Assembly (NCBI GenBank): GCA_965242965.1
Contig: OZ251518.1
Span: 928,001 to 992,000, forward strand
Direction: 5' to 3'
Length of the DNA: 64,000 nucleotides
DNA from: Candidatus Poribacteria bacterium
GTDB lineage: Bacteria; Poribacteria; WGA-4E; WGA-3G
Under the pieces are notes generated by a model, which was not told the origin of the DNA, made no database searches, and worked only from the letters and a program-made list of their open reading frames with translations. This document shows positions 1 through 64,000 of the stretch, one piece after another. The first letter of the stretch is position 1. Each line of letters begins with the position of its first letter. The translations under genes and the position numbers were made by a program.

Positions 1-510
1 AAAACGGTACTTCACCGTAGGGCGAGGGCCTGTCCCTCGCCATCGTCCGCGCACTCCAACGCTCGCAGGGGAAACCCGCTCGGATGCGCGTGTGGCATCT
101 GAGCCCCCGCGCTACGATAAAAAAACGGTACTTCATCGTAGTGCGAGGGCCTGTCCCTCGCCATTGCTCGCTCGCCAGGCCCTGTAACTCAGGATTGCCG
201 GATCCTGACCCGTTTGTGATCAGGCGATCACAAACTACAGAGAGGAGAACGAAAAAACGTCTCTTGTTCTCTTCAGGTCCTAAAAGACCTAAAACGCCAC
301 CGCTTGCTGATGGCCAACGCGGGGGACAGGCCCCCGCGCTACGGGAACATCGAGACCGGGAGGTCTCTCCTACCGGGAAGGCATCTATTCCGAGAGGGCT
401 CTCCTACCGGGAATTGGCTCTCTATTATTAAGGTCCTAGCAGACCTTGATAGGGGTTGATACTTTTTCTATAGACATTAAGGTCCTACGGACCTAGAGGA
501 GGCGTTTGGT
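1..510. repeat. Mosaic cluster of REP-like palindromes
   Basis: GTAGGGCGAGGGCCTGTCCCTCGCC, CGCGGGGGACAGGCCCCCGCGCTAC, GAGACCGGGAGGTCTCTCCTAC and AGGTCCTxxxGGACCT modules recur throughout the window. Confidence 0.9.
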
Positions 511-560
511 TGCAAACAATCCCTAATTTTGTAATTCCTGCTAATCTTGTCCGTCCTGAT

Positions 561-1703
561 TCAGACAGTCAGAAAACGAAATGTCTCACACCTTGTCAGC
601 GCGACTTCTCCCACCGTCAGTCCTGCCTCAAGAAGCGCGCGCACCTCTTCAATATCAGAGGCGAGTTCGACAGTTGTGCCTTCTTTTGCAGGTTTAAGCA
701 TTAGCACCTCCCGTCCATCAATACCAGCATCAGTCAGGAGCGCGTCGCTGTGGGTGCTGACGAAAACCTGCTGGCATCGGCCGTTTTTCTGCATCCGCGA
801 GATCAGCGGCGCGAGTTGGGAGACGATACCGGCGTTTAAGGATAATTCCGGTTCCTCCAACAGAAGCACCGAGTTGCTTTCAAGGAGAGCCCACAGAAGT
901 CCGAGCAGCCGGAGAGTGCCGTCGGAAAACTGGTCTTCCTGTTGCCAACCGCCTTTTGAACGCCAGTGTTCATAATTTGCCCGCAAGTGCGGCCGTCCCA
1001 CTTCGTCACGGAGGAATTCCAACTGTTGGAGTTGAGGCACAGCGATTTTGAGGGCATTTTCGATTTTCTTGAGGCGGGAGCGGCGCGTTCTTTCATGAGC
1101 CTTCGCGATGCGTTCTAGAAAGCCTTGTCCGAAAGGATCTGCCTCGACGACATTCCCTTGAATTGAATCTGCAAAGCGCAGCAACTGCGGCACGAGGTGC
1201 AGATAGGTAACGTTCCGAAAGAACTGCGCTATCTCCCGAAACTCGGCATTGACGTTAATCTGTTCCAGAAACGTTTGGGTGAGCCGCTCCGGGTCCTTTT
1301 CGTCTTCAGCATCTGGGCGGTTCAGAATCTGCTCCCTGTTTTTCCAGACGCGTTCGTACGTGAGCAAAGGTCGGCGGTATCCACGTGGTTCTTGGCGAAA
1401 CTCCAAAGCGTACCGCCATGTGGGAAATGCATCAGGGGTATCCGCGAGGTGGATTTCAATGCCCACTTCTGGATCTTGTCTCGCTGCCAAGCATCGGATT
1501 TTGGAAACACCCCTGCGGTCCTTCACTGCCTTTTGGAAGCTGCCGCCATCGATTTTGACGATATCGCGGAGGAAACGGACGATGTCCAGCAGATTGGATT
1601 TCCCTGAGGCGTTCGGGCCGACGATGAATTGGCGTTCCCGGAGGAGGACATCCGCCTGTTGGAAATTCCGCCAATTTTTCACAATGAGCCGTTTGACAAT
1701 CAT
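561..1703 (-). CDS. ABC-like AAA ATPase (AAA_21/RecF-SMC-like)
   Basis: Walker A GPNASGKS, signature FSDGTLR, Walker B LLLEEPE, H-loop STHS. Confidence 0.85.
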   Translation of the reverse strand: MIVKRLIVKNWRNFQQADVLLRERQFIVGPNASGKSNLLDIVRFLRDIVKIDGGSFQKAVKDRRGVSKIRCLAARQDPEVGIEIHLADTPDAFPTWRYALEFRQEPRGYRRPLLTYERVWKNREQILNRPDAEDEKDPERLTQTFLEQINVNAEFREIAQFFRNVTYLHLVPQLLRFADSIQGNVVEADPFGQGFLERIAKAHERTRRSRLKKIENALKIAVPQLQQLEFLRDEVGRPHLRANYEHWRSKGGWQQEDQFSDGTLRLLGLLWALLESNSVLLLEEPELSLNAGIVSQLAPLISRMQKNGRCQQVFVSTHSDALLTDAGIDGREVLMLKPAKEGTTVELASDIEEVRALLEAGLTVGEVALTRCETFRFLTV

Positions 1704-1742
1704 TTTTTCTCTATCCTATCAAATCAAAAGTTAAGGTTAATT

Positions 1743-2222
1743 GAGGGTGTTTCATATCTCGATGGCTTCCCCGTAGGAGAGACCTCCCGGTCTCGATGCA
1801 ATAGGGCGGCGCGCCTACCGGGGCCGCGGCAGCAGAAAGCCCCTTCACCGTAGTGCGGGGGCCTGTCCCTCGCCATTGCTCGCTCGCGGGGGACAGGCCC
1901 CCGCACTACGGTAAAAAAACGCCGCCTCTTCACGTAGGGCGAGGGCCTGTCCCTCGCCATCGTGCGTGCGCCAGGCCCTGTAAGTCAGGATCGCCTAATC
2001 CTGACCCGTTTGTGATCAGGCGATCACAACCTACAGAGGTGGAAAAACACCTCGTGACGATGGAGATCGCGGGGGACAGGCCCCCGCGCTACGATAAAAA
2101 ACGGTGCTTGAACCATCGCGGGGGAAACCCGCTCGGATGCGCGTGTGGCATCCGAGGGCCCCCGCGCCACGGGAACATCGAGACCAGGAGGTCTCTCCTA
2201 CGGGGAGTTATGAAACACCCTC
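1743..2222. mobile_element. MITE-like element filled with REP modules
   Basis: TIRs GAGGGTGTTTCATA...TATGAAACACCCTC; flanks AGGTTAATT/AGGTTGATT (8/9 direct repeat). Confidence 0.75.
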
Positions 2223-2320
2223 AGGTTGATTAACGATATTATACACGCTGTTTCTCTATTTGTCAACTTAACCAGAATCCCGTAAATCCTGATTCAGACA
2301 ATATTCAGACAAAATTTTTC

Positions 2321-2349
2321 TTGACATATTCCGAGAATTTCTATAAGAT
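2321..2349 (+). promoter_or_regulatory. sigma70-type promoter
   Basis: TTGACA-17bp-TAAGAT upstream of PhyH gene; GGAG RBS follows. Confidence 0.55.
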
Positions 2350-2381
2350 ATGTCCACAGAGTCAAAAACGAGGAGAAAATA

Positions 2382-3164
2382 ATGGACAACCTAGAGATGC
2401 TCCAATATCTGTTCGACCTGCAGGGATACATCGTCATTGAAGATGTGCTGACACCTGCCGAGGTCGCGGCGTTGAATAGCCGCATTGACGCGCAAGAACT
2501 GCCGCCGCCCGGAAAAATCCGACGCTTCGGCGGTGCAGCAGGCGGCGCGCCCGAAGGCTCCGGATTTCTGGAGTGGGGACAACCCTTCTGCGAACTACTC
2601 GATCATCCCCGCATCCTGCCGATGCTCCGGTTTATGCTCGGCGATAGCATCCGGCTTGACAGGATTTACGGCATGTATATGGAGGCAGGCATGTCCGCCG
2701 GCGCACTGCACGGCTCAAACACGCCGTATTCACCCGGCGAATTCTATCACGTCCGAGATGGCAGGATTCATAACGGGTTCACGGTGGTGACGTGGAATTT
2801 GGCGGATACGGGACCGGACGCGGGCGGATTCTGTTGCATTCCGGGCAGCCATAAGAGCAACTTTAAACTGCCACAAGAAGTCTTTGAAGCACCGGAAAAG
2901 GCGAGCTGCGTTACGGTGCCAGTGGCGAAAGCCGGCTCGGCAATTCTCTTCTCGGAGGCATTGACGCACGGCACGGCGAGGTGGACAGCAAAGCATCAGC
3001 GGCGTTCGCTTTTGTATAAGTATTGCCAATCGCAGATTGCATGGGGTTCCGGGCGCGTCAGACCGCCGTCCAACGTTGAATTAACCCCGCGCCAGAAATT
3101 GCTCTTTTTGGAACCGGCGAATCCGGGGAATTTCTATCCGTCCCTTTTCGCCGCAGTTTCGTAG
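2382..3164 (+). CDS. Phytanoyl-CoA dioxygenase (PhyH) family protein
   Basis: FDLQGYIVIEDVL start, GGFCCIPGSHKSN, KAGSAILF..THG, RRSLLYKY. Confidence 0.85.
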   Translation: MDNLEMLQYLFDLQGYIVIEDVLTPAEVAALNSRIDAQELPPPGKIRRFGGAAGGAPEGSGFLEWGQPFCELLDHPRILPMLRFMLGDSIRLDRIYGMYMEAGMSAGALHGSNTPYSPGEFYHVRDGRIHNGFTVVTWNLADTGPDAGGFCCIPGSHKSNFKLPQEVFEAPEKASCVTVPVAKAGSAILFSEALTHGTARWTAKHQRRSLLYKYCQSQIAWGSGRVRPPSNVELTPRQKLLFLEPANPGNFYPSLFAAVS

Positions 3165-3187
3165 AATCAGTAACGTCCTAGTAAGGT

Positions 3188-3425
3188 GAGGGTGTTTCAT
3201 AAATCGCTCAACGTCGCGGTGCCAGGCACCGCGCTGCGGTGAAAAAACGTCTCCCCTTCCCGTAGGGCGAGGGACAGGCCCTCGCCATCGTTCGCGCGCC
3301 AGGCCCTGTAGGTCAGGATCGCCTGATCCTGACCTGTTTGTGATCAGGCGATCACAAACTACAGAGGGGAAACACACATCGGGCCGATAGAGATCGCGGG
3401 GGACAGGCCCCCGCGCTACGGGAAG
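3188..3425. repeat. REP cluster starting with a single MITE terminus
   Basis: GAGGGTGTTTCATAA at 3188 followed by GTAG hairpin modules; no closing TIR seen. Confidence 0.8.
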
Positions 3426-3490
3426 GGGACCCGGTTTGGGACATAACCCGATTAAATCTTATCCGCAACGAGTAACATAGGAGAATCGCG

Positions 3491-4369
3491 ATGCCGAAAC
3501 GAGTGAACAAGGCAATTGAACTGCTTGAAGCAGACCAGCCTGTCTTTTACACGGGCAGCCACACCGGCGCAAACTTGAATTACGATGCCGGCCGCGCCAT
3601 GGCGCAAACATGGGCAGATTATATCAACATCGGCATGGAGCACGGCAGCTTCGACCTGGGTGGGTTGGATAACTTCATGCGCGGGCTCGCCGATGGAGGC
3701 CCGACAAACAGCGGACACCAGACCCCGGCGGTTATCGTTGAATTGCCGGTAGACGGAATTAGTGCTGACGTAATCCGTGCCAACGGATGGCAGATACGGC
3801 AACTGCTCGCTCGCGGCGTGCATGGACTGCTCCTCTGCCACGCAGAATCACCGGAGGCGGTGAAGGCGTTCGTCGAAGCGTGCCGCTATCCATTCCAGAC
3901 TATCGGTGTCGGCACGCAGTTAGATGTCGGCAGACGCGGCTCCGCTGGACAAGGCTCCGCCGCGCCTATCTGGGGCATCTCCGTTGACGAATACTTGGAC
4001 AAGGCAGACCCGTGGCCGTTGAACCCCAACGGCGAACTGCTGCTGGGGTTGAAATTTGAGAACAAGCGCGCCTTGGCAAACGTGGAGATAACCGCGCAGG
4101 TGCCGGGCATCGCCTTCGCTGAATGGGGACCGGGGGATATGAGCATGTCGTTCGGGTATAAAAACCCGCCGAACCCTCGGCCGCAAGAACTGCAGGATGC
4201 GCGCGACCGCGTCTTTACGGCGTGCAAATCGGCTGGTATTAAGTTCCTTGAAAGCGCGTCAGCGGACACGATCGAGGCGCACATTGATGCAGGCGTGCGG
4301 ATTTGCGGCTCCGGCGAAGAATGTGCCCGCATCGGGCGCGCCTATGCAGGCAGAACTATGCCTGTTTAG
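3491..4369 (+). CDS. HpcH/HpaI aldolase/citrate lyase family protein
   Basis: INIGMEHG, LARGVHG, KFEN, EWGPGDMSMSFG motifs; GGAG RBS. Confidence 0.8.
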   Translation: MPKRVNKAIELLEADQPVFYTGSHTGANLNYDAGRAMAQTWADYINIGMEHGSFDLGGLDNFMRGLADGGPTNSGHQTPAVIVELPVDGISADVIRANGWQIRQLLARGVHGLLLCHAESPEAVKAFVEACRYPFQTIGVGTQLDVGRRGSAGQGSAAPIWGISVDEYLDKADPWPLNPNGELLLGLKFENKRALANVEITAQVPGIAFAEWGPGDMSMSFGYKNPPNPRPQELQDARDRVFTACKSAGIKFLESASADTIEAHIDAGVRICGSGEECARIGRAYAGRTMPV

Positions 4370-4390
4370 CAGAAGGACTTCATAAACCCC

Positions 4391-4418
4391 GGTAGGCGCG
4401 CTCGCAAAGCGCGCCTAC
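4391..4418. repeat. Short GTAG REP palindrome
   Basis: GGTAGGCGCGCTcgcaaAGCGCGCCTAC; relatives at ~34456, ~41872, ~46737, ~56361, ~60765. Confidence 0.75.
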
Positions 4419-4435
4419 AGCATGAGAGGTGAATT

Positions 4436-5170
4436 ATGGCATTAACCGAACAAGAAATGTTGGCAGAATTGCGTCAATTTGATACCCCGTCAATCACGAA
4501 TGTGGTTGCCACTTATCCAAACAGCCCCCTCTGCCTCGGACTTTACAATCCGTGGTCGGAAAATTGGTATACCGATACCTCGCTCCGTTGCATGTATCCG
4601 GACCTCGGCGCGATGGCGGGGTATGCGGTGACATGCGTCTACGGCTTGCCCGACCCGAATTTCTCGCGGCTCTCCTTTATGGATGTCATCGACGCGCTCG
4701 GTGCCTCGCCGCAGCCGACGATTCTGGCGTTTCAGCAGAAATTCCCACCAGAAATCGCCGATAAGGTGGGATTAGCCGGCGGCAACATGACCGCGGCGAT
4801 GAAGGCTGTGGGCTGCTTGGGCGCAATCTCCAACGGGCCCTCGCGCGATATTGACGAAATCCGTCCGATGGAGTTTCAGTATCTGTTGAGCGGTATCACG
4901 CCGGGCCACGGCGATATGGCAGTTCATGCTGTCAACGTCCCTGTCACAATCGCGGGGATGGATGTGGCCCCCGGCGAAATTATCCACATGGATGAGAACG
5001 GCGCGTGCAAGTTTCCGGGCGATAAACTGGAGGCGGTGCTGACGAATGTTAAGGCACTGCTGAAGGAAGAAGGAGACCGGATTGGGCAGTTGTTATCTGG
5101 GCCGAAAACGGCGAAGCAGGTGCGCGCTATTTTCAGCGGGCATTCTTACGCCGAGGATGATGAGGAATAG
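4436..5170 (+). CDS. RraA-like / HMG-CHA aldolase family protein
   Basis: DTPSITN, GGNMT, NGPSRDIDEI, VAPGEIIHMDENG. Confidence 0.8.
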   Translation: MALTEQEMLAELRQFDTPSITNVVATYPNSPLCLGLYNPWSENWYTDTSLRCMYPDLGAMAGYAVTCVYGLPDPNFSRLSFMDVIDALGASPQPTILAFQQKFPPEIADKVGLAGGNMTAAMKAVGCLGAISNGPSRDIDEIRPMEFQYLLSGITPGHGDMAVHAVNVPVTIAGMDVAPGEIIHMDENGACKFPGDKLEAVLTNVKALLKEEGDRIGQLLSGPKTAKQVRAIFSGHSYAEDDEE

Positions 5171-5189
5171 TCTAAATCCCGGTCTGGTT

Positions 5190-5820
5190 TTTCGTAGTGC
5201 GAGGGCCCTCGCATGCCACCCGCGCATGCGAGCGGGTTCCCCTCGCCATCGCTCGCGCACCGGAAAAACCGTCTCTTGTTCTCTTCAGGTCTGTAGGACC
5301 TGAATGTCTATAGCTCGCGCGTCTGCGAAGAACCCTAAGGTCCTTTAGGTCCTTAATATGCTTTGCCAGGTCCGCGTGTTTTCCTATTAAGGTCCTAAAG
5401 GACCTTGCCGTGGGCTAGCACGTGTTTCTATAGACATTAAGGTCCTAAAGGACCTAAAAACGCCACCGGTTGACGATGGTGATCGCGAGGGACAGGCCCC
5501 CGCCCTACGAAAAAAAAACGCCACCCCTTACCGTAGCGCGAGGGCCTGTCCCTCGCCATCGTTTGCACTACAGAAAAAACGTCTCTGGTTCTCTTCAGGT
5601 CCTAAAGGACCTAAAAACATAACTTGACGATGGCGATCGCGGGGGACAGGCCCCCGCGCTACGATGAAAAAAACGCCACCCCTTACCGTAGCGCGAGGGC
5701 CTGTCCCTCGCAAATTTTACGCAGATTCATTTGAATTGATTCTCCAAACGTTCTTGACCCGTTTGAGACTAGTTTGACAACGCGGGGGACAGGCCCCCGC
5801 CCTACGAAAAAAACGGCTAC
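5190..5820. repeat. REP mosaic cluster between convergent genes
   Basis: GTAG hairpins plus a ~200 bp AGGTCCTAAAGGACCT/TCTATAG module similar to 52463-52660. Confidence 0.9.
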
Positions 5821-5839
5821 AGATGAGCATTTATCCCAA

Positions 5840-7072
5840 TTAGTTTGCATTGCGCCGCGTTTGCCATAATCCCCACAGCAGTGCCGGTATCAGCGGCAAT
5901 CCCGACATGCCCCACAGGACGAAACGGATATCCGGAAACACATCAAGCATCACGCCGACGATCATTGTCCCGATGCCGCCCATTAACGTGAAAAGCGCGA
6001 ACTCCGTGCCAAAGACGCGGCCTCGGATTTCATTTGGTGCGTTTTGGAGGAGCAGCTGCGTTGAAAATACCCACACAATCCCGCCGCCGATGCTCCGAAC
6101 AAACCCACCGAGTAGCACCATCGGCAAACTCAAAAGTGGCGCGGCGATAGCGAGGCCAACGCCTCCAATCAGGTAGCCGAGGGTGATAGTGCTGCGGAGG
6201 GATTTGTCCCTGTCGCCTGTCCAACGGCGCGCGAAAACCGGGCCGAGCCCGCTGCCAACGCCGTTCACGGCATACATCCAGCCTAAACTAATTGCGCCGC
6301 CCACACCGATGACAAAGTGCTCTTTGGAGATTGCGACTTGGGCTACTTGGAATCCGGCGGATAGCATGAGCGCAATCGCCGCCTTGTGCATCGCGATGAA
6401 CAGCATGTCAGGATGCCGCAGCAGGTAAACGAGTGCTTTGGTTTTGGGACGCGCGCGAGCCTCGGCAGGGTTCGCGCGGTTGCCCGGAAGGCGAATGCCA
6501 AACAGGAAAAGCGTTGAGACGATAAAGGTGAACCCATCGATGATAAACGCAGTCTGGATGCCAAAAACCCCGGTTGTTAAACCGCCGATAGCGGCACCGA
6601 GGGCAAGCATCACAGACCAGGTTGAGGCCCCCAGTGCGTTTGCCGTGCCGAGTTCTTGGGGCGACGTTATGTCCGGTAGAATCGCGCTTCGGGCCGGACT
6701 GAAAAAACCGCTGATTGCGAAGAGCAGCGTTGTGAGAGTATAGAGGAGCCAGATGTCGCTTTCGTTGCGCACAAGTAGGAACGCAAAAACGACGAAGACC
6801 CGCGCGATATCCGTGATGATTAAGAGATGCTTCCGATTGAACCGGTCGGCGCATATTCCGGCAAGCGGTGCCACCGTAAACGGCGCAAGCATCCGAACCG
6901 TAAACAGAATGCCCACGGCAAGTCCGGATCCCGTTAACTCGGCAATCAGTGCCGCGGATGCAATGAGGTTAAACCAATCGCCTAAAAGGCTGACAACCTG
7001 CGCCGCCCAGAGCCAGCGAAAGTTTCTATTTTGGCGGATGAGCGCGCCATAGCCGACCGGATTTTGGTTCAT
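5840..7072 (-). CDS. MFS transporter (H+ antiporter/MFS_3-like)
   Basis: RNRNFRWLWAAQVVSLLGDWF, motif A-like GICADRFNRK, ~12 hydrophobic segments; start trimmed to ATG 7072. Confidence 0.88.
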   Translation of the reverse strand: MNQNPVGYGALIRQNRNFRWLWAAQVVSLLGDWFNLIASAALIAELTGSGLAVGILFTVRMLAPFTVAPLAGICADRFNRKHLLIITDIARVFVVFAFLLVRNESDIWLLYTLTTLLFAISGFFSPARSAILPDITSPQELGTANALGASTWSVMLALGAAIGGLTTGVFGIQTAFIIDGFTFIVSTLFLFGIRLPGNRANPAEARARPKTKALVYLLRHPDMLFIAMHKAAIALMLSAGFQVAQVAISKEHFVIGVGGAISLGWMYAVNGVGSGLGPVFARRWTGDRDKSLRSTITLGYLIGGVGLAIAAPLLSLPMVLLGGFVRSIGGGIVWVFSTQLLLQNAPNEIRGRVFGTEFALFTLMGGIGTMIVGVMLDVFPDIRFVLWGMSGLPLIPALLWGLWQTRRNAN

Positions 7073-7086
7073 TAGTGCAATGTTCC

Positions 7087-7161
7087 TTAACTTTTGTTCA
7101 CGTGGCATCGCGCAAGCCACAACCACCACAGCAGTGCCGGTATCACCAGCAATCCTGCCAT
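7087..7161 (-). pseudogene. 3' remnant of a paralogous MFS gene
   Basis: MAGLLVIPALLWWLWLARCHVNKS* resembles the MFS C-terminus MSGLPLIPALLWGLWQTRRNAN*; 20-bp identity CCACAGCAGTGCCGGTATCA. Confidence 0.7.
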
Positions 7162-7276
7162 TTCCTTTCTCTGAATCAGATTGCTGAGGATAGGATACCA
7201 CAGATTCTGTTTTCTGGCAAATTGTGCTTTCGGAAACAATTTGACACCAAACCGCAATTGATGATATATTCGTCAC

Positions 7277-8014
7277 ATGATGACTTCACCAACGCCAAAA
7301 ATCGAGATTGCCCAAACAGATGCAATCGTCACCATCACACTCAACCGGCCGGAGGTGCTGAACGCCATTGACAGGGAGATGTTAGATGGGCTGGAGACAA
7401 TCGTCACGCGACTTCACAGCGATGCCTCCGTGCGCGTCGTGATACTCACCGGGAGCGGCGAACGTGCGTTCTGCGTCGGCGCGGATTTGAAACACATCGC
7501 CACTTTCAAGGCAGACGATATTCGGCAGTGGGTTATTGATGGAAACCGCATTTTCAGCAGAATTGCAAGTCTGCCGGTACCGGTGATTGCCGCGATTAAC
7601 GGCTACGCTATCGGCGGCGGCTTGGAATTGGCGATAACGGCTGACCTGCGGTTTGCATCCGACGATGCCAGTTTCAGTATGCCTGAAGTGACGCACGGTT
7701 GGGTCCCAGGGTGGGGCGGCATGCACCGGTTACGCCACCTTATCGGCGAAGCGAAGGCGAAAGAACTTATCTTCCTCGGCGAACGGATTGATGCAGAGAC
7801 TGCGTGTCAACTGCATCTTGTCAATAGGATTGTCAATAAAGCAGACCTGATGGCCGCGGCACTTTCGGTGGCGGAATCTCTCGCTAGCAAGAGCCGGGTT
7901 GCATTGCAAGCGGCGAAAGCGGCATTGACGCGTAATCCGCTCGCAGAGAATGGGTTTGAGGTGAATTATGAGGCGTTCGCATCGTCAGTTTGTTTCACCG
8001 ATTTAAAATCGTAG
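7277..8014 (+). CDS. Enoyl-CoA hydratase/isomerase
   Basis: LNRPEVLNA, AFCVGADL, INGYAIGGGLELA, PEV. Confidence 0.92.
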   Translation: MMTSPTPKIEIAQTDAIVTITLNRPEVLNAIDREMLDGLETIVTRLHSDASVRVVILTGSGERAFCVGADLKHIATFKADDIRQWVIDGNRIFSRIASLPVPVIAAINGYAIGGGLELAITADLRFASDDASFSMPEVTHGWVPGWGGMHRLRHLIGEAKAKELIFLGERIDAETACQLHLVNRIVNKADLMAAALSVAESLASKSRVALQAAKAALTRNPLAENGFEVNYEAFASSVCFTDLKS

Positions 8015-8029
8015 AGATAAAACGCTAAC

Positions 8030-8760
8030 CTCCGTAGTTCGGGCTCGCGCGCCCTCGAACAAGGCGAGACCAGGCGGTCTCGCACTACAGATTGAAAGGA
8101 GAGTGTTTCATATTTCAATGTGTTCGGTAGGGGAGTCCTCCTGGTCTTGATTTCCGGTAGGAGAGACCTCCTGGTCTTGATGTGCCCGTAGCGCGGGGGC
8201 CCTCGGATGCCATACGCGCATGCGAGCGGGTTTCCCCCGCGAACTCCATCGTCATGATGTGTGTTTACCCTCTGTAGTTTGTGATCGCCTGATCACAAAC
8301 AGGTCAAGATCGCTTGGCAAATGCCAGAGCTTCAGACGATCTTGACCTACAGAGCCTAGCGCGCGAACGCTGGCGAGGGACAGGCCCTCGCCCTACGGTG
8401 AAGGGAACCGTTTTTTACCGTAGCGCGGGGGCCTGTCCCCCGCGATCGCTGCATGGCGAGGGACAGGCCCTCGCCCTACGTGAAGGGGAAGCGTTTTTTG
8501 CATCGTAGCGCGGGGGCCCTCGGATGCCATACGCGCATCCGAGCGGGTTTCCCCCGCGATCGTTGGAGTGCGCGGACGCTGGCGAGGGACAGGCCCTCGC
8601 CCTACGATGAAATCAAGACCAGGAGGTCTCTCCTACGGGGACACCGCTTGCATCGAGACTGGAAGGGCTCTCCGAGATAGATTTATGAAACACGCTCAGT
8701 AAAATGGCACAAAAACCGAAAACGGCGAGACAGGGTGCTCTCGCACTATAGATTTGAAAC
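8030..8760. repeat. REP mosaic cluster, with degenerate MITE shell at 8099-8697
   Basis: GAGAGTGTTTCATA...TATGAAACACGCTC enclosing multiple GTAG hairpins. Confidence 0.85.
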
Positions 8761-8766
8761 GCAAAA

Positions 8767-10317
8767 ATGGCACAAAAACCGATTATCACCGCCGATGCGG
8801 CGGCACAACTTGTGGAGAACGGGGATACCCTCGTCATCGGGGGAAGCGGCGCAGGGCACGCAATCCCCGAAACGCTCATCGAGGCACTCGGCAAACGTTT
8901 CCGGGCATCACTTCAGCCGCGCGACTTGACGGTTGTCCACGTCAGCGGCATGGGGGACCAGGGTGAACGCGGCCTCGGTCACCTCGCCGATGCGCGTCTG
9001 ATTAAACGCGACATCGGTGGGCATTGGGGAATGTCGCGCGTGATGACAGAATTGGCTGTCGCTAACCAGATTGAGGCGTATAACCTTCCGCAAGGCGTGC
9101 TGTCGTGTTTGATGCGGAGTATCGCCGCCGGCGCGCCGGGTTACATCACGCATGTCGGCTTACATACCTTCGTCGATCCTCGCTTGGAAGGAGGCAAACT
9201 CAACCCTCGCACGACAGAGGAGTTGGTGGAGGTTGTCACCTTGCGCGGGAAGGAATACCTCTTTTATCCCAGTTTTCCGGTGGATATCGCCTTCGTGCGC
9301 GGGACAACGGCGGATGCTGAACGGAACATCTCCATGGAGGAAGAGGTTGCGTATTTCGAGATGCTTTCGGTTGCACAGGCGGCGAAAAATTCGGGTGGCA
9401 AGGTTATCGCCCAGGTCAAACGGACGGTGCCGAGGCGCGCCCTCGATCCGCGCAGCGTAAAAATCCCCGGTATTTTTGTCGATGCCTTAGTCCTCGCACC
9501 AGAGCAACGGCAGACTTACCAGATCGACTATAACCCGGCATTGTGCGGCGACGCGCGCGAGGGGGAACTCAGCATGGGCATTCTTCCTTTTGACGAACGC
9601 AAAGTGATTACCAAGCGCGCCGCCATGGAATTGCGTCCGTATGCCGTTGTCAATCTCGGCTTTGGGATGCCGTTCGGTGTCGGTATGATAGCCGAGGAGA
9701 GCGGGATTCGGGACAGAATTACGTTGAGCATTGAGCAAGGCAGTTTAGGCGGTGTCCCTGCGGGCGGCTTGGATTCCGGGGCGATGTTCTATCCGGTGGC
9801 AATCCTCGATCAGCCGTATCAATTCGATGCCTATCAAGGCGGCGGCATCGACATCGCCTTCTTGTCGCATGCGCAGGTGGATAGACACGGCAATGTCAAC
9901 GTTAGCAAGTTCGGGAATCGCATTCCCGGCTGTGGCGGTTTCATTGACATTTCACAAAATGCGAAAAAGGTAGTCTTTTGTGGCACCCTCGCCGTGAAAG
10001 CGGCGTTATCGATTTCCGACAGAAAACTCTGCGTGCTGAAGGAAGGCATCCCCAAATTTGTCAACGATGTTGAGCAAATCACGTTTAGCGGCCGGTATGC
10101 GCGGGAGACAGGGCAGTCAGTCTTCTATGTAACAGAGCGCGCCGTATTTCAGTTGACTGAGTCAGGCATTGCCTTGCGCGAAGTCGCGCCGGGTGTGGAT
10201 ATCCGACGCGACGTTTTGGATGCGATTGAATTCGCTCCGATTGTTGGAGATGATGTTGGGATAATGGATGCGCGAGTCTTTGCGGATGTGGCATTGGAGT
10301 TCCGGGATTTTTGTTGA
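8767..10317 (+). CDS. Acyl-CoA:acetate/propionate CoA-transferase (fused alpha-beta, YdiF/Pct-like)
   Basis: EAYNLPQG, GLHTFVDPR, VNLGFG, SIEQG catalytic Glu, GNVNVSKFG..GCGGFIDISQ. Confidence 0.9.
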   Translation: MAQKPIITADAAAQLVENGDTLVIGGSGAGHAIPETLIEALGKRFRASLQPRDLTVVHVSGMGDQGERGLGHLADARLIKRDIGGHWGMSRVMTELAVANQIEAYNLPQGVLSCLMRSIAAGAPGYITHVGLHTFVDPRLEGGKLNPRTTEELVEVVTLRGKEYLFYPSFPVDIAFVRGTTADAERNISMEEEVAYFEMLSVAQAAKNSGGKVIAQVKRTVPRRALDPRSVKIPGIFVDALVLAPEQRQTYQIDYNPALCGDAREGELSMGILPFDERKVITKRAAMELRPYAVVNLGFGMPFGVGMIAEESGIRDRITLSIEQGSLGGVPAGGLDSGAMFYPVAILDQPYQFDAYQGGGIDIAFLSHAQVDRHGNVNVSKFGNRIPGCGGFIDISQNAKKVVFCGTLAVKAALSISDRKLCVLKEGIPKFVNDVEQITFSGRYARETGQSVFYVTERAVFQLTESGIALREVAPGVDIRRDVLDAIEFAPIVGDDVGIMDARVFADVALEFRDFC

Positions 10318-10319
10318 TA

Positions 10320-10795
10320 GGCAGAGACCGTCCCCATACCGTAGGGCGAGGGCCTGTCCCTCGCCGTGCATCGATTTCCCCAAGCAATGCGGCTGCGGCT
10401 GGTTTTCTATATGACCGAGCGATCGCGGGGGACAGGCCCCCGCGCTACGATGAACAGAGACTGTCCCGTTACCGTAGGGCGAGGGCCTGTCCCTCGCCAT
10501 GCTGCGATCTGCCCAAGCAACGTCTGTAACCGCGTGGCTGCGGCTGGTTTTCTATATGACCGAGCGATCGCGGGGGACAGGCCCCCGCGCTACAGGTAGG
10601 CGGAGACCGTCTCCTTACCGTAGGGCGAGGGCCTGTCCCTCGCCATGCTGCGATCTGCCCAAGCAACGTCTGTAACCGCGTGGCTGCGGCTGGTTTTCTA
10701 TATGACCGAGCGATCGCGGGGGACAGGCCCCCGCGCTACGATGAATAGAGACCCTCCCTTCACCGTAGGGCGAGGGCCTGTCCCTCGCCATGCAT
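10320..10795. repeat. Tandem ~133-146 bp REP-doublet units (3 plus a partial)
   Basis: Units start at ~10338, 10471, 10617, 10762 with near-identical interiors. Confidence 0.9.
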
Positions 10796-10867
10796 CGGTC
10801 GGAACGAGAAATAGCCTGGGTCTGCGTGCCCGGGGCACGCCACAGCCGCGCCGACGCACCAGAGATC

Positions 10868-10947
10868 TAATCCTGTGAAATCCTGTTAATCTTGTAAATC
10901 CTGCTCATCTCTTGCTAATCCTGCTAATCGTGTAAATCCTGCTCCAA
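10868..10947 (+). repeat. AATCCTG/AATCTTG short tandem repeat module
   Basis: aatcctgtgaaatcctgttaatcttgtaaatcctgct...; relatives at ~519-567 and ~2275-2300. Confidence 0.75.
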
Positions 10948-10950
10948 AAT

Positions 10951-10979
10951 TTGACATTTGCCCCAAAATGTGGTAAAAT
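10951..10979 (+). promoter_or_regulatory. sigma70-type promoter of cimA
   Basis: TTGACA-17bp-TAAAAT with TG extension. Confidence 0.75.
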
Positions 10980-11019
10980 ATAATCAATAGTAACCAAAAG
11001 GAGACACCCAACTGCAAAA

Positions 11020-12609
11020 ATGGTCGACTTTTATGACACAACACTCAGGGACGGCAGCCAAGCGGAAGGTGTCGCGTTCTCTGTCGAAGATAAACTTATC
11101 ATCATTGAGGCACTGGACCGGCTCGGTATCCGCTATATTGAAGGCGGATATCCCGGCTCCAACCCGAAAGATATAGAATTTTTTAAGCGAGCGAAGGGAC
11201 TGGCGTTGGAAAACGCCACGGTTGTCCCGTTCGGAAGCACGCGGTATCCGACATTCGCGCCTGACGAAGATCCGAACTTGTCCGCGCTGCTTGACACCGG
11301 CGCGCGCACCGTCACGATTTTTGGCAAAACGTGGCGGCTCCACGCCACGGAAGTCCTCCGCGTGACAGCGAAGGCGAATCTGGAACTAATCGAGAGTTCA
11401 GTGCGGTATCTTCGCGAAAACGGCAGAGAAGTGATTTACGACGCGGAGCACTTCTTCGATGGCTACGCCGATGACTCGGCATACGCGCTGGAGACGCTAC
11501 ACGCAGCGGCAGCAGGCGGCGCGCAATGTATCGTCCTCTGTGATACCAACGGCGGCAGACTGCCTTTTGAAATTCAGGCAGGGGTGCATGCGGCGAAGGA
11601 GTCAGTGGTGCCGCTGCCTATCGGCATCCACGCGCACAACGACGCGGGCATGGGCGCGGCGAACTCTGTCTTGGCAGTGCAAGCCGGCGCAACTCACGTG
11701 CAAGGCACGTTCAACGGATATGGCGAACGGTGCGGCAACGCGAATCTCGCATCTATCATCCCAACAATTCAACTGAAATTGGGGAGAGCATGCCTCACGG
11801 AAAACCAATTGAAAGGGTTAACGGGTGTCTCGCGGTTGATTAGCGAACTGGCGAACCTGCCGCATGACGAACGACAGCCTTACGTCGGACGTTCCGCGTT
11901 CGCGCACAAAGGCGGATTACACACGGATGCCATCCGAAAAAACCGCTTGACTTACGAACACATCGAACCGGAACGCGTCGGGAATACGCAACGCATCCTC
12001 GTGTCAGACCAGGCGGGACGCGGCACTATCATCAAAAAGATTGAGAAGGAATACCCGAACTACGACAAAAATTCGCCTCAAGTCTTGGAGTTGTTTGAAA
12101 AGGTCAAGCAGGCGGAACGCGCCGGGTATCAGTATGAAGCCGCGGAGGCATCGTTTGAACTCCTCGCGCGCAAGGTGTTTAACGGGCATGCACCCTTCTT
12201 TGAATTTCTCGGTTATCGTGTCATCATCGAGAAATTCAGTGACCACACGATGCGCGCCGAAGCGACGATAAAAGTCGCCATGCCGCAGGGACAAGAAGTG
12301 CATACCGCCGCCGATGGCGATGGCCCTGTCAACGCGCTTGACAACGCGCTTCGGAAAGCATTGGAATATGCCTATCCATCGTTGCAGGTGGTGAGGCTCA
12401 TCGATTACAAAGTGCGCGCGCTGGATACCAAAGCCGGAACCAGCTCAAAAGTGCGCGTGCTTATTGAAGTCAGCGATGGCGAGGCGACCTGGCGTACCGT
12501 CGGGGTTTCGGAGAATAGCATCTCCGCCAGCTGCGAGGCGTTGATTGATAGTTTTGAGTATAAACTCTACATGGACAAGGATGCCACGGAGGCCGCGGGA
12601 GTCAAATAG
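11020..12609 (+). CDS. cimA: Citramalate synthase
   Basis: YDTTLRDGSQAEG, IEGGYPGSNPKD, YDAEHFFDG, HAHND, GERCGN, AFAHKGG, LeuA-type regulatory domain GDGPVNALD. Confidence 0.9.
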   Translation: MVDFYDTTLRDGSQAEGVAFSVEDKLIIIEALDRLGIRYIEGGYPGSNPKDIEFFKRAKGLALENATVVPFGSTRYPTFAPDEDPNLSALLDTGARTVTIFGKTWRLHATEVLRVTAKANLELIESSVRYLRENGREVIYDAEHFFDGYADDSAYALETLHAAAAGGAQCIVLCDTNGGRLPFEIQAGVHAAKESVVPLPIGIHAHNDAGMGAANSVLAVQAGATHVQGTFNGYGERCGNANLASIIPTIQLKLGRACLTENQLKGLTGVSRLISELANLPHDERQPYVGRSAFAHKGGLHTDAIRKNRLTYEHIEPERVGNTQRILVSDQAGRGTIIKKIEKEYPNYDKNSPQVLELFEKVKQAERAGYQYEAAEASFELLARKVFNGHAPFFEFLGYRVIIEKFSDHTMRAEATIKVAMPQGQEVHTAADGDGPVNALDNALRKALEYAYPSLQVVRLIDYKVRALDTKAGTSSKVRVLIEVSDGEATWRTVGVSENSISASCEALIDSFEYKLYMDKDATEAAGVK

Positions 12610-12621
12610 GGGGAGTGAAAC

Positions 12622-13164
12622 ATGGGGAATTTGGCACAGATTGAGCAGGCGGCGACGAAGATTATCGCGCTCTGTCAAAAGGAAAAACCGACGAAAACCG
12701 ACAAGCAGAAGATGCTCACGCTGCACGCCGACATCTTTAACGGCATCGAAAAACTTGCAGAATGCGAACGCTGTGGCGCGATTAGCGAGATGATTGTCAC
12801 GATGACGCTAGCGGAAGTGACAGCGAAGTTGTGCAAGGAGTGCGGTGTGAAGGCGTTGGAAACAGGGCAAATCCAGAAAACTGCCCCCCGGCGGCGGACG
12901 CGCCGCACGATGACATCAAAGCCGAAAGCCGAAACCGAAGCGCAGCAACCCGTATCTCCCGCGGAGTTGCACACCCGCGTTGAAGCGGAAACCGGCATTA
13001 AGAAGGCAGATGTCAAGCGCGTGCAGAAAATTTTAAACGACATCGCCACGCCGATGAGTCCAACGCACACCCTCACCTACGTCAAACGCGAGGTAGACAA
13101 CGCGAAGTTGAAGGTGGAGGCGGGGGCATTGGAAAAAGCGGTTGAGATGCTGATGGCGGGGTAG
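12622..13164 (+). CDS. Hypothetical protein with CxxC...CxxC Zn ribbon and basic linker
   Basis: CERCG, CKECG, PRRRTRR; 12 bp after cimA with RBS. Confidence 0.7.
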   Translation: MGNLAQIEQAATKIIALCQKEKPTKTDKQKMLTLHADIFNGIEKLAECERCGAISEMIVTMTLAEVTAKLCKECGVKALETGQIQKTAPRRRTRRTMTSKPKAETEAQQPVSPAELHTRVEAETGIKKADVKRVQKILNDIATPMSPTHTLTYVKREVDNAKLKVEAGALEKAVEMLMAG

Positions 13165-13169
13165 TCATC

Positions 13170-13600
13170 GTGTTCTTCGCAGGATACCGTTCCCTTGGAC
13201 AGCCATCGTTGTGTTCACCGTAGGGCGAGGGCCTGTCCCTCGCCATGCCGTAGCGTCCATTTTTATCGTAGGGCTTGGGCCCTCGCATGCCACACGTGCA
13301 TGCGAGCGGGTTTCCCTCGCCACAACGATCGCGGGGGACAGGCCCCCGCGCTACGGTAGCGTGAAGTGTTCTTGCCTCGCGGGGGACAGCCATCGTTGTC
13401 ATCTTCGTAGGGCTTGGGCCCTCGCATGCCACACGCGCATGCGAGAGGGTTTCCCTCGCCATGCAGCGATCGCGGGGGACAGGCCCCCGCGCTACGGGCC
13501 GCGTGGGGTTTTTGCCTCGCGGGGGACAGGCCCCCGCGCTACGGGCCGCGTGGGGTTCTTGCCTCGCGGGGGACAGGCCCCCGCCATGCAACGATCTAGC
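13170..13600. repeat. REP mosaic cluster
   Basis: GTAG hairpins; local 47-bp tandem copies at 13470-13585. Confidence 0.88.
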
Positions 13601-13638
13601 GGAATGTGCTTGGAAAAAATGCCCCGCGATAAAAAAAT

Positions 13639-13667
13639 TTGACAAATAAGATTCTATGTGGTATTAT
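13639..13667 (+). promoter_or_regulatory. sigma70-type promoter of ferredoxin
   Basis: TTGACA-17bp-TATTAT, A-rich UP-like tract. Confidence 0.75.
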
Positions 13668-13805
13668 TAATAATGTCCCTGAATCGCAACTCAGCTGACA
13701 GCGCGGTTTTCCGCAAATCCGACACCGTTTTTTGTATGTCCTTCATCAAGCCACCGGTTTGATGAAGGTTCTGATTCTAAACCGAGCGACAAGGAGTTTT
13801 CTCTC

Positions 13806-14063
13806 ATGACGTATGTAATTTGCGAACCTTGTGTTGACGTGAAGGACAGTGCATGCGTTGATGTGTGCCCTGTTGACTGCATTCACCCGCTGCCGGATGC
13901 CGAAGAGTTTGAAAAAGAAAAACAGCTCTTCATCGATCCGGAGGAGTGCATTGACTGCGGCGTTTGCGAGCCGGAATGCCCCGTGGAGGCAATCTTTATG
14001 GAAGAAGATGTGCCCGAGGAATGGGAGCATTTCATCGACATCAACGCCGACTACTTCGAGTAA
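13806..14063 (+). CDS. Ferredoxin (FdxA-type 7Fe/8Fe)
   Basis: MTYVICEPCVDVKDSACVDVCPVDCI...CIDCGVCEPECP; AAGGAG RBS. Confidence 0.95.
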   Translation: MTYVICEPCVDVKDSACVDVCPVDCIHPLPDAEEFEKEKQLFIDPEECIDCGVCEPECPVEAIFMEEDVPEEWEHFIDINADYFE

Positions 14064-14274
14064 CGCTAACGAGGCGCGCTGCAAGAGCGCGCCTCGCATC
14101 ATCGGTTATCGTCGCGCGCTGAAAAGCGCGCTCACGGTAATCGGTTGTCCCGCACCATGTAGCAATCCCAACGAGACCGGGAGGGCTCGCATACTGTCGA
14201 GACCAGGAGGTCTCTCCTACCGTCGAGACCGGGAGGGCTCGCCTACTGCGCGCCCGAACAGGTTGTCCCACACC

Positions 14275-14598
14275 ATGCAGCAATTCCAACCTACCGAACT
14301 CAAAAGAACGAGCGACGGTTTGGCTGTGAGCTGGAAAGATTCGCGCCACAGCAAACTCTCCTACCAGCTCCTCCGGGAGAAATGCCCGTGTGCCCGGTGT
14401 GAAGCGACACGCACCGGAAAAAACCCACTCCACATTTTGCCGTCCGCAGTTTTCTATGAAAACCTCACACTTGTGGACATTCAGCGGGTGGGACGTTACG
14501 CCGTGCGCCTTATCTGGAACGATGGACATCGCACCGGCATCTATACCTTTCAGTTTTTGCGCGAACTCGCCGATGCTAACAGCGAACGGACGACGTAG
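14275..14598 (+). CDS. DUF971 / GBBH-N-like domain protein
   Basis: W.D...LREKCPCARC, VGRYAV..WNDGHRTGIYTF; start trimmed to ATG 14275. Confidence 0.88.
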   Translation: MQQFQPTELKRTSDGLAVSWKDSRHSKLSYQLLREKCPCARCEATRTGKNPLHILPSAVFYENLTLVDIQRVGRYAVRLIWNDGHRTGIYTFQFLRELADANSERTT

Positions 14599-15137
14599 CA
14601 ATTCGGCGTTTTTCGGGTGGCACCCAGTGCCGCACTGAGCTCCCTGCACTGCCGCCAATAGTGCGCGTAATTGAGCGGCTTATAGTCGCGCCGCTGCCCG
14701 ATGAACGTTTTGTGGCAGCACGCCAATTCTCTCCCGTTATCCATCGGATAGCCCCAGACGCGACAGATAACCGGCCGGTGTTCATAGACGGCGCACACTC
14801 CACCGAGCAACATTGGACATTCTGCCTCAGGAGTGCCTCGAATTGTCTCTAGCACCGTCATGCCCGATGCCGGTGTGGCATTTGCCTCGTCGTAACCGAG
14901 TGCCTCAAGCCGGCTGATAGTCCGTTCCGCTTTCTGATGAATATGCGCGCGAATTTCGGCAGGCAGTGCATCCAAACCTTCTTGCAGATGGCGTGCCTCA
15001 ACCTCGCTGATTGCCATTGTCGCGGTGTTCTTGCAACAGTCAAAGCAGTTTGCAGGGCACGGCAATCTCCCATATTCTCCGCGGAGCCGCTGCACGTCTC
15101 GCGTAATTTCGGTGACAAGTTCGCGATAAGTTTGCAT
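14550..15137 (-). CDS. YkgJ/FliB-like Cys-cluster (Zn/Fe-S) protein
   Basis: CPANCFDCC, CPML..CAVYEHRPVICR; start trimmed to ATG 15137. Confidence 0.85.
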   Translation of the reverse strand: MQTYRELVTEITRDVQRLRGEYGRLPCPANCFDCCKNTATMAISEVEARHLQEGLDALPAEIRAHIHQKAERTISRLEALGYDEANATPASGMTVLETIRGTPEAECPMLLGGVCAVYEHRPVICRVWGYPMDNGRELACCHKTFIGQRRDYKPLNYAHYWRQCRELSAALGATRKTPNCYVVRSLLASASSRKN

Positions 15138-15150
15138 GATAGTCCCCGAA

Positions 15151-16098
15151 TTAGAACTCTCCGGTGGCACGGAGTGCCTTGAAATCGTAGAGCGCGTGCT
15201 GGAAGACGACGACCTTGGCACCGTTCTCCAAGATGAGTTTAATCTCGTAGGGGCTCACCCAGTCTATCGTCCCGCGAAAGATTTCACCCTCGCGAAGCGT
15301 CACCTCAATCACCTCACCGTTTTTGCGAGCGTTCCGCACCTGTTCTGCATCCAGCGCATACCCTTTTTCACTGGACTCAACTGGCTGCAATTGCTGTGCC
15401 TTGACACCCGCGTCTATGTCCATCGATGCCTGCACTTTCACGGCATCAATGTCTTTGTAACAGAATTTCACGTCTGTCTTGGCGAAAACCTGTTCCTGCC
15501 CGTTGCAGTTCAGCGTGAAACTGGTGAGCGTCATTTCCAAGACGATAGCCGGGAGCTCCCTCTGGTTATACAACGCAAAAAACATGGAGGTTTCAAGGTT
15601 AATCTGCTTCAGGATGTAAAGATCACCGAAACTCAGCTGCTTATTTGCGGCCTGTTCAGGAGACTGCGCGCGCGGCGATGCATCGCGCGGTTCTGCCCGC
15701 TCTTTCGGTGCAGGTGCCGCGGCTTTTTCTGCCTTCGGTTGCCGCCGCTGTGCAGAGGGTTGCCGCTGCCCGGATGACGTTCCGGCGTTCGTTTCCTCTT
15801 CCGCGAAGAATCCCTGGTTCTGGCCAGGAAAGCCGGCGTAACCGCGCGGAATAATCGCCTTCCCTTGCCGCAGCCAACGGCGTTCTGTCGGCGTAAGCAG
15901 CACCTCAACGTCTTGAGCAACGAGCCCCTTCTCGCCTTCAACAACGTTATACCGCACGCGCTGCCCGATGCGCAACTCTTCGTATTCCGGCCGCTGAATC
16001 GCCGAACTGTGTAAGAAGACATCCGCATCGCTGCTATCCTGCGCGATGAAACCGAAGCCCTTATCAAAATTGTAATACTTAATCCGTCCTGTAGGCAT
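15151..16098 (-). CDS. Cold-shock domain protein fused to tandem Hfq/Sm-like domains
   Basis: RNP1 KGFGFI and RNP2 DVFLH in aa 1-67; aa 249-307 align by eye with Hfq (L.xG..xG.I...Y.I.L...VFQHAL); aa 155-215 a degenerate copy. Confidence 0.8.
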   Translation of the reverse strand: MPTGRIKYYNFDKGFGFIAQDSSDADVFLHSSAIQRPEYEELRIGQRVRYNVVEGEKGLVAQDVEVLLTPTERRWLRQGKAIIPRGYAGFPGQNQGFFAEEETNAGTSSGQRQPSAQRRQPKAEKAAAPAPKERAEPRDASPRAQSPEQAANKQLSFGDLYILKQINLETSMFFALYNQRELPAIVLEMTLTSFTLNCNGQEQVFAKTDVKFCYKDIDAVKVQASMDIDAGVKAQQLQPVESSEKGYALDAEQVRNARKNGEVIEVTLREGEIFRGTIDWVSPYEIKLILENGAKVVVFQHALYDFKALRATGEF

Positions 16099-16202
16099 AA
16101 TCGACTCCTGTGTTCCTCCTCCACTTCAGGAAGGTGCCTATCGTCGTTTGCACGTTGCAAACCGCGTGCGCCCGCACCTGCAACGAGCCGGTCTTTTTTT
16201 TC

Positions 16203-16230
16203 TTGACATAAACCATTTTTCTGGTAGAAT
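16203..16230 (+). promoter_or_regulatory. sigma70-type promoter toward amidohydrolase
   Basis: TTGACA-16bp-TAGAAT. Confidence 0.55.
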
Positions 16231-16265
16231 AAGGCAAAGGAGAGTATCCTATTCCTCTACAAACT

Positions 16266-16294
16266 ATTTTAACCGATTTTGCCTTAATTGTCAA
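16266..16294 (-). promoter_or_regulatory. sigma70-type promoter of CSD-Hfq gene
   Basis: minus strand TTGACA-17bp-TAAAAT, implying a ~160-nt leader. Confidence 0.65.
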
Positions 16295-16321
16295 CTAAAA
16301 TCTGCAAAGGAGAATTTTATC

Positions 16322-17608
16322 GTGACTGATTTGACGCATCACATTCAGACTATCCGTCTCGTTGACACACATGAACACATGCGCCGAGAGAACGACTGGG
16401 TAGAAAACGGACCCGATATTCTGCAGGACTTGTTCGGTAACTACGTCCCCGCTGATCTCCACACGGCGGGTGCATCCCCTGAAGCGATGCGGAACCTGAT
16501 GGACGCGTCGCAGGATGTCGCCGAGCGGTTTGATGGCATCCGTGACGCATGGGAGGCGACACAATTCACCAGCTACGGCGAAGCCGTGCGCATCATCGCC
16601 AAGGATATCTATGGGCTCGATGAACTCACTCGCCAGGGACTCGCCGATGCCCAAGATAAGTCAAAGGCTCTCCGAAGCCCAGGCGAACGTTACCGTATTC
16701 TCCACGATGTTGCCAATCTGGACCAGGTTCAAACCGACGATTTCAGTTGGCAGTGTCTTCCTGATACATCCGGGCTCGATTTTTTCCTCTACGATTTGTC
16801 GTGGGCGACGTTCTGCAATGGACAAGTCGACCCGGGTGCTATCCACGCCGAGACAGGTATTGATGTCACCGACCTCGGTTCGCTTAAGCGTAGCATGGAG
16901 GCAATTTTTGCCAAACACGCGCCCCTGGCCATTGCCGTGAAATCGCAACACGCCTATAACCGCACGCTCAATTGGATCGAACGCAGCGATGACGAGGCGG
17001 CGCGGGCACTCAACGCTGTGCTGACACGCGATGCCTCTGAGATTGACGAAGCGACGCGCCTCTGTCTCGGCGATTGGTGTTGGGCGCGCGGCGTGGAACT
17101 TACCATTGAGCACAATCTCCCGTTCAAGATTCACACCGGGTATTACGCTGGCAATGACAGGATGCCGCTCCGCCGCATTCCCGCGGGGAATATGTGCGCC
17201 TTGTTTGCCCGGTATCTCGATGCGAAGTTTGTCCTAATGCACATCGCCTATCCTTACAATGACGAACTCGTCGCGCTGGCGAAGCATTACCGCAATATCT
17301 GGGTAGACTTCTGCTGGGCGTGGAGCATCGATGCCTATAGTTCGCGCGATTTCCTGCGGCGATGCATCCATGCCGTGCCGTCAAACAAGTTGTTCGCCTT
17401 CGGCGGCGACACCGGCTGGCCCACGAGTGCGATGGCTTACGCAATTCAGGCGAGAAACGGAATCCGTCGCGCCTTGGAGGCAGAAATCGCTGACGGCTAC
17501 CTCACCGAAAAACAGGCGATGGCGTTTGCAACCCGCATCATGCACACGAACCAGTATGCCTGCTTTGATGTTGAAGGCACGCGTGCCAACATCCAGAAAG
17601 CCGCGTAG
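16322..17608 (+). CDS. Amidohydrolase family protein (Amidohydro_2/uronate isomerase-like)
   Basis: VDTHEH, KIHTG, LMH..YPY, FGGD; GTG start with AAGGAG RBS. Confidence 0.85.
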   Translation: MTDLTHHIQTIRLVDTHEHMRRENDWVENGPDILQDLFGNYVPADLHTAGASPEAMRNLMDASQDVAERFDGIRDAWEATQFTSYGEAVRIIAKDIYGLDELTRQGLADAQDKSKALRSPGERYRILHDVANLDQVQTDDFSWQCLPDTSGLDFFLYDLSWATFCNGQVDPGAIHAETGIDVTDLGSLKRSMEAIFAKHAPLAIAVKSQHAYNRTLNWIERSDDEAARALNAVLTRDASEIDEATRLCLGDWCWARGVELTIEHNLPFKIHTGYYAGNDRMPLRRIPAGNMCALFARYLDAKFVLMHIAYPYNDELVALAKHYRNIWVDFCWAWSIDAYSSRDFLRRCIHAVPSNKLFAFGGDTGWPTSAMAYAIQARNGIRRALEAEIADGYLTEKQAMAFATRIMHTNQYACFDVEGTRANIQKAA

Positions 17609-17609
17609 C

Positions 17610-17925
17610 ATCCGATACCGCCTTGGCCCGTGGCGCGGGGGCCTGTCCCCCGCGTCGCCGATGCCGTCTTGGCCCGTAGCGCGGGGGCCTGTCCCCCGCG
17701 ATCGTTGCATGCGAGAGACATGCCCTCGTCTTCCCGTAGGAGAGACCTCCCTGTCTCGATTGTCCTCCGCGTCGCCGATGCATGGCGAGGGAAACCCGCT
17801 CGCATGCGCGGATGGCATGCGAGGGCCCAAGCCCTACGCAGAAGGGACCGTTTTTTTCCGTAGCGCGGGGGCCTGTCCCCCGCGATCGTTGGCACGGCGA
17901 GAGACAACCCCTCGCCCTACGGTAA
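17610..17925. repeat. REP mosaic cluster
   Basis: GTAG hairpin modules between convergent genes. Confidence 0.88.
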
Positions 17926-17934
17926 GAGAACCGG

Positions 17935-18969
17935 TTACTGAAACGCTCCCAGGCTCTCTATATAAGGCGGCCGCGCCACCCCCTTCTCCGTGATAATCGC
18001 CGTAACCAACGCTGCAGGCGTGACATCAAACGCAGGACTGTAAACCTTCACGCCTTCCGGTGCAGTCATCTTGCCGAATCCTTCCGTGATTTCTTCCGCT
18101 GCGCGCTGCTCAATAGGAATCTCGTCCCCGGTTTTCAGCGCGAAATCCAGTGTAGAGGTAGGCGCGGCAACATAGAACGGAATCCCGTGTGCTTCGGCGA
18201 GGATAGCGACGTTGTAAGTGCCGATTTTGTTTGCCGTGTCGCCGTTCGCGGCGATTCTGTCCGCCCCGACGATAACGCATTGGATCTTCCCCTCTTTCAT
18301 CACCTGCGCTGCCATGTTGTCACAGATGAGCGTCACGTCGATGCCTGCCTGCATCAGTTCCCATGTCGTCAGGCGCGCGCCTTGCAAGAGGGGCCGCGTC
18401 TCATCGGCGAAGACGTGGATGTTCTTCCCTGCTTCGTGCGCGCTGAACATGACTGCCAACGCCGTGCCGTAGTCGGATGTCGCCAACCCGCCGGCGTTGC
18501 AATGCGTCAAAATCGTGTCGTTTTCATTCAGTAATGCCATGCCGTGCTGGCCGATGGCGCGACACATCGCCTTATCTTCCTCAATGATTTCCTGTGCTTC
18601 AGCGAGGAGCCGTTCTTTGAGCGCGGGGATGTCAAGGTGGCTGTTTTCCGCCGCCGTGCGATTTATCCGCTCTAGTGCCCAGAACAGGTTAACGGCTGTC
18701 GGGCGCGAGGTTGCGAGATAGTCAGTTGCGGATTTCAGTTCCGCGGCAAATTCATCGTAGGTTGTAGCCGTGGAATCCCATGTGCCGAGGACTGCGCCTA
18801 GCGCGGCAGCGATGCCGATAGCCGGTGCACCACGGACGCGCAAGGCTTTAATCGCCTCCCACACCGATGCGATGTCATCGCAATAAATCTGTTTAAATTC
18901 AGTAGGCAGCAGCGTCTGATCGATCATCCGGATTCTGCCATTTGCCCATTCAATAGTTGAGACTGCCAT
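17935..18969 (-). CDS. mtnA: S-methyl-5-thioribose-1-phosphate isomerase
   Basis: VRGAPAIG, SRPTAVNLFWA, THCNAG.LAT..YGTAL, ETRPLLQGARLT, NKIGTY, PAFDVTP. Confidence 0.96.
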   Translation of the reverse strand: MAVSTIEWANGRIRMIDQTLLPTEFKQIYCDDIASVWEAIKALRVRGAPAIGIAAALGAVLGTWDSTATTYDEFAAELKSATDYLATSRPTAVNLFWALERINRTAAENSHLDIPALKERLLAEAQEIIEEDKAMCRAIGQHGMALLNENDTILTHCNAGGLATSDYGTALAVMFSAHEAGKNIHVFADETRPLLQGARLTTWELMQAGIDVTLICDNMAAQVMKEGKIQCVIVGADRIAANGDTANKIGTYNVAILAEAHGIPFYVAAPTSTLDFALKTGDEIPIEQRAAEEITEGFGKMTAPEGVKVYSPAFDVTPAALVTAIITEKGVARPPYIESLGAFQ

Positions 18970-19030
18970 AGTCGTTTCTATTTCCTTTCTTGTATTCTAG
19001 CATTGCCGCTTGCAGTTTTGCAAGACAAGT

Positions 19031-19431
19031 TTAGATAGGACAAGTTAAATTCCCGAGTTCCTCTGTCAAACGCAGGTTTTCGGCGTAATTGACAGGGCAA
19101 TCAATCACAGAGGGAACCGGCTGTTTGAAGGCATCCGTGGGGATTAGCACCAATTCATCGCTGCTTTGGACCCGGTATCCTTTCGCACCGAATGCTTGGG
19201 CGTATTTCACGAAATTCCGAGTGTAGCGCGGCAGACATCGGCTTTACCGGTGAGCCGGCCGTGGACATTTGCCATGAAGGCTGCACCGCGTTCATCGCGC
19301 GTCTGAATAAACTGGATTTTGGATTCTAATAGCGCGTCCATTAAATCCAGATTTTCTTCGCCCGGTATCCCGAAAATATAGTCAACGTTCTCATTTTCGA
19401 GACATTTGATAGCGAGTTCTGATGCTTTCAT
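19031..19431 (-). pseudogene. Acetolactate synthase large subunit, internally deleted
   Basis: N-terminus MKASEL..FGIPGEEN..RDE.GAAFMA..GRLTG joined out of frame to C-terminus FVKYAQAFGAKGYRV...IDCPVNYAENLRLTEELGNLTCPI*. Confidence 0.85.
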
Positions 19432-19451
19432 ACGAGGGCTCCGTTTATTTT

Positions 19452-19838
19452 TCAGGGATTTTTGCCGCCAATGATGATCAGGAAAACGCTATCTTCGTTG
19501 GCTTCCACAGCGTGAAGGACATCGGCGGTGAATACAACTGCCTCTCCCTGCTCAAGCGTGATGTTCTCAGTGCGTGATGAAAACACAATGCTTCCGTTCA
19601 GGGTAACGACAGTCGCCGAGCCGGGTGCCCGATGCTCGTGAAGAACAGTGCCGGCAGTCATCGCTGTAAGAACGACAGTCAAATCATCGCCGCGTGCAAG
19701 TGTAAGTGCTGCGCGTCCGGCCGAGGCCGCTGTGGCTTCTTCTAGGAGTTGTTCACCCATTGAATTAAGGGCAAACCCCTTCGTTATCGATGTGTCTAGA
19801 GCCACAGGCCTGTAGGGATGTTCAAATACTGTATGCAT
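19452..19838 (-). CDS. Cupin domain protein
   Basis: LHEHRAPG..V.TL.G, LEQGEAVVF...HAVEA. Confidence 0.85.
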   Translation of the reverse strand: MHTVFEHPYRPVALDTSITKGFALNSMGEQLLEEATAASAGRAALTLARGDDLTVVLTAMTAGTVLHEHRAPGSATVVTLNGSIVFSSRTENITLEQGEAVVFTADVLHAVEANEDSVFLIIIGGKNP

Positions 19839-20148
19839 TGAAATACCACCGTGAGTCTTGATTAACTAAAGTTTATCATACACGAGGAGAAATGGAATTG
19901 CCTTCTCAGCGTGCATCTGATATATAGTATATCATATCCACGTTAACATTGCAACTTTTTTCTTGATTTCTATCAAAACAATTGAGTTCTCGCATGAAAA
20001 TGCTTGGATTTGACAAAAGTCTCCAAATGTTGTATCCTATTATCATGAATCTGTTGGATAAGCACTCCACTTACACATTTTTATGTTGGTGTGATTTCCG
20101 AGCGCGTGCGTCGGTATCCAAACAGAAATATCCAAGAAGGAGCCATTC

Positions 20149-20574
20149 GTGGCAAATACGCAAAAAAGTAGAATATTTGGAAACATTGCGCGGCACCTAG
20201 AAAACAGTGGAGGCCCCATTCTGGCATTTGTCGCCTTACTTGCCTTTATTGTTTATCTTGTCTACGCGCATTTTTATCCGAATGCAGTCGTTGTGAAAAC
20301 ACTGCAGGTGCATGGCAGCGCGGCTCAAGTTGTCTCTGTTGCAGTTGTTTTGTTCGTTGCATTCACGATGTGGGGAGTTGAGAAAATGTTGTTCAAAATC
20401 GCAGAGCGTGAGCAGTTAAGAAACCGCAACGCCGAACAGGCATCGCGCATCGCCGAACTGGAAATCCAAGCTGCAAAAATCCCAATCCTGGAACGGCTTA
20501 ACGCCGAACAGGCGGCGCGCATTGCCGAACTGGAAAACGAGAAGAAGCAGCAGAACGAGGAAGAACGTCAATAA
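20149..20574 (+). CDS. Hypothetical membrane protein with coiled-coil tail
   Basis: Two hydrophobic segments then repeated NAEQA.RIAELE. Confidence 0.6.
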   Translation: MANTQKSRIFGNIARHLENSGGPILAFVALLAFIVYLVYAHFYPNAVVVKTLQVHGSAAQVVSVAVVLFVAFTMWGVEKMLFKIAEREQLRNRNAEQASRIAELEIQAAKIPILERLNAEQAARIAELENEKKQQNEEERQ

Positions 20575-20622
20575 CCCGATGGAAACCTATCGGGACGTTT
20601 GGCGAACTACCTCCGTTGCCTC

Positions 20623-20672
20623 ACAACAGCCCCGCCGCGCGCGGGGCTGTCGCGCGCGGGGCTGTCGTTTTT
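20623..20672 (+). terminator. Probable intrinsic terminator with duplicated 3' arm
   Basis: ACAGCCCCGC..GCGGGGCTGT, second CGCGCGCGGGGCTGT copy, then TTTTT. Confidence 0.5.
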
Positions 20673-20687
20673 CTGAAAAAAAGAACG

Positions 20688-20716
20688 TTGACTTTTCAGT
20701 TGAAATGTGGTAGACT
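20688..20716 (+). promoter_or_regulatory. sigma70-type promoter
   Basis: TTGACT-17bp-TAGACT with TG extension; MITE begins ~10 bp downstream. Confidence 0.6.
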
Positions 20717-20725
20717 ATGTTATAT

Positions 20726-21175
20726 CAGGGTGTTTCATAACTCCGTTTCGGTATTTATCCCGCCTTGGAAGGAGGGAGAATACCTGAAGGCATCGGGCCC
20801 ACCTCTGTAGTTTGTGATCGCCTGATCACAAACAGGTCAGGATCCGGCGATCCTAACCTACAGGGGTGATGAGGTTTGATAGCCAAACGCCTGGCGAGGG
20901 ACAGGCCCTCGCGCTACGGGGTAGAAGATTTTCCGTGCCACCGTAGGGCGGGGGCCTGTCCCCCGCCATGCTGCGGTCTACCAAAAACCTCTTTTAGGTC
21001 CGTAGGACCTACATGTCTATAGAAAAACGTGCCGCACCCTATCAAGGTCCGTAGGACCTTAATAAGGGTTATAGTGTTGCATCGAGACCGGGAGGGCTCT
21101 CCTACGGGCTGATCGCGGGGGACAGGCCCCCGCGCGACGGTAACCGGACGGTTTCTTGAGTTATGAAACACCCTC
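20726..21175. mobile_element. MITE-like element filled with REP modules
   Basis: cAGGGTGTTTCATAA...TTATGAAACACCCTC; flanks ATGTTATAT/ATATTAAAT (7/9). Confidence 0.72.
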
Positions 21176-21202
21176 ATATTAAATCATCCGAATGCAGTCA
21201 TT

Positions 21203-21499
21203 GTGAAAACATTGCGTGCAGCCCAAGTTGTCTCTGTTGCAGTTGTTTTACTCGTTGCATTCACTATATGTAGAGGTAAAAAAATGTTATTCAAAAACGC
21301 AGAGCGTGAGGAGTTACTAAAACGCAACGCCGAACAGGCAGCGCGCATTGCCGAATTGGAAGTCCAGGAGGTAAAACTCCAAATCCGAATCTTGGAACGG
21401 CGCATTGCTTACTTAGAAGCGCGGGATGTCGAAAAGACAGCGCGCATCGCCGAACTGGAAAACCAGAAGGCACAGCAGAACGACGAAGAACGTCGATAA
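21203..21499 (+). CDS. Shorter paralog of 20149-20574 gene (possibly truncated)
   Basis: AAQVVSVAVVL.VAFT, RNAEQAARIAELE, QQN.EER shared; DNA similarity starts at ~21186. Confidence 0.55.
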   Translation: MKTLRAAQVVSVAVVLLVAFTICRGKKMLFKNAEREELLKRNAEQAARIAELEVQEVKLQIRILERRIAYLEARDVEKTARIAELENQKAQQNDEERR

Positions 21500-21514
21500 G
21501 CCAGAGGTAACAAC

Positions 21515-24500
21515 GTGAGCAACCAACCTGAAAATGTTATCACCGCCGAATTAGTCCGCATCCTAAATCGGATGAGCCCTAGATGGAAATTGGAACAACA
21601 CCAACGTCCCTTCCGCGGCAGCCAGAAGAACCCCGATATTTTTATCACCCGACCGGGGTATGAACCTGTCGCCATTGAGGCGAAATACGTCGATTCTGCC
21701 GATGACGTGGTGGCGCAAGCACAAAAACATGTCGGCCGTGAATTGGAAACAGAATATGCCACGCGGACCGGAACGCTACACACCGTCATGGCGATTCGGT
21801 ACCCGGCGTGGTTCAAGGATGTTGCAGGCAGGGAGATTGAGGAGAAACTCTGCCGTGCCGCTGATCTTCAATATCTGCTCAAGGGCAAAAGCGGCGGCGA
21901 GGCTTACCAATTTCCGCGCAACGGCTGGGCAACCGGCACCGTTGCAGACATCGCAAACGCCGTGCATGTCGGGACAGTGCCGAGCGAGAGGATTGACGAT
22001 GCCGCTGAGCAACTGGAGCGCGCCGTGAACATCGCCGCCCAACAACTAGACGAAACCGTCACCGCGCGGCCCGCTATTGGGGATAGCCTTGAACACATTT
22101 TGCATCAAGAACGAGGCACGCAGACTTCGCGAATGGCATGTCTTATCATCACCGACGCGTTTGTCTTCCAATCGTCACTCGCCGGCAAAGATTTGCAGGA
22201 ACTCGCCGGTGATAACACACAGGCATTGAAGACGGGGTTAACAGACGTAAATCGAAGAGGGGGGGGGTAAACTCGCCGGTGACAACACACAGGCATTGAA
22301 GGCACTCGAAAATCGGAAGCCGGTCTGCTCTCTCGGACAGCATCTCCGCAAAATGGATTTTGCAGACGTGCTGACAGACTGGGAAACCCTCCTGAAAGTC
22401 AATTACCAACCCATCTTCGCCGATGCGGTGCAAATGGTAACGGCAATCGCTACCGATGACAGGTTGATAAATGAACTACTCAGCATTTTGTGCAAGGCGG
22501 CAAATGACCTGGTGAAGACGCGCCTCGCGCAAATCCACGAATTAGCAGGCGAAGTATTCCAAAAACTCATCGTTGACAGGAAATATGTCAAGGCAAACTA
22601 CACGCTACCTACTTCGGCTGCACTGCTGTCAACGTTAGTTTGTCCTGAACTGCCTGAAGGCCGCCTGCCGAAAGTTGCCGACTTCGCTTGCGGGACAGGT
22701 TCGCTGCTCAACGGGGTTTACAAACGGGTGCAACGGCTTTATGAACAGCAGGGAGACAAGGACAGCGCGGACATCCATAAGGAGATGTTGGAGGACAATC
22801 TTGCCGGGAGTGACATCATGCCGAATGCAACGCACCTAACGTTCGCAAGTCTTGCGAGCGCGCAGCCGGAGATACCCCTCGGCGCGACTCGCATCGTCAC
22901 TGCTCCTTATGGGAAGCAACCTGATAAAACCTTTGCAGTAGGCGCGCTGGAACTCCTTGATGAAGAACTGCTGCTGCCAACGATAGACACTGAGGCAGTC
23001 CAACTCGGCGGCGAGGAAAGTGCCGCTGTTGAGATAAAACGGCTGTTCCGCAACGGCGAGATGGACATCGTTATCCAAAATCCGCCGTTCAGAAAGCATA
23101 GTGCCGATGCAAATACAGGCATTCCCAAGGTCGCGTTTCAAGGAACGCAAACCCCGGAAGAAGAGAAGAAAGAGCTCCAGCGGGCCCTCAAACGGAAGGA
23201 GACGCGGGTGGCTCACGGCACAGCCGGTCATCATTCCCACTTCGTTGAGCTCGCTGACAGGAAACTCAAGGCAGGTGGCACGATGGGTGTGATTCTGCCG
23301 GCGACAATTCTCGCCTCTGCCTCCATGCAAAAAGTGCGCGATATGTGGGCGGCAGAATACCACAACGTTTATGTCATCACCATCGCCGGTGCGAAGGGAA
23401 AGGACAACGCATTTTCGTCGGATACCGACATGGCAGAATGCATCGTCGTCGCCACAAAGGGAATTAGCGACAACACAGGCACTGCAACGTTTGTCTCGTT
23501 AACCAAACGTCCGAATAGCCTGCTAGAAGCCACAGAGGTTGCGAATCGCATTCTCCGCAGCGATGGTGATGAAGAGACGCTTATCATCGGTGAGGATGTC
23601 GCAGGCAAGCGTGTAGAATGCCCTGTGATTGTTGGACAGACTTGGGGTGCCTCACGCGTCAAGTCCGTTTCTGTGCTACAGACTGCCTACAAACTTGCAA
23701 ATTCGGTGTTGTCGCTTCCACGCCTCACGACATCGCTGTCCCTTCCGATGGCGCGGGTTGAAGACATCGCTGTTGTTGGATTCACTGAACCTACTATTAA
23801 AGGGAAGAACGGTGCATTCACGGTGGTGAAAGGCTATGAGAAGACGAGCGATGGTTACCCCGCGCTTTGGCACGCGAAGTGCGAACAGCAGCGCGCAATG
23901 GTTGTTTTTCCGGACTCGCATGCCAAAATTCGATCTGGCAAGGAAGTGCAGGCGCAGCGCATCTTGGAACGCATCAGCCGAGTGCACTACTACCTGTCAC
24001 CGACGTTCAGCGCAACCTCGGCTATCGCCATGTTTACCGAAGAACCGAGCATCGGCACCTGTATTATTACAAACGTCGCTTTTCAAGAAACGCGTCATGA
24101 AATCGCGTGGACGCTGTGGTGCAATTCAACGCTGGGGGTAGTCTGCCACTGGCTGCAGTGTGGAAAGCAACAACCGGGACGAGGCAGGCTGACGCACACA
24201 ACGCTCAAAACTATGCCGACGTTGGATGTCCGTCAACTCTCTGATGATGCGTTATCAAACGCCGCGGCAATTTTCGAGCGGTTAAAATACGAACGGATGC
24301 TGCCGCTGAATGAATGCGCCGCAGACGAAATTCGGCACGAATTAGATGCAGAATTGCTGACAAACGTGTTGGGTATTCGGGATATCGATGTGCTTGCCTC
24401 AATGCAGACGTTGCGGGAGTTGCTTTGCGCAGAACCAAGCATTCAGGGTGGAAAGCAGTCGACGTGCGATCTGGATGCGGAATTGGAGAAGTTGTCTGCG

Positions 24501-24572
24501 CAGGGTGTCGTGCTGCCGGGGATGTCGGCGGCAGCGACGGTGCGGGAGCAAGCGGTTTTGGATTTCGCGTAG
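21515..24572 (+). CDS. Type IIG/IIL-like fused restriction endonuclease-N6 methyltransferase-TRD, frameshifted at G9 tract
   Basis: ORF1 21515-22270 has PD..EAK nuclease motif (NPDIFI..AIEAK); ORF2 has DFACGTGSLL and IQNPPF; G8 or G11 at 22259-22267 joins the two frames. Confidence 0.85.
22200..22301 (+). repeat. 32-bp direct repeat flanking a G9 tract
   Basis: AACTCGCCGGTGAYAACACACAGGCATTGAAG at 22200-22231 and 22270-22301. Confidence 0.95.
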
Positions 24573-24589
24573 GGTTGTCATTCGCATGG

Positions 24590-24867
24590 GTTGAGGGCGT
24601 TTTTTCACCGTAGGGCGAGGGCCTGTCCCTCGCCATGCGTTTGGATGGCAAACCGCCTCACCTCTGTAGGTCAGGATCGCCTGATCCTGACCCGTTCGGG
24701 AGCGGGCGCTCCCGAACTACAAAGATGGGCCTGGTGCCTTCCGGTAGGAGGGACATCCTTGTCCCGATACGGTGGGCATCGAGACCGGGAGGTCTCTCCT
24801 ACCGGGAAGACATTGATTTATGAAACCCCCTCGGATAACTACCGAAACGGAGTTATGAAACACCCTC
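24590..24867. repeat. REP cluster ending in two nested MITE termini
   Basis: TTATGAAACCCCCTC (24818-24832) and TTATGAAACACCCTC (24853-24867). Confidence 0.85.
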
Positions 24868-24962
24868 AATTAAGTTTGCGATTAAGGACTTACGCACCTA
24901 AAGACGATTATCCTCTTATGCAAGCGGCGGCAAAAAACTGCTTATTTTCATTCGGCATCGCA

Positions 24963-27900
24963 ATGAAACAATCTCACGTAACGCTTCTCGCAATTCTCTT
25001 TTTTATTGTTACACAAAACGGATGGACAGAACTTACCGTTCATACACCAAGTCCTTCTGACATCACGGGGCATTATGCACCGGCAGAACTGCTCGTGCGG
25101 GTGCGCGCGGAGACTGACATGGGGAAACTCTATGGAACCGGTGTTGCCTCTGTTACCCCGGTCTTCTCACCGGATACGCGTGCAGGAAAGCATCCGCTTC
25201 TTCGGCGGAGTTATCTGGTTCGGTTTCACCCGGTAGACGCGCCTACGCTGTCTCGATTGGAACAACTGCGCGAACGATATGAAAACTATCCGTGGGTTGA
25301 AGCGGTTCAGTTTAACAGACTCAACAGATTTTGTGCGGTTTCGGATGAGGAGGTTGTGCCCACCGAGCCCCGTTATGAAGAGCAGTGGAATCTGCGCGCG
25401 CTCAATCTACCAAAGGCGTGGGCAGTTGAGCAAGGAACGCCTGAAGTCATCGTCGCTGTTGTGGATAGCGGGATAGACAGCCAGCATCCGGAACTCCGTT
25501 CGCAACTCTGGCAGAACCCCAACGAAATTGCCGGTAACGGCGTTGACGATGACAGGAATGGTTACGTTGACGACATCAACGGCTGGGATTTCAGCGATGC
25601 GCCGACGATGCCAGGGCGCGGGGATTGGACTGAACGTGACAACTCCCCCGATGACGAAAGTGGACACGGCACGCATGTCGCCGGTATCATCGCCGCGGAA
25701 CCGAACAACGGTATCGGCATTGCCGGCATCGCGTGGGGCTGCCGCTTGATGCCCCTGAGAGCCGGTTTTATTTCCGGTGGGGGTGCGTTTTTACAGAGTG
25801 ACGATGTCGCCGCCGCGATTGTCTACGCCGCCGACAACGGCGCGCACGTCATTAACCTCAGCTTGGGGGATACGGTGAACGTTTTCGTCGTCCAAGATGC
25901 TGTCGCATACGCCTATCAACGTGGTTGTGTGTTGGTAGCCGCCGCCGGCAACGATGCAACCGCCGGTTCCTATTACCCCGCCGCGCTTGATACAGTCGTC
26001 TCTGTTGCCGCGATGGGAGAAAATGGCCGGCTATCGGGTATCTCCAATTTCGGAGCGACGATTGATATTGCGGCACCCGGTGATAACATTCTCAGCACCG
26101 ATTTAGATGGACAATTTCAGGTGAAATTCGGTACCTCGATGGCGGCGGCGCATATTTCGGGGGTGGTGGCGTTGATGCTCTCTGCCAATCCTGCCTGCAG
26201 CAACGCCGAAATTCGGCAGACGCTCACGGCGAGTTCGTTAGTCCCGGAAAATGTCCTCGTCGGTGCCGGCGTGCCGGATACGCACCTCGCGCTTACCGCT
26301 TCAACGGGACTTGTGGCGCAACTCGCTGTCACCTATCGGATGCCTGTTATCGCAATTTACGGTAGCGCGGGCGGTGCTAACTTCGCTGAGTATCAGTTAG
26401 ATTTCGGACGCGGTGAAACGCCGGATGCCTGGGGTCCCGTGCTTCCACCGCGAACCGAACCGAAGTTTAACGCACTCCTGCACGAATGGGATGTCTCAGG
26501 CTTAGCAGATGATACCTACACGCTGCGTTTGCGCGTTATACCAGACAAGAGAGGCTATGTGAGTCAAAATCCGAAGTTGAAACAGCGCGTCACTGCTGAA
26601 CAGCGGAGGCCCGTTACTGAAAAAATTGTCGTTGAGATAAGCAACAAGGCACCGACTTTTTCCAAACATGATGCAAGCGCGTGGTTTGCAGGCGACAAGG
26701 TTGAACCTGTCATCACGTGGCAAACGGAGGCGTTGACTATCGGAGAGGTGGAAATCTTCTCACTAGGCGCGAGGGCTCCGTTGCGCATCGCTCGCACCGA
26801 TTCTGTCAACCATCGGCATCTTGTCTATCTCTCCGAACTGGGTTTGCCGTCTTCGGCGTTCGCCTATCGTCTCATCGCAAAAAACCGTTCTGACGTGCAA
26901 ACCGTTGACGACAACGCGGGAAATTTATATCGGATTGAGAGCATCGATGCGCGCATTCCGACTTCGCGCCTCACACAAATCGCATCGGCGGAACGCAGTT
27001 TGCACGCAATCTTCGCCGCCGCGGATATGAACGGCAATGGCAAGCAAGAACTCATCGCCGTGGAGACAGAGGCAAGCGGCTGGTTCTCACCGCATCTCTT
27101 TGAAACCGATGCCGACGGCACCTACCGGCAAGTCTTTACGTTATCAGAACCGATGCGTCCATGGGACGCTGCGGACACCGATGGCGATGGACTTATTGAC
27201 ATATTAGGGCACGCTTTGTCGGGGACATTCCTGCTGGAACAACCCGCACCCGGCGAATTTCCATCGGTGCGCACCTGGGAAGCACCGGCGTTATGGGGCG
27301 GAACCATTGCAGACTTGGACAGGGACGGCACTCCCGAAATCTTCTCTCGCGATGCCGCTGCATCTGCCATTGCCGTTTATGAGGCAATCGGAAATAACAG
27401 CTATCGCAACATCGCAATGCTTGAAAATCCGACGGATGGCGATAATAGCATGAGCACCAGTTTTGCAACCGGCGATTTTGACGGTGATGGACGCATGGAG
27501 ATTTTGGCTGGCGATGCAGATGGCGCGCTGTTCATTTACGAGGCAATCGGGGATAACCGATATGAGTCGGTGTGGCAAAGCACGCTCCCGGAGGGCCGCC
27601 CACAACTCTTCGCTGCAGGCGAACTCAATGGCGATGGCAGTGCAGAATTCGCTGTCGGCGCGAAAATGTGGACAGAAGATTCTGACCCGGGGCGTTACCA
27701 CTGGCTCATCACAATCTTCTCCGAAACGGGCGACAATGCCTACCGCGCGGTATGGCATCAACGGATTCGCAACGCACGCGATGGAGGAAACGGGTTAACC
27801 ATCGCCGATGCTGACAACGATGGCAGAAATGAATTGTGCATCGCTGTGTCGCCAAATTTCTATCTCGTTCAATATGATGGTTCTGATTACGTCCCAGTCT

Positions 27901-28616
27901 GGCATCATCCGGCGAATAGCACCGCCAACCCTATTGTCGCCGATGTTGACAGCAATGGCGCGAATGAATTGCTGTTTAACAGTGATGGTAGGTTGTCTGT
28001 TTTTGCGCAGGACTCGGAAGCGGAAAAGGCTGTTGAAATCGCGCAAGGAACGTTGTCTGCACCGCCGCGGTTAACTTCCGCCACCTATTCCCCACCGAAT
28101 CAACTGCTGCTGGATTTTGACAAACCGATGGGCACCTCTGCAACGCAGGTTGGCAGATACCAACTTCTGCATCTGGATGCTGCAGCTGCTGACGCACCGC
28201 AATCTGCAATCCTCGACAGGACGCAGCAGCGAGTTGTGCTGACGTTCCCTCCCGCCACTTTTCAATCAGGGAGCCGTTATCAACTTGAAACCTTTCAGAT
28301 TACCGACATCCACGGCACCCCCATCGCCGAGGATGCGAGGACGCTCACCGTGGTTTTCGCCGTTCCGACGCTAGCAGACGCGATTGTCTACCCTAATCCT
28401 AGCCGGTGCAACCAGGTTACGTTTGCGAATCTGCCTGCAGCCACGCGCATCAGCATCTACGATGTCATCGGTAACCGCGTCGCCTTCCTCACCACGACGG
28501 CATTTGACGCGGGCAAAAAGAGCTGGTATGTTGCGGGTATCAGCAGCGGCGTTTATATCTATCTACTTGAGACAGATACAGAACAGCGTATCGGCAAAGT
28601 CTCCATCGTCCGTTAG
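24963..28616 (+). CDS. Secreted S8 subtilisin-like peptidase with FG-GAP/VCBS repeats, Ig-like domain and T9SS-CTD-like tail
   Basis: Signal peptide; triad VVDSG/HGTHVAG/GTSMAA; repeated D.DGDG..E motifs; YPNP...SIYD..G...SGVYIY tail; start trimmed to ATG 24963. Confidence 0.9.
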   Translation: MKQSHVTLLAILFFIVTQNGWTELTVHTPSPSDITGHYAPAELLVRVRAETDMGKLYGTGVASVTPVFSPDTRAGKHPLLRRSYLVRFHPVDAPTLSRLEQLRERYENYPWVEAVQFNRLNRFCAVSDEEVVPTEPRYEEQWNLRALNLPKAWAVEQGTPEVIVAVVDSGIDSQHPELRSQLWQNPNEIAGNGVDDDRNGYVDDINGWDFSDAPTMPGRGDWTERDNSPDDESGHGTHVAGIIAAEPNNGIGIAGIAWGCRLMPLRAGFISGGGAFLQSDDVAAAIVYAADNGAHVINLSLGDTVNVFVVQDAVAYAYQRGCVLVAAAGNDATAGSYYPAALDTVVSVAAMGENGRLSGISNFGATIDIAAPGDNILSTDLDGQFQVKFGTSMAAAHISGVVALMLSANPACSNAEIRQTLTASSLVPENVLVGAGVPDTHLALTASTGLVAQLAVTYRMPVIAIYGSAGGANFAEYQLDFGRGETPDAWGPVLPPRTEPKFNALLHEWDVSGLADDTYTLRLRVIPDKRGYVSQNPKLKQRVTAEQRRPVTEKIVVEISNKAPTFSKHDASAWFAGDKVEPVITWQTEALTIGEVEIFSLGARAPLRIARTDSVNHRHLVYLSELGLPSSAFAYRLIAKNRSDVQTVDDNAGNLYRIESIDARIPTSRLTQIASAERSLHAIFAAADMNGNGKQELIAVETEASGWFSPHLFETDADGTYRQVFTLSEPMRPWDAADTDGDGLIDILGHALSGTFLLEQPAPGEFPSVRTWEAPALWGGTIADLDRDGTPEIFSRDAAASAIAVYEAIGNNSYRNIAMLENPTDGDNSMSTSFATGDFDGDGRMEILAGDADGALFIYEAIGDNRYESVWQSTLPEGRPQLFAAGELNGDGSAEFAVGAKMWTEDSDPGRYHWLITIFSETGDNAYRAVWHQRIRNARDGGNGLTIADADNDGRNELCIAVSPNFYLVQYDGSDYVPVWHHPANSTANPIVADVDSNGANELLFNSDGRLSVFAQDSEAEKAVEIAQGTLSAPPRLTSATYSPPNQLLLDFDKPMGTSATQVGRYQLLHLDAAAADAPQSAILDRTQQRVVLTFPPATFQSGSRYQLETFQITDIHGTPIAEDARTLTVVFAVPTLADAIVYPNPSRCNQVTFANLPAATRISIYDVIGNRVAFLTTTAFDAGKKSWYVAGISSGVYIYLLETDTEQRIGKVSIVR

Positions 28617-28624
28617 TTTTTTTT

Positions 28625-28880
28625 GATAGGTAGGCGCGTCTCCTTAGGGAGCGGGTGCTCCCGAACTACAGTCACTATCGGGACAAGGACGCCCCTCCTA
28701 CCTGTCTCGATTTCTCTTCGGTAGGCGAGACCTCCTGGTCTCGATGCAACACCGTATCGGGACAAGGATGTCCCTCCTACCTGTCTCGATTTTTCTTCAG
28801 TAGGAGAGACCTCCTGGTCTCGATGCATTTTGTTGATGTGGTGTATCGGGACAAGGATGTCCCTCCTACCTGTCTTGATG
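28625..28880. repeat. REP cluster (second and fourth hairpin families)
   Basis: 3x TATCGGGACAAGGAYGYCCCTCCTACC alternating with GTAGGMGAGACCTCCTGGTCTCGAT. Confidence 0.88.
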
Positions 28881-28908
28881 CCTTCTAAAAAAACATCCCT
28901 CACGCTGC

Positions 28909-30873
28909 CTACGAACGGAAATTAAGATGCACAAACGCCGGTTCCAACTTCAACACATTCCGAATTGCTTCCAACGCCTTCGTCCGTTCGTTCGCCTTCA
29001 AAGCAACCAGGGCGAGGTGATAGTGCGCGTTGACATAATCACGCTGCAGACGAATGGCGCGGGATAGCGTGTTCATTGCGCGTTGCGTATGTCCGCGTTT
29101 TGCCAAGATCGAACCGAGTGTTGCGTGATACGCTGCGACATCTGGGTTGAGCGTCACCGCCTTGGCTGCCAATGCCTCGGCGAACCGCAGTTTCTGGCAG
29201 TACCGGCTGGCATTATCCGCAACGCTTTCGGAGCCGTGCAATGAATGCGTCGCTGCTGCTGCCATGGCGCGCACGGAAACCTCCGAGAGATTTGCGTAGA
29301 GTTGCGCGAGGTGATGATATGCCTGTCCATCGTTCGGGGTCAGCGCGATGGCTTGCGTGAATGCGGCTTGCGCATCCTTGGCGCGCCCTAACTTCAGGTA
29401 TGCCGTGCCGAGTCCGTTATAGGTTCTATAATCGGGCTGCCAAGGTTCTTGCACCGCTGCCTGGGCGAGAAACGGGGAGCGAGTATTCTGGGGTTGCGCC
29501 GCAATGAAGATTTCATACGCCGATGCAGCGAGCGCGTACTGGTTCTCCTTGAGATAGGCAGTGCCGAGTTTCTTGTAGAATTCAAGTGGCACCGGACCGA
29601 GGCGGCGGCCGAGTTCATACGAGTTAATCGCTTGCCGATAATAGCCTTCTTGCATGTAGAAATCGCCTTCGGCGAGGGAGCGTTTCACCTGGTCCGGTGC
29701 TTCCGTGACAGAGATGCCCATCCGAGTGAGTTGACTTATCTCCGTGCCACTTCTGCCTTGGAATCGGATAAGGCCAAGCGTTACTGCAATGAGGGTGCAC
29801 CACAGCAAGAGATAGGCTCGCGTGCGCGATACCCACTTTTTGGAGAGGTAGGCACTTGGATGCAACAGGAGTGCGAAGACATTTGGGCGCGGCGGTTCCG
29901 GCGGCGTGTCATCCCCTATCGTGCTGTGCCAAACCGCAGGTGCGCTCGGTGCCAACACCGGCAACGTCACAGGTTGTCCGACGATGCGCGATGCGCGTGA
30001 GATGGATTCCGAGAGATTTTCTAATTCTGCACTTTCTTCCAATTCTTCCAATGCGTTTTCTGTCTCTTTTTCCAATGCGTCTTCTGCATCTTCTTCCGAT
30101 TCGTCCAAAGTGTCACTCTCTGTCTCGGCTAGCACCGGTTCATCGGACAGACTCTCAACCCATTCCTCATAAAGATAACCCTCGGTAGTCGTCGGCGTAG
30201 TCTTTTCGGCAGGTTCTGCTGTGTGCGCTTCCTGAACGATTTCCTCTGGTTGCTGTTCGTCCACCGGCGAATCGGCATGCCGCTCCGTTGTTTCTGGCAC
30301 TTCTTGAGCGGTTTCGTCTGCAGTCTCAAAATCAAGTTCCGGTAACTCGGTATCGGTGTCCGGCGCAAACACCATCTCAACATATTCAGAGGTATCCTCT
30401 TCTTCAAGGGGTTCTGTTTTCTCTGTGTGAGGCTCCTGCGTTCTTTCCGATGGTTCTATCTCCGGAGACGTAGGTTCTCCCTCCGGAAAGCGCGCCTCAA
30501 GCCGTGCGATGCTCTTCGATGCCTCCATCCGTGTGAGCAGTGAATCCACGTTCTGGAACGCTTGCAGTGCCGGGAGCACACGCGGCGTGCCGAGTTCCGC
30601 CAATGCCTCCATCATCGCCCAAGCCGTTAAGTCGTTCGGCTCCCTTTCCAACGCGTGGCGGAGTGGTTCGGTGGCAGTAGTGGCGTTCAGCTGCTGGAGT
30701 GCTTTCGTCGCCTCGCGCCGCACCGTCGAATCGGTGTCCGCGAGCGCATCAACGAAAAACGGCACCACCTTCGCATCGCCTTGCGCGACGAGATTTGCAA
30801 TAGCCGTCCGGCGCACACCACTCGGCTGCGTCGCATCTGTTAACTGTTGGATGTGTTGCTCAAAAGATGACAT
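28909..30873 (-). CDS. HEAT-repeat / acidic linker / TM / TPR protein
   Basis: N-terminal PBS-HEAT repeats (LAD.DSTVRREA..AL), E-rich linker, one TM, C-terminal TPRs (YNGLGTAYLKLG..DA..AF..AI). Confidence 0.8.
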   Translation of the reverse strand: MSSFEQHIQQLTDATQPSGVRRTAIANLVAQGDAKVVPFFVDALADTDSTVRREATKALQQLNATTATEPLRHALEREPNDLTAWAMMEALAELGTPRVLPALQAFQNVDSLLTRMEASKSIARLEARFPEGEPTSPEIEPSERTQEPHTEKTEPLEEEDTSEYVEMVFAPDTDTELPELDFETADETAQEVPETTERHADSPVDEQQPEEIVQEAHTAEPAEKTTPTTTEGYLYEEWVESLSDEPVLAETESDTLDESEEDAEDALEKETENALEELEESAELENLSESISRASRIVGQPVTLPVLAPSAPAVWHSTIGDDTPPEPPRPNVFALLLHPSAYLSKKWVSRTRAYLLLWCTLIAVTLGLIRFQGRSGTEISQLTRMGISVTEAPDQVKRSLAEGDFYMQEGYYRQAINSYELGRRLGPVPLEFYKKLGTAYLKENQYALAASAYEIFIAAQPQNTRSPFLAQAAVQEPWQPDYRTYNGLGTAYLKLGRAKDAQAAFTQAIALTPNDGQAYHHLAQLYANLSEVSVRAMAAAATHSLHGSESVADNASRYCQKLRFAEALAAKAVTLNPDVAAYHATLGSILAKRGHTQRAMNTLSRAIRLQRDYVNAHYHLALVALKANERTKALEAIRNVLKLEPAFVHLNFRS

Positions 30874-31005
30874 TTTTGTATTTCGTAGTGCGTTATGAAA
30901 AACAGAATTGCTTTAAGGGCTATCGGGGGCTATCGGTTTGTGCTTCCGAGAGATGGCAAACCAATTAACAAAACGCAATTATCCCACGAAACGATACAAT
31001 TTTTC

Positions 31006-31034
31006 TTGACATTTGCACGCGAATGCTTTATTAT
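31006..31034 (+). promoter_or_regulatory. sigma70-type promoter
   Basis: TTGACA-17bp-TATTAT. Confidence 0.65.
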
Positions 31035-31116
31035 CTAATAAAATAGACGCAAATGCCAGAATTCCCCACAGGATTTGTTCGGCATCATAAACACATTAGC
31101 GCATAGGAGAAATTTT

Positions 31117-32682
31117 ATGAAAAACACGACACTCTTCGTCGCGATTTTCGTGGCACTGGCATGGCTGCCGATGCATGCCATGCCAAGCGGCGGCACCCTC
31201 ATTTTCGGGCGTGGCGGCGATTCCATCGGGCTGGACCCGGGACACGAAATGGACGGCGAATCCTTCAAAGTCTGCGACAATATTTACGATACCCTCGTCC
31301 AATACAAAACTGAAAATACTGAACTGGAGCCCGGCCTCGCCGAATCATGGGAAAGCACCGAGGACGGGCTCACCTGGAGGTTTCACCTCCGGCGCGGTGT
31401 GACGTTCCACGATGGCACGCCTTTCAACGCCGATGCCGTCCTCTTCTCGCTCAACCGCCAGCACGATGCAACGCATCCGTATCATAACGTCGGCGGAATC
31501 TACGGCTATTGGATTGAAACCGGTTTGGCGGAGTTGGTGGATACAATCACCGCGCCGGATGAATTCACGGTGGAAATTCGGATTAAAAAACCTTACGCGC
31601 CGTTTATCTACACGATGGCGATGACACCTTTTGCCATTGTTAGCCCGACGGCGGCGCAGAAATGGGGCGACGATTTTACCAACCACCCTGTCGGCACCGG
31701 CCCGTTTCAGTTTGCGCGATGGGACAGGAACGATAAAATCGTGCTTACCGCGAACGATGACTATTGGAATGGGCGGCCGCAATTAGATAGGCTCATTTTT
31801 CGCGCCATTCCTGATAACGCCGTTCGGTTCATCAAACTCCAGAACGGCAGTCTGCACGCGATGCAGTTTCCGAACCCCGATGATCTGGTGCAAATCCGCG
31901 ATGATGATACGCTTGAGCTCATCGCAAAACCGGGCATGAGCGTCGGGTATCTGGCGATGAACATGGATAAGCCGCCGTTTGACAACCTCAAGGTGCGGCT
32001 CGCGATAAACCACGCAGTTAACAAAGCGGCGATTATTGAACATCTGTATCAAGGCACCGGTATCCCGGCGAAAAACCCGATTCCGCCGACACTCTGGGGT
32101 TACGATGACTCCATTGAAGATTACGACTACAATCCGGAGAAAGCGAAACACCTCCTCGTTGAGGCGGGGTATCCCGATGGGTTTGAGACGACGCTCTGGG
32201 CCCTGCCTGTCCCGCGTCCCTATATTCCCGATGGGCGCGCGCTCGCCGAAGTGTTACAGTCCGACTTACGGCGCATCGGCATTAAGGCGAAAATTGTCAC
32301 GTTTGACTGGGGGACGTATCTGGAAAAAACCAAGCAAGGCGAGCACGACATGGTGCTTTTAGGATGGTTCGCTGACTTCGGTGACCCGGACAATTTCCTC
32401 TACTATCTGTTGAGCAAAACCGCCGCCCAAAAACCGGCAGGAAACGTTGCGTTTTACCGCAGCGATGAGATGCAGGAGGTGCTTGACAAGGCACGCGCCA
32501 CCACGCATCGCGAGGAACGCGTCGCGCTCTATCAACAAGCGCAGGCGATATTCCATCGTGATGTGCCTTGGGTGCCACTTGCGCACGCGCAGCAGATTTT
32601 GGTGATAAATAAAAAAGTCAAGAATCTTGAGTTGCATCCGTTAACGTGGAAATACCTCCGGCACGTCTCGCTGGAAAAATAG
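31117..32682 (+). CDS. ABC transporter peptide-binding protein (SBP family 5, DppA-like)
   Basis: IYDTLV, PGLAESW, FHLRRGVTFHDGTPFNADAV, PVGTGPF, GW..D.GDPDNF; start trimmed to ATG 31117. Confidence 0.92.
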   Translation: MKNTTLFVAIFVALAWLPMHAMPSGGTLIFGRGGDSIGLDPGHEMDGESFKVCDNIYDTLVQYKTENTELEPGLAESWESTEDGLTWRFHLRRGVTFHDGTPFNADAVLFSLNRQHDATHPYHNVGGIYGYWIETGLAELVDTITAPDEFTVEIRIKKPYAPFIYTMAMTPFAIVSPTAAQKWGDDFTNHPVGTGPFQFARWDRNDKIVLTANDDYWNGRPQLDRLIFRAIPDNAVRFIKLQNGSLHAMQFPNPDDLVQIRDDDTLELIAKPGMSVGYLAMNMDKPPFDNLKVRLAINHAVNKAAIIEHLYQGTGIPAKNPIPPTLWGYDDSIEDYDYNPEKAKHLLVEAGYPDGFETTLWALPVPRPYIPDGRALAEVLQSDLRRIGIKAKIVTFDWGTYLEKTKQGEHDMVLLGWFADFGDPDNFLYYLLSKTAAQKPAGNVAFYRSDEMQEVLDKARATTHREERVALYQQAQAIFHRDVPWVPLAHAQQILVINKKVKNLELHPLTWKYLRHVSLEK

Positions 32683-32698
32683 GAGAAAATGACGACTG

Positions 32699-34450
32699 AT
32701 GAAACACCCGTTTTTTTTCATTTTAACCCTCAGTTTGTCCCTGATGTTTTTAACGCTAGGGCACGCGGCGGGGCCCGACGTGAACGCCGACGGGGTTGTC
32801 AATATCCTCGATTTAACCCTCGTCGTATCACACCTCGGTCAGAATATACCGGCGACGCAACGGCCGAATCCCGATGCTAACGGCGACGGCATCGTAGATA
32901 TTCGCGACCTGCAGTTTGTCGCCCTACACTTCGGTGAGGCGGTGGGCCTCAGTGCCGGCGGCACTTTAATCTTCGGGCGCGGCGGCGATTCCATCGGGCT
33001 GGACCCGGGGCATGCAACCGAAGGCGAATCCATCAAAGTCTGCGACAATATCTACGATACTCTCGTGCAGTATAGCGCAGGGATAACCGAACTTGAACCG
33101 GCCCTCGCCGAATCGTGGGTAAACTCTGCAGATGGCCTCACGTGGACGTTTCACCTCCGGCGCGGTGTGACGTTTCACGATGGCACGCCTTTCAACGCCG
33201 ATGCCGTCCTCTTCTCGCTCAACCGCCAGCACGAACCGACGCATCCGTTCCACAACGTCGGCGGTGCCTATTACCAGTGGGAAAGCATTGGTTTAAGCGA
33301 CATCGTGGATAAAATTACCGCGCTTGACGAATTCACCGTTCAGTTCCATCTCCATCGGATGCATGCGCCGTTCATCTACGACATCGCCTCAACGCAGTTT
33401 GCGATTGTCAGTCCGACAGCCCTGCAACGATGGGGAGAGGCATTCGCTGAACACCCGGTAGGTACCGGTCCGTTCAAGTTTGTGCAGTGGGCTCGGAACG
33501 ATAAAATCGTGTTAGAGGCGAACGATGCCTATTGGGGCGGCCGCCCGGTTTTAGATAGAGTGATTTTCCGCGCTATTCCAAACAACTCGGTGAGACTTCT
33601 GGAACTCCAGAACGGCAATCTGCACGTGATGGAATTTCCTAACCCCGATGACTTGCCGCAGATTCAGCAGGACGCGCGGCTGGAACTCGTCATGCAATCA
33701 GGGTTGAACGTCGGTTACCTTGGCATGAATATGGACAGACCGCCGTTTGACAACCTGAAAGTGCGGCAAGCAATAAATCATGCGATTAACAAGATGGCAA
33801 TCGTGGAGCAGCTCTACCAAGGCACAGCCATCCCGGCGAAAGTGCCGATTCCACCGACGCTCTGGAGTTATGACGATACAATCGAAGATGTCCCCTATAA
33901 TCCTGCACTCGCCAAGCAACTTTTGGCAGAGGCGGGGTATCCCGATGGGTTTGAAACGACACTCTGGGCCCTGCCTGTCCCGCGGCCCTATATTCCGGAT
34001 GGGCGCATGCTGGCAGTCGCGCTTCAATCCGATTTGCGGAACGTTGGCATTGACGCGGAGATTGTTACGTTTGACTGGGTAACCTATCTCGACAAAACCC
34101 GAAACGGGGAACACGACATGGCTCTTTTGGGATGGATTGCTGATACAGCGGACCCGGATACGTTTTTCTTTCCGCTGCTGAGCAAAACCGCCGCCCAAAA
34201 ACCGGCATGGAATATCGCGTTTTATCGCAACGATGAGATGCAAGAGGTGTTGGAGCAAGCGAGGACAGGGACGACGCAGGCGGAACGTATCGCGCTGTAT
34301 CAGCAGGCACAAGCGATATTCCATCGGGACGCGCCCTGGGTGCCGATAGCGCATGCACAACGGCTGCTCGTGATTAACAGGAATGTCAAGAACCTGCAGC
34401 TCCCATCTTTGCAGTGGAAATATCTTCGGCACGTCTCTTTAACCGACTAG
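32699..34450 (+). CDS. DppA-like SBP with N-terminal dockerin-like domain
   Basis: DVNADGVVNILDL and DANGDGIVDIRDL pair, then close paralog of the upstream SBP. Confidence 0.9.
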   Translation: MKHPFFFILTLSLSLMFLTLGHAAGPDVNADGVVNILDLTLVVSHLGQNIPATQRPNPDANGDGIVDIRDLQFVALHFGEAVGLSAGGTLIFGRGGDSIGLDPGHATEGESIKVCDNIYDTLVQYSAGITELEPALAESWVNSADGLTWTFHLRRGVTFHDGTPFNADAVLFSLNRQHEPTHPFHNVGGAYYQWESIGLSDIVDKITALDEFTVQFHLHRMHAPFIYDIASTQFAIVSPTALQRWGEAFAEHPVGTGPFKFVQWARNDKIVLEANDAYWGGRPVLDRVIFRAIPNNSVRLLELQNGNLHVMEFPNPDDLPQIQQDARLELVMQSGLNVGYLGMNMDRPPFDNLKVRQAINHAINKMAIVEQLYQGTAIPAKVPIPPTLWSYDDTIEDVPYNPALAKQLLAEAGYPDGFETTLWALPVPRPYIPDGRMLAVALQSDLRNVGIDAEIVTFDWVTYLDKTRNGEHDMALLGWIADTADPDTFFFPLLSKTAAQKPAWNIAFYRNDEMQEVLEQARTGTTQAERIALYQQAQAIFHRDAPWVPIAHAQRLLVINRNVKNLQLPSLQWKYLRHVSLTD

Positions 34451-34501
34451 AAACCGGTAGGCGCGGTTTCAAATGCGGGCTACACAAACTATTGGAACAT
34501 C

Positions 34502-35557
34502 ATGAAAAAAGAGTTTTCTATCGGTGTCACGCGTGACTTCCTGAAACCTGACGGCACCTCCGATTTTGACACTATCGGTGCACCCGCCTTTGACAACGCC
34601 GGCTTGCACTGGGAATATCTGCCAACTCTGCCAACTCTGTCAACTCTGCCAACGTTGACTTCTACCCTCACCGCGGCGCAGGTGGAGAATTACGACGCGC
34701 TTTTAGTGCTCGGCGCAGGCGTTACCGCTGAAACGGTTAGCGGTGCGGATAGACTGGCAATTATCGCGCGGTTCGGCGTAGGTTACGATAAAGTCGATGT
34801 GGCGGCATGCACCGAAAACGGCGTTTTGCTAACAATCGCGCCCGATGGTGTGCGCCGCCCGGTGGCCACGTCTATCATCACGTTTGTCCTCGCGCTGAGC
34901 CATCAGCTGCTCATCAAGGATAGGCTGACTCGCGGCGATGGCTGGGCACACAAACAAGATTACATGGGCATGGGACTCGTCGGACGAACGTTGGGGCTCG
35001 TCGGCATGGGCAATATCGGCGCGGAGGTATTCCGACTCGCGCAACCTTTCGGCATGCGGCACATCGCGTCCGACCCTTACGTTTCAACCGCTGATGCAGA
35101 AGCACTCAACGTTGAACTCGTTGAATTGGATACGTTGATGCAAACCGCCGATTTCGTCTGCGTCTGTTGTCCCTTGACGGCTCAGACGCGCGGGCTTATT
35201 AATGCGCGCCGCATCGGGCTGATGAAACCTGCCGCGTATCTGATTAACACTGCCCGCGGTCCCATCGTTGACGAGGGTGCACTCACCGATGCCCTACGTC
35301 ATCGGCGTATCCAAGGCGCGGGACTTGATGTCTTTGAGGAAGAACCCATCGATGCCGCCAACCCGCTCTTGGAATTGGAAAACGTCATCGTCACGCCGCA
35401 CAGTATCTGTTGGACAGACGAGTGCTTCCAACGTATCAGTCAGAGCGCGTGTGATAGCATCGCGCGCGTCGCCGCTGGGCAACTGCCATCTTGGATTGTG
35501 AATTCCGCTGTGGTAGATAGCCCAAAACTTCATGAGAAATTGAATCGGTGGCAGTAA
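34502..35557 (+). CDS. D-isomer specific 2-hydroxyacid dehydrogenase
   Basis: RFGVGYD, GMGNIG, INTARG, LDVFEEEP, TPH. Confidence 0.92.
   Translation: MKKEFSIGVTRDFLKPDGTSDFDTIGAPAFDNAGLHWEYLPTLPTLSTLPTLTSTLTAAQVENYDALLVLGAGVTAETVSGADRLAIIARFGVGYDKVDVAACTENGVLLTIAPDGVRRPVATSIITFVLALSHQLLIKDRLTRGDGWAHKQDYMGMGLVGRTLGLVGMGNIGAEVFRLAQPFGMRHIASDPYVSTADAEALNVELVELDTLMQTADFVCVCCPLTAQTRGLINARRIGLMKPAAYLINTARGPIVDEGALTDALRHRRIQGAGLDVFEEEPIDAANPLLELENVIVTPHSICWTDECFQRISQSACDSIARVAAGQLPSWIVNSAVVDSPKLHEKLNRWQ
34619..34654 (+). repeat. In-frame 9-bp tandem repeat x4
   Basis: CTGCCAACT units encoding LPTLPTLSTLPT. Confidence 0.9.
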
Positions 35558-35648
35558 AAAGAAAATAAGACGTAGGGCGAGGCTTGTCCCTCGCCATGGC
35601 AATCGCGACGGGTAGGAGAGACCTCCCGGTCTCGATGCCCTTTAAACT

Positions 35649-35903
35649 GAGGGTGTTTCATAACTCCGGTTCGGTATTTATCCCGCCTTGGAGGGTAGGC
35701 GAATCCAGGAAGCATTGGGCCCATCTCTGTAGTTCGGGAGCGCCCGCTCCCGAACGGATCAGGATCAGGCGATCCTGAACTACAGGGCCTGGCGCACGAA
35801 CGATGGCGAGGGACAGGCCCTCGCCCTACGTGAGGGGGCGGCGTTCTTTCACCGTAGCGCGGGGCCTATCACCGCGACGTTGAGAGAGTTATGAAACACC
35901 CTC
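35649..35903. mobile_element. Most compact complete MITE-like copy (255 bp)
   Basis: Perfect TIRs GAGGGTGTTTCATAACTC/GAGTTATGAAACACCCTC; flanks TTTAAACT/TCTAAACT; extra REPs at 35570-35640. Confidence 0.8.
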
Positions 35904-35928
35904 TCTAAACTAGGAAATACGAAAAAAA

Positions 35929-37065
35929 ATGGCACATGCATACACCCCCGGACTCAAAGTTACCGCGGGCATGACAATCCAAAAAGAACGCCGACTTCCG
36001 CTTCAAGGCGAGGTGCTTGTGCAAGTCGGCGATGCTGTCAACGCCGAAGATGTTGTCGCGAAGGCGGATTTGCCCGGCAACGTGCAGTTGTTGAACGTCG
36101 CGAATCTGCTCAGCGTCCCCGCCGGTGAAGTCGCCGAATACATGATAAAACCGATAGGCGCGTCGGTTGAGAAGGACGAGATTATCGCGATGACGAAAGG
36201 GCTTTTTGGGCTCTTCAAATCGCAGGCGCGCTCTCCGATTGACGGCGAGATCGAATCCGTATCCGATGTTACCGGCCAGGTCATTTTGCGAGAACCGCCG
36301 ATGCCAGTGGCAGTGAAGGCTTACGCGGACGGTGCGATAACGGAAATCGTGCCGCAGGAAGGCGTTACCCTAGAAACCTACGGCACCTATATCCAAGGCA
36401 TCTTCGGCGTTGGCGGTGAGACGATAGGCACACTCGTCGTTGTTGCGGATGCGCCCGGCGATACCTTGACAGCGGCACAAATCCAAGAGACGCATCGCGA
36501 CAAGATTCTGGTAGGCGGTTCACTCGTAACAACCGATGCAATTCAAAAAGCGATTGGCCTCGGTGTCAAAGGCATCATCGCAGGCGGTATTGATGACGCA
36601 GACCTGCGTGAACTCCTCGGTTACGAACTTGGGGTGGCAATTACCGGTTCCGAAGATATCGGCATCACGCTCGTGATTACCGAGGGGTTCGGCAGCATCG
36701 CGATGGCGGAACAAACGTTCTCGCTTCTCAAATCGCGCGCGGGGATGAAAACTTCGATCAACGGTGCAACGCAGATCCGGGCCGGTGTCGTGAGACCGGA
36801 GATACTCATTCCGTTAGCCTCACAGTCAGATGCTCCTGCTGGCGGCGAGCCCGCGGAAAGCACCGAGGGCATTTTACAGGTGGGCAGTCCCGTGCGCGTT
36901 ATACGGGAGCCCTATTTTGGAAAATTAGGGCGCGTCCTTGCCTTGCCGGTAGAACTCCAACAATTGGAAACGGAGGCAGAGGTGCGGGTGTTGGAGATTG
37001 CGCTTGAAGATGGGCAGGCAGTGACGTTGCCTCGCGCGAATGTTGAAGCAATCGAGGCAGGTTAA
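35929..37065 (+). CDS. Conserved hypothetical protein with barrel-sandwich hybrid motifs and C-terminal KOW/SH3-like domain
   Basis: GEVLVQVGDAV, ARSPIDGEI, TQIRAGVVRPE, VGSPVRVIREPYFG. Confidence 0.75.
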   Translation: MAHAYTPGLKVTAGMTIQKERRLPLQGEVLVQVGDAVNAEDVVAKADLPGNVQLLNVANLLSVPAGEVAEYMIKPIGASVEKDEIIAMTKGLFGLFKSQARSPIDGEIESVSDVTGQVILREPPMPVAVKAYADGAITEIVPQEGVTLETYGTYIQGIFGVGGETIGTLVVVADAPGDTLTAAQIQETHRDKILVGGSLVTTDAIQKAIGLGVKGIIAGGIDDADLRELLGYELGVAITGSEDIGITLVITEGFGSIAMAEQTFSLLKSRAGMKTSINGATQIRAGVVRPEILIPLASQSDAPAGGEPAESTEGILQVGSPVRVIREPYFGKLGRVLALPVELQQLETEAEVRVLEIALEDGQAVTLPRANVEAIEAG

Positions 37066-38391
37066 ATGAACACTATTTTATCGCAAATGCCCATCGATTT
37101 GGGCGATAATCTACTCCTCCGATTCGCGACGTTGGAGGATATTGACGCGCTTGCCGATTTCAACGCTCGCCTCCACGAAGGCGAAGATAATGCGGTGTCT
37201 ACTCGCGACCTGATGTCTGGGGCGCATCCTACTTGCAAGGCAAGCGATTTCACCGTCGTTGAAGATACGCAGACAGGGGAGCTCGTCTCATCAGCGTGCC
37301 TTATCTCGCAGACATGGACATACAGCGGGATTCCGTTTCCACTGGGCAGACCGGAATTTGTCGCCACCGAGGCGGCGTATCGGCGGCGCGGGTTAGTCCG
37401 GAAGCAGTTTGATGTCATTCACGCGCTCAGTGAGGCGCGCGGCGAACTAATGCAGGGTATCACCGGTATCCCATGGTATTATCGCCTGTTCGGTTATGAA
37501 ATGGCACTGGATATTGAGGCAGAACGCACCATTGACGCGCTCCACATCCCCAAGTTGAGAATTGGGCAAACCGAGACATATCGCCTCCGTCCGCGCGAGG
37601 ATTCGGACAACGCTTTTATTCAGGAGGTTTATGAAAACGCAATGGAAAAAAGCCTCTTCGCCTGTCAGCGTTCACCGGCAATGTGGAAGTATGAATTCAA
37701 CGGACGTTCCGAAGGTAACGGAGACTCGGTGAAGTGGCAGATTATTGAAGATATGGCAGGCACTCGGCTTGGGTATGTGCAATATTTCCCGTGGCATTTT
37801 GATAACTTCCTCGTCAGGCAGTTGGAGCGCAAACCGGGGGTAGGCTATTTGTCGCTGATGCCATCGCTGTTGCGAGAGTTGTGGGCATTGGCGAAACAAA
37901 CGCCTCCCGCGAATCAGACAGAGTGCGAGAAACCTACCGGTGTGCAGTTCATGCTAGGGCGCGAACATCCCGCCTATTCGGCGTTACCAAAAGATGTCAC
38001 CCGCATCGGTGAGCCGTATGCGTGGTTTATCCGAGTGCCGGATTTAATCGCATTCCTGCGGCATATCCAACCCGCGCTGGAGAAACACCTCATCGGCACG
38101 GTAGCGGAAGGCTACACCGGTGAATTGAAACTTAACCTCTATCGGAGCGGTTTGCACCTGAAATTTTACCACGGCCGGATGACAACTATCGCCGAGTGGC
38201 GCGCGGATTCAGTGGAAGATGGAGATGCCGCCTTCCCGGAGCTCACCTTTTTGCAACTGCTCTGTGGCAGGTGCCGCACCGATGAATTAATCGCCAGATT
38301 CGTCGATTGCTGGGCGAACAACACAGCATCCGTGTTGCTTGACTGCCTATTCCCTCCGTTTGCGGGCGAAGTGTGGCGAGTGGACTCTTGA
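37066..38391 (+). CDS. GNAT N-acetyltransferase (Eis-like)
   Basis: EFVAT..AYRRRGLVR, GIPWYYRLFGYE; SCP2-like C-terminus. Confidence 0.82.
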   Translation: MNTILSQMPIDLGDNLLLRFATLEDIDALADFNARLHEGEDNAVSTRDLMSGAHPTCKASDFTVVEDTQTGELVSSACLISQTWTYSGIPFPLGRPEFVATEAAYRRRGLVRKQFDVIHALSEARGELMQGITGIPWYYRLFGYEMALDIEAERTIDALHIPKLRIGQTETYRLRPREDSDNAFIQEVYENAMEKSLFACQRSPAMWKYEFNGRSEGNGDSVKWQIIEDMAGTRLGYVQYFPWHFDNFLVRQLERKPGVGYLSLMPSLLRELWALAKQTPPANQTECEKPTGVQFMLGREHPAYSALPKDVTRIGEPYAWFIRVPDLIAFLRHIQPALEKHLIGTVAEGYTGELKLNLYRSGLHLKFYHGRMTTIAEWRADSVEDGDAAFPELTFLQLLCGRCRTDELIARFVDCWANNTASVLLDCLFPPFAGEVWRVDS

Positions 38392-38395
38392 CGCA

Positions 38396-38965
38396 ATGAC
38401 GACGCAATCCCATGCCATTATCAATCTCGCGCTCCTCTCTCGGCAAGGAGAGCCGTATCTCCACCGTTACGCCTTAATAGGCGCGATTCTCCCAGACCTG
38501 GCGATGTTCATTTTCTTCGCCGTTGAGACGTTTGTTCGCCGAACACCGCAGCAGGAACTCTGGAGTCAGCGGTATTTCATGCCGGCGTGGCAGAACTTCT
38601 TCGACTTCTTCAATTCTATCCCGCTCATCCTGCTCGTGCTAGGGTTCGGCTATTTCCTTGTGAAATCGGAGAAGATAACGGTGTTGGCATGGAGCATGCT
38701 CATCCACTGCGGCTTTGACTTTTTCCTGCACAACGATGATGCACACCATCACTTTTTTCCGCTATCCGACTTCGCCTTCCAAAGTCCTGTCTCTTATTGG
38801 GATGCTGCGCATTACGGGCACATTGTCGCGCCGATTGAGGTCTTGGTGACACTCGCGGTTTCGGTTTATCTGTTTCGGCGGTTGCAAACGCGGGCAAGCC
38901 GGTGGGTTTTGGGAGGCGTGAATGTTTTTTCGGTGGCGGGTTATTTCGTTTTTACGTTGACTTAA
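38396..38965 (+). CDS. Membrane-bound metal-dependent hydrolase-like protein
   Basis: SH, GAILPDL, IH..FD.FLH..DAHHHFFPLS; hydrophobic segments. Confidence 0.72.
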   Translation: MTTQSHAIINLALLSRQGEPYLHRYALIGAILPDLAMFIFFAVETFVRRTPQQELWSQRYFMPAWQNFFDFFNSIPLILLVLGFGYFLVKSEKITVLAWSMLIHCGFDFFLHNDDAHHHFFPLSDFAFQSPVSYWDAAHYGHIVAPIEVLVTLAVSVYLFRRLQTRASRWVLGGVNVFSVAGYFVFTLT

Positions 38966-39001
38966 AATCCGCTTTTCTCCTATAATATCGTAAACTGTAA
39001 T

Positions 39002-39270
39002 GAGGGTGTTTCATAAATCGCTCAATGTTGCGGTGACATGCCCCGCGCTAAAAAAACGCCGCCCCTTCACGTAGGGCGAGGGCCCTCGGATGCCACACGC
39101 GCATGCGAGCGGGTTTCCCTCGCCATGCATTTGGCTGGCAGACCGCCTCATCCCTATAGTTCAAGATCGTCTGAAGCTCTGGCACATTTGCCAAGCGATC
39201 TTGACCCGTTCGGGAGCAGGCGCTCCCGAACTACAGAGGTGGGCCCGATGCGCGGCACCCCCGCGCTTTT
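39002..39270. repeat. REP cluster starting with a single MITE terminus
   Basis: GAGGGTGTTTCATAA at 39002 then GTAG hairpins. Confidence 0.85.
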
Positions 39271-39327
39271 CTAGAGGCAGTTAAGAACCTCGTCGAAACC
39301 CGCCTGAAAAAGGCGAAGAGTTAGTTT

Positions 39328-40176
39328 ATGAACCTATTTTTTTCCGGGATCCACCGCGTGTTCGCGCTGTTTTGTCTTTTTCTCGCAGTGAGTCTAGGAT
39401 GCGCCGGGACAACCTCCGACGTGCAGATGTCGCCGGCGGATGCAGAACAGTTAGACTTGATCCTAAGCACGCTTCAGGCGAGATACGCGCTGACCGGCTC
39501 TCTCAAAATCACCAAAATGATGGTAACCATCGAAGAGGGGCAGCACAGCGAGGAACTCCGCGAATTGTTGTGGTATAAGAAATCGGCAGCAGGCGGAGAG
39601 CTGCTCCATATCCAAGCGTTGGGTCCGTTTAATGAGACGCGCGGTGTTGCCATCGCAAACCAAGATGCGAACCAATTCCTCCTCGCGCTAATCAACGAGC
39701 AGAAGGCTTACGTCGGCGAGTTATCCGACGGTGCTTTGCGGGAGATTTTCGGCATCGCACTGCGCGTTTCTGATGTCCTGAGTGCCATTTTCGCCAATCC
39801 GTTCCTTGACGAACGCACCGATGGGCTCACGCTTGAAAGTTCCGGCGCGAAGTTCGTCATCACGCGCCCGGGGATTCAGGAAGGAGAGGTAGAGACGATT
39901 ACCGTCTTCGTGCGAGACGAGGAGCCGCGCGTGACAGAATGGCGCGTCCATGACAACACCGGTGAACTGCAACAACGCGCCGCCTTCGCCGACTATCGTG
40001 AAGTGGGTGGCATTCTCAGGCCTCATAACGTTGAAATTGAACGTCCGCTTGAGCAGACCCGGGTCACGGTGAAAATCGCCAAAGTCGAAATGAACGTTGA
40101 GATTTCGGAGAGTAAGTTTAACACTGAACCGTTTTTGACGGAGGATATTGAAATCGTCCCTTTAAATGCTCCGTAA
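39328..40176 (+). CDS. Lipoprotein, DUF4292/LolA-LolB-like
   Basis: Lipobox-like SLGC; FADYREVGG..PH..EI..N.EISESKF tail; sits upstream of ispE where lolB lies in Proteobacteria. Confidence 0.65.
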   Translation: MNLFFSGIHRVFALFCLFLAVSLGCAGTTSDVQMSPADAEQLDLILSTLQARYALTGSLKITKMMVTIEEGQHSEELRELLWYKKSAAGGELLHIQALGPFNETRGVAIANQDANQFLLALINEQKAYVGELSDGALREIFGIALRVSDVLSAIFANPFLDERTDGLTLESSGAKFVITRPGIQEGEVETITVFVRDEEPRVTEWRVHDNTGELQQRAAFADYREVGGILRPHNVEIERPLEQTRVTVKIAKVEMNVEISESKFNTEPFLTEDIEIVPLNAP

Positions 40177-40835
40177 TTCGTAGGGCGAGGGCCTGTCCCT
40201 TGTTAGTCACCGCTCCGTGATTCGTAGGGCGAGGGCCTGTCCCTCGCCATCGCTCGCGCTATGGAAAAAACGTCTCTTCTTCTCTTCAGGTCAGTAGGAC
40301 CTAAAACGCCACCGCTTGACGATGGCGATCGCGGGGGACAGGCCCCCGCGCTACGGTTGTCGAGGCCGCCTCCCTTCACCGTAGGGCGAGGGCCTGTCCC
40401 TCGCCATCGCTCGCGCTATGGAAAAACGTCTCTTGTTCTCTTCAGGGCCGTAGGACCTAAAACGCCATCTCCTGCCGATGGAGATCGCGGGGGACAGGCC
40501 CCCGCGCTACGGTTGTCGAGGCCGCCTCCCCTCACCGTAGGGCGAGGGCCTGTCCCTCGCCATCGCTCGCGCTATGGAAAAAACGTCTCTTCTTCTCTTC
40601 AGATCCGTAGGATCTAAAACGCATCGTGCCGATGGCGATCGCGGGGGACAGGCCCCCGCGCTACGGTTGTCGAGGCCGCCTCCCTTCACCGTAGGGCGAG
40701 GGCCTGTCCCTCGCCATCGCTCGCGTCCGCGCAATCCAACGATCGCGGGGGACAGGCCCCCGCGCTACGGGAACATCAAGACCCGAGGTCTTTCCTACTG
40801 GGGAGCAATCGAGACCCGAGGTCTCTCCTACCGGG
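40177..40835. repeat. Tandem ~155-bp REP-doublet units x3 plus flanking REPs
   Basis: Units begin at ~40223, 40380, 40536, 40690. Confidence 0.9.
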
Positions 40836-40872
40836 GAAACGGAATCAAACCATCAGACGAGGGAGGATTGTA

Positions 40873-41763
40873 ATGAAAAAACACGCCACCTTGCGGGTTC
40901 GCGCCCACGCCAAAATTAACCTCTATCTCAACGTGCTTGGCAAACGCGACGATGGCTACCACGAACTAGAGACGATTTTCCATTCCATCGCGTTGCATGA
41001 CGATGTTATCATCCAACCAAGCCGCGCGAACGGAATAACGGTTCGCTGCGGACATCCGGGTGTTCCGGATGATGCGCGCAACCTTGCGTATCGCGCGGCG
41101 CAGTGCATCAGCGATGCTGTCGGTGGCATCAGCGGCGTGGCAATTGAAATTCACAAGCGTATCCCTGTTGCGGCGGGGCTCGCCGGGGGGAGCGCGAACG
41201 CCGCCGCTGTCCTGCACGGCATCAATCAACTTTTCGGATGTGGCCTCACACAAGCGGAATTAATGCAGATGGGCACCGGGTTAGGAGCAGATGTGCCCTT
41301 CTGTCTGCACGGCGGTGCGGCGTTTGGACGCGGCATTGGGGAGCACCTCACGCCGCTTCCCGCGCTTCCGGGTACCCCAATACTGCTTTTAAAACCCGAT
41401 ATTGCAGTTTCTACGGCGAATATTTTCAAAAAATTGCATTTTTTCTTGACAAATGGCAAAAAATGTAGTATAATTATAGAGACGTTTGTGAAAAAAGGCG
41501 ATATCGTTGGCATCGGCGCGAATTTATACAATCGACTCGAAGAACCGGCGTTCGCCGCGCATCCCGAAATTGCAGTGCTCAAAACCGAACTATCTACGCA
41601 GGCTGAATGCCACGGTGCGCTGATGTCGGGGAGTGGAGCCACGGTGTTCGGGCTGATGCGTGACATTGCGGTAGCAGAACGGACTGCATCGCGCTTTCAA
41701 AACAACGTCGCTTTCTGCACAACGACAGCGACAAGTGCTGTTGGGGTGCATATTGACTCATAA
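40873..41763 (+). CDS. ispE: 4-diphosphocytidyl-2-C-methyl-D-erythritol kinase
   Basis: AKINLYL.V.GKRDDGYHEL, KRIPVAAGLAGGSANAA, GADVPF, MSGSG. Confidence 0.96.
   Translation: MKKHATLRVRAHAKINLYLNVLGKRDDGYHELETIFHSIALHDDVIIQPSRANGITVRCGHPGVPDDARNLAYRAAQCISDAVGGISGVAIEIHKRIPVAAGLAGGSANAAAVLHGINQLFGCGLTQAELMQMGTGLGADVPFCLHGGAAFGRGIGEHLTPLPALPGTPILLLKPDIAVSTANIFKKLHFFLTNGKKCSIIIETFVKKGDIVGIGANLYNRLEEPAFAAHPEIAVLKTELSTQAECHGALMSGSGATVFGLMRDIAVAERTASRFQNNVAFCTTTATSAVGVHIDS
41446..41474 (+). promoter_or_regulatory. Consensus sigma70 promoter inside ispE
   Basis: TTGACA-17bp-TATAAT perfect match, AT-rich upstream tract. Confidence 0.8.
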
Positions 41764-41835
41764 AGGGCGGTGGCCAAGCGGTAAGGCACAGGTCTTTGGA
41801 ACCTGCATGCGTAGGTTCGAATCCTACCCGCCCTG
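41764..41835 (+). tRNA. tRNA-Gln(TTG), CCA not encoded
   Basis: Acceptor AGGGCGG/CCGCCCT, anticodon arm CAGGT-CTTTGGA-ACCTG, T-loop GGTTCGAATCC. Confidence 0.95.
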
Positions 41836-41937
41836 TTTTCTATTACGGTGTTCGTTCATGAGAACGCCGCTGGCAGGCGCGGTTTGAAACCGCGCCTACC
41901 GGCATTTACGAATTTTTGTGTGTAAAGGAAAAGAGAA

Positions 41938-42618
41938 ATGCAACAAGCCAAATTAACGGTTCAATCTCGTGACACGTTTGGAAAGCAGCACGCGCGCGCA
42001 TTGCGCCGGGCAGGCGGTTTTCCGGCGGTTTTATACGGACGCGGCCAGGACACCGTGTCAATTCAAATCAACGCGCGCGCCTTCAAACAATTCCTCCGCA
42101 CTTATGGTGAGAACGTCATCATTAACATGGAAATCGGCGAGGGAGCCCCCGAAACGGTTATTATCAAGGAGATCCAACGTCATCCGGTGGAGAAACAGAC
42201 TCTCGTGCATGCCGATTTTGTCAGAATCTCGTTAGACGAGCCGGTTTCTTCCCCTGTGCCGGTTGTTTTGACAGGCACGCCGCCGGGTGTGCAGGAGGGC
42301 GGTGTGCTTGAATTGCAACTCCGCCAACTGACACTTCACTGCCTCCCCACGCAGTTGCCGAACGAGGTGCAGGTTGATGTCAGCACGATGGAAATCGGCG
42401 ATATTGTTTACGTGAGCGATTTAAACCTCGCAGAGGAAATTGAGGTGTTGGATGAGCCGCAACGCATAGTAGCGGCAGTGAGCCAGCCTCGTGTCCAAGT
42501 CGAAGCGACACCTGATGAAGAGGCTGAAGGTGAAGGCGAAGGCGAAGGCGAAGAGGAAGGAGCCGCCGATGCACCCTCGGAACCTGAAGTTATTTCCAAG
42601 AGGCGCGACGATAGTTAA
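41938..42618 (+). CDS. rplY: 50S ribosomal protein L25/Ctc
   Basis: GK..AR.LRRAG.FPAVLYG, IKEIQRHPV, HADF, acidic tail EPEVI. Confidence 0.95.
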   Translation: MQQAKLTVQSRDTFGKQHARALRRAGGFPAVLYGRGQDTVSIQINARAFKQFLRTYGENVIINMEIGEGAPETVIIKEIQRHPVEKQTLVHADFVRISLDEPVSSPVPVVLTGTPPGVQEGGVLELQLRQLTLHCLPTQLPNEVQVDVSTMEIGDIVYVSDLNLAEEIEVLDEPQRIVAAVSQPRVQVEATPDEEAEGEGEGEGEEEGAADAPSEPEVISKRRDDS

Positions 42619-43720
42619 TAGCACGCGCTGCCTCATCGGTATTTTGGTCGGGACGCTGATGGCACTCAGCAGCGTCGCGCAAGCACCCTCCGTGCGCTTC
42701 CTTGACATGGGGGGCAAGACGCTCGCTGACGTGCCAATCGTCCTTCATGCCGAACGGATTTACCTCCCCGTTGCCGCGGTGAAAACGGTATTTGATGCAG
42801 CGGCAACGCAGCAATACAATCTACCCAGAAAACGGCTCACCCTGAAAACGAAAGGGAAAACCGTCCGGTTAGAAATGGGGGAGACTACCGTCAGCATCGA
42901 TGCCGGTAGACAGACGCTGGAACTCTCTGTCCCACCCCAGGTCATCCAAGGCTCTCCGATGCTCCCCCTTGCTTTTTTTCTGGAGGTGCTCCCTGTCTTG
43001 GACGACATTGAGGTGCTTTACAATCCTAGCTTGCAACGCGTCCGATTCATGCCAAAAACCCACTGGCAACCTGCCGAGGCAGATGCATCGCGAGAATGGA
43101 CAGTTATCATCGACCCGGGGCATGGCGGCGCTGCCGACAGGGGATGCGAAAGCAACACCGGGCTTCTCGAAAAAGATGTCGTGCTCACCCTTGCGAAACA
43201 ACTCAAACTTATCAGCAGACAGCATGGATACCAGGCGAACCTCACCCGCGAAACGGATGTGAAGAAGACGCAGCTGGAACGCATTCAGATTGCCAACGGA
43301 AATCAGGGGCAACTCCTGCTTAGTTTACACTGCAACGCCTCGTTTTCACCACAGGAGAAGGGCATTCGGATTTACCTCAATAACCCTAAGGGGCAACTCC
43401 GATTTCCCGCTGCGGCGACTTCAACGCTGACAGGGAACCGGTTAAAGATTTTATCGCAAGCCAATTTTCTGAAGCAGAGCCAAGAATTTGCTGCAGTGCT
43501 GCAGCAGGAACTCAGCTTCTTGACAGAAAGCCCGGTAGTCATCGCCGAATTGCCGCTCGTCGCATTGTCAAAGGCGTACATGCCTGCCGTGTTGGTGGAA
43601 CTCGGATACCTCTCGCATGCAGAAGATGCTGGCAGACTCGCCAACGCTGAGCACATCGCGGGCATTGCAACGGCGATTGCCCGTGCAATCCAGACATATC
43701 GGGCATCTATCAGTCAATAA
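42611..43720 (+). CDS. N-acetylmuramoyl-L-alanine amidase (Amidase_3) with N-terminal stalk domain
   Basis: IDPGHGG, LEKD, SLHCNA, LVELGY; start uncertain (ATA 42611 or ATG 42659). Confidence 0.85.
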   Translation: MVNSTRCLIGILVGTLMALSSVAQAPSVRFLDMGGKTLADVPIVLHAERIYLPVAAVKTVFDAAATQQYNLPRKRLTLKTKGKTVRLEMGETTVSIDAGRQTLELSVPPQVIQGSPMLPLAFFLEVLPVLDDIEVLYNPSLQRVRFMPKTHWQPAEADASREWTVIIDPGHGGAADRGCESNTGLLEKDVVLTLAKQLKLISRQHGYQANLTRETDVKKTQLERIQIANGNQGQLLLSLHCNASFSPQEKGIRIYLNNPKGQLRFPAAATSTLTGNRLKILSQANFLKQSQEFAAVLQQELSFLTESPVVIAELPLVALSKAYMPAVLVELGYLSHAEDAGRLANAEHIAGIATAIARAIQTYRASISQ

Positions 43721-43769
43721 TACGGAGAATCTCTGTAAATCGGGCGCGCCTGACGTATCTAACAACACA

Positions 43770-43886
43770 CTGTAGGCGAGTCCTCCCGTATCGGGACAGG
43801 GATGTCCCTCCTACCGCACGCGGGCTATTCGGCGTAATGCGGGACGGGGATGTCCCTCCTACTGCACGCGGGCTGTTCAGTGTAAG
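43770..43886. repeat. REP cluster with ~46-bp duplication
   Basis: CGGGACRGGGATGTCCCTCCTAC(C/T)GCACGCGGGCT twice. Confidence 0.8.
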
Positions 43887-44010
43887 TTGGCATAATCTTC
43901 CATTTTCTGATAAACGGAGAGACGTTCCTAGCCTCCCTAAAACCTAAACAAATCGGGAGAAATTGCAATAAAACTTGACAACCCGCCTCAAATGTGGTAT
44001 CCTTATGGGT

Positions 44011-44616
44011 ATGAATACACTCATGTCACCAAAGAAAGCGGCGGCGACGTTGGACGTTTCGATCGAACATCGCCGCAGGATGGAAGCACGCGGTGAAATC
44101 GAATGCGTGCGGACAGGAGGCGGACATCGGCGTTACGATGTTCAGAAGTTTATTGATGCACAACGCAAACCAGAAATTACTACCCTTTGCTACTGCCGCG
44201 TCAGTGGCAGGGCGCAGGCGGACACCCTCGCCTCGCAAGTCGCCTCTATGCACGAGAAATTCCCCGAAGCGGCAGTCATCGAAGACTTCGGCAGCGGCAT
44301 CAACTTCAAGCGGAAGGGACTCCAGAGGATATTGGAACGCCTCTTGCGCGGTGATAAACGCCGAATTGTGGTCGCCCATCGGGATAGAATCGCCCGATTC
44401 GGCAGCGAAGTCATTCGGTATCTGGTCGAACAAAACGGTGGAGAAGTCGTGGTTCTCAACGCAACTGCACAGAGTCCCGAAGAGGAACTTACTGCCGATT
44501 TGCTGGAGATTCTCCACGTCTTTTCCTCACGGATGTATGGACTCAGGCACTACCGTGACAAGATCAAGGAAGATACGCATCTTACCCACAAACGAACAGA
44601 AGGCGATGCTGCGTAG
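44011..44616 (+). CDS. tnpA: IS607 transposase (MerR-like HTH + serine recombinase)
   Basis: RTGGGHRRY, YCRVS, D.GSGINFKRKGL, VAHRDRIARFG, EELTADLLEILHVFSSRMYG; promoter TTGACA-17-TATCCT at 43975-44003. Confidence 0.92.
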   Translation: MNTLMSPKKAAATLDVSIEHRRRMEARGEIECVRTGGGHRRYDVQKFIDAQRKPEITTLCYCRVSGRAQADTLASQVASMHEKFPEAAVIEDFGSGINFKRKGLQRILERLLRGDKRRIVVAHRDRIARFGSEVIRYLVEQNGGEVVVLNATAQSPEEELTADLLEILHVFSSRMYGLRHYRDKIKEDTHLTHKRTEGDAA

Positions 44617-45688
44617 GTGGGAAGGTATCTCACGGTATGTCTACAACGCGGCAGTGAAACAGATGACGAAAGGCAGGAAGGTGTATGCACCTGATCTGTT
44701 GGTTTCACTGCCTGAGTGGACGACGAAGTGTCCACGTCACATCCGTGTCGGCGCAGTGATGGATGCCAAGAAGGCGATTACGGCGGCACGGCGGAAGTGG
44801 AAAGAAACAGGTGAACCTCAGCGTGTGAAGTTCCGCAGGAAAAAGAATACCACGAAGTCATTCTACCTGTGCGCGCAATTCATCAAAGATTCAGGATTTT
44901 ATGTTCGCCTGCTCGGTGATATGAAATATACCGAACCACTCCCAGCGAAGCCTCAAGGGCCAGGGAAAAAGGCGGAACGTGATCATGAATCGGAAGTGAA
45001 GGACAGCCGCGTGGTATTAGAAAACGGCCGGTTTTACCTGAACGTCAGTTACATCGAGAAACCAAAGCCGCGAGACTCAAACGGCGATATCGTAGCACTC
45101 GACCCGGGCGTTCGGACATTCCTAACAATGTATTCCGAGAAGGCGTTTGGCTGGTTAGGGCATCACGCCATCGGTAGGATTCAGAGGTTGTGTCACCATG
45201 CAGATAACCTCTACTCCCGCGCAGCTCAGGCGGCGCGGCCGCTACGCCGCACCCTGCGACACTGCGCACAGAAGATTCAGAAGAAGATTCAGCATCTTGT
45301 GGATGAACTCCACAAGAAAATCGCACACTTCCTTGTCACCAACTTCGACGTGATCCTGCTTCCGACGTTTGAGACGCAGCAGATGGTTAAGCGTGGTGCG
45401 AGGAAACTCCGGAAGAAGTCTGTTCGGCAAATGTTGACGTTATCTCACTACCAATTCAAGGTATTCCTGAAACAGAAGGCGCAGGAATATGGTGTGCAGG
45501 TGGTGGATGCAAACGAGGCATACACGTCAAAGACGCTATCTTGGACAGGCGACATCGTTGAGAATCTCGGCGGTGCAAAGGTGATTACTGATGCAGACGG
45601 TAATCGGTGTGACAGGGATTTAAACAGCGCACGTGGGATTTTCATTGCGGAAGTTTCACGTGCTTTGAGGGTTCTTCCATCTGCGTAA
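44537..45688 (+). CDS. tnpB: RNA-guided endonuclease TnpB (IS607, DPG-type)
   Basis: KIRILPT.EQ HTH, ALDPGVRTF, LLPTFET, NEAYTSKT, DRDLNSARGI; start approximate. Confidence 0.9.
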   Translation: MDSGTTVTRSRKIRILPTNEQKAMLRRWEGISRYVYNAAVKQMTKGRKVYAPDLLVSLPEWTTKCPRHIRVGAVMDAKKAITAARRKWKETGEPQRVKFRRKKNTTKSFYLCAQFIKDSGFYVRLLGDMKYTEPLPAKPQGPGKKAERDHESEVKDSRVVLENGRFYLNVSYIEKPKPRDSNGDIVALDPGVRTFLTMYSEKAFGWLGHHAIGRIQRLCHHADNLYSRAAQAARPLRRTLRHCAQKIQKKIQHLVDELHKKIAHFLVTNFDVILLPTFETQQMVKRGARKLRKKSVRQMLTLSHYQFKVFLKQKAQEYGVQVVDANEAYTSKTLSWTGDIVENLGGAKVITDADGNRCDRDLNSARGIFIAEVSRALRVLPSA

Positions 45689-45763
45689 GCGGATGCAAAC
45701 CACGCGGTCGAGATGGTAACGCAATGGACGTTATCTCTGCTCTTGTCTCGATTTGTGTAGGTT
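45620..45763 (+). ncRNA. Predicted omegaRNA scaffold
   Basis: Expected position at tnpB 3' end/right end; GNRA hairpin CATCTGC-GTAA-GCGGATG (45678-45695) and GAGAT..AACG/CGTTATCTC stem; 5' boundary is a guess. Confidence 0.45.
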
Positions 45764-45778
45764 CAAAGGAACAGAACA

Positions 45779-46732
45779 GTGACAAACACCCAAGAACGCG
45801 TCATACGCGCACAAGGCTGCCTCCTCGGACAACTTGCAGGCGATTCGCTAGGAAGCCTCGTTGAATTCCAAAGTTCGGCATCCATCAAACGCCAATATCC
45901 TGAACGTATCCGCGACATGGAAGACGGAGGCACCTGGAACCTCATCGCGGGGCAACCAACAGATGACTCCGAACTCGCCTTAATGCTCGCACGAACCCTC
46001 GTGGAAAAAGGGGCATTCGACCGGGGGGCCATTCGGGAGGCGTACCTCTTCTGGTTTAACTCCGGTCCGTTTGATATAGGGAGCACCACTGCGACTGGAC
46101 TTGAAAACCGCCACAATCCGTCTAGCCAATCAAACGGCGCGCTGATGCGAGTAAGTCCGCTCGGCATCTTCGGCACGAATTACGCCTCAACGCAGGTGGC
46201 AGAGTGGGCACGTCAGGATGCCGCTATTACACACATTCATCAGGTATGCCAAACCGTCAGCGCGCTGTTTGCGATGGCAATTGCTTACGTCATCCGGACG
46301 GGATGCGATGCCGAAACGCTTTATGCGCAGATTGTCGCCTGGGCAGACGAAATAGATGCCGATGAGAGTATCGTCAAGGTTATTCGCGATGCACAGGATG
46401 CACCGCCTGCGGATTTTTATTTCCAACAAGGCTGGGTATTAATTGCGTTTCAGAACGCGCTTTACCAACTGCTTCACGCGCCAGACACCGAAGAAGCAAT
46501 TATTGACACCGTTATGAGCGGCGGCGATACCGATACGAACGCTGCCATCTGTGGTGCGCTGTGGGGGGCAGTAAACGGCCTGGAATCTATTCCTGAACGG
46601 TGGCAGGAAACTTTGCGCAATTGCCGCCCGGAAGCCGGGAAACCGGGAGTTTACCAGCCACGTCCTGAATGTTTTTGGCCCGTAGACGCTTTGGAATTAG
46701 CGGACAAACTAGTCCGCGCTCACGCAGCGTAA
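45779..46732 (+). CDS. ADP-ribosylglycohydrolase (DraG/ARH family)
   Basis: GDSLG, GQPTDDSE, DIG.TT, SNGALMR, GGDTDTNAAI.GAL.GA. Confidence 0.92.
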   Translation: MTNTQERVIRAQGCLLGQLAGDSLGSLVEFQSSASIKRQYPERIRDMEDGGTWNLIAGQPTDDSELALMLARTLVEKGAFDRGAIREAYLFWFNSGPFDIGSTTATGLENRHNPSSQSNGALMRVSPLGIFGTNYASTQVAEWARQDAAITHIHQVCQTVSALFAMAIAYVIRTGCDAETLYAQIVAWADEIDADESIVKVIRDAQDAPPADFYFQQGWVLIAFQNALYQLLHAPDTEEAIIDTVMSGGDTDTNAAICGALWGAVNGLESIPERWQETLRNCRPEAGKPGVYQPRPECFWPVDALELADKLVRAHAA

Positions 46733-46781
46733 CCCCCGTAGGCGCGGTTTCAAACCGCGCTTCCAATCAAGGGAAAAGCAA

Positions 46782-47357
46782 ATGAAACGGACAGGATTTT
46801 CCAGATTCTTGGTAATATGGGGCATCACCTTCGTTGGCATCGCAATCGGCCTTGCCGCGACGCTTTACCTCATCTCCCAGTCACAGCAGACAGCCATGCC
46901 GCTGCCGCCGCCCCCGTTGCCTACGGCAGCCAACCCGACAGATACGCCGCCGCCGCAAAATGTCAACCTCTTTCTTCTAGCACCGACGACGCTTGAACTT
47001 GTTCCCGTAAAAACCCAACGGCGACTTTACGCCGAAAGAACCAAACGCCTCAAACAGATAGTCACCGCGCTCATTCAGGCGAAACCGCCCGACTTCCGAA
47101 ACCCGATTCCAGGCGGCACCGAACTTCATGAAGTCTATGTCGATAGCCAAGGCACCGCCTATCTAGATTTTTCGCGCCACCTCACCGAGGGGCATATTGG
47201 CGGAACCCAAGCGGAATTTTTGACAGTTGCGGCTATCCTGAAGACCATCTTCGACGCGTTCCCTGATAAAATTAGACAGGTGCAGTTCCTCATTGACGGC
47301 AACGAAATTGAGACGCTCGCCGGGCATTTGAACCTTTCGCAACCCCTGCGGTTTTAG
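46782..47357 (+). CDS. GerMN domain protein
   Basis: N-terminal TM, Pro-rich linker, AYLDFS, VQFLIDG.E.ETLAGH. Confidence 0.85.
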   Translation: MKRTGFSRFLVIWGITFVGIAIGLAATLYLISQSQQTAMPLPPPPLPTAANPTDTPPPQNVNLFLLAPTTLELVPVKTQRRLYAERTKRLKQIVTALIQAKPPDFRNPIPGGTELHEVYVDSQGTAYLDFSRHLTEGHIGGTQAEFLTVAAILKTIFDAFPDKIRQVQFLIDGNEIETLAGHLNLSQPLRF

Positions 47358-47372
47358 CAACGGAGCGATACT

Positions 47373-47927
47373 GTGAAACTCATCGTTGGGTTGGGCAACC
47401 CCGGGCCGCGCTACGCAAACACGAGACATAACGTCGGTTTTCGCGCGCTTGACATCCTCATGAAACAGGGTGAGAATAAAATCGTGTCGCGCTATAATTC
47501 TCTCATCATGGAGACAACGCTTCACGACACGTCAATTGTCCTCGCGAAGCCGCTGACTTACATGAATAACAGCGGCAGTGCCGTCGCGGCATTGGTGCAT
47601 CAACTTGAAATCCCACTTACGGAACTCTGCGTCGTTTATGACGATATCCACTTGGATGTGGGGGCCATTCGGATGCGCCGAAAGGGCAGCGACGGTGGGC
47701 ACAACGGCATGAAGTCTATCATCGGCAGTTTGCACACCACTGAATTTCCGCGTCTGCGCATCGGTGTCGGCGAACCCACCGGCGCGCAGGTAGATTACGT
47801 CCTCAGCGAGTTTACAGACGCAGAGGCACAAGAGATAGAAGAAGCAGTGCAACGCGCCGTTGATGCGGTGGAAACCTTTATCACTGATGGAATTCTTACC
47901 GCAATGAATCGGTTTAACGGCAGGTAG
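47373..47927 (+). CDS. pth: Peptidyl-tRNA hydrolase
   Basis: GLGNPG..Y..TRHNVGF, KPLTYMN.SG, DD, GGHNG, RLRIG, MNRFN. Confidence 0.97.
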   Translation: MKLIVGLGNPGPRYANTRHNVGFRALDILMKQGENKIVSRYNSLIMETTLHDTSIVLAKPLTYMNNSGSAVAALVHQLEIPLTELCVVYDDIHLDVGAIRMRRKGSDGGHNGMKSIIGSLHTTEFPRLRIGVGEPTGAQVDYVLSEFTDAEAQEIEEAVQRAVDAVETFITDGILTAMNRFNGR

Positions 47928-47973
47928 GGGCCAACACTCTACCGTGCATCCGAGTGGGTAAAGAGGATAAACA

Positions 47974-49077
47974 ATGGAGAAAAAATACCGTATCCACAAC
48001 GTTGACGAGATTCCGACACCTTCACTCGTCGTCTATTTAGGGCTCGTCAAGCAGAATATTGAACGCGCCATCGGGCTCGCTGCGGGAGATGTCACCAAAC
48101 TCCGTCCGCATGTCAAGACGCATAAGACAGCGGAAGTCGTCGCACTGGTGCGTGAGGCTGGCATCCGTAAGCACAAATGCTCCACCTTGCGAGAAGCCGA
48201 ACTGCTGGCGCAGGCAGGTATTCAGGATATTTTAATCGCGTATCAGCTGGTAGGCCCGAATATCAATCGGCTTGTTTCGCTCATGCAAACGTATCCGAAC
48301 GCCGATTTTAAAGTTCTGGCAGACCATCTCGAAGTCGTCACTGCACTTTCTGCTGCAATGACGAAGCACGGATTAACCCTCAAAGTCATGTTGGACCTGG
48401 ATGTCGGGATGCACCGCACCGGTATTCCTGTCGGCGATGCCGCTGTGGGGTTATACGCGCAGATTGAACGTGCTGCTGGCTTGGAGCCTTGGGGCTTGCA
48501 CGTCTACGATGGGCATATCCACGATGAAGACATCGCCGAACGCCGCGTCTCTTGCGAGAACAGCCTCGAGCAAATGGAAGACATGCGGGAGAGAGTGGCA
48601 GCAAAAGGACTCGACGTGCCGTTAGTTGTGATGGGCGGCACGCCGACGTTTCCGATTTACGCGCAGACTCCCGGTGTGGAGGCATCCCCCGGCACGTTCG
48701 TCTTCCACGATGACGGTTATGCTACGCATTACCCAGACTTGGGGTTTACGCCTGCGGCGTTGTTGCTAAGTCGCGTCATTAGCATTCCTTCTGAATACCG
48801 CTTTACCCTAGATTTAGGACATAAAGCCATCGCGGCAGACCCGAGTGGCGTGCGTGGTGTCATTTTAAACGTTCCCGGTGCTGAGGTAGACAAACAGCAT
48901 GAGGAGCATTGGGCAGTCAATGTTCCAAGGGGGACAACCGTGCGGATTGGCCAGGAAGTCTACGTATGCCCGACGCATATTTGTCCATCGGTGGCGTTGC
49001 ATCAGTTTTACTATGTGGTGGATGCAGATGGGTATTGCAGGGAGACGTGGGAGGTGGCGGCGCGGAATCGGAGTTGA
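47974..49077 (+). CDS. PLP-dependent D-threonine aldolase / D-serine dehydratase family
   Basis: TPSL, LRPHVKTHK, DVGMHRTG, YDGH, GGTPT, EEH, PTHICP. Confidence 0.88.
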   Translation: MEKKYRIHNVDEIPTPSLVVYLGLVKQNIERAIGLAAGDVTKLRPHVKTHKTAEVVALVREAGIRKHKCSTLREAELLAQAGIQDILIAYQLVGPNINRLVSLMQTYPNADFKVLADHLEVVTALSAAMTKHGLTLKVMLDLDVGMHRTGIPVGDAAVGLYAQIERAAGLEPWGLHVYDGHIHDEDIAERRVSCENSLEQMEDMRERVAAKGLDVPLVVMGGTPTFPIYAQTPGVEASPGTFVFHDDGYATHYPDLGFTPAALLLSRVISIPSEYRFTLDLGHKAIAADPSGVRGVILNVPGAEVDKQHEEHWAVNVPRGTTVRIGQEVYVCPTHICPSVALHQFYYVVDADGYCRETWEVAARNRS

Positions 49078-49094
49078 GCCAAACCTTCAGCCGG

Positions 49095-49622
49095 TTAGAG
49101 ATTACCTGCGTTGGACAAAACCTCCGCCAGATTCCTTCTTTGTCCGCATTTATTTTTCTTAATCGCAGCTTTCTGGTTCCGAAAGCGGACTTTGGCCCGT
49201 TCAAGTTTGTAGCGTTCCGCCTTATCGATTCCGCCTCCATGAAACAGAATCGGAACGCATGTGGTTTTGAACGCACTGAGAGCCGAACGGACTTCTTCGT
49301 TCAAGCGTCCAAATATGTCGGAAACATAGTCTGCACCCCCTTGCAATTGGTTTGCTACCATTGATGCTTTGAAAGTGCCGCTCTTCAGTTCGATCAGGAC
49401 GATAACCAGACTGCTTTGTTCAGCGTCGGCGTAGAACAAGACATAATCACATCGTTTCGTGTCCATTTTGCGTTGTTTAAACTCACATTCCAAATCGACG
49501 ATAACCCGCTCGGATGGGACATCAGTCAGGTAGACACGGCATCCATCGCCACTACACGAGTTACAGATACACTGCCCATCTACCTGTCTCCGAATTTCAT
49601 TAAGGACATCACTTAATAGCAT
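49095..49622 (-). CDS. Hypothetical protein, probable PD-(D/E)xK nuclease fold
   Basis: KRCDY...LIELKSG...QL; 6 bp downstream of the ATPase. Confidence 0.65.
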   Translation of the reverse strand: MLLSDVLNEIRRQVDGQCICNSCSGDGCRVYLTDVPSERVIVDLECEFKQRKMDTKRCDYVLFYADAEQSSLVIVLIELKSGTFKASMVANQLQGGADYVSDIFGRLNEEVRSALSAFKTTCVPILFHGGGIDKAERYKLERAKVRFRNQKAAIKKNKCGQRRNLAEVLSNAGNL

Positions 49623-49628
49623 CGGCCG

Positions 49629-51107
49629 TTACCTCCTGTCAGCTGCCTCAAGCCGGTCTTGGAGGTGAACAGACCTGTCATAGAGTTCATCAGCCACCTT
49701 TTCGTAATCCGCCGGTTCTACGCCATAACTACGCTCAAACGGAATAGGTTTCACCACTCCATCTTTTTGAAACCACCACACTCCGACTTCTTCCGGTGAC
49801 AGCCAACACGTCTGGATGTTCCCATCTTCTCGTATCCCGCCTTTCTCCTTCAGTTCACCCAGCCGAATTAAGTTTGCAATCTCTTTGAGTAGCCAGTCGC
49901 TATGCGTCGTAATCACCACACGCACTCCCGCGCGGACTAAGCGGGCTAAAGTTACCGCCATTTCTGACTGGGCCCCCGGATGCAAGTGCGCCTCCGGTTC
50001 CTCAATGATGAGCGTGTCCCCCGAACCGATGCCAGCGCGGAGAAGCAGCACTAACGGCGCGAGTTCAGATATCATTGACGACACCCGAGTCAAACGAATT
50101 GCCTCCTTCAGTTTCCCCGAGTTGTAGAAAAACTCCGGGTATCCGCCGCGCCCAGGCTTCATGAATATCTGTCCCGCAAGAACTTCTGACTCCAACGCAT
50201 CAGCAACGGAGGTTATCCGCTCATCCGCTTCATCAACTTCATCAAAGAGGATAAGGTTCTTGATGAAGTCTGCTAACACGCCTGAAAACGTCGGAACCTC
50301 CAAAGGAACTACGCCGAGGCGGGTAGCCAGATCAACAAGCGAACTCGCGATAAGCCGGTGACTCTGAATGAGGCCACTCCGAGCAGCCGGCAAATAGTAA
50401 CGCTGGCGTGTCGCTCCCTTCAATCCAGGGAAAATTTCCGGACAAAGGACTAAGAGTTCGTCAAGGCTGAGACTGTCCTTTCCACTCCACTCCCGTTTGG
50501 AGAGGATAACCATATTCTCGTCAAAAGCACTCGTGTTGAACGCGCCAACTGATTCGGTAACCCGATGCTTGAAATGCCAGAGTTCTTGCGTCTCTTCACT
50601 GACTTTCAGCCCGACCATCATCTCTTTTTCCTCAGTCAACTGAATCAACTCCGAAACCTCTTTGATGTCAAAACAGCGGACGAGTTCACCGTCTAACCCA
50701 TCCCCGAAAAGGACTTCTGTCTTGAAACTCTCCTCAGCGAATTTACGTGTGCTTTCTGGCAGATCTTTGAAGGTGAAAGGCCTCCCACTCGCTACCAACT
50801 TGTTGATAATCTGGTGAGTCTCTTCCGGTGACGATGCCTTAAAAGCCGGGGAACCTGCTATCTGATAACCGCTTCCTTTTTCCCGAATCAGGTTGGCAAG
50901 GCGTTTTAGCAATAAAACGCGCGGGAACCCCCCAGAAACGCCGTGCAACGCATAAATGAGCGTCGAAAAATAGGTCTTCCCAGTATCGCTTGGCCCGACA
51001 AATACCGTCAGCGGACGCAAATCCACCTTGCCCTCAGCAATCGGACCGAAATTCCTAACCGAAATCTCAACATTCGGCAGATATTTTTTTAGTTCGCGCA
51101 TGCGCAC
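49629..51107 (-). CDS. ABC-like AAA ATPase (AAA_15/AAA_21)
   Basis: NFGPI, GPSDTGKT, PAAR, SSMISE, IIEEPEAHLHP, TTHS. Confidence 0.88.
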   Translation of the reverse strand: MRMRELKKYLPNVEISVRNFGPIAEGKVDLRPLTVFVGPSDTGKTYFSTLIYALHGVSGGFPRVLLLKRLANLIREKGSGYQIAGSPAFKASSPEETHQIINKLVASGRPFTFKDLPESTRKFAEESFKTEVLFGDGLDGELVRCFDIKEVSELIQLTEEKEMMVGLKVSEETQELWHFKHRVTESVGAFNTSAFDENMVILSKREWSGKDSLSLDELLVLCPEIFPGLKGATRQRYYLPAARSGLIQSHRLIASSLVDLATRLGVVPLEVPTFSGVLADFIKNLILFDEVDEADERITSVADALESEVLAGQIFMKPGRGGYPEFFYNSGKLKEAIRLTRVSSMISELAPLVLLLRAGIGSGDTLIIEEPEAHLHPGAQSEMAVTLARLVRAGVRVVITTHSDWLLKEIANLIRLGELKEKGGIREDGNIQTCWLSPEEVGVWWFQKDGVVKPIPFERSYGVEPADYEKVADELYDRSVHLQDRLEAADRR

Positions 51108-51118
51108 TTCTCCTCAAC

Positions 51119-52180
51119 CTATTTCGCTGGATGCACTTTCAAAATCGCATCCACCAACTTCTCCGGACCAAATCGCACTACATCTGTCGCAGGCAATCCC
51201 GTTTCCGCCTCCGCCGCAGCGATAGCCGCAAGTGCATCTGTCTCCGATAAATCAAAGCAATTCAACGCTAGCCCGATTACCTTCGCCGGTTTAATCGGCG
51301 AAGCCATCATTTCATACTGCGCAATCATCGCCGGCAACGAAGGCAGCGGCACCGTATACCGCGCCACCGTGTCTCGCGAGGGTTGATGGCAAAATATCAT
51401 CGCATCCGGCATGCTGCCGTGGAGCAGACTCAACGTCACACCGGAATACCCCGGATGGACAAGTGAACCTTGTCCTTCAACGAGCAGCACGTCGTGGTTT
51501 CGCGCGCCTTCCAGCACAATCTGCTCGGCGGCACCCGCGGTGAAATCAGAGATGACTGCGTCAATCGCGATGCCCCAGCCCCATACCATGATGCCGTTTT
51601 GTCCCGTCGGGCAAAACTCGGCGTTGAGCCCGCGGGCTCGCGCAGCATTCGTTATCTCAATACCGGATAACATCTTCCCAACGCGGCAATCCGAACCGAC
51701 GGTTAGAATGACAGTGGACTTCACTTCGGCTGCCTTACAAGTTGCCACGGGCAAATGCGCAGGCGGTTTTCGCGCATCCCACAAGACGACATTGTGCTGC
51801 GCGGCAAACTCGGCGAGTTCCACATCTTCGCTCAGGAAGTGATGGAGCCCACTCATGACATGCAATCGGGCAGTAATGGCCTCGCGAAGAATCGCGCGCC
51901 ACGCCCGCGGCAATTCACCGCCCGGCGGCGCAATCCCGATGGCGAGCATCGTGGGTTCAAAACGCATCGCCTCGCCCAGGTCGCGGACTATCGGGATGCC
52001 CTCCCCAATCTCGATAATCTCACTCACATCTCGGCCTGCCTTCGTGCTATCAATTACGGCGACGACGTTGTCAGGAAGATACCGCACCAGCACGGTGGCT
52101 GTCTTTGATTCAAGGATGCCAAATGAACCTTCCGCGAGAATAACTATTCTGTGTGATTTCGGGTGTAATTGACTCATCAT
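51119..52180 (-). CDS. DUF1611 family P-loop protein (DgcN-like)
   Basis: KTA..L.RY, GIAP.GG, SGLH, GSDC.VGKM, TGQNG, VEGQGSL.HP.YS.VTL.LLHG. Confidence 0.88.
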   Translation of the reverse strand: MMSQLHPKSHRIVILAEGSFGILESKTATVLVRYLPDNVVAVIDSTKAGRDVSEIIEIGEGIPIVRDLGEAMRFEPTMLAIGIAPPGGELPRAWRAILREAITARLHVMSGLHHFLSEDVELAEFAAQHNVVLWDARKPPAHLPVATCKAAEVKSTVILTVGSDCRVGKMLSGIEITNAARARGLNAEFCPTGQNGIMVWGWGIAIDAVISDFTAGAAEQIVLEGARNHDVLLVEGQGSLVHPGYSGVTLSLLHGSMPDAMIFCHQPSRDTVARYTVPLPSLPAMIAQYEMMASPIKPAKVIGLALNCFDLSETDALAAIAAAEAETGLPATDVVRFGPEKLVDAILKVHPAK

Positions 52181-52224
52181 TTCCGAACATTTTAACACAA
52201 ATCAGGGTAAATTGCAACTAAATT

Positions 52225-52964
52225 GAGGGGTTTCCTAAATCGCTTAACGTCGCGGTAACAGGCCCCCGCGCTGCGATGAAAAAAAACGCCAATCCTTCAC
52301 GTAGGGCGAGGGCCCTCGCATGCCACACGCGCATGCGAGCGGGTTTCCCTCGCCCTGCAGCGATCGCGGGGGACAGGCCCCCGCGCTACGGGAAAAAACG
52401 GCGTGCGTTACCGTAGGGCGAGGGCCTGTCCCTCGCCAATGCTCGCACTACGAAAAAAAACGTCTCTTGTTCTCTTCAGGTCTGTAGGACCTGAATGTCT
52501 ATAGCATGCCCGAACGCGGAGAACCCTAAGGTCCTTTAGGTCCTTAATAGTTTTTGCCAGGGCCGCATGTTTTCTTATTAAGGACCTAAAGGACCTTGAA
52601 AACGGGCCGATACGTTTTTCTATAGACATTAAGGACCTAAAGGACCTAAAACGCCACCGCTTGACGATGGAGATCGCGGGGGACAGGTCTGCTCTCTCCC
52701 TTGCGCTACGGTAAAAAACAGTCCCCTTCACCGTAGGGCATGGGCCCTCGCAGGTTTCCACACGTGCATGCGAGCGGGTTTCCCTCGCCATGCGTTTGGC
52801 CAGCAGACATCCTCACCCCTGTAAGTCAAGATCGCCAGATCTTGACCCGTTCGGGAGCGGGCGCTCCCGAACTACAGAGGTGGGTCCGATGCCTTCCAGT
52901 AGGAGAGACATCAAGACCAGGAAGTCTATCCTATCGGGAAGGCATTGATATATGAAACACCCTC
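52225..52964. mobile_element. MITE-like element (740 bp) filled with REP modules
   Basis: GAGGGGTTTCCTAA...TATGAAACACCCTC; perfect 8-bp direct repeat ACTAAATT at 52217-52224 and 52965-52972. Confidence 0.8.
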
Positions 52965-53013
52965 ACTAAATTGCAACTTGACACAAAAACAGAAATATGA
53001 TAGCATTCAAACT

Positions 53014-53694
53014 ATGCGAATTGTTTATGAAAAAAACCTCAATGACAAGTTGTTCGCACTCTATGAGCAACTCCGCTTGCAACACGGCGCGATGCAGTGG
53101 TGGCCCACAGATACGCCGTTTGAAGTTGCACTCGGCGGCATCTTAACGCAAGCCACCTCGTGGCGAAACGTGGAAAAGGCTTTTGAGAATCTTAAAGCCG
53201 CTGGTGCTTGGACACCCGCACAACTCCGCGCTACTCCCCAAAGTGAATTAGAGGAACTCCTCCGCCCCTCTCGGTATTATCGCGCTAAAGCGAAGAAGGT
53301 GCGAGCGTTTGTCGAACACATCGCGAAACGCCCCATGCACGTGATGTTTGAACAATCAGTCCCCGAATTGCGCGAGGAACTGCTCTCCATCTACGGCATC
53401 GGACCGGAAACTGCGGATACCATCATCCTCTATGCCGCTGAAAAACCGAGTTTTGTCGTCGATACTTATACTTACAGGCTCTTCTCGCGGTTGGGATGGC
53501 TCAAGGGAAACTATCACTACGCGAAACTCCGCAGCCTCTTCATGGAGAACCTGCCACACGATGTCCGGCTGTTCAACGAATATCACGCGCTTATCGTTCG
53601 GCACGGCGCGAGAATCTGCCGAAAAACACCGAAATGCGAAGAATGCAGTTTGCGACACGCATGCGCCTACTTTTCGGATAAAACCAGCACCTGA
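53014..53694 (+). CDS. Endonuclease III-related HhH-GPD DNA glycosylase
   Basis: WWP..PFEV, ILTQ.TSW.NVEKA, LLSIYGIGPETAD.I.LYA, VVD.YT, C..K.PKCEEC.L...C cluster. Confidence 0.9.
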   Translation: MRIVYEKNLNDKLFALYEQLRLQHGAMQWWPTDTPFEVALGGILTQATSWRNVEKAFENLKAAGAWTPAQLRATPQSELEELLRPSRYYRAKAKKVRAFVEHIAKRPMHVMFEQSVPELREELLSIYGIGPETADTIILYAAEKPSFVVDTYTYRLFSRLGWLKGNYHYAKLRSLFMENLPHDVRLFNEYHALIVRHGARICRKTPKCEECSLRHACAYFSDKTST

Positions 53695-55322
53695 TTCGTC
53701 TTCACACTTTGCAAGGTGTCAATTCTGCCACACGGCCATCTGATTGTCACCGAATCAATTTTTTCTGTCTCGCTCTCTGCATCGCCTAGGCCAAAATGTA
53801 AATGCATCTCATTTTGGCTGAGGTATCCAGAACCACTTTTCACCTCGCGAATCTGTGTTAAGTCGCCGGTGACAACAGTCACACGCGCGCCAATGGCATC
53901 GCGATTGCAGTGCGTGCCTATCAACTGAAGACGCAACCATCGCCGCGCGTTCCCACCATCATTTCGTAGCACCGTCGGCGCAGCGTTCATATTTGAGACG
54001 ATGATGTCCACATCGCCATCGTTATCCACATCACCAAAGGCGGCACCGCGGCTGCTATAGACACGCGGTTCCGTTAAAGCGAACTCGCCGAATCTGTTCC
54101 CCTTTTTGTTCCAAAAAAGTTGATTCGGTTGTGTATACGTGCCTACCGGATCGATCTTCGCAATATTTTCGTCAAGGTGCCCGTTAGCGACGAACAAATC
54201 CAGCCAGCCATCGTTGTCAAAATCGACAAAATCGACACCCCATGCCAGATAAGGCAGGCTCTTCTCGCCAACGCCTTTCACGAAACTAACCTCGGTGAAA
54301 AATCCGTCCTGCGCGTTATGATAGAGACTATTTGTCTGCTCCTGAAAATTGGTGATAACAATGTCAAGATACCCATCGTTATCAAAATCGCCGAGGTTTG
54401 CGCCCATGCCGCTGTAGGCGCGTCCGTCTTCGCCTAGCGCAACCCCGGCGAAGAGCGCGTCTTCAATGAACGTGCCATCGCCGTTGTTCAGGTAGAGAAA
54501 ATTCGGCGTGGTATCGTTCGCGACGAAAATATCGACATCGCCGTTGTTATCTATATCGCCACAAACAACGCCTAACCCTTTTCCGGGGGTTTCAGCGATG
54601 CGCGCCTTCTTCGTCACATCCGTAAACGTGCCATCGCCGTTGTTTCGGTAAAGGATATCCGCTTCGGCAGGGAGTGCCTCCGGTGTGCAGTAAGTGCGAA
54701 TCCCCTGCCGGGAGCATCGCCGATTCGCCTCGGTGCTAAATTGCACGTAGTTGACGACATAAAGATCCAACCATCCATCGGCATCGTAATCGACGAAGGC
54801 ACATCCGGTACTGAGCGACGCGCCGCCGACACCGGCTCGCGCTGTTACATTCGTGAACGTGCCATCGCCATTATTTTCATAAAGCACATTTGTGCCATCG
54901 TTTGTGACGTAGAGGTCGCGGAGGCCATCGTTATTGTAATCGCCAACGCAACAGCCAAACCCGTACCCAGTATCACCGACAGATGCCTCGGCCGTCACAT
55001 CGGTAAATGCCACATCGGTAAAGGTGCCATCGTTGCGATACAGGACGTTTGTCGGCGGCGTTGAGAACGGTGGGCTTCCCGGTAGCGCGCCGCCGTTGAC
55101 AAAATAGATGTCCAGATCTGCATCGTTATCAAAATCGAAGAGCGCGATGCCGCTTCCGAGGGGTTCAATGAAATACTTCTGTCCACTTGCACCGTTGATG
55201 TGGCGAAATTGGAGGTTATGGAATTCAGTTGTCACATCCCTCAACATCTGGGCATCTGCGCGGGACGCGGAGAGTAGCAAGAGAAAGAAAATCGCAATCC
55301 GCGTCATTTTTTTGTATCGCAT
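53667..55322 (-). CDS. CRTAC1-family FG-GAP repeat protein with ASPIC/UnbV domain
   Basis: Signal peptide, repeated GD.DNDG..D.YV.N and LY.NNGDGTF, AIGARV..GSGYLSQN...HFGLG. Confidence 0.9.
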   Translation of the reverse strand: MRYKKMTRIAIFFLLLLSASRADAQMLRDVTTEFHNLQFRHINGASGQKYFIEPLGSGIALFDFDNDADLDIYFVNGGALPGSPPFSTPPTNVLYRNDGTFTDVAFTDVTAEASVGDTGYGFGCCVGDYNNDGLRDLYVTNDGTNVLYENNGDGTFTNVTARAGVGGASLSTGCAFVDYDADGWLDLYVVNYVQFSTEANRRCSRQGIRTYCTPEALPAEADILYRNNGDGTFTDVTKKARIAETPGKGLGVVCGDIDNNGDVDIFVANDTTPNFLYLNNGDGTFIEDALFAGVALGEDGRAYSGMGANLGDFDNDGYLDIVITNFQEQTNSLYHNAQDGFFTEVSFVKGVGEKSLPYLAWGVDFVDFDNDGWLDLFVANGHLDENIAKIDPVGTYTQPNQLFWNKKGNRFGEFALTEPRVYSSRGAAFGDVDNDGDVDIIVSNMNAAPTVLRNDGGNARRWLRLQLIGTHCNRDAIGARVTVVTGDLTQIREVKSGSGYLSQNEMHLHFGLGDAESETEKIDSVTIRWPCGRIDTLQSVKTNQVLVLSEK

Positions 55323-55381
55323 AACTCGGAGGTGTGCTATAATGGTGAAAATTTGTCTATTTATCTATAGGAGATTTTTTC

Positions 55382-56350
55382 ATGGCGAATACACTACGTT
55401 TTGGCGTTGTCGGACTCGGCATGGGTATGAACCGGTCCGGCATGATTCACCAGACTGCCGGTGCCGAACTCGTCGCTGTCGCTGATCTGGTTGAGGAACG
55501 CCGTAAAGCCGCCGAGGAACGTTTCGGCTGCGAAAGCCACGGCGATGCACTCGAAATGTTCGACCGGGACGACATTGACGTTGCGATGATTATGACACCG
55601 AGCGGCCTCCACGGCAAGTTCGGAGAGGAAGCGGCGCGGCGCGGCAAGCACGTCATCACTACCAAACCGATGGATGTCAGCGTTGAAAACTGCGACGCGC
55701 TCATCCAAACTTGCAAGGACAACGAAGTTAAACTGCTCGTTGACTTCGGGGAACGCTACGGCAGCCACAACCGGCGTATCCAAACCGCGCTGCAACAGGG
55801 TGCCCTCGGCAGACCTTTGCTATGCGAACTCCGCATGAAATGGAAACGGCCCGACAGCTACTACGTCGGCTGGCACGGCACATGGGAATTGGACGGCGGC
55901 GGCTCCATTATGAACCAAGGCGTGCATTACGTCGATCTGATGCTCTGGTTTATGGGCCCCGTTAAGCGTGTTATCGGCGCGCACTTTGATGTCTATGACC
56001 ACGAGAATTGCGAAACCGAGGATATGACCTCGGCGATTCTGGAGTTTGAAAGCGGCGCACTCGGACACGTCCTCACAACGACAACGTTCCCCGGCAGCAG
56101 CGTCTCCATGATTCACGTCCACGGCGAGAAAGGCATCATCGGGCTCGGCCCGGAGCTCTGGCAGTTCGTCGATGACGATGAGCCGAACATTGAACTGCCG
56201 CCTTATCCGAATAACGTAATTGAGGATGCGTTGCGCGTCATCAACGACGGTGCATCCCCGGCGGTAGATGGCGAGGAAGGCAAACGTTCCGTCGCGCTGA
56301 ACATGGCGATTTATGAATGTGCTAGAACCGGCAAAGCGGTTACGTTATAG
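55382..56350 (+). CDS. Gfo/Idh/MocA family oxidoreductase
   Basis: GVVGLGMG, TPSGLH, KHV..KP, GGG..NQGVHYVD. Confidence 0.9.
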   Translation: MANTLRFGVVGLGMGMNRSGMIHQTAGAELVAVADLVEERRKAAEERFGCESHGDALEMFDRDDIDVAMIMTPSGLHGKFGEEAARRGKHVITTKPMDVSVENCDALIQTCKDNEVKLLVDFGERYGSHNRRIQTALQQGALGRPLLCELRMKWKRPDSYYVGWHGTWELDGGGSIMNQGVHYVDLMLWFMGPVKRVIGAHFDVYDHENCETEDMTSAILEFESGALGHVLTTTTFPGSSVSMIHVHGEKGIIGLGPELWQFVDDDEPNIELPPYPNNVIEDALRVINDGASPAVDGEEGKRSVALNMAIYECARTGKAVTL

Positions 56351-56398
56351 TTGGCAGTTTGGTAGGCGCGCTTAGAAAGCGCGCCTAGCATATCGCGC

Positions 56399-59086
56399 CT
56401 ACGCCTCCTCTGCCCGCGCCTTCAGATCATAGAGGAGGTTCACTGCATCCAGTGGTGTCACCTGCGAGAGTTCCAGCCTGCGGAGCTCCTCAACGAGTGG
56501 GTGCGTTTTCGGCGTAAAGAGTGCCATCTGCAGCGCATCGCTCTGCATCGTTTTGCGAGAGATGCGCCGTCGCGGCCGCGGCATTTTCGGGTGCGCCGGT
56601 GCAGGCTGGCCGGTCGCGCTGTCCGCCTCAACGCTGATGTTGTGCTGTTCCAACACCTCCAGAATTTGCCGCGCGCGCGTAATCACGGCGTGCGGCAATC
56701 CCGCCAGCCGTGCGACGTGGATGCCGTAACTCTGGTCTGCCCCACCTGGCACTACTTTCCGGAGAAACGTCACCTTCTCTCCATCTTCATGAACAGCGAC
56801 GTTGTAATTCTTCGCGCGCTTATATTTGCTGGCGAGTTCCACCAATTCGTGGTAGTGTGTGGCGAAGAGCGTCTTCGCGCCCATCCGCTTGTTGTCGAGT
56901 AGATACTCCGAGACTGCCCATGCGATGCTGAGTCCATCAAACGTGCTGGTGCCGCGCCCGACTTCATCCAAGATGACGAGGCTCTTGCGGCTGGCGTTGT
57001 TGAGGATATTCGCCGTTTCGTTCATCTCCACGAGGAACGTGCTTTGTCCCATCACGAGGTTATCCGAGGCACCGACGCGTGTGAAAATCCGGTCGACTAA
57101 CCCGATTTTCGCGGCGGATGCCGGTACGAAACTCCCCACCTGCGCCATCAATACGATGAGTGCCGTTTGCCGCAAATAGGTGCTTTTCCCGCTCATATTC
57201 GGTCCCGTGATGATATGCAACTGTTCGTCATCGCAGTTCAACCGTGTGTCATTTGGCACGAACCCCTCCTGTGTGAACAACTGTTCCACCACCGGGTGTC
57301 GTCCATCGCGGATAATCACTTCGTCGCTGTCCTCTACTGTCGGTTTGGCGTAGTTGTATCGGGAGGCGACGTAAGCGAAGTTTGCGATAACGTCAACCAT
57401 CGCGATGACGCTAGAGATAGTCTGAATCTCCAGCGTCCATTTCGCTACCTCCTCCCGAATCTGACAGAAAAGTTCGTATTCCAGCGTCTGAATCCGGTCT
57501 TCGGCGTTCAGCACCATCGCTTCCTTCTCTTTCAGTTCCGGTGTAATGAACCGTTCGGAGTTACGCAAGGTCTGCTTGCGGATGTAGTAGTCAGGCACCA
57601 TGTGCAGGTTCGGTGTCGTCACATCGATGTAATAACCGAAGACCTGGTTGTATCCGATTTTCAGGGAGGTGATGCCGCTGCTTTTCCGCTCGGCTGCTTG
57701 GAGTGCGTCCATCCACGCCTTCCCTTGCCCGACAATCTGCCGGAGTTCATCAAGCTCCTCGCTATACCCATCGCGAATGATGCCGCCTTCGCGAAGCGTT
57801 ACCGGGGGTTTCGGGTGGATGCCGCGCTCAATCAACGCCACCAACTCCGTCATCGGATTGAGTGCGGCGTTTTGCTCAACTAGCAACGGCGACTCGCAAT
57901 TTTCCAGCTGCGTCTTAACGGCAGGGATCAGAAGTAGCGAATCCTTGAGTGCGTGCAGGTCGCGGCCGTTCACGGATCCGAGGCTGATGCGGGAGATGAG
58001 TCTCTCCATATCGTACATCTGTCCGAGTGCATCGCGGAGTTCTTCCTGCAGGTTAATCTGCGTTTTGAGTTCCTCAACTGCCTCAAGACGCTCCGCAATC
58101 TCTGTCGTTGAAAGCAGGGGTTGCAGGATACACTGCCGTATCTTCCTGCCGCCCATGGAGGTAACCGTCTGGTCCAACACTTCCAGCAGGGTGCCCTTTG
58201 AAGTGCCGTCGCGGATAGACGCGGTTAGTTCCAGATTGCGCTGGGTATCCGCGTCCAACACCATGAAATCGGAGAGCGTGTAGGGTTGGAGGGACAGAAT
58301 GTGTTCTACCTCCTGCTTTTGGGTTTCGTGGAGGTAATAGATGAGCGCGCCGGCGGCACAGATGGCAGTGGGTAGATGCTCACATCCAAATCCATCGAGG
58401 GAAATCGTTCGGAAGTGTTGCAGGAGTTCGGTGCGCGCGGTGTCAAATTCAAACCGCCACTCTGGTAGAAAGTTGAGCGTCGCTTTGACTTCGGTTTTGA
58501 TCCGTTCCAACATCTCCTCATCGTTGAACGTTTCCGAGAAGAGGAATTCCTTCGGCGCGAACCGATGGATTTCCGCCCAAAGTTTCGAGAGCTCTGTCAC
58601 TTCTGTAACCAGAAATTCACCGGTGGAAAGATCCGCGGCGGCGAATCCGTAGGTGCCTTTCTGCAAATAAAGGGAGATGAGGTAGTTGTTCACCTTATGC
58701 TCCAGCACCTTCGGATCGGTGACGGTGCCGGGTGTGACGATGCGGACGACCTCGCGCTTGACGAGGCGGTTCTCATCGCGTGCCTGCTTCGGGTCCTCTG
58801 TCTGCTCCAAAATGGCGACTTTGTGCCCGGCTTTCACCAATTTATAGAGGTAAGAGTCCAGCGAATGGTGCGGGATACCCGCCATCGGCGGCGAGGGAGT
58901 CTTCTGGTTCTTGTGGCTGCGGGCTGTCAGGGTGATTTCCAGCAGGCGCGCGATTAACTCCGCGTCCTCATAGAAAGCCTCGTAGAAATCACCCACCCGG
59001 CAAAGCAAGATGGCATCCTCGTGCTGTTTTTTCACCTGTTTATAGATTTCAATCAACGAAGGTTCGGACACTCTTATTCGGGGCAT
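56399..59086 (-). CDS. mutS: DNA mismatch repair protein MutS
   Basis: GDFYE, TGPNMSGKSTYLRQ, FTRVGASD, STFLVEM, DEVGRGTST, SYGIHVA. Confidence 0.98.
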   Translation of the reverse strand: MPRIRVSEPSLIEIYKQVKKQHEDAILLCRVGDFYEAFYEDAELIARLLEITLTARSHKNQKTPSPPMAGIPHHSLDSYLYKLVKAGHKVAILEQTEDPKQARDENRLVKREVVRIVTPGTVTDPKVLEHKVNNYLISLYLQKGTYGFAAADLSTGEFLVTEVTELSKLWAEIHRFAPKEFLFSETFNDEEMLERIKTEVKATLNFLPEWRFEFDTARTELLQHFRTISLDGFGCEHLPTAICAAGALIYYLHETQKQEVEHILSLQPYTLSDFMVLDADTQRNLELTASIRDGTSKGTLLEVLDQTVTSMGGRKIRQCILQPLLSTTEIAERLEAVEELKTQINLQEELRDALGQMYDMERLISRISLGSVNGRDLHALKDSLLLIPAVKTQLENCESPLLVEQNAALNPMTELVALIERGIHPKPPVTLREGGIIRDGYSEELDELRQIVGQGKAWMDALQAAERKSSGITSLKIGYNQVFGYYIDVTTPNLHMVPDYYIRKQTLRNSERFITPELKEKEAMVLNAEDRIQTLEYELFCQIREEVAKWTLEIQTISSVIAMVDVIANFAYVASRYNYAKPTVEDSDEVIIRDGRHPVVEQLFTQEGFVPNDTRLNCDDEQLHIITGPNMSGKSTYLRQTALIVLMAQVGSFVPASAAKIGLVDRIFTRVGASDNLVMGQSTFLVEMNETANILNNASRKSLVILDEVGRGTSTFDGLSIAWAVSEYLLDNKRMGAKTLFATHYHELVELASKYKRAKNYNVAVHEDGEKVTFLRKVVPGGADQSYGIHVARLAGLPHAVITRARQILEVLEQHNISVEADSATGQPAPAHPKMPRPRRRISRKTMQSDALQMALFTPKTHPLVEELRRLELSQVTPLDAVNLLYDLKARAEEA

Positions 59087-59217
59087 AGTGTTCTCCTTAT
59101 GTCAATCCGGTCGGTTCTTTGACGCAATTTTTGCAAGTTTGCAAATTGCGGGCTATATGCTTTATATATACGTTACCATAGTTTGCATTCTGATGTCAAG
59201 TCTTTTTATTGGTAAAT

Positions 59218-59565
59218 GAGGGTGTGTCATAAATCGCGCAACATCGCGGGGCAAACCCGCTCGGATGCGCGTGTGGCATCCGAGCGGGCCCCGCGCTACG
59301 AGGAAAAAACGCCTCGCCTTTACGTAGGGCGAGGGCCTGTCCCTCGCCAGGCTCTGGGGCACGCGAGCGATCGCGGGGGACAGGCCCCCGCGCTACGGGC
59401 CAGGGAGGGGTTCTCCTCGCCATGCGCCGTTTGTGATCAGGCGATCACAAACTACAGAGGTGGGCCCGAGGCCTTCCGGTAGGCGGGACATCCTTGTCCC
59501 GACACGAACCACATCAAGACCAGGAGGTCTCTCCTACCGAACACATCGAAATATGAAACACCCTC
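59218..59565. mobile_element. MITE-like element filled with REP modules
   Basis: GAGGGTGTGTCATAA...ATATGAAACACCCTC; no clear target duplication. Confidence 0.7.
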
Positions 59566-59587
59566 ATTTATACGCAAACAGTTCTGC

Positions 59588-59630
59588 AAAAAAAAGAGGC
59601 GATCGCACCGCAGAAGATGCAATCGCCTCT
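59588..59630 (-). terminator. Intrinsic terminator
   Basis: 13-bp stem AGAGGCGATTGCA/TGCGATCGCCTCT followed by a T run on the minus strand. Confidence 0.75.
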
Positions 59631-59749
59631 ATCCAGGAAATGTAGTCCTTTTCAAAACGGTATCAACCTCCAAAAAAACGTTAGGCCAGAATGGCCCGAT
59701 ACTGTAAGACAAGCGCATCCGATTTTGCGCGCTCGACCTCGAAAAAACG

Positions 59750-60427
59750 TTAGTCCAAAATGCCGCATTCTCGGCAGGCGGCTTTCAACTTCACGATTGC
59801 CTGGTTCTTCAACTGGCTGGTGCGTCCAGGCGTTATCCCCATTTCCGACGCGATGTCAATGTTCGGCACGCCTTTCCGATTCTGCAGGAAAACGTGACGT
59901 TCACCACGCGTCAACTTTTTCAGGAGCTCCCGTTGGAGTGCCTTGAAATCCGCAGCGAACACCTTATAGTCACTCTGATCCAGCGGGTTCTCGCTCGGGA
60001 CTGACACGTTCCACAGCCGTCCGATATCCGCGTTGACATCGGCATGTCGGGATTGATTCGGATCCCATTGTTCGTAAGGGTCACCCGACTCCATCTCGCT
60101 GTAGTTGCACTCCTTCTTTTTCGCTGACGTTAACGCGCCACAGATATGCGGCCGAATGAAGGTACCGAAGTTGGCACCACTTTCGTGCTGCGGATCATAC
60201 GACGGCCCCTTTTCCATAAGCACCAACATTGCTTCTGACATCAGATAGTCTGCCAGATCTCGACGCGCGGGACTCGCACATGCCATGCAGTTCGCGCAGT
60301 GCCGCAGATCCGCCATAAGCGGCGTGACTATTTCATCTGTCGGAATAAAATTCCCCACGTGCTTGTAAGCCGGGCATTTGATGCCCTGCAAGTAACATCT
60401 CAACGACATGAATTCATCCTCCTTCAA
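59750..60427 (-). CDS. Sigma-70 family sigma-factor-like protein (region 2 + region 4)
   Basis: YDPQHESGANFGTF.RPHI.G (region 2-like), LTRGERHVF..DIASEMGITPGRTSQL.NQAI.KLK (region 4 HTH). Confidence 0.72.
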   Translation of the reverse strand: MKEDEFMSLRCYLQGIKCPAYKHVGNFIPTDEIVTPLMADLRHCANCMACASPARRDLADYLMSEAMLVLMEKGPSYDPQHESGANFGTFIRPHICGALTSAKKKECNYSEMESGDPYEQWDPNQSRHADVNADIGRLWNVSVPSENPLDQSDYKVFAADFKALQRELLKKLTRGERHVFLQNRKGVPNIDIASEMGITPGRTSQLKNQAIVKLKAACRECGILD

Positions 60428-60566
60428 AGCAGGTTTCCCGTGATAGGTGATTTTCTACTTCCGGAAGAATGCCTGTCGTGCAGTTGCACGGCGGTATTCT
60501 CTCTCATCAGCCTCAAGTCTCGCGATTTTCGCGCGTTTTTCGGTGCTGATGAGATGCTGTTCTGTT

Positions 60567-60663
60567 ATTTTACCCTTTTTGACAAAAAATGTCAAGGGCA
60601 AAGTCAAAAATACGGTGAAAAATACGGTCAAAAAGTCAAAAAGTCAAAAATATGGTAAAAAAT
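60567..60663 (-). promoter_or_regulatory. Promoter overlapped by a palindrome and direct-repeat array
   Basis: minus TTGACA-17bp-TAAAAT (60595-60567); TTGACA-N5-TGTCAA; GTCAAAAA x4 and AAAAATAYGGT x3 upstream. Confidence 0.6.
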
Positions 60664-60836
60664 ATAATTTTTTCGGTCCGGGCGCGGGTTTTCACCGCGC
60701 CCGCCTTCCTCTTATCAGTCATTCGCCGATGTTTCAACAGACTTAGGTTCACATCGGTAGACTCGGTAGGCGCGGTTTTCAACAAAGGGCTTCATCGCAT
60801 CTGTTTATACCGCGCCGCCCGGGGACGGTGCCCTGC

Positions 60837-60989
60837 CTATTTTTGGTTGGGCACCCTTGTCTCCTCCACCCAGTCCAAGAACGAATCCTTCCTCGAAAAA
60901 TGCTGCATGAGTTCCCCGATGAGCGCGGGCTTTCGGAGAACACTCCATAACATGCCGCTATGAATGCCGTGCCGTTCTTTAAACTGCTT
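60837..60989 (-). pseudogene. C-terminal remnant of a paralog of the adjacent lipoprotein gene
   Basis: KQFKERHGIHSGMLWSVLRKPALIGELMQHFSRKDSFLDWVEETRVPNQK* vs EQFEAQNGIDEGLLWAALRKPALIGDILQHFSSTDVFLKWVEVT. Confidence 0.8.
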
Positions 60990-61848
60990 TTGTTACCTCT
61001 ACCCATTTCAGAAACACATCGGTGCTGGAAAAGTGCTGCAGGATGTCGCCGATGAGTGCAGGCTTGCGAAGGGCCGCCCATAACAACCCTTCATCAATCC
61101 CATTCTGCGCTTCAAACTGCTCATGAAGCCACCCGGCATCCTCTCGCTCTGTCGCCGCAACAAAGTCTTCAAACGCCTGCTCAAAGTCGCCTTGGGCTTC
61201 ATCAAACGCCTGGCCGAAGTCGTTATCTTGAAGCGCGTGGCGCGTCATGAATGCTTCTACTCGCGGGTTTTCCGCCATAACGGCGAGTTTTTCAAACACC
61301 TGGCCTACTTCTCGAAAAACATCTCCTACCTGGACAACACCCTGTCGGAATTTGACCCGGAAAAGGTGAAGATTCATTTCCCGGTATTTCCCTGTCATCC
61401 ACTGAATGACTTCGACATCTTCCGGCGTGGGGTTACCTACCCATTTTTTCAAAAACGGGAGGTATCTTTCCTCATCCGGAGGGGCCTCCTCAAGATACGC
61501 CTCAAACGTCTGAAAGGGTTCGTCCGTTGGAAATTCTGCTGTGAGAAACGCCAGATAGGTATCGGAATTCACCACTTTTCGGAGCAGTGTGAAATCCTCG
61601 TCTACAATGGGCTGCGGAAACTGATTCCGCAATCGCGCGAAGGTCCTCTCCGCCCGCGTCGGTTCTGTGGCTATCGGTTCTGTGGCTATCGGTTCTGTGG
61701 CTATCGGCTTTGCCGCGCCGGCTTCAACCTGCATCCTTGTCTTTTCGCTTTTCGGTGCCACGATATCCGGGGGAGCGTCGCCGCACCCGGTGAAGTAGAA
61801 GACACTCGCGAAGAGTAGGAGCACCGTCAAACCTAGTAAGTTTTTCAT
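60979..61848 (-). CDS. Hypothetical lipoprotein
   Basis: Signal peptide with FTGC lipobox; 15-bp x3 repeat (PIATE) at 61659-61707; start trimmed to ATG 61848. Confidence 0.75.
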   Translation of the reverse strand: MKNLLGLTVLLLFASVFYFTGCGDAPPDIVAPKSEKTRMQVEAGAAKPIATEPIATEPIATEPTRAERTFARLRNQFPQPIVDEDFTLLRKVVNSDTYLAFLTAEFPTDEPFQTFEAYLEEAPPDEERYLPFLKKWVGNPTPEDVEVIQWMTGKYREMNLHLFRVKFRQGVVQVGDVFREVGQVFEKLAVMAENPRVEAFMTRHALQDNDFGQAFDEAQGDFEQAFEDFVAATEREDAGWLHEQFEAQNGIDEGLLWAALRKPALIGDILQHFSSTDVFLKWVEVTKAV

Positions 61849-61945
61849 TGTTTCATCCCATTTTAGTTTATGAAGGGTAAACCCGCCGCGAGCCGCTGAT
61901 GCATCCGCTGCATCAATGCGTTCGCTGAAGATTTCCCTTCGTTGG

Positions 61946-62797
61946 TTAGTCGCCGAAGATTTGTTCAATGAACTTCATCTTCGATTCATAATACCCCGGC
62001 GTTGTCTCGCCTATTATTTCTGCTTGACGAATCATAGTCCGTTTTAACTCCATCGCCCCTTGCGGGTCGAGGATTTTGAAGCGACGCATTCCCTCTTTCA
62101 CACCATGTTGTTCAACAAGCGGCACAACAATGGGTTCAAGATGCTGGAGTGGATTGCGCACCATCTTCATGGGCTTATCCTGATAACTCCGCCCGGTAGC
62201 TATCCATTCCTTTATTGCTGCAATGCTCCTCTGGGTATCCGCATCGGGCCAGAGTTCATTGAGAGCTTCGTTATATGCTAACGCCTCATCAAACGGCATC
62301 GGTATCTGGGCCCTAAGTTTCAACTTTCCGGCGGCAAGGATGTCCGCCAGACTGTCAATATCCGGCACATCACTGAATTGTTTCATGATTTGTGCGCGGT
62401 AGTATTCGGCATACAAGGCCGGGTCAAGCGTCTCCGGCCAATTCCGAGGAGGATATGGTTCCTCTGATTCTTCGTCTAGCGTATCGTCCTCTGGAGAACT
62501 GAGTTGTGCCCACCACGAGTTAATGTCACCGTCGGTGTGGCTGTGGGCATGTTCCTCATCGGTCAGCCAATCGTCCTCATCAGGCACCCGTTTTGCCGCG
62601 GATGTCTCCTGATGCGTTCCTTCTTCGTGAGGGTGCGAGGTGTCACCCGGGGGTGCCTCGTGTTCCTGTGGTGCAACAGCCGTTGGCACTGGCGGCAGGC
62701 TGTTGTCAAAGTTTCGTTTTGCGATCTGGTAGTATACCGTCATGCCGATGCAAAACAGCACGGTGATGGCAAACACCAGCCAAATGCGCCTATCCAT
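61946..62797 (-). CDS. Hypothetical N-terminally anchored protein with His/acidic linker
   Basis: TM at aa 6-24, HPHEE/HAHSH tracts; GGAGG RBS. Confidence 0.75.
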   Translation of the reverse strand: MDRRIWLVFAITVLFCIGMTVYYQIAKRNFDNSLPPVPTAVAPQEHEAPPGDTSHPHEEGTHQETSAAKRVPDEDDWLTDEEHAHSHTDGDINSWWAQLSSPEDDTLDEESEEPYPPRNWPETLDPALYAEYYRAQIMKQFSDVPDIDSLADILAAGKLKLRAQIPMPFDEALAYNEALNELWPDADTQRSIAAIKEWIATGRSYQDKPMKMVRNPLQHLEPIVVPLVEQHGVKEGMRRFKILDPQGAMELKRTMIRQAEIIGETTPGYYESKMKFIEQIFGD

Positions 62798-62812
62798 TTT
62801 TCTCCCTCCTGT

Positions 62813-63595
62813 TTAGTGTTGGAAGTCCAAGAATTGATAGGGATCGATGCCCGCATCTTCGTAGTCAATCACGGTGATGTGCGGCGGAATGATCCCTTCC
62901 GCAAAGTCCTCTTCATGGCCTCCAACCCCGGGGCCACCCAGAACGCTCGCAGGATAGCGAGCAAGGGTGCCATCCTCTTCTTCCCACACATCCCACTCGA
63001 TGTAAGCAATGTTAGGATAGAGCGGGTAAATTAACCCGGTTTTGCTCTCATAAACGACTCCTTCGGCGTAGTATCCCTGCTGCCAGAGTTTGATGCAAAC
63101 CCGTTCCATTAACTCGTGTTTTCGCGCCGATTCGGGGTCGGTGAGGTAGAGTGCCTCTATCGCGTCCCACGCGTCTTGTTCCGGGTAGTCTGGCGGGATT
63201 TCGGGATAAACGCCGAAGCCAAAGAGGGACACGCGCGGCGGTGCTGCCGCTGGGGCATCTTCTTCAGCCAACCAGTTTTCCTCAAGACTCTCTGCGACTG
63301 CTACCGCAGCTGCCGGGACCGGTATCGCCTCGGGCACCGGTGCCGGTGTGCGGTGTGCAGTCTGCACGTCGTTCGTCACCTCTTGCGGTAGTGTGAGGAT
63401 ATCTGTCTCTTCGGTGCGTGTCAGGGATGCCGTCTGTCCCCTCTCCACTTGTTGGATGAATCGCCGCGTCTCCGCCTCTTCATGTCGGAGTTTGCTGTGT
63501 TCGTGTTGGCTCCAAAAGTGGATGCCGACAATCACGAGCCCACAACCTATCAATGCGGCGATGAGGCTTTTGTTTGCAAACACTTCGCGTAACAT
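62813..63595 (-). CDS. Hypothetical N-terminally anchored protein
   Basis: TM at aa ~12-28, VSLFGFGVYPEIPPDYP, GIDPYQFL; GGAGG RBS. Confidence 0.75.
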   Translation of the reverse strand: MLREVFANKSLIAALIGCGLVIVGIHFWSQHEHSKLRHEEAETRRFIQQVERGQTASLTRTEETDILTLPQEVTNDVQTAHRTPAPVPEAIPVPAAAVAVAESLEENWLAEEDAPAAAPPRVSLFGFGVYPEIPPDYPEQDAWDAIEALYLTDPESARKHELMERVCIKLWQQGYYAEGVVYESKTGLIYPLYPNIAYIEWDVWEEEDGTLARYPASVLGGPGVGGHEEDFAEGIIPPHITVIDYEDAGIDPYQFLDFQH

Positions 63596-64000
63596 CTTTG
63601 CACCTCCCTTTTGGTTGAATGCAGATTGGTAACCTTCACATCGGATAACTTGTCACAACCGGAAAGAAATCTCATCAAGCCGTGCATCACCGTGATGCAT
63701 CCAGCGAAACTCAAACATCAAATATGTTCAATTCCCGCTGGTTTTTCGTTTCGCTTGTTGTGATCCTCTCTCCTTTGTACTTAAGTATAGGTATTTTTGG
63801 CAGAAGATTTAGGGTGATTTTGCTTTTTTTTCACTTTTTTTTGGAAAAACCGGTCTTTTTTGCACTTTTTTTATCAAATTCGCGAAAAATCTGGGAAAAA
63901 TGTGTCAAAATGATGAAACGTCGTCTATCGCTAAATGAAGATGAACGCATTTCTCGCGCGTGATGTCGTTTGTGTTTGACAATTAGAGACTCATCCTGTA

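Follow-up and report, generated by a model that had tools for sequence, protein, structure and literature searches.

The 64,000-nt window analysed here comes from an uncultivated, sponge-associated Poribacteria bacterium and carries, on its reverse strand, a gene for a protein in which an N-terminal cold-shock domain (CSD) is joined to two C-terminal Hfq-like domains, followed by a gene for a YkgJ-type Cys-cluster protein (Table 1). The fusion gene starts with the ATG at 16098, with AGGAG 7 nt upstream, and its product looks small and soluble. Its full-length relatives number 394 at E<=1e-3, and among the 62 fusion loci that we compared, the gene is intact in all but one (L062), where the end of the contig truncates it.

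Table 1. Features of the fusion locus, with positions counted within the window.
Feature	Position	Strand	Details and basis
Gene for the CSD plus tandem Hfq-like protein	15151..16098	-	315 aa; ORF list and sequence
Cold-shock domain, aa 3-65	15904..16092	-	Pfam PF00313
Conserved extension 3' of the CSD, aa 68-90, LTPxExxxLRQGKxxIPR...	15829..15897	-	column identity, shared motif
Variable, probably disordered tether, aa 91-150	15649..15828	-	low pLDDT, low column identity
Sm/Hfq-like domain 1, aa 153-218	15445..15642	-	AlphaFold2 fold, superposition, hhalign
Interdomain connector, two short helices, aa 219-250	15349..15444	-	model
Hfq-homologous domain 2, aa 251-310	15169..15348	-	Pfam Hfq_1, family profile, Foldseek
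YkgJ-type Cys-cluster gene	14550..15137	-	195 aa; PF03692
Candidate promoter TTGACA-17-TAAAAT	16266..16294	-	consensus scan, 11/12 positions matched

The candidate promoter would imply a leader of ~160 nt; it is a pattern match only, and is kept only in the closest locus (L002). A structured RNA element in this leader was considered and rejected: RNAalifold returned zero consensus pairs across 20 leaders, and two hairpins proposed by eye were discarded, as their covariation did not rise above that of shuffles, 239 of 500 of which reached the observed score. An Rfam search of positions 13000-18500 gave nothing at E<=1.

The first-pass annotation had read the N-terminal 67 residues as a canonical CSD, and this stands. 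Residues 3-65 fit the Pfam CSD model with 68.5 bits (E 4.5e-19), well beyond its cut-off of 27, and in the predicted full-length model this region forms a five-stranded OB-type β-barrel (strands 3-10, 15-20, 26-30, 47-54 and 59-66, pLDDT ~94). The segments KGFGFI and VFLH, which we take to be the RNP1 and RNP2 motifs, are both visible, and the mean column identity of aa 1-67 among 120 orthologues is 0.97. Like the CspA/CspE-type proteins, the N-terminal 65 residues match not only Pfam CSD but also the NCBIfam CspD and CspE models (E ~5e-19); however, at 68 bits they stay far below the NCBIfam equivalog cut-offs for CspA, CspD and CspE (115-152 bits; 115-120 for the CspA/CspE type), and whereas proteins of that type have ~70 aa, the fusion has 315, with a conserved basic extension and an Hfq module. 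On sequence grounds, the fusion protein is a CSD protein, but not an orthologue of any named Csp.

What follows the CSD had been described as a disordered linker of ~85 aa, a description that fits its distal part only: while aa 101-152 are indeed variable, with a column identity of 0.52 among the 120 orthologues, aa 68-100 are conserved (0.93). The motif of this extension recurs in the distant CSD-bearing family members P0121, P0125, P0126, P0130 and P0131, and the full-length model places a helix at 70-77. In the same model, pLDDT is below 50 for aa 83-112 and lies at 39-58 in the 10-residue blocks from aa 81 to 150; the length and composition of the tether differ widely between relatives.

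The C-terminal 165 residues constitute a two-domain module (AlphaFold2 pLDDT 94, pTM 0.89), in which each domain is predicted to adopt the Sm fold, an N-terminal helix followed by five bent strands. For domain 2, the proposed relationship to Hfq is borne out by several comparisons. When solved Hfq sequences are searched with the family profile, 37 distinct ones match, with E values from 3.6e-7 to 5e-4; Foldseek aligns the domain with Hfq at TM 0.74-0.89, and phmmer finds the Hfq of M. jannaschii (2qtx) at E 0.005. Weaker are the matches of the fusion protein's own sequence to the curated models, which we counted against a role as RNA chaperone: aa 252-304 match Pfam Hfq_1 (PF21979) at E 4e-4 with 20.9-22.2 bits, and the protein matches Pfam Hfq (PF17209) with 12.8 bits, both below the cut-off of 27, while NCBIfam Hfq_rel_Cyano is matched at E 1e-3. 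Across 132 family members, Pfam Hfq is found in 44 and Hfq_1 in 30 at E<=1e-3, with a best value of 1.7e-20. By these sequence comparisons, domain 2 is an Hfq homologue.

Domain 1 (aa ~153-218) has no Pfam Hfq match in the fusion protein itself, and had been suspected of being a degenerate Sm/Hfq copy. It is predicted at pLDDT ~97 and superimposes on whole Hfq chains with Z 7.0-7.7 and rmsd 0.9-2.2 Å over 60-65 residues, the best fit combining a Z of up to 7.7 with 0.9 Å over 61 residues; in a structural search of 48,161 solved chains, the top 7 were all Hfq (Z 7.0-7.6). On the search tool's own scale a Z of 7-8 is middling, which we counted against the chaperone role. Its profile aligns with that of domain 2 in hhalign (96.7%, E 4.2e-10, 54 columns), and stand-alone relatives of 83-93 aa from deep-branching genomes pass both Pfam Hfq_1 (44.3 and 40.7 bits) and Pfam Hfq (27.7 and 29.6 bits). 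Structure, profile alignment and stand-alone relatives all mark domain 1 as Hfq-like, and the suspicion was correct. Column identity among orthologues is 0.92 for domain 1, 0.85 for domain 2 and 0.74 for the connector, the helices of which are predicted at module residues 72-81 and 86-90. For the module as a whole, no solved chain aligned over both domains, the longest alignment covering 80 residues.

How much of the RNA-binding apparatus of Hfq is retained? Hfq is characterized by the Sm2 motif [YF]-K-H-A-[IL], together with the Sm1 glycines. In HMMER alignments, domain 2 has F-Q-H-A-L at the position of this motif, and G271, G276 and H301 are almost invariant across the family; the lysine gives way to Gln in the fusion protein and to Arg in the consensus of the family. 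In domain 1, the histidine is gone and only the lysine of the motif, K207, remains; where the family has Tyr, the fusion protein has Thr. Tyr284 and His301 presumably correspond to Phe/Tyr42 and His57 of the Hfq uridine pocket, and the Gln to what we take to be position Lys56. In profile alignments, the presumed equivalents of the distal-face Tyr25 and of Gln8 are Thr and Asp, respectively. That several Hfq RNA-contact positions differ was likewise counted against a chaperone role.

Both domains of the module share the Sm fold with bacterial Hfq (S. aureus 1kq1/1kq2, E. coli 1hk9, Caulobacter 6gwk), and domain 2 also shares the Sm1 glycines and an [FY]-x-H-A Sm2 motif and is found by sequence profile. 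Unlike bacterial Hfq, however, the fusion has two Hfq-type domains per chain, linked by a helical connector of ~35 aa, the first of them without the histidine; it bears an N-terminal CSD, and it scores under the Pfam Hfq cut-offs. The best Pfam and NCBIfam labels for domain 2 are Hfq_1 ('Hfq related') and Hfq_rel_Cyano, and one cyanobacterial Hfq, 3hfo, ranks with the top structural matches. However, the cyanobacterial proteins (3hfn, 3hfo) are single-domain, of about 70 aa, and their sequence similarity to the fusion is weak (E 0.036-1.8). Among the structural matches of domain 2 are also Lsm and Sm chains, at Z 5.4-5.7. Whereas eukaryotic Sm/Lsm rings are built from seven separate chains, the fusion has two paralogous domains that are covalently joined, and its ring is a matter of inference.

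An N-terminal nucleic-acid-binding domain followed by a C-terminal Hfq-like domain also occurs in the zinc-finger-Hfq fusions of Thermococcus and Methanococcus plasmids (PMC3710371). These carry a C2H2 zinc finger and not a CSD, have a single Hfq domain and not a tandem, and are archaeal and plasmid-borne, whereas the Poribacteria fusion is chromosomal and phylum-wide. Eukaryotic Sm/Lsm rings are assembled from Sm paralogues that have diverged and whose RNA pockets are not equivalent, as is also discussed there (PMC3710371). Our literature search found no description of a CSD with tandem Hfq-like domains. The architecture had been thought uncatalogued, which is true of the literature searched but not entirely of the databases: precomputed Pfam labels give CSD plus Hfq_1 for 23 of the 120 listed orthologues. 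On some members, database annotation is confined to single domains. A chain that unites a CSD with a pair of Hfq-like domains is, as far as the literature search shows, an undescribed combination of two classic types of RNA chaperone.

The module is present in 149 of the 151 Poribacteria genomes searched, including 131 of 131 of high quality. In the source genome (94.7% complete), the fusion gene is the single CSD match, and no single-domain Hfq was found; both of its Hfq-type loci encode two-domain modules, the second without any extra domain. BLASTP gave no match between the module and this second protein, the two being linked only by profile comparison. Among 24 genomes of the same family, we found no CSD in an open frame of <100 aa, bar one at a contig edge, while two sister families retain short Csp genes beside the fusion in 10/10 and 22/22 genomes. 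Cluster look-ups of distant family members led to Poribacteria or to nothing named, and a profile search of a word-indexed database recovered the same orthologues. The module had no tblastn match in phages, and the one plasmid match, of 46 residues at E 4e-3, was judged irrelevant. Separately, the flagellin repressor FljA family (PF03614) came up in the ESM Atlas, at a recognition below the tool's own mark; PF03614 is touched by 3 of 126 members (best E 0.017), we found no paper calling FljA Sm-like, and the link is a lead only.

What, then, could be the role of this protein? We favor a composite RNA-binding chaperone, in which the CSD is tied to two Hfq-derived Sm domains, and assign this reading a probability of about 0.6. 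The CSD would hold single-stranded RNA and melt its structure, and the conserved basic extension, with a flexible tether of 50-60 aa, would join it to the rigid two-domain module. Like Hfq, the module may form a ring in which neighboring units pair strand to strand; most simply, three chains would provide six Sm domains, in which conserved Hfq-like units alternate with diverged ones. RNAs would be bound and annealed on such a ring, with several tethered CSDs capturing or unwinding single strands in the vicinity, and in this lineage the fusion would therefore do the work that is shared elsewhere between two separate factors, free Csp proteins and Hfq. A prediction of the module as a trimer scored 0.00 in both runs (alignment A2), which counts neither for nor against the ring.

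The N-terminal partners of the module leave room for a different view. Among 132 members, the nucleic-acid-binding domains in this position are CSD in 16, HTH_3 in 4 and S1 in 2, which we counted in favor of the chaperone; further partners are HTH_31 in 4, GmrSD_N in 2 and ParB_N in 1. The fusions to XRE-type HTH, GmrSD and ParB_N domains point to DNA-related or sensor roles and were counted against the chaperone. They would suit a monomeric or dimeric module that senses a ligand or nucleic acid and modulates the fused N-terminal domain, much like the WYL domains of bacterial regulators, which have an Sm fold; the protein would then act in transcription or translation as a regulated factor and not as a general chaperone. 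The WYL-domain regulators DriD, PafBC, CapW and BrxR are among the structural matches (Z 5.1-6.0), and the monomer pTM of 0.89 suggests that the two predicted domains already make a compact unit in which each satisfies the other. However, Hfq proper, and not the WYL domains, accounts for the best structural matches and for every significant sequence match, the Sm2 histidine and both Sm1 glycines of Hfq are almost invariant, and the only other Hfq-type gene of the source genome, two-domain and without an extra domain, is what one would expect if the module were the Hfq of the lineage. We thus regard a sensory role as rather unlikely.

The genomic context offers a further alternative, an obligate pair in which the YkgJ-type protein might control the fusion chaperone, for example as a subunit that senses metal or redox state or as an enzyme that modifies it. 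As previously annotated, the YkgJ gene begins (ATG at 15137) 13 nt past the fusion stop on the same strand, and the gap holds no convincing terminator; the encoded protein matches PF03692 with 23.1 bits (cut-off 23), or 19.7 bits in a six-frame search of the genome. In all 61 of the related loci that continue beyond the fusion gene, it is followed immediately by a gene for a YkgJ homologue. However, the genes for MtnA, an amidohydrolase-like, a DUF971-like protein and a ferredoxin are likewise conserved in those loci, so the adjacency reflects general synteny among close relatives. In two genomes of the same class but another family (G046 and G139), the YkgJ homologues and the CSD-module gene do not share a contig, and in G046 the ORF next downstream of that gene looks like a glycerol-3-phosphate dehydrogenase, judging from its N-terminus. 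Given this separation in more distant Poribacteria, a partnership, as envisaged in the first-pass annotation, gains little from the adjacency, and a second, better-scoring PF03692 gene elsewhere in the source genome also speaks against it. We consider an obligate pair improbable.

Returning to the composite chaperone, a bolder and more tentative version, which we hold to be possible though not the likelier case, is that in this Poribacteria lineage free Csp and single-domain Hfq were replaced by a trimeric, pseudo-hexameric ring with three tethered CSDs, as proposed in the first-pass annotation, and with alternating intact and degenerate pockets. As such a ring would carry its CSDs on tethers, RNA melting and annealing would be physically coupled, and the assembly, if it exists, would be a bacterial counterpart of the heteromeric Sm rings of eukaryotes. 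Hfq and the cold-shock proteins are the two textbook RNA chaperones of bacteria and, to our knowledge, research has always treated them as small proteins distinct from one another. With a covalent tandem Hfq, it would become clear that Sm rings of non-equivalent units can be built in bacteria as they are in eukaryotes, and the fusion to a CSD suggests that one particle can couple melting with annealing. The genomic pattern, with the fusion as the sole CSD here and short Csp genes retained in sister families but not found in its own, represents a natural experiment on which of these functions are indispensable.

The protein studied here, which unites a cold-shock domain (CSD) with two covalently linked Hfq-derived domains, appears to be new in this combination, and its gene is real and strongly conserved. 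The CSD (aa 3-65) matches the Pfam model with 68.5 bits (E 4.5e-19) against a cut-off of 27, forms five strands with a pLDDT of about 94 in the full-length AlphaFold2 model, and has a mean column identity of 0.97 in the alignment of the window protein with the 120 orthologues listed, from which all column identities given here are taken. The NCBIfam CspD and CspE models match it at about 5e-19, well under their equivalog cut-offs. By the Pfam and NCBIfam scores together, it is a true CSD yet no orthologue of a named Csp.

The C-terminal module (aa 145-315; domain 1, aa 153-218; domain 2, aa 251-310) was searched against 1.84 billion cluster representatives, yielding 163 relatives at E<=1e-3, of which 45 reach E<=1e-10. 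Nearly the entire query is spanned in most of them, the proteins being 146-1142 aa long; 131 of the 150 relatives listed were kept for a family alignment, while 19 short or fragmentary ones were dropped. An AlphaFold2 model of the module, built on an alignment of 125 relatives, has a mean pLDDT of 94 and a pTM of 0.89, and runs through a helix, five strands, two short helices, a further helix and five further strands; going by this model, the module is two Sm folds. Column identity is 0.92 in domain 1, 0.74 between the domains and 0.85 in domain 2.

Judged by sequence, domain 2 is Hfq. The window protein itself stays under the cut-off of 27 with both Hfq_1 (20.9 bits) and Hfq (12.8 bits), and matches M. 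jannaschii Hfq at E 0.005. The family profile matches solved Hfq structures of 37 distinct sequences (E 3.6e-7 to 5e-4), all on its domain-2 part. At E<=1e-3, Pfam Hfq is found in 44 and Hfq_1 in 30 of 132 family members (best 1.7e-20); relaxing the limit to E<=0.1 gives 78 and 81 of 126. G271, G276 and H301 of this domain are almost invariant across the family.

Domain 1 is Hfq as well, via structure, profile comparison and stand-alone relatives. In a Foldseek-free search of 48,161 solved chains its top seven matches are all Hfq, superposing on model residues 9-74 with Z scores of 7.0-7.6, and re-examination of the Foldseek list gave Z up to 7.7 and an rmsd of 0.9 A over 61/61 residues of S. 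aureus Hfq, values of 7-8 being middling by the tool's own warning. The weight of this model-based comparison lies in the coverage of whole Hfq chains and in their place at the top of the list. The sub-alignments of the two domains share one register across 54 columns (hhalign 96.7%, E 4.2e-10). Moreover, short ORFs of two genomes, G002 and G004, are hit by the domain-1 section of the profile (83 and 93 aa, E 2-3e-9); they pass Pfam with both Hfq_1 (44.3/40.7 bits) and Hfq (27.7/29.6 bits), and these genomes have domain-2-like Hfq as separate ORFs of 92-126 aa. The N-terminal CSD, the Hfq-like C-terminus and its diverged second copy, all proposed in the first-pass annotation, are thereby borne out. 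Given the Hfq evidence for both domains, the module looks like two diverged Hfq paralogues in one chain; the separate genes of G002 and G004 suggest that this divergence came before the fusion. At the loci concerned in these deep-branching genomes (L069, L070, L072-L074), the two Sm domains are separate small genes on different contigs, and every ORF passes Pfam Hfq_1. In an ESM Atlas feature search with the module, clusters of PF03614 (FljA, flagellin phase-1 repressor) adjoin Hfq clusters with weak scores; PF03614 is touched by 3/126 family members, with a best E of 0.017.

When aligned and read by Hfq numbering, domain 1 keeps the pocket lysine (K207, almost invariant) but not the histidine; domain 2 keeps a uridine-pocket aromatic (Tyr284) and the histidine (His301), with Gln at the lysine position (Arg in the family consensus) and Thr at the distal-face tyrosine position. 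The domain-1 Tyr of the family is Thr in the window protein. We envisage that the module builds a ring as Hfq does, most simply from three chains, that this ring would bind RNA, and that the tethered CSDs may capture or melt single strands. If the domains do form a ring, its RNA pockets would be non-equivalent. Sm-fold WYL domains are also among the structural matches of the module, with Z scores of 5.1-6.0, and like them it could be a compact two-domain unit that forms no ring and serves its N-terminal partner by sensing or binding; this is the main alternative, which we regard as unlikely.

The linker, previously described as disordered over some 85 aa, is so only in part. Residues 101-152 are variable (mean column identity 0.52), and pLDDT is below 50 over aa 83-112 and 39-58 in ten-residue blocks up to aa 150; aa 68-100, however, are conserved (0.93). 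This extension contains a short modelled helix (70-77), and its motif LTPxExxxLRQGKxxIPR, directly after the CSD, recurs in five distant CSD-bearing relatives (P0121, P0125, P0126, P0130 and P0131) whose modules are 32-47% identical to that of the window protein. The free tether thus comprises only about 50-60 residues. A pTM of 0.58 for the whole chain, against that of the module alone, fits a CSD whose position relative to the module would not be fixed.

Genes of the fusion, its downstream neighbour, the second module and a further ORF
Feature	Position	Strand	Remarks
CSD + tandem Hfq-like gene	15151-16098	-	intact ORF, 315 aa; AGGAG upstream of ATG start
YkgJ-type ORF, 195 aa	14550-15137	-	starts 13 nt past stop of the CSD-module gene
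Second two-domain module, 196 aa	L001:1135-1725 (G000, the window's genome, contig 1 ~3904636-3905226)	+	Pfam Hfq 30.9 bits
180-aa ORF	12622-13164	+	conserved in 3/62 related loci (L002, L003, L061)

The adjacent YkgJ-type gene scores at the border of its Pfam model (23.1 against a cut-off of 23 on the protein; 19.7 in a six-frame search). Its homologue begins 18-153 nt past the match end in 61/61 loci that reach beyond the gene, the cut-off locus L062 being left out. As the same loci also retain MtnA, an amidohydrolase-like gene, a DUF971-like gene and a ferredoxin, this adjacency carries little independent weight, and in G046 and G139, from another family of the same class, the two YkgJ homologues are found on contigs apart from that of the CSD-module gene. 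Co-transcription is plausible in the window's order; the functional partnership suggested at first is weakly supported.

Two clusters of GC-rich palindromic repeats with the core CGCGGGGGACAGGCCCCCGCG, REP-like in our reading, lie in opposite orientation at 13197-13610 and 17589-17925, where they account for odd Gly/Pro/Arg-rich ORFs, and flank a stretch of about 4 kb with the ferredoxin, DUF971-like, YkgJ, CSD-Hfq and amidohydrolase-like genes. The 180-aa ORF is placed between one cluster and a citramalate/isopropylmalate-synthase-like gene (by translation). Directly upstream of the DUF971-like ORF, a 25-26-nt unit (CGAGACCGGGAGGGCTCGC...) occurs three times in tandem (14172-14248). About 40-65 nt before the start codon, a leader block (16125-16165, minus strand) is kept across many orthologues, reading AATGCTCGCGCAGGAACGCGAATGG in most loci, with a matching place in L004-L059; hairpins in it were rejected, covariation being absent. 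The divergent intergenic region (16203-16294) holds back-to-back promoter-like sites with 11/12 matches each, of which the minus-strand one would place about 160 nt of leader before the CSD-Hfq gene.

The distribution of Hfq has been the subject of an early survey. That the architecture had not been recognised as described agrees with our full-text search, in which no description of a tandem Hfq or CSD-Hfq fusion was found within the journals covered, few of them subscription titles. Archaeal plasmids encoding zinc-finger-Hfq fusions are known, as are Sm modules joined to other domains (PMC3710371), and the passages concerned in this review mention neither a cold-shock fusion nor a tandem Hfq. 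That the architecture is uncatalogued holds for domain 1, where Pfam gives a weak DUF6984 match alone (E 0.0066-0.03), but not for the rest, as precomputed Pfam places CSD plus Hfq_1 on 23/120 orthologues listed. Some members bear the database names 'cold shock domain-containing protein', 'CspA family cold shock protein' or 'sRNA-binding regulator protein Hfq'.

Where an organism is stated in the source-given names of the relatives, it is always a member of the Poribacteria, and 60/62 related loci in the species-genome collection bear that title, the other two being titled 'uncultured bacterium'; the relatives thus point to Candidatus Poribacteria as the organism of the window. The module occurs in 149/151 genomes sampled across the phylum, commonly with 2-6 matches per genome, and in all 131 with at least 90% completeness and at most 5% contamination. 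In some members a bare module of about 170 aa is the whole protein. Among the 132 aligned sequences, comprising the window protein and its 131 relatives, Pfam finds CSD in 16, HTH_3 and HTH_31 in four each, S1 and GmrSD_N in two each, and ParB_N, DnaJ_C and HEAT_2 once each; phmmer with pieces of the window protein recovers the CSD in 15, domain 2 in 130 and domain 1 in 35 of the 131 relatives. The window's genome (5.7 Mb, two contigs, 94.7% complete) has two module matches, the fusion and the 196-aa protein, which is two-domain and without CSD, aligns to the module profile over both domains (hhalign 94.6%, E 7e-8, 136 columns) and is the sole Pfam Hfq pass; searches of this genome with PF17209 and PF21979 found no single-domain, stand-alone Hfq. 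Its only CSD match is the fusion gene. In a CSD census of 61 genomes of the order, which are related by kinship and hence not independent observations, CSD frames across the window's family (24 genomes) are all at least 188 aa long, bar one of 80 aa at a contig edge, with no short stand-alone Csp gene seen; two sister families have CSD frames of 67-109 aa plus a long frame in 10/10 and 22/22 genomes. From this census, free Csp genes were seemingly lost in the window's family and the fusion was left. In the window's lineage, the fusion appears to replace both the free Csp proteins and ordinary Hfq.
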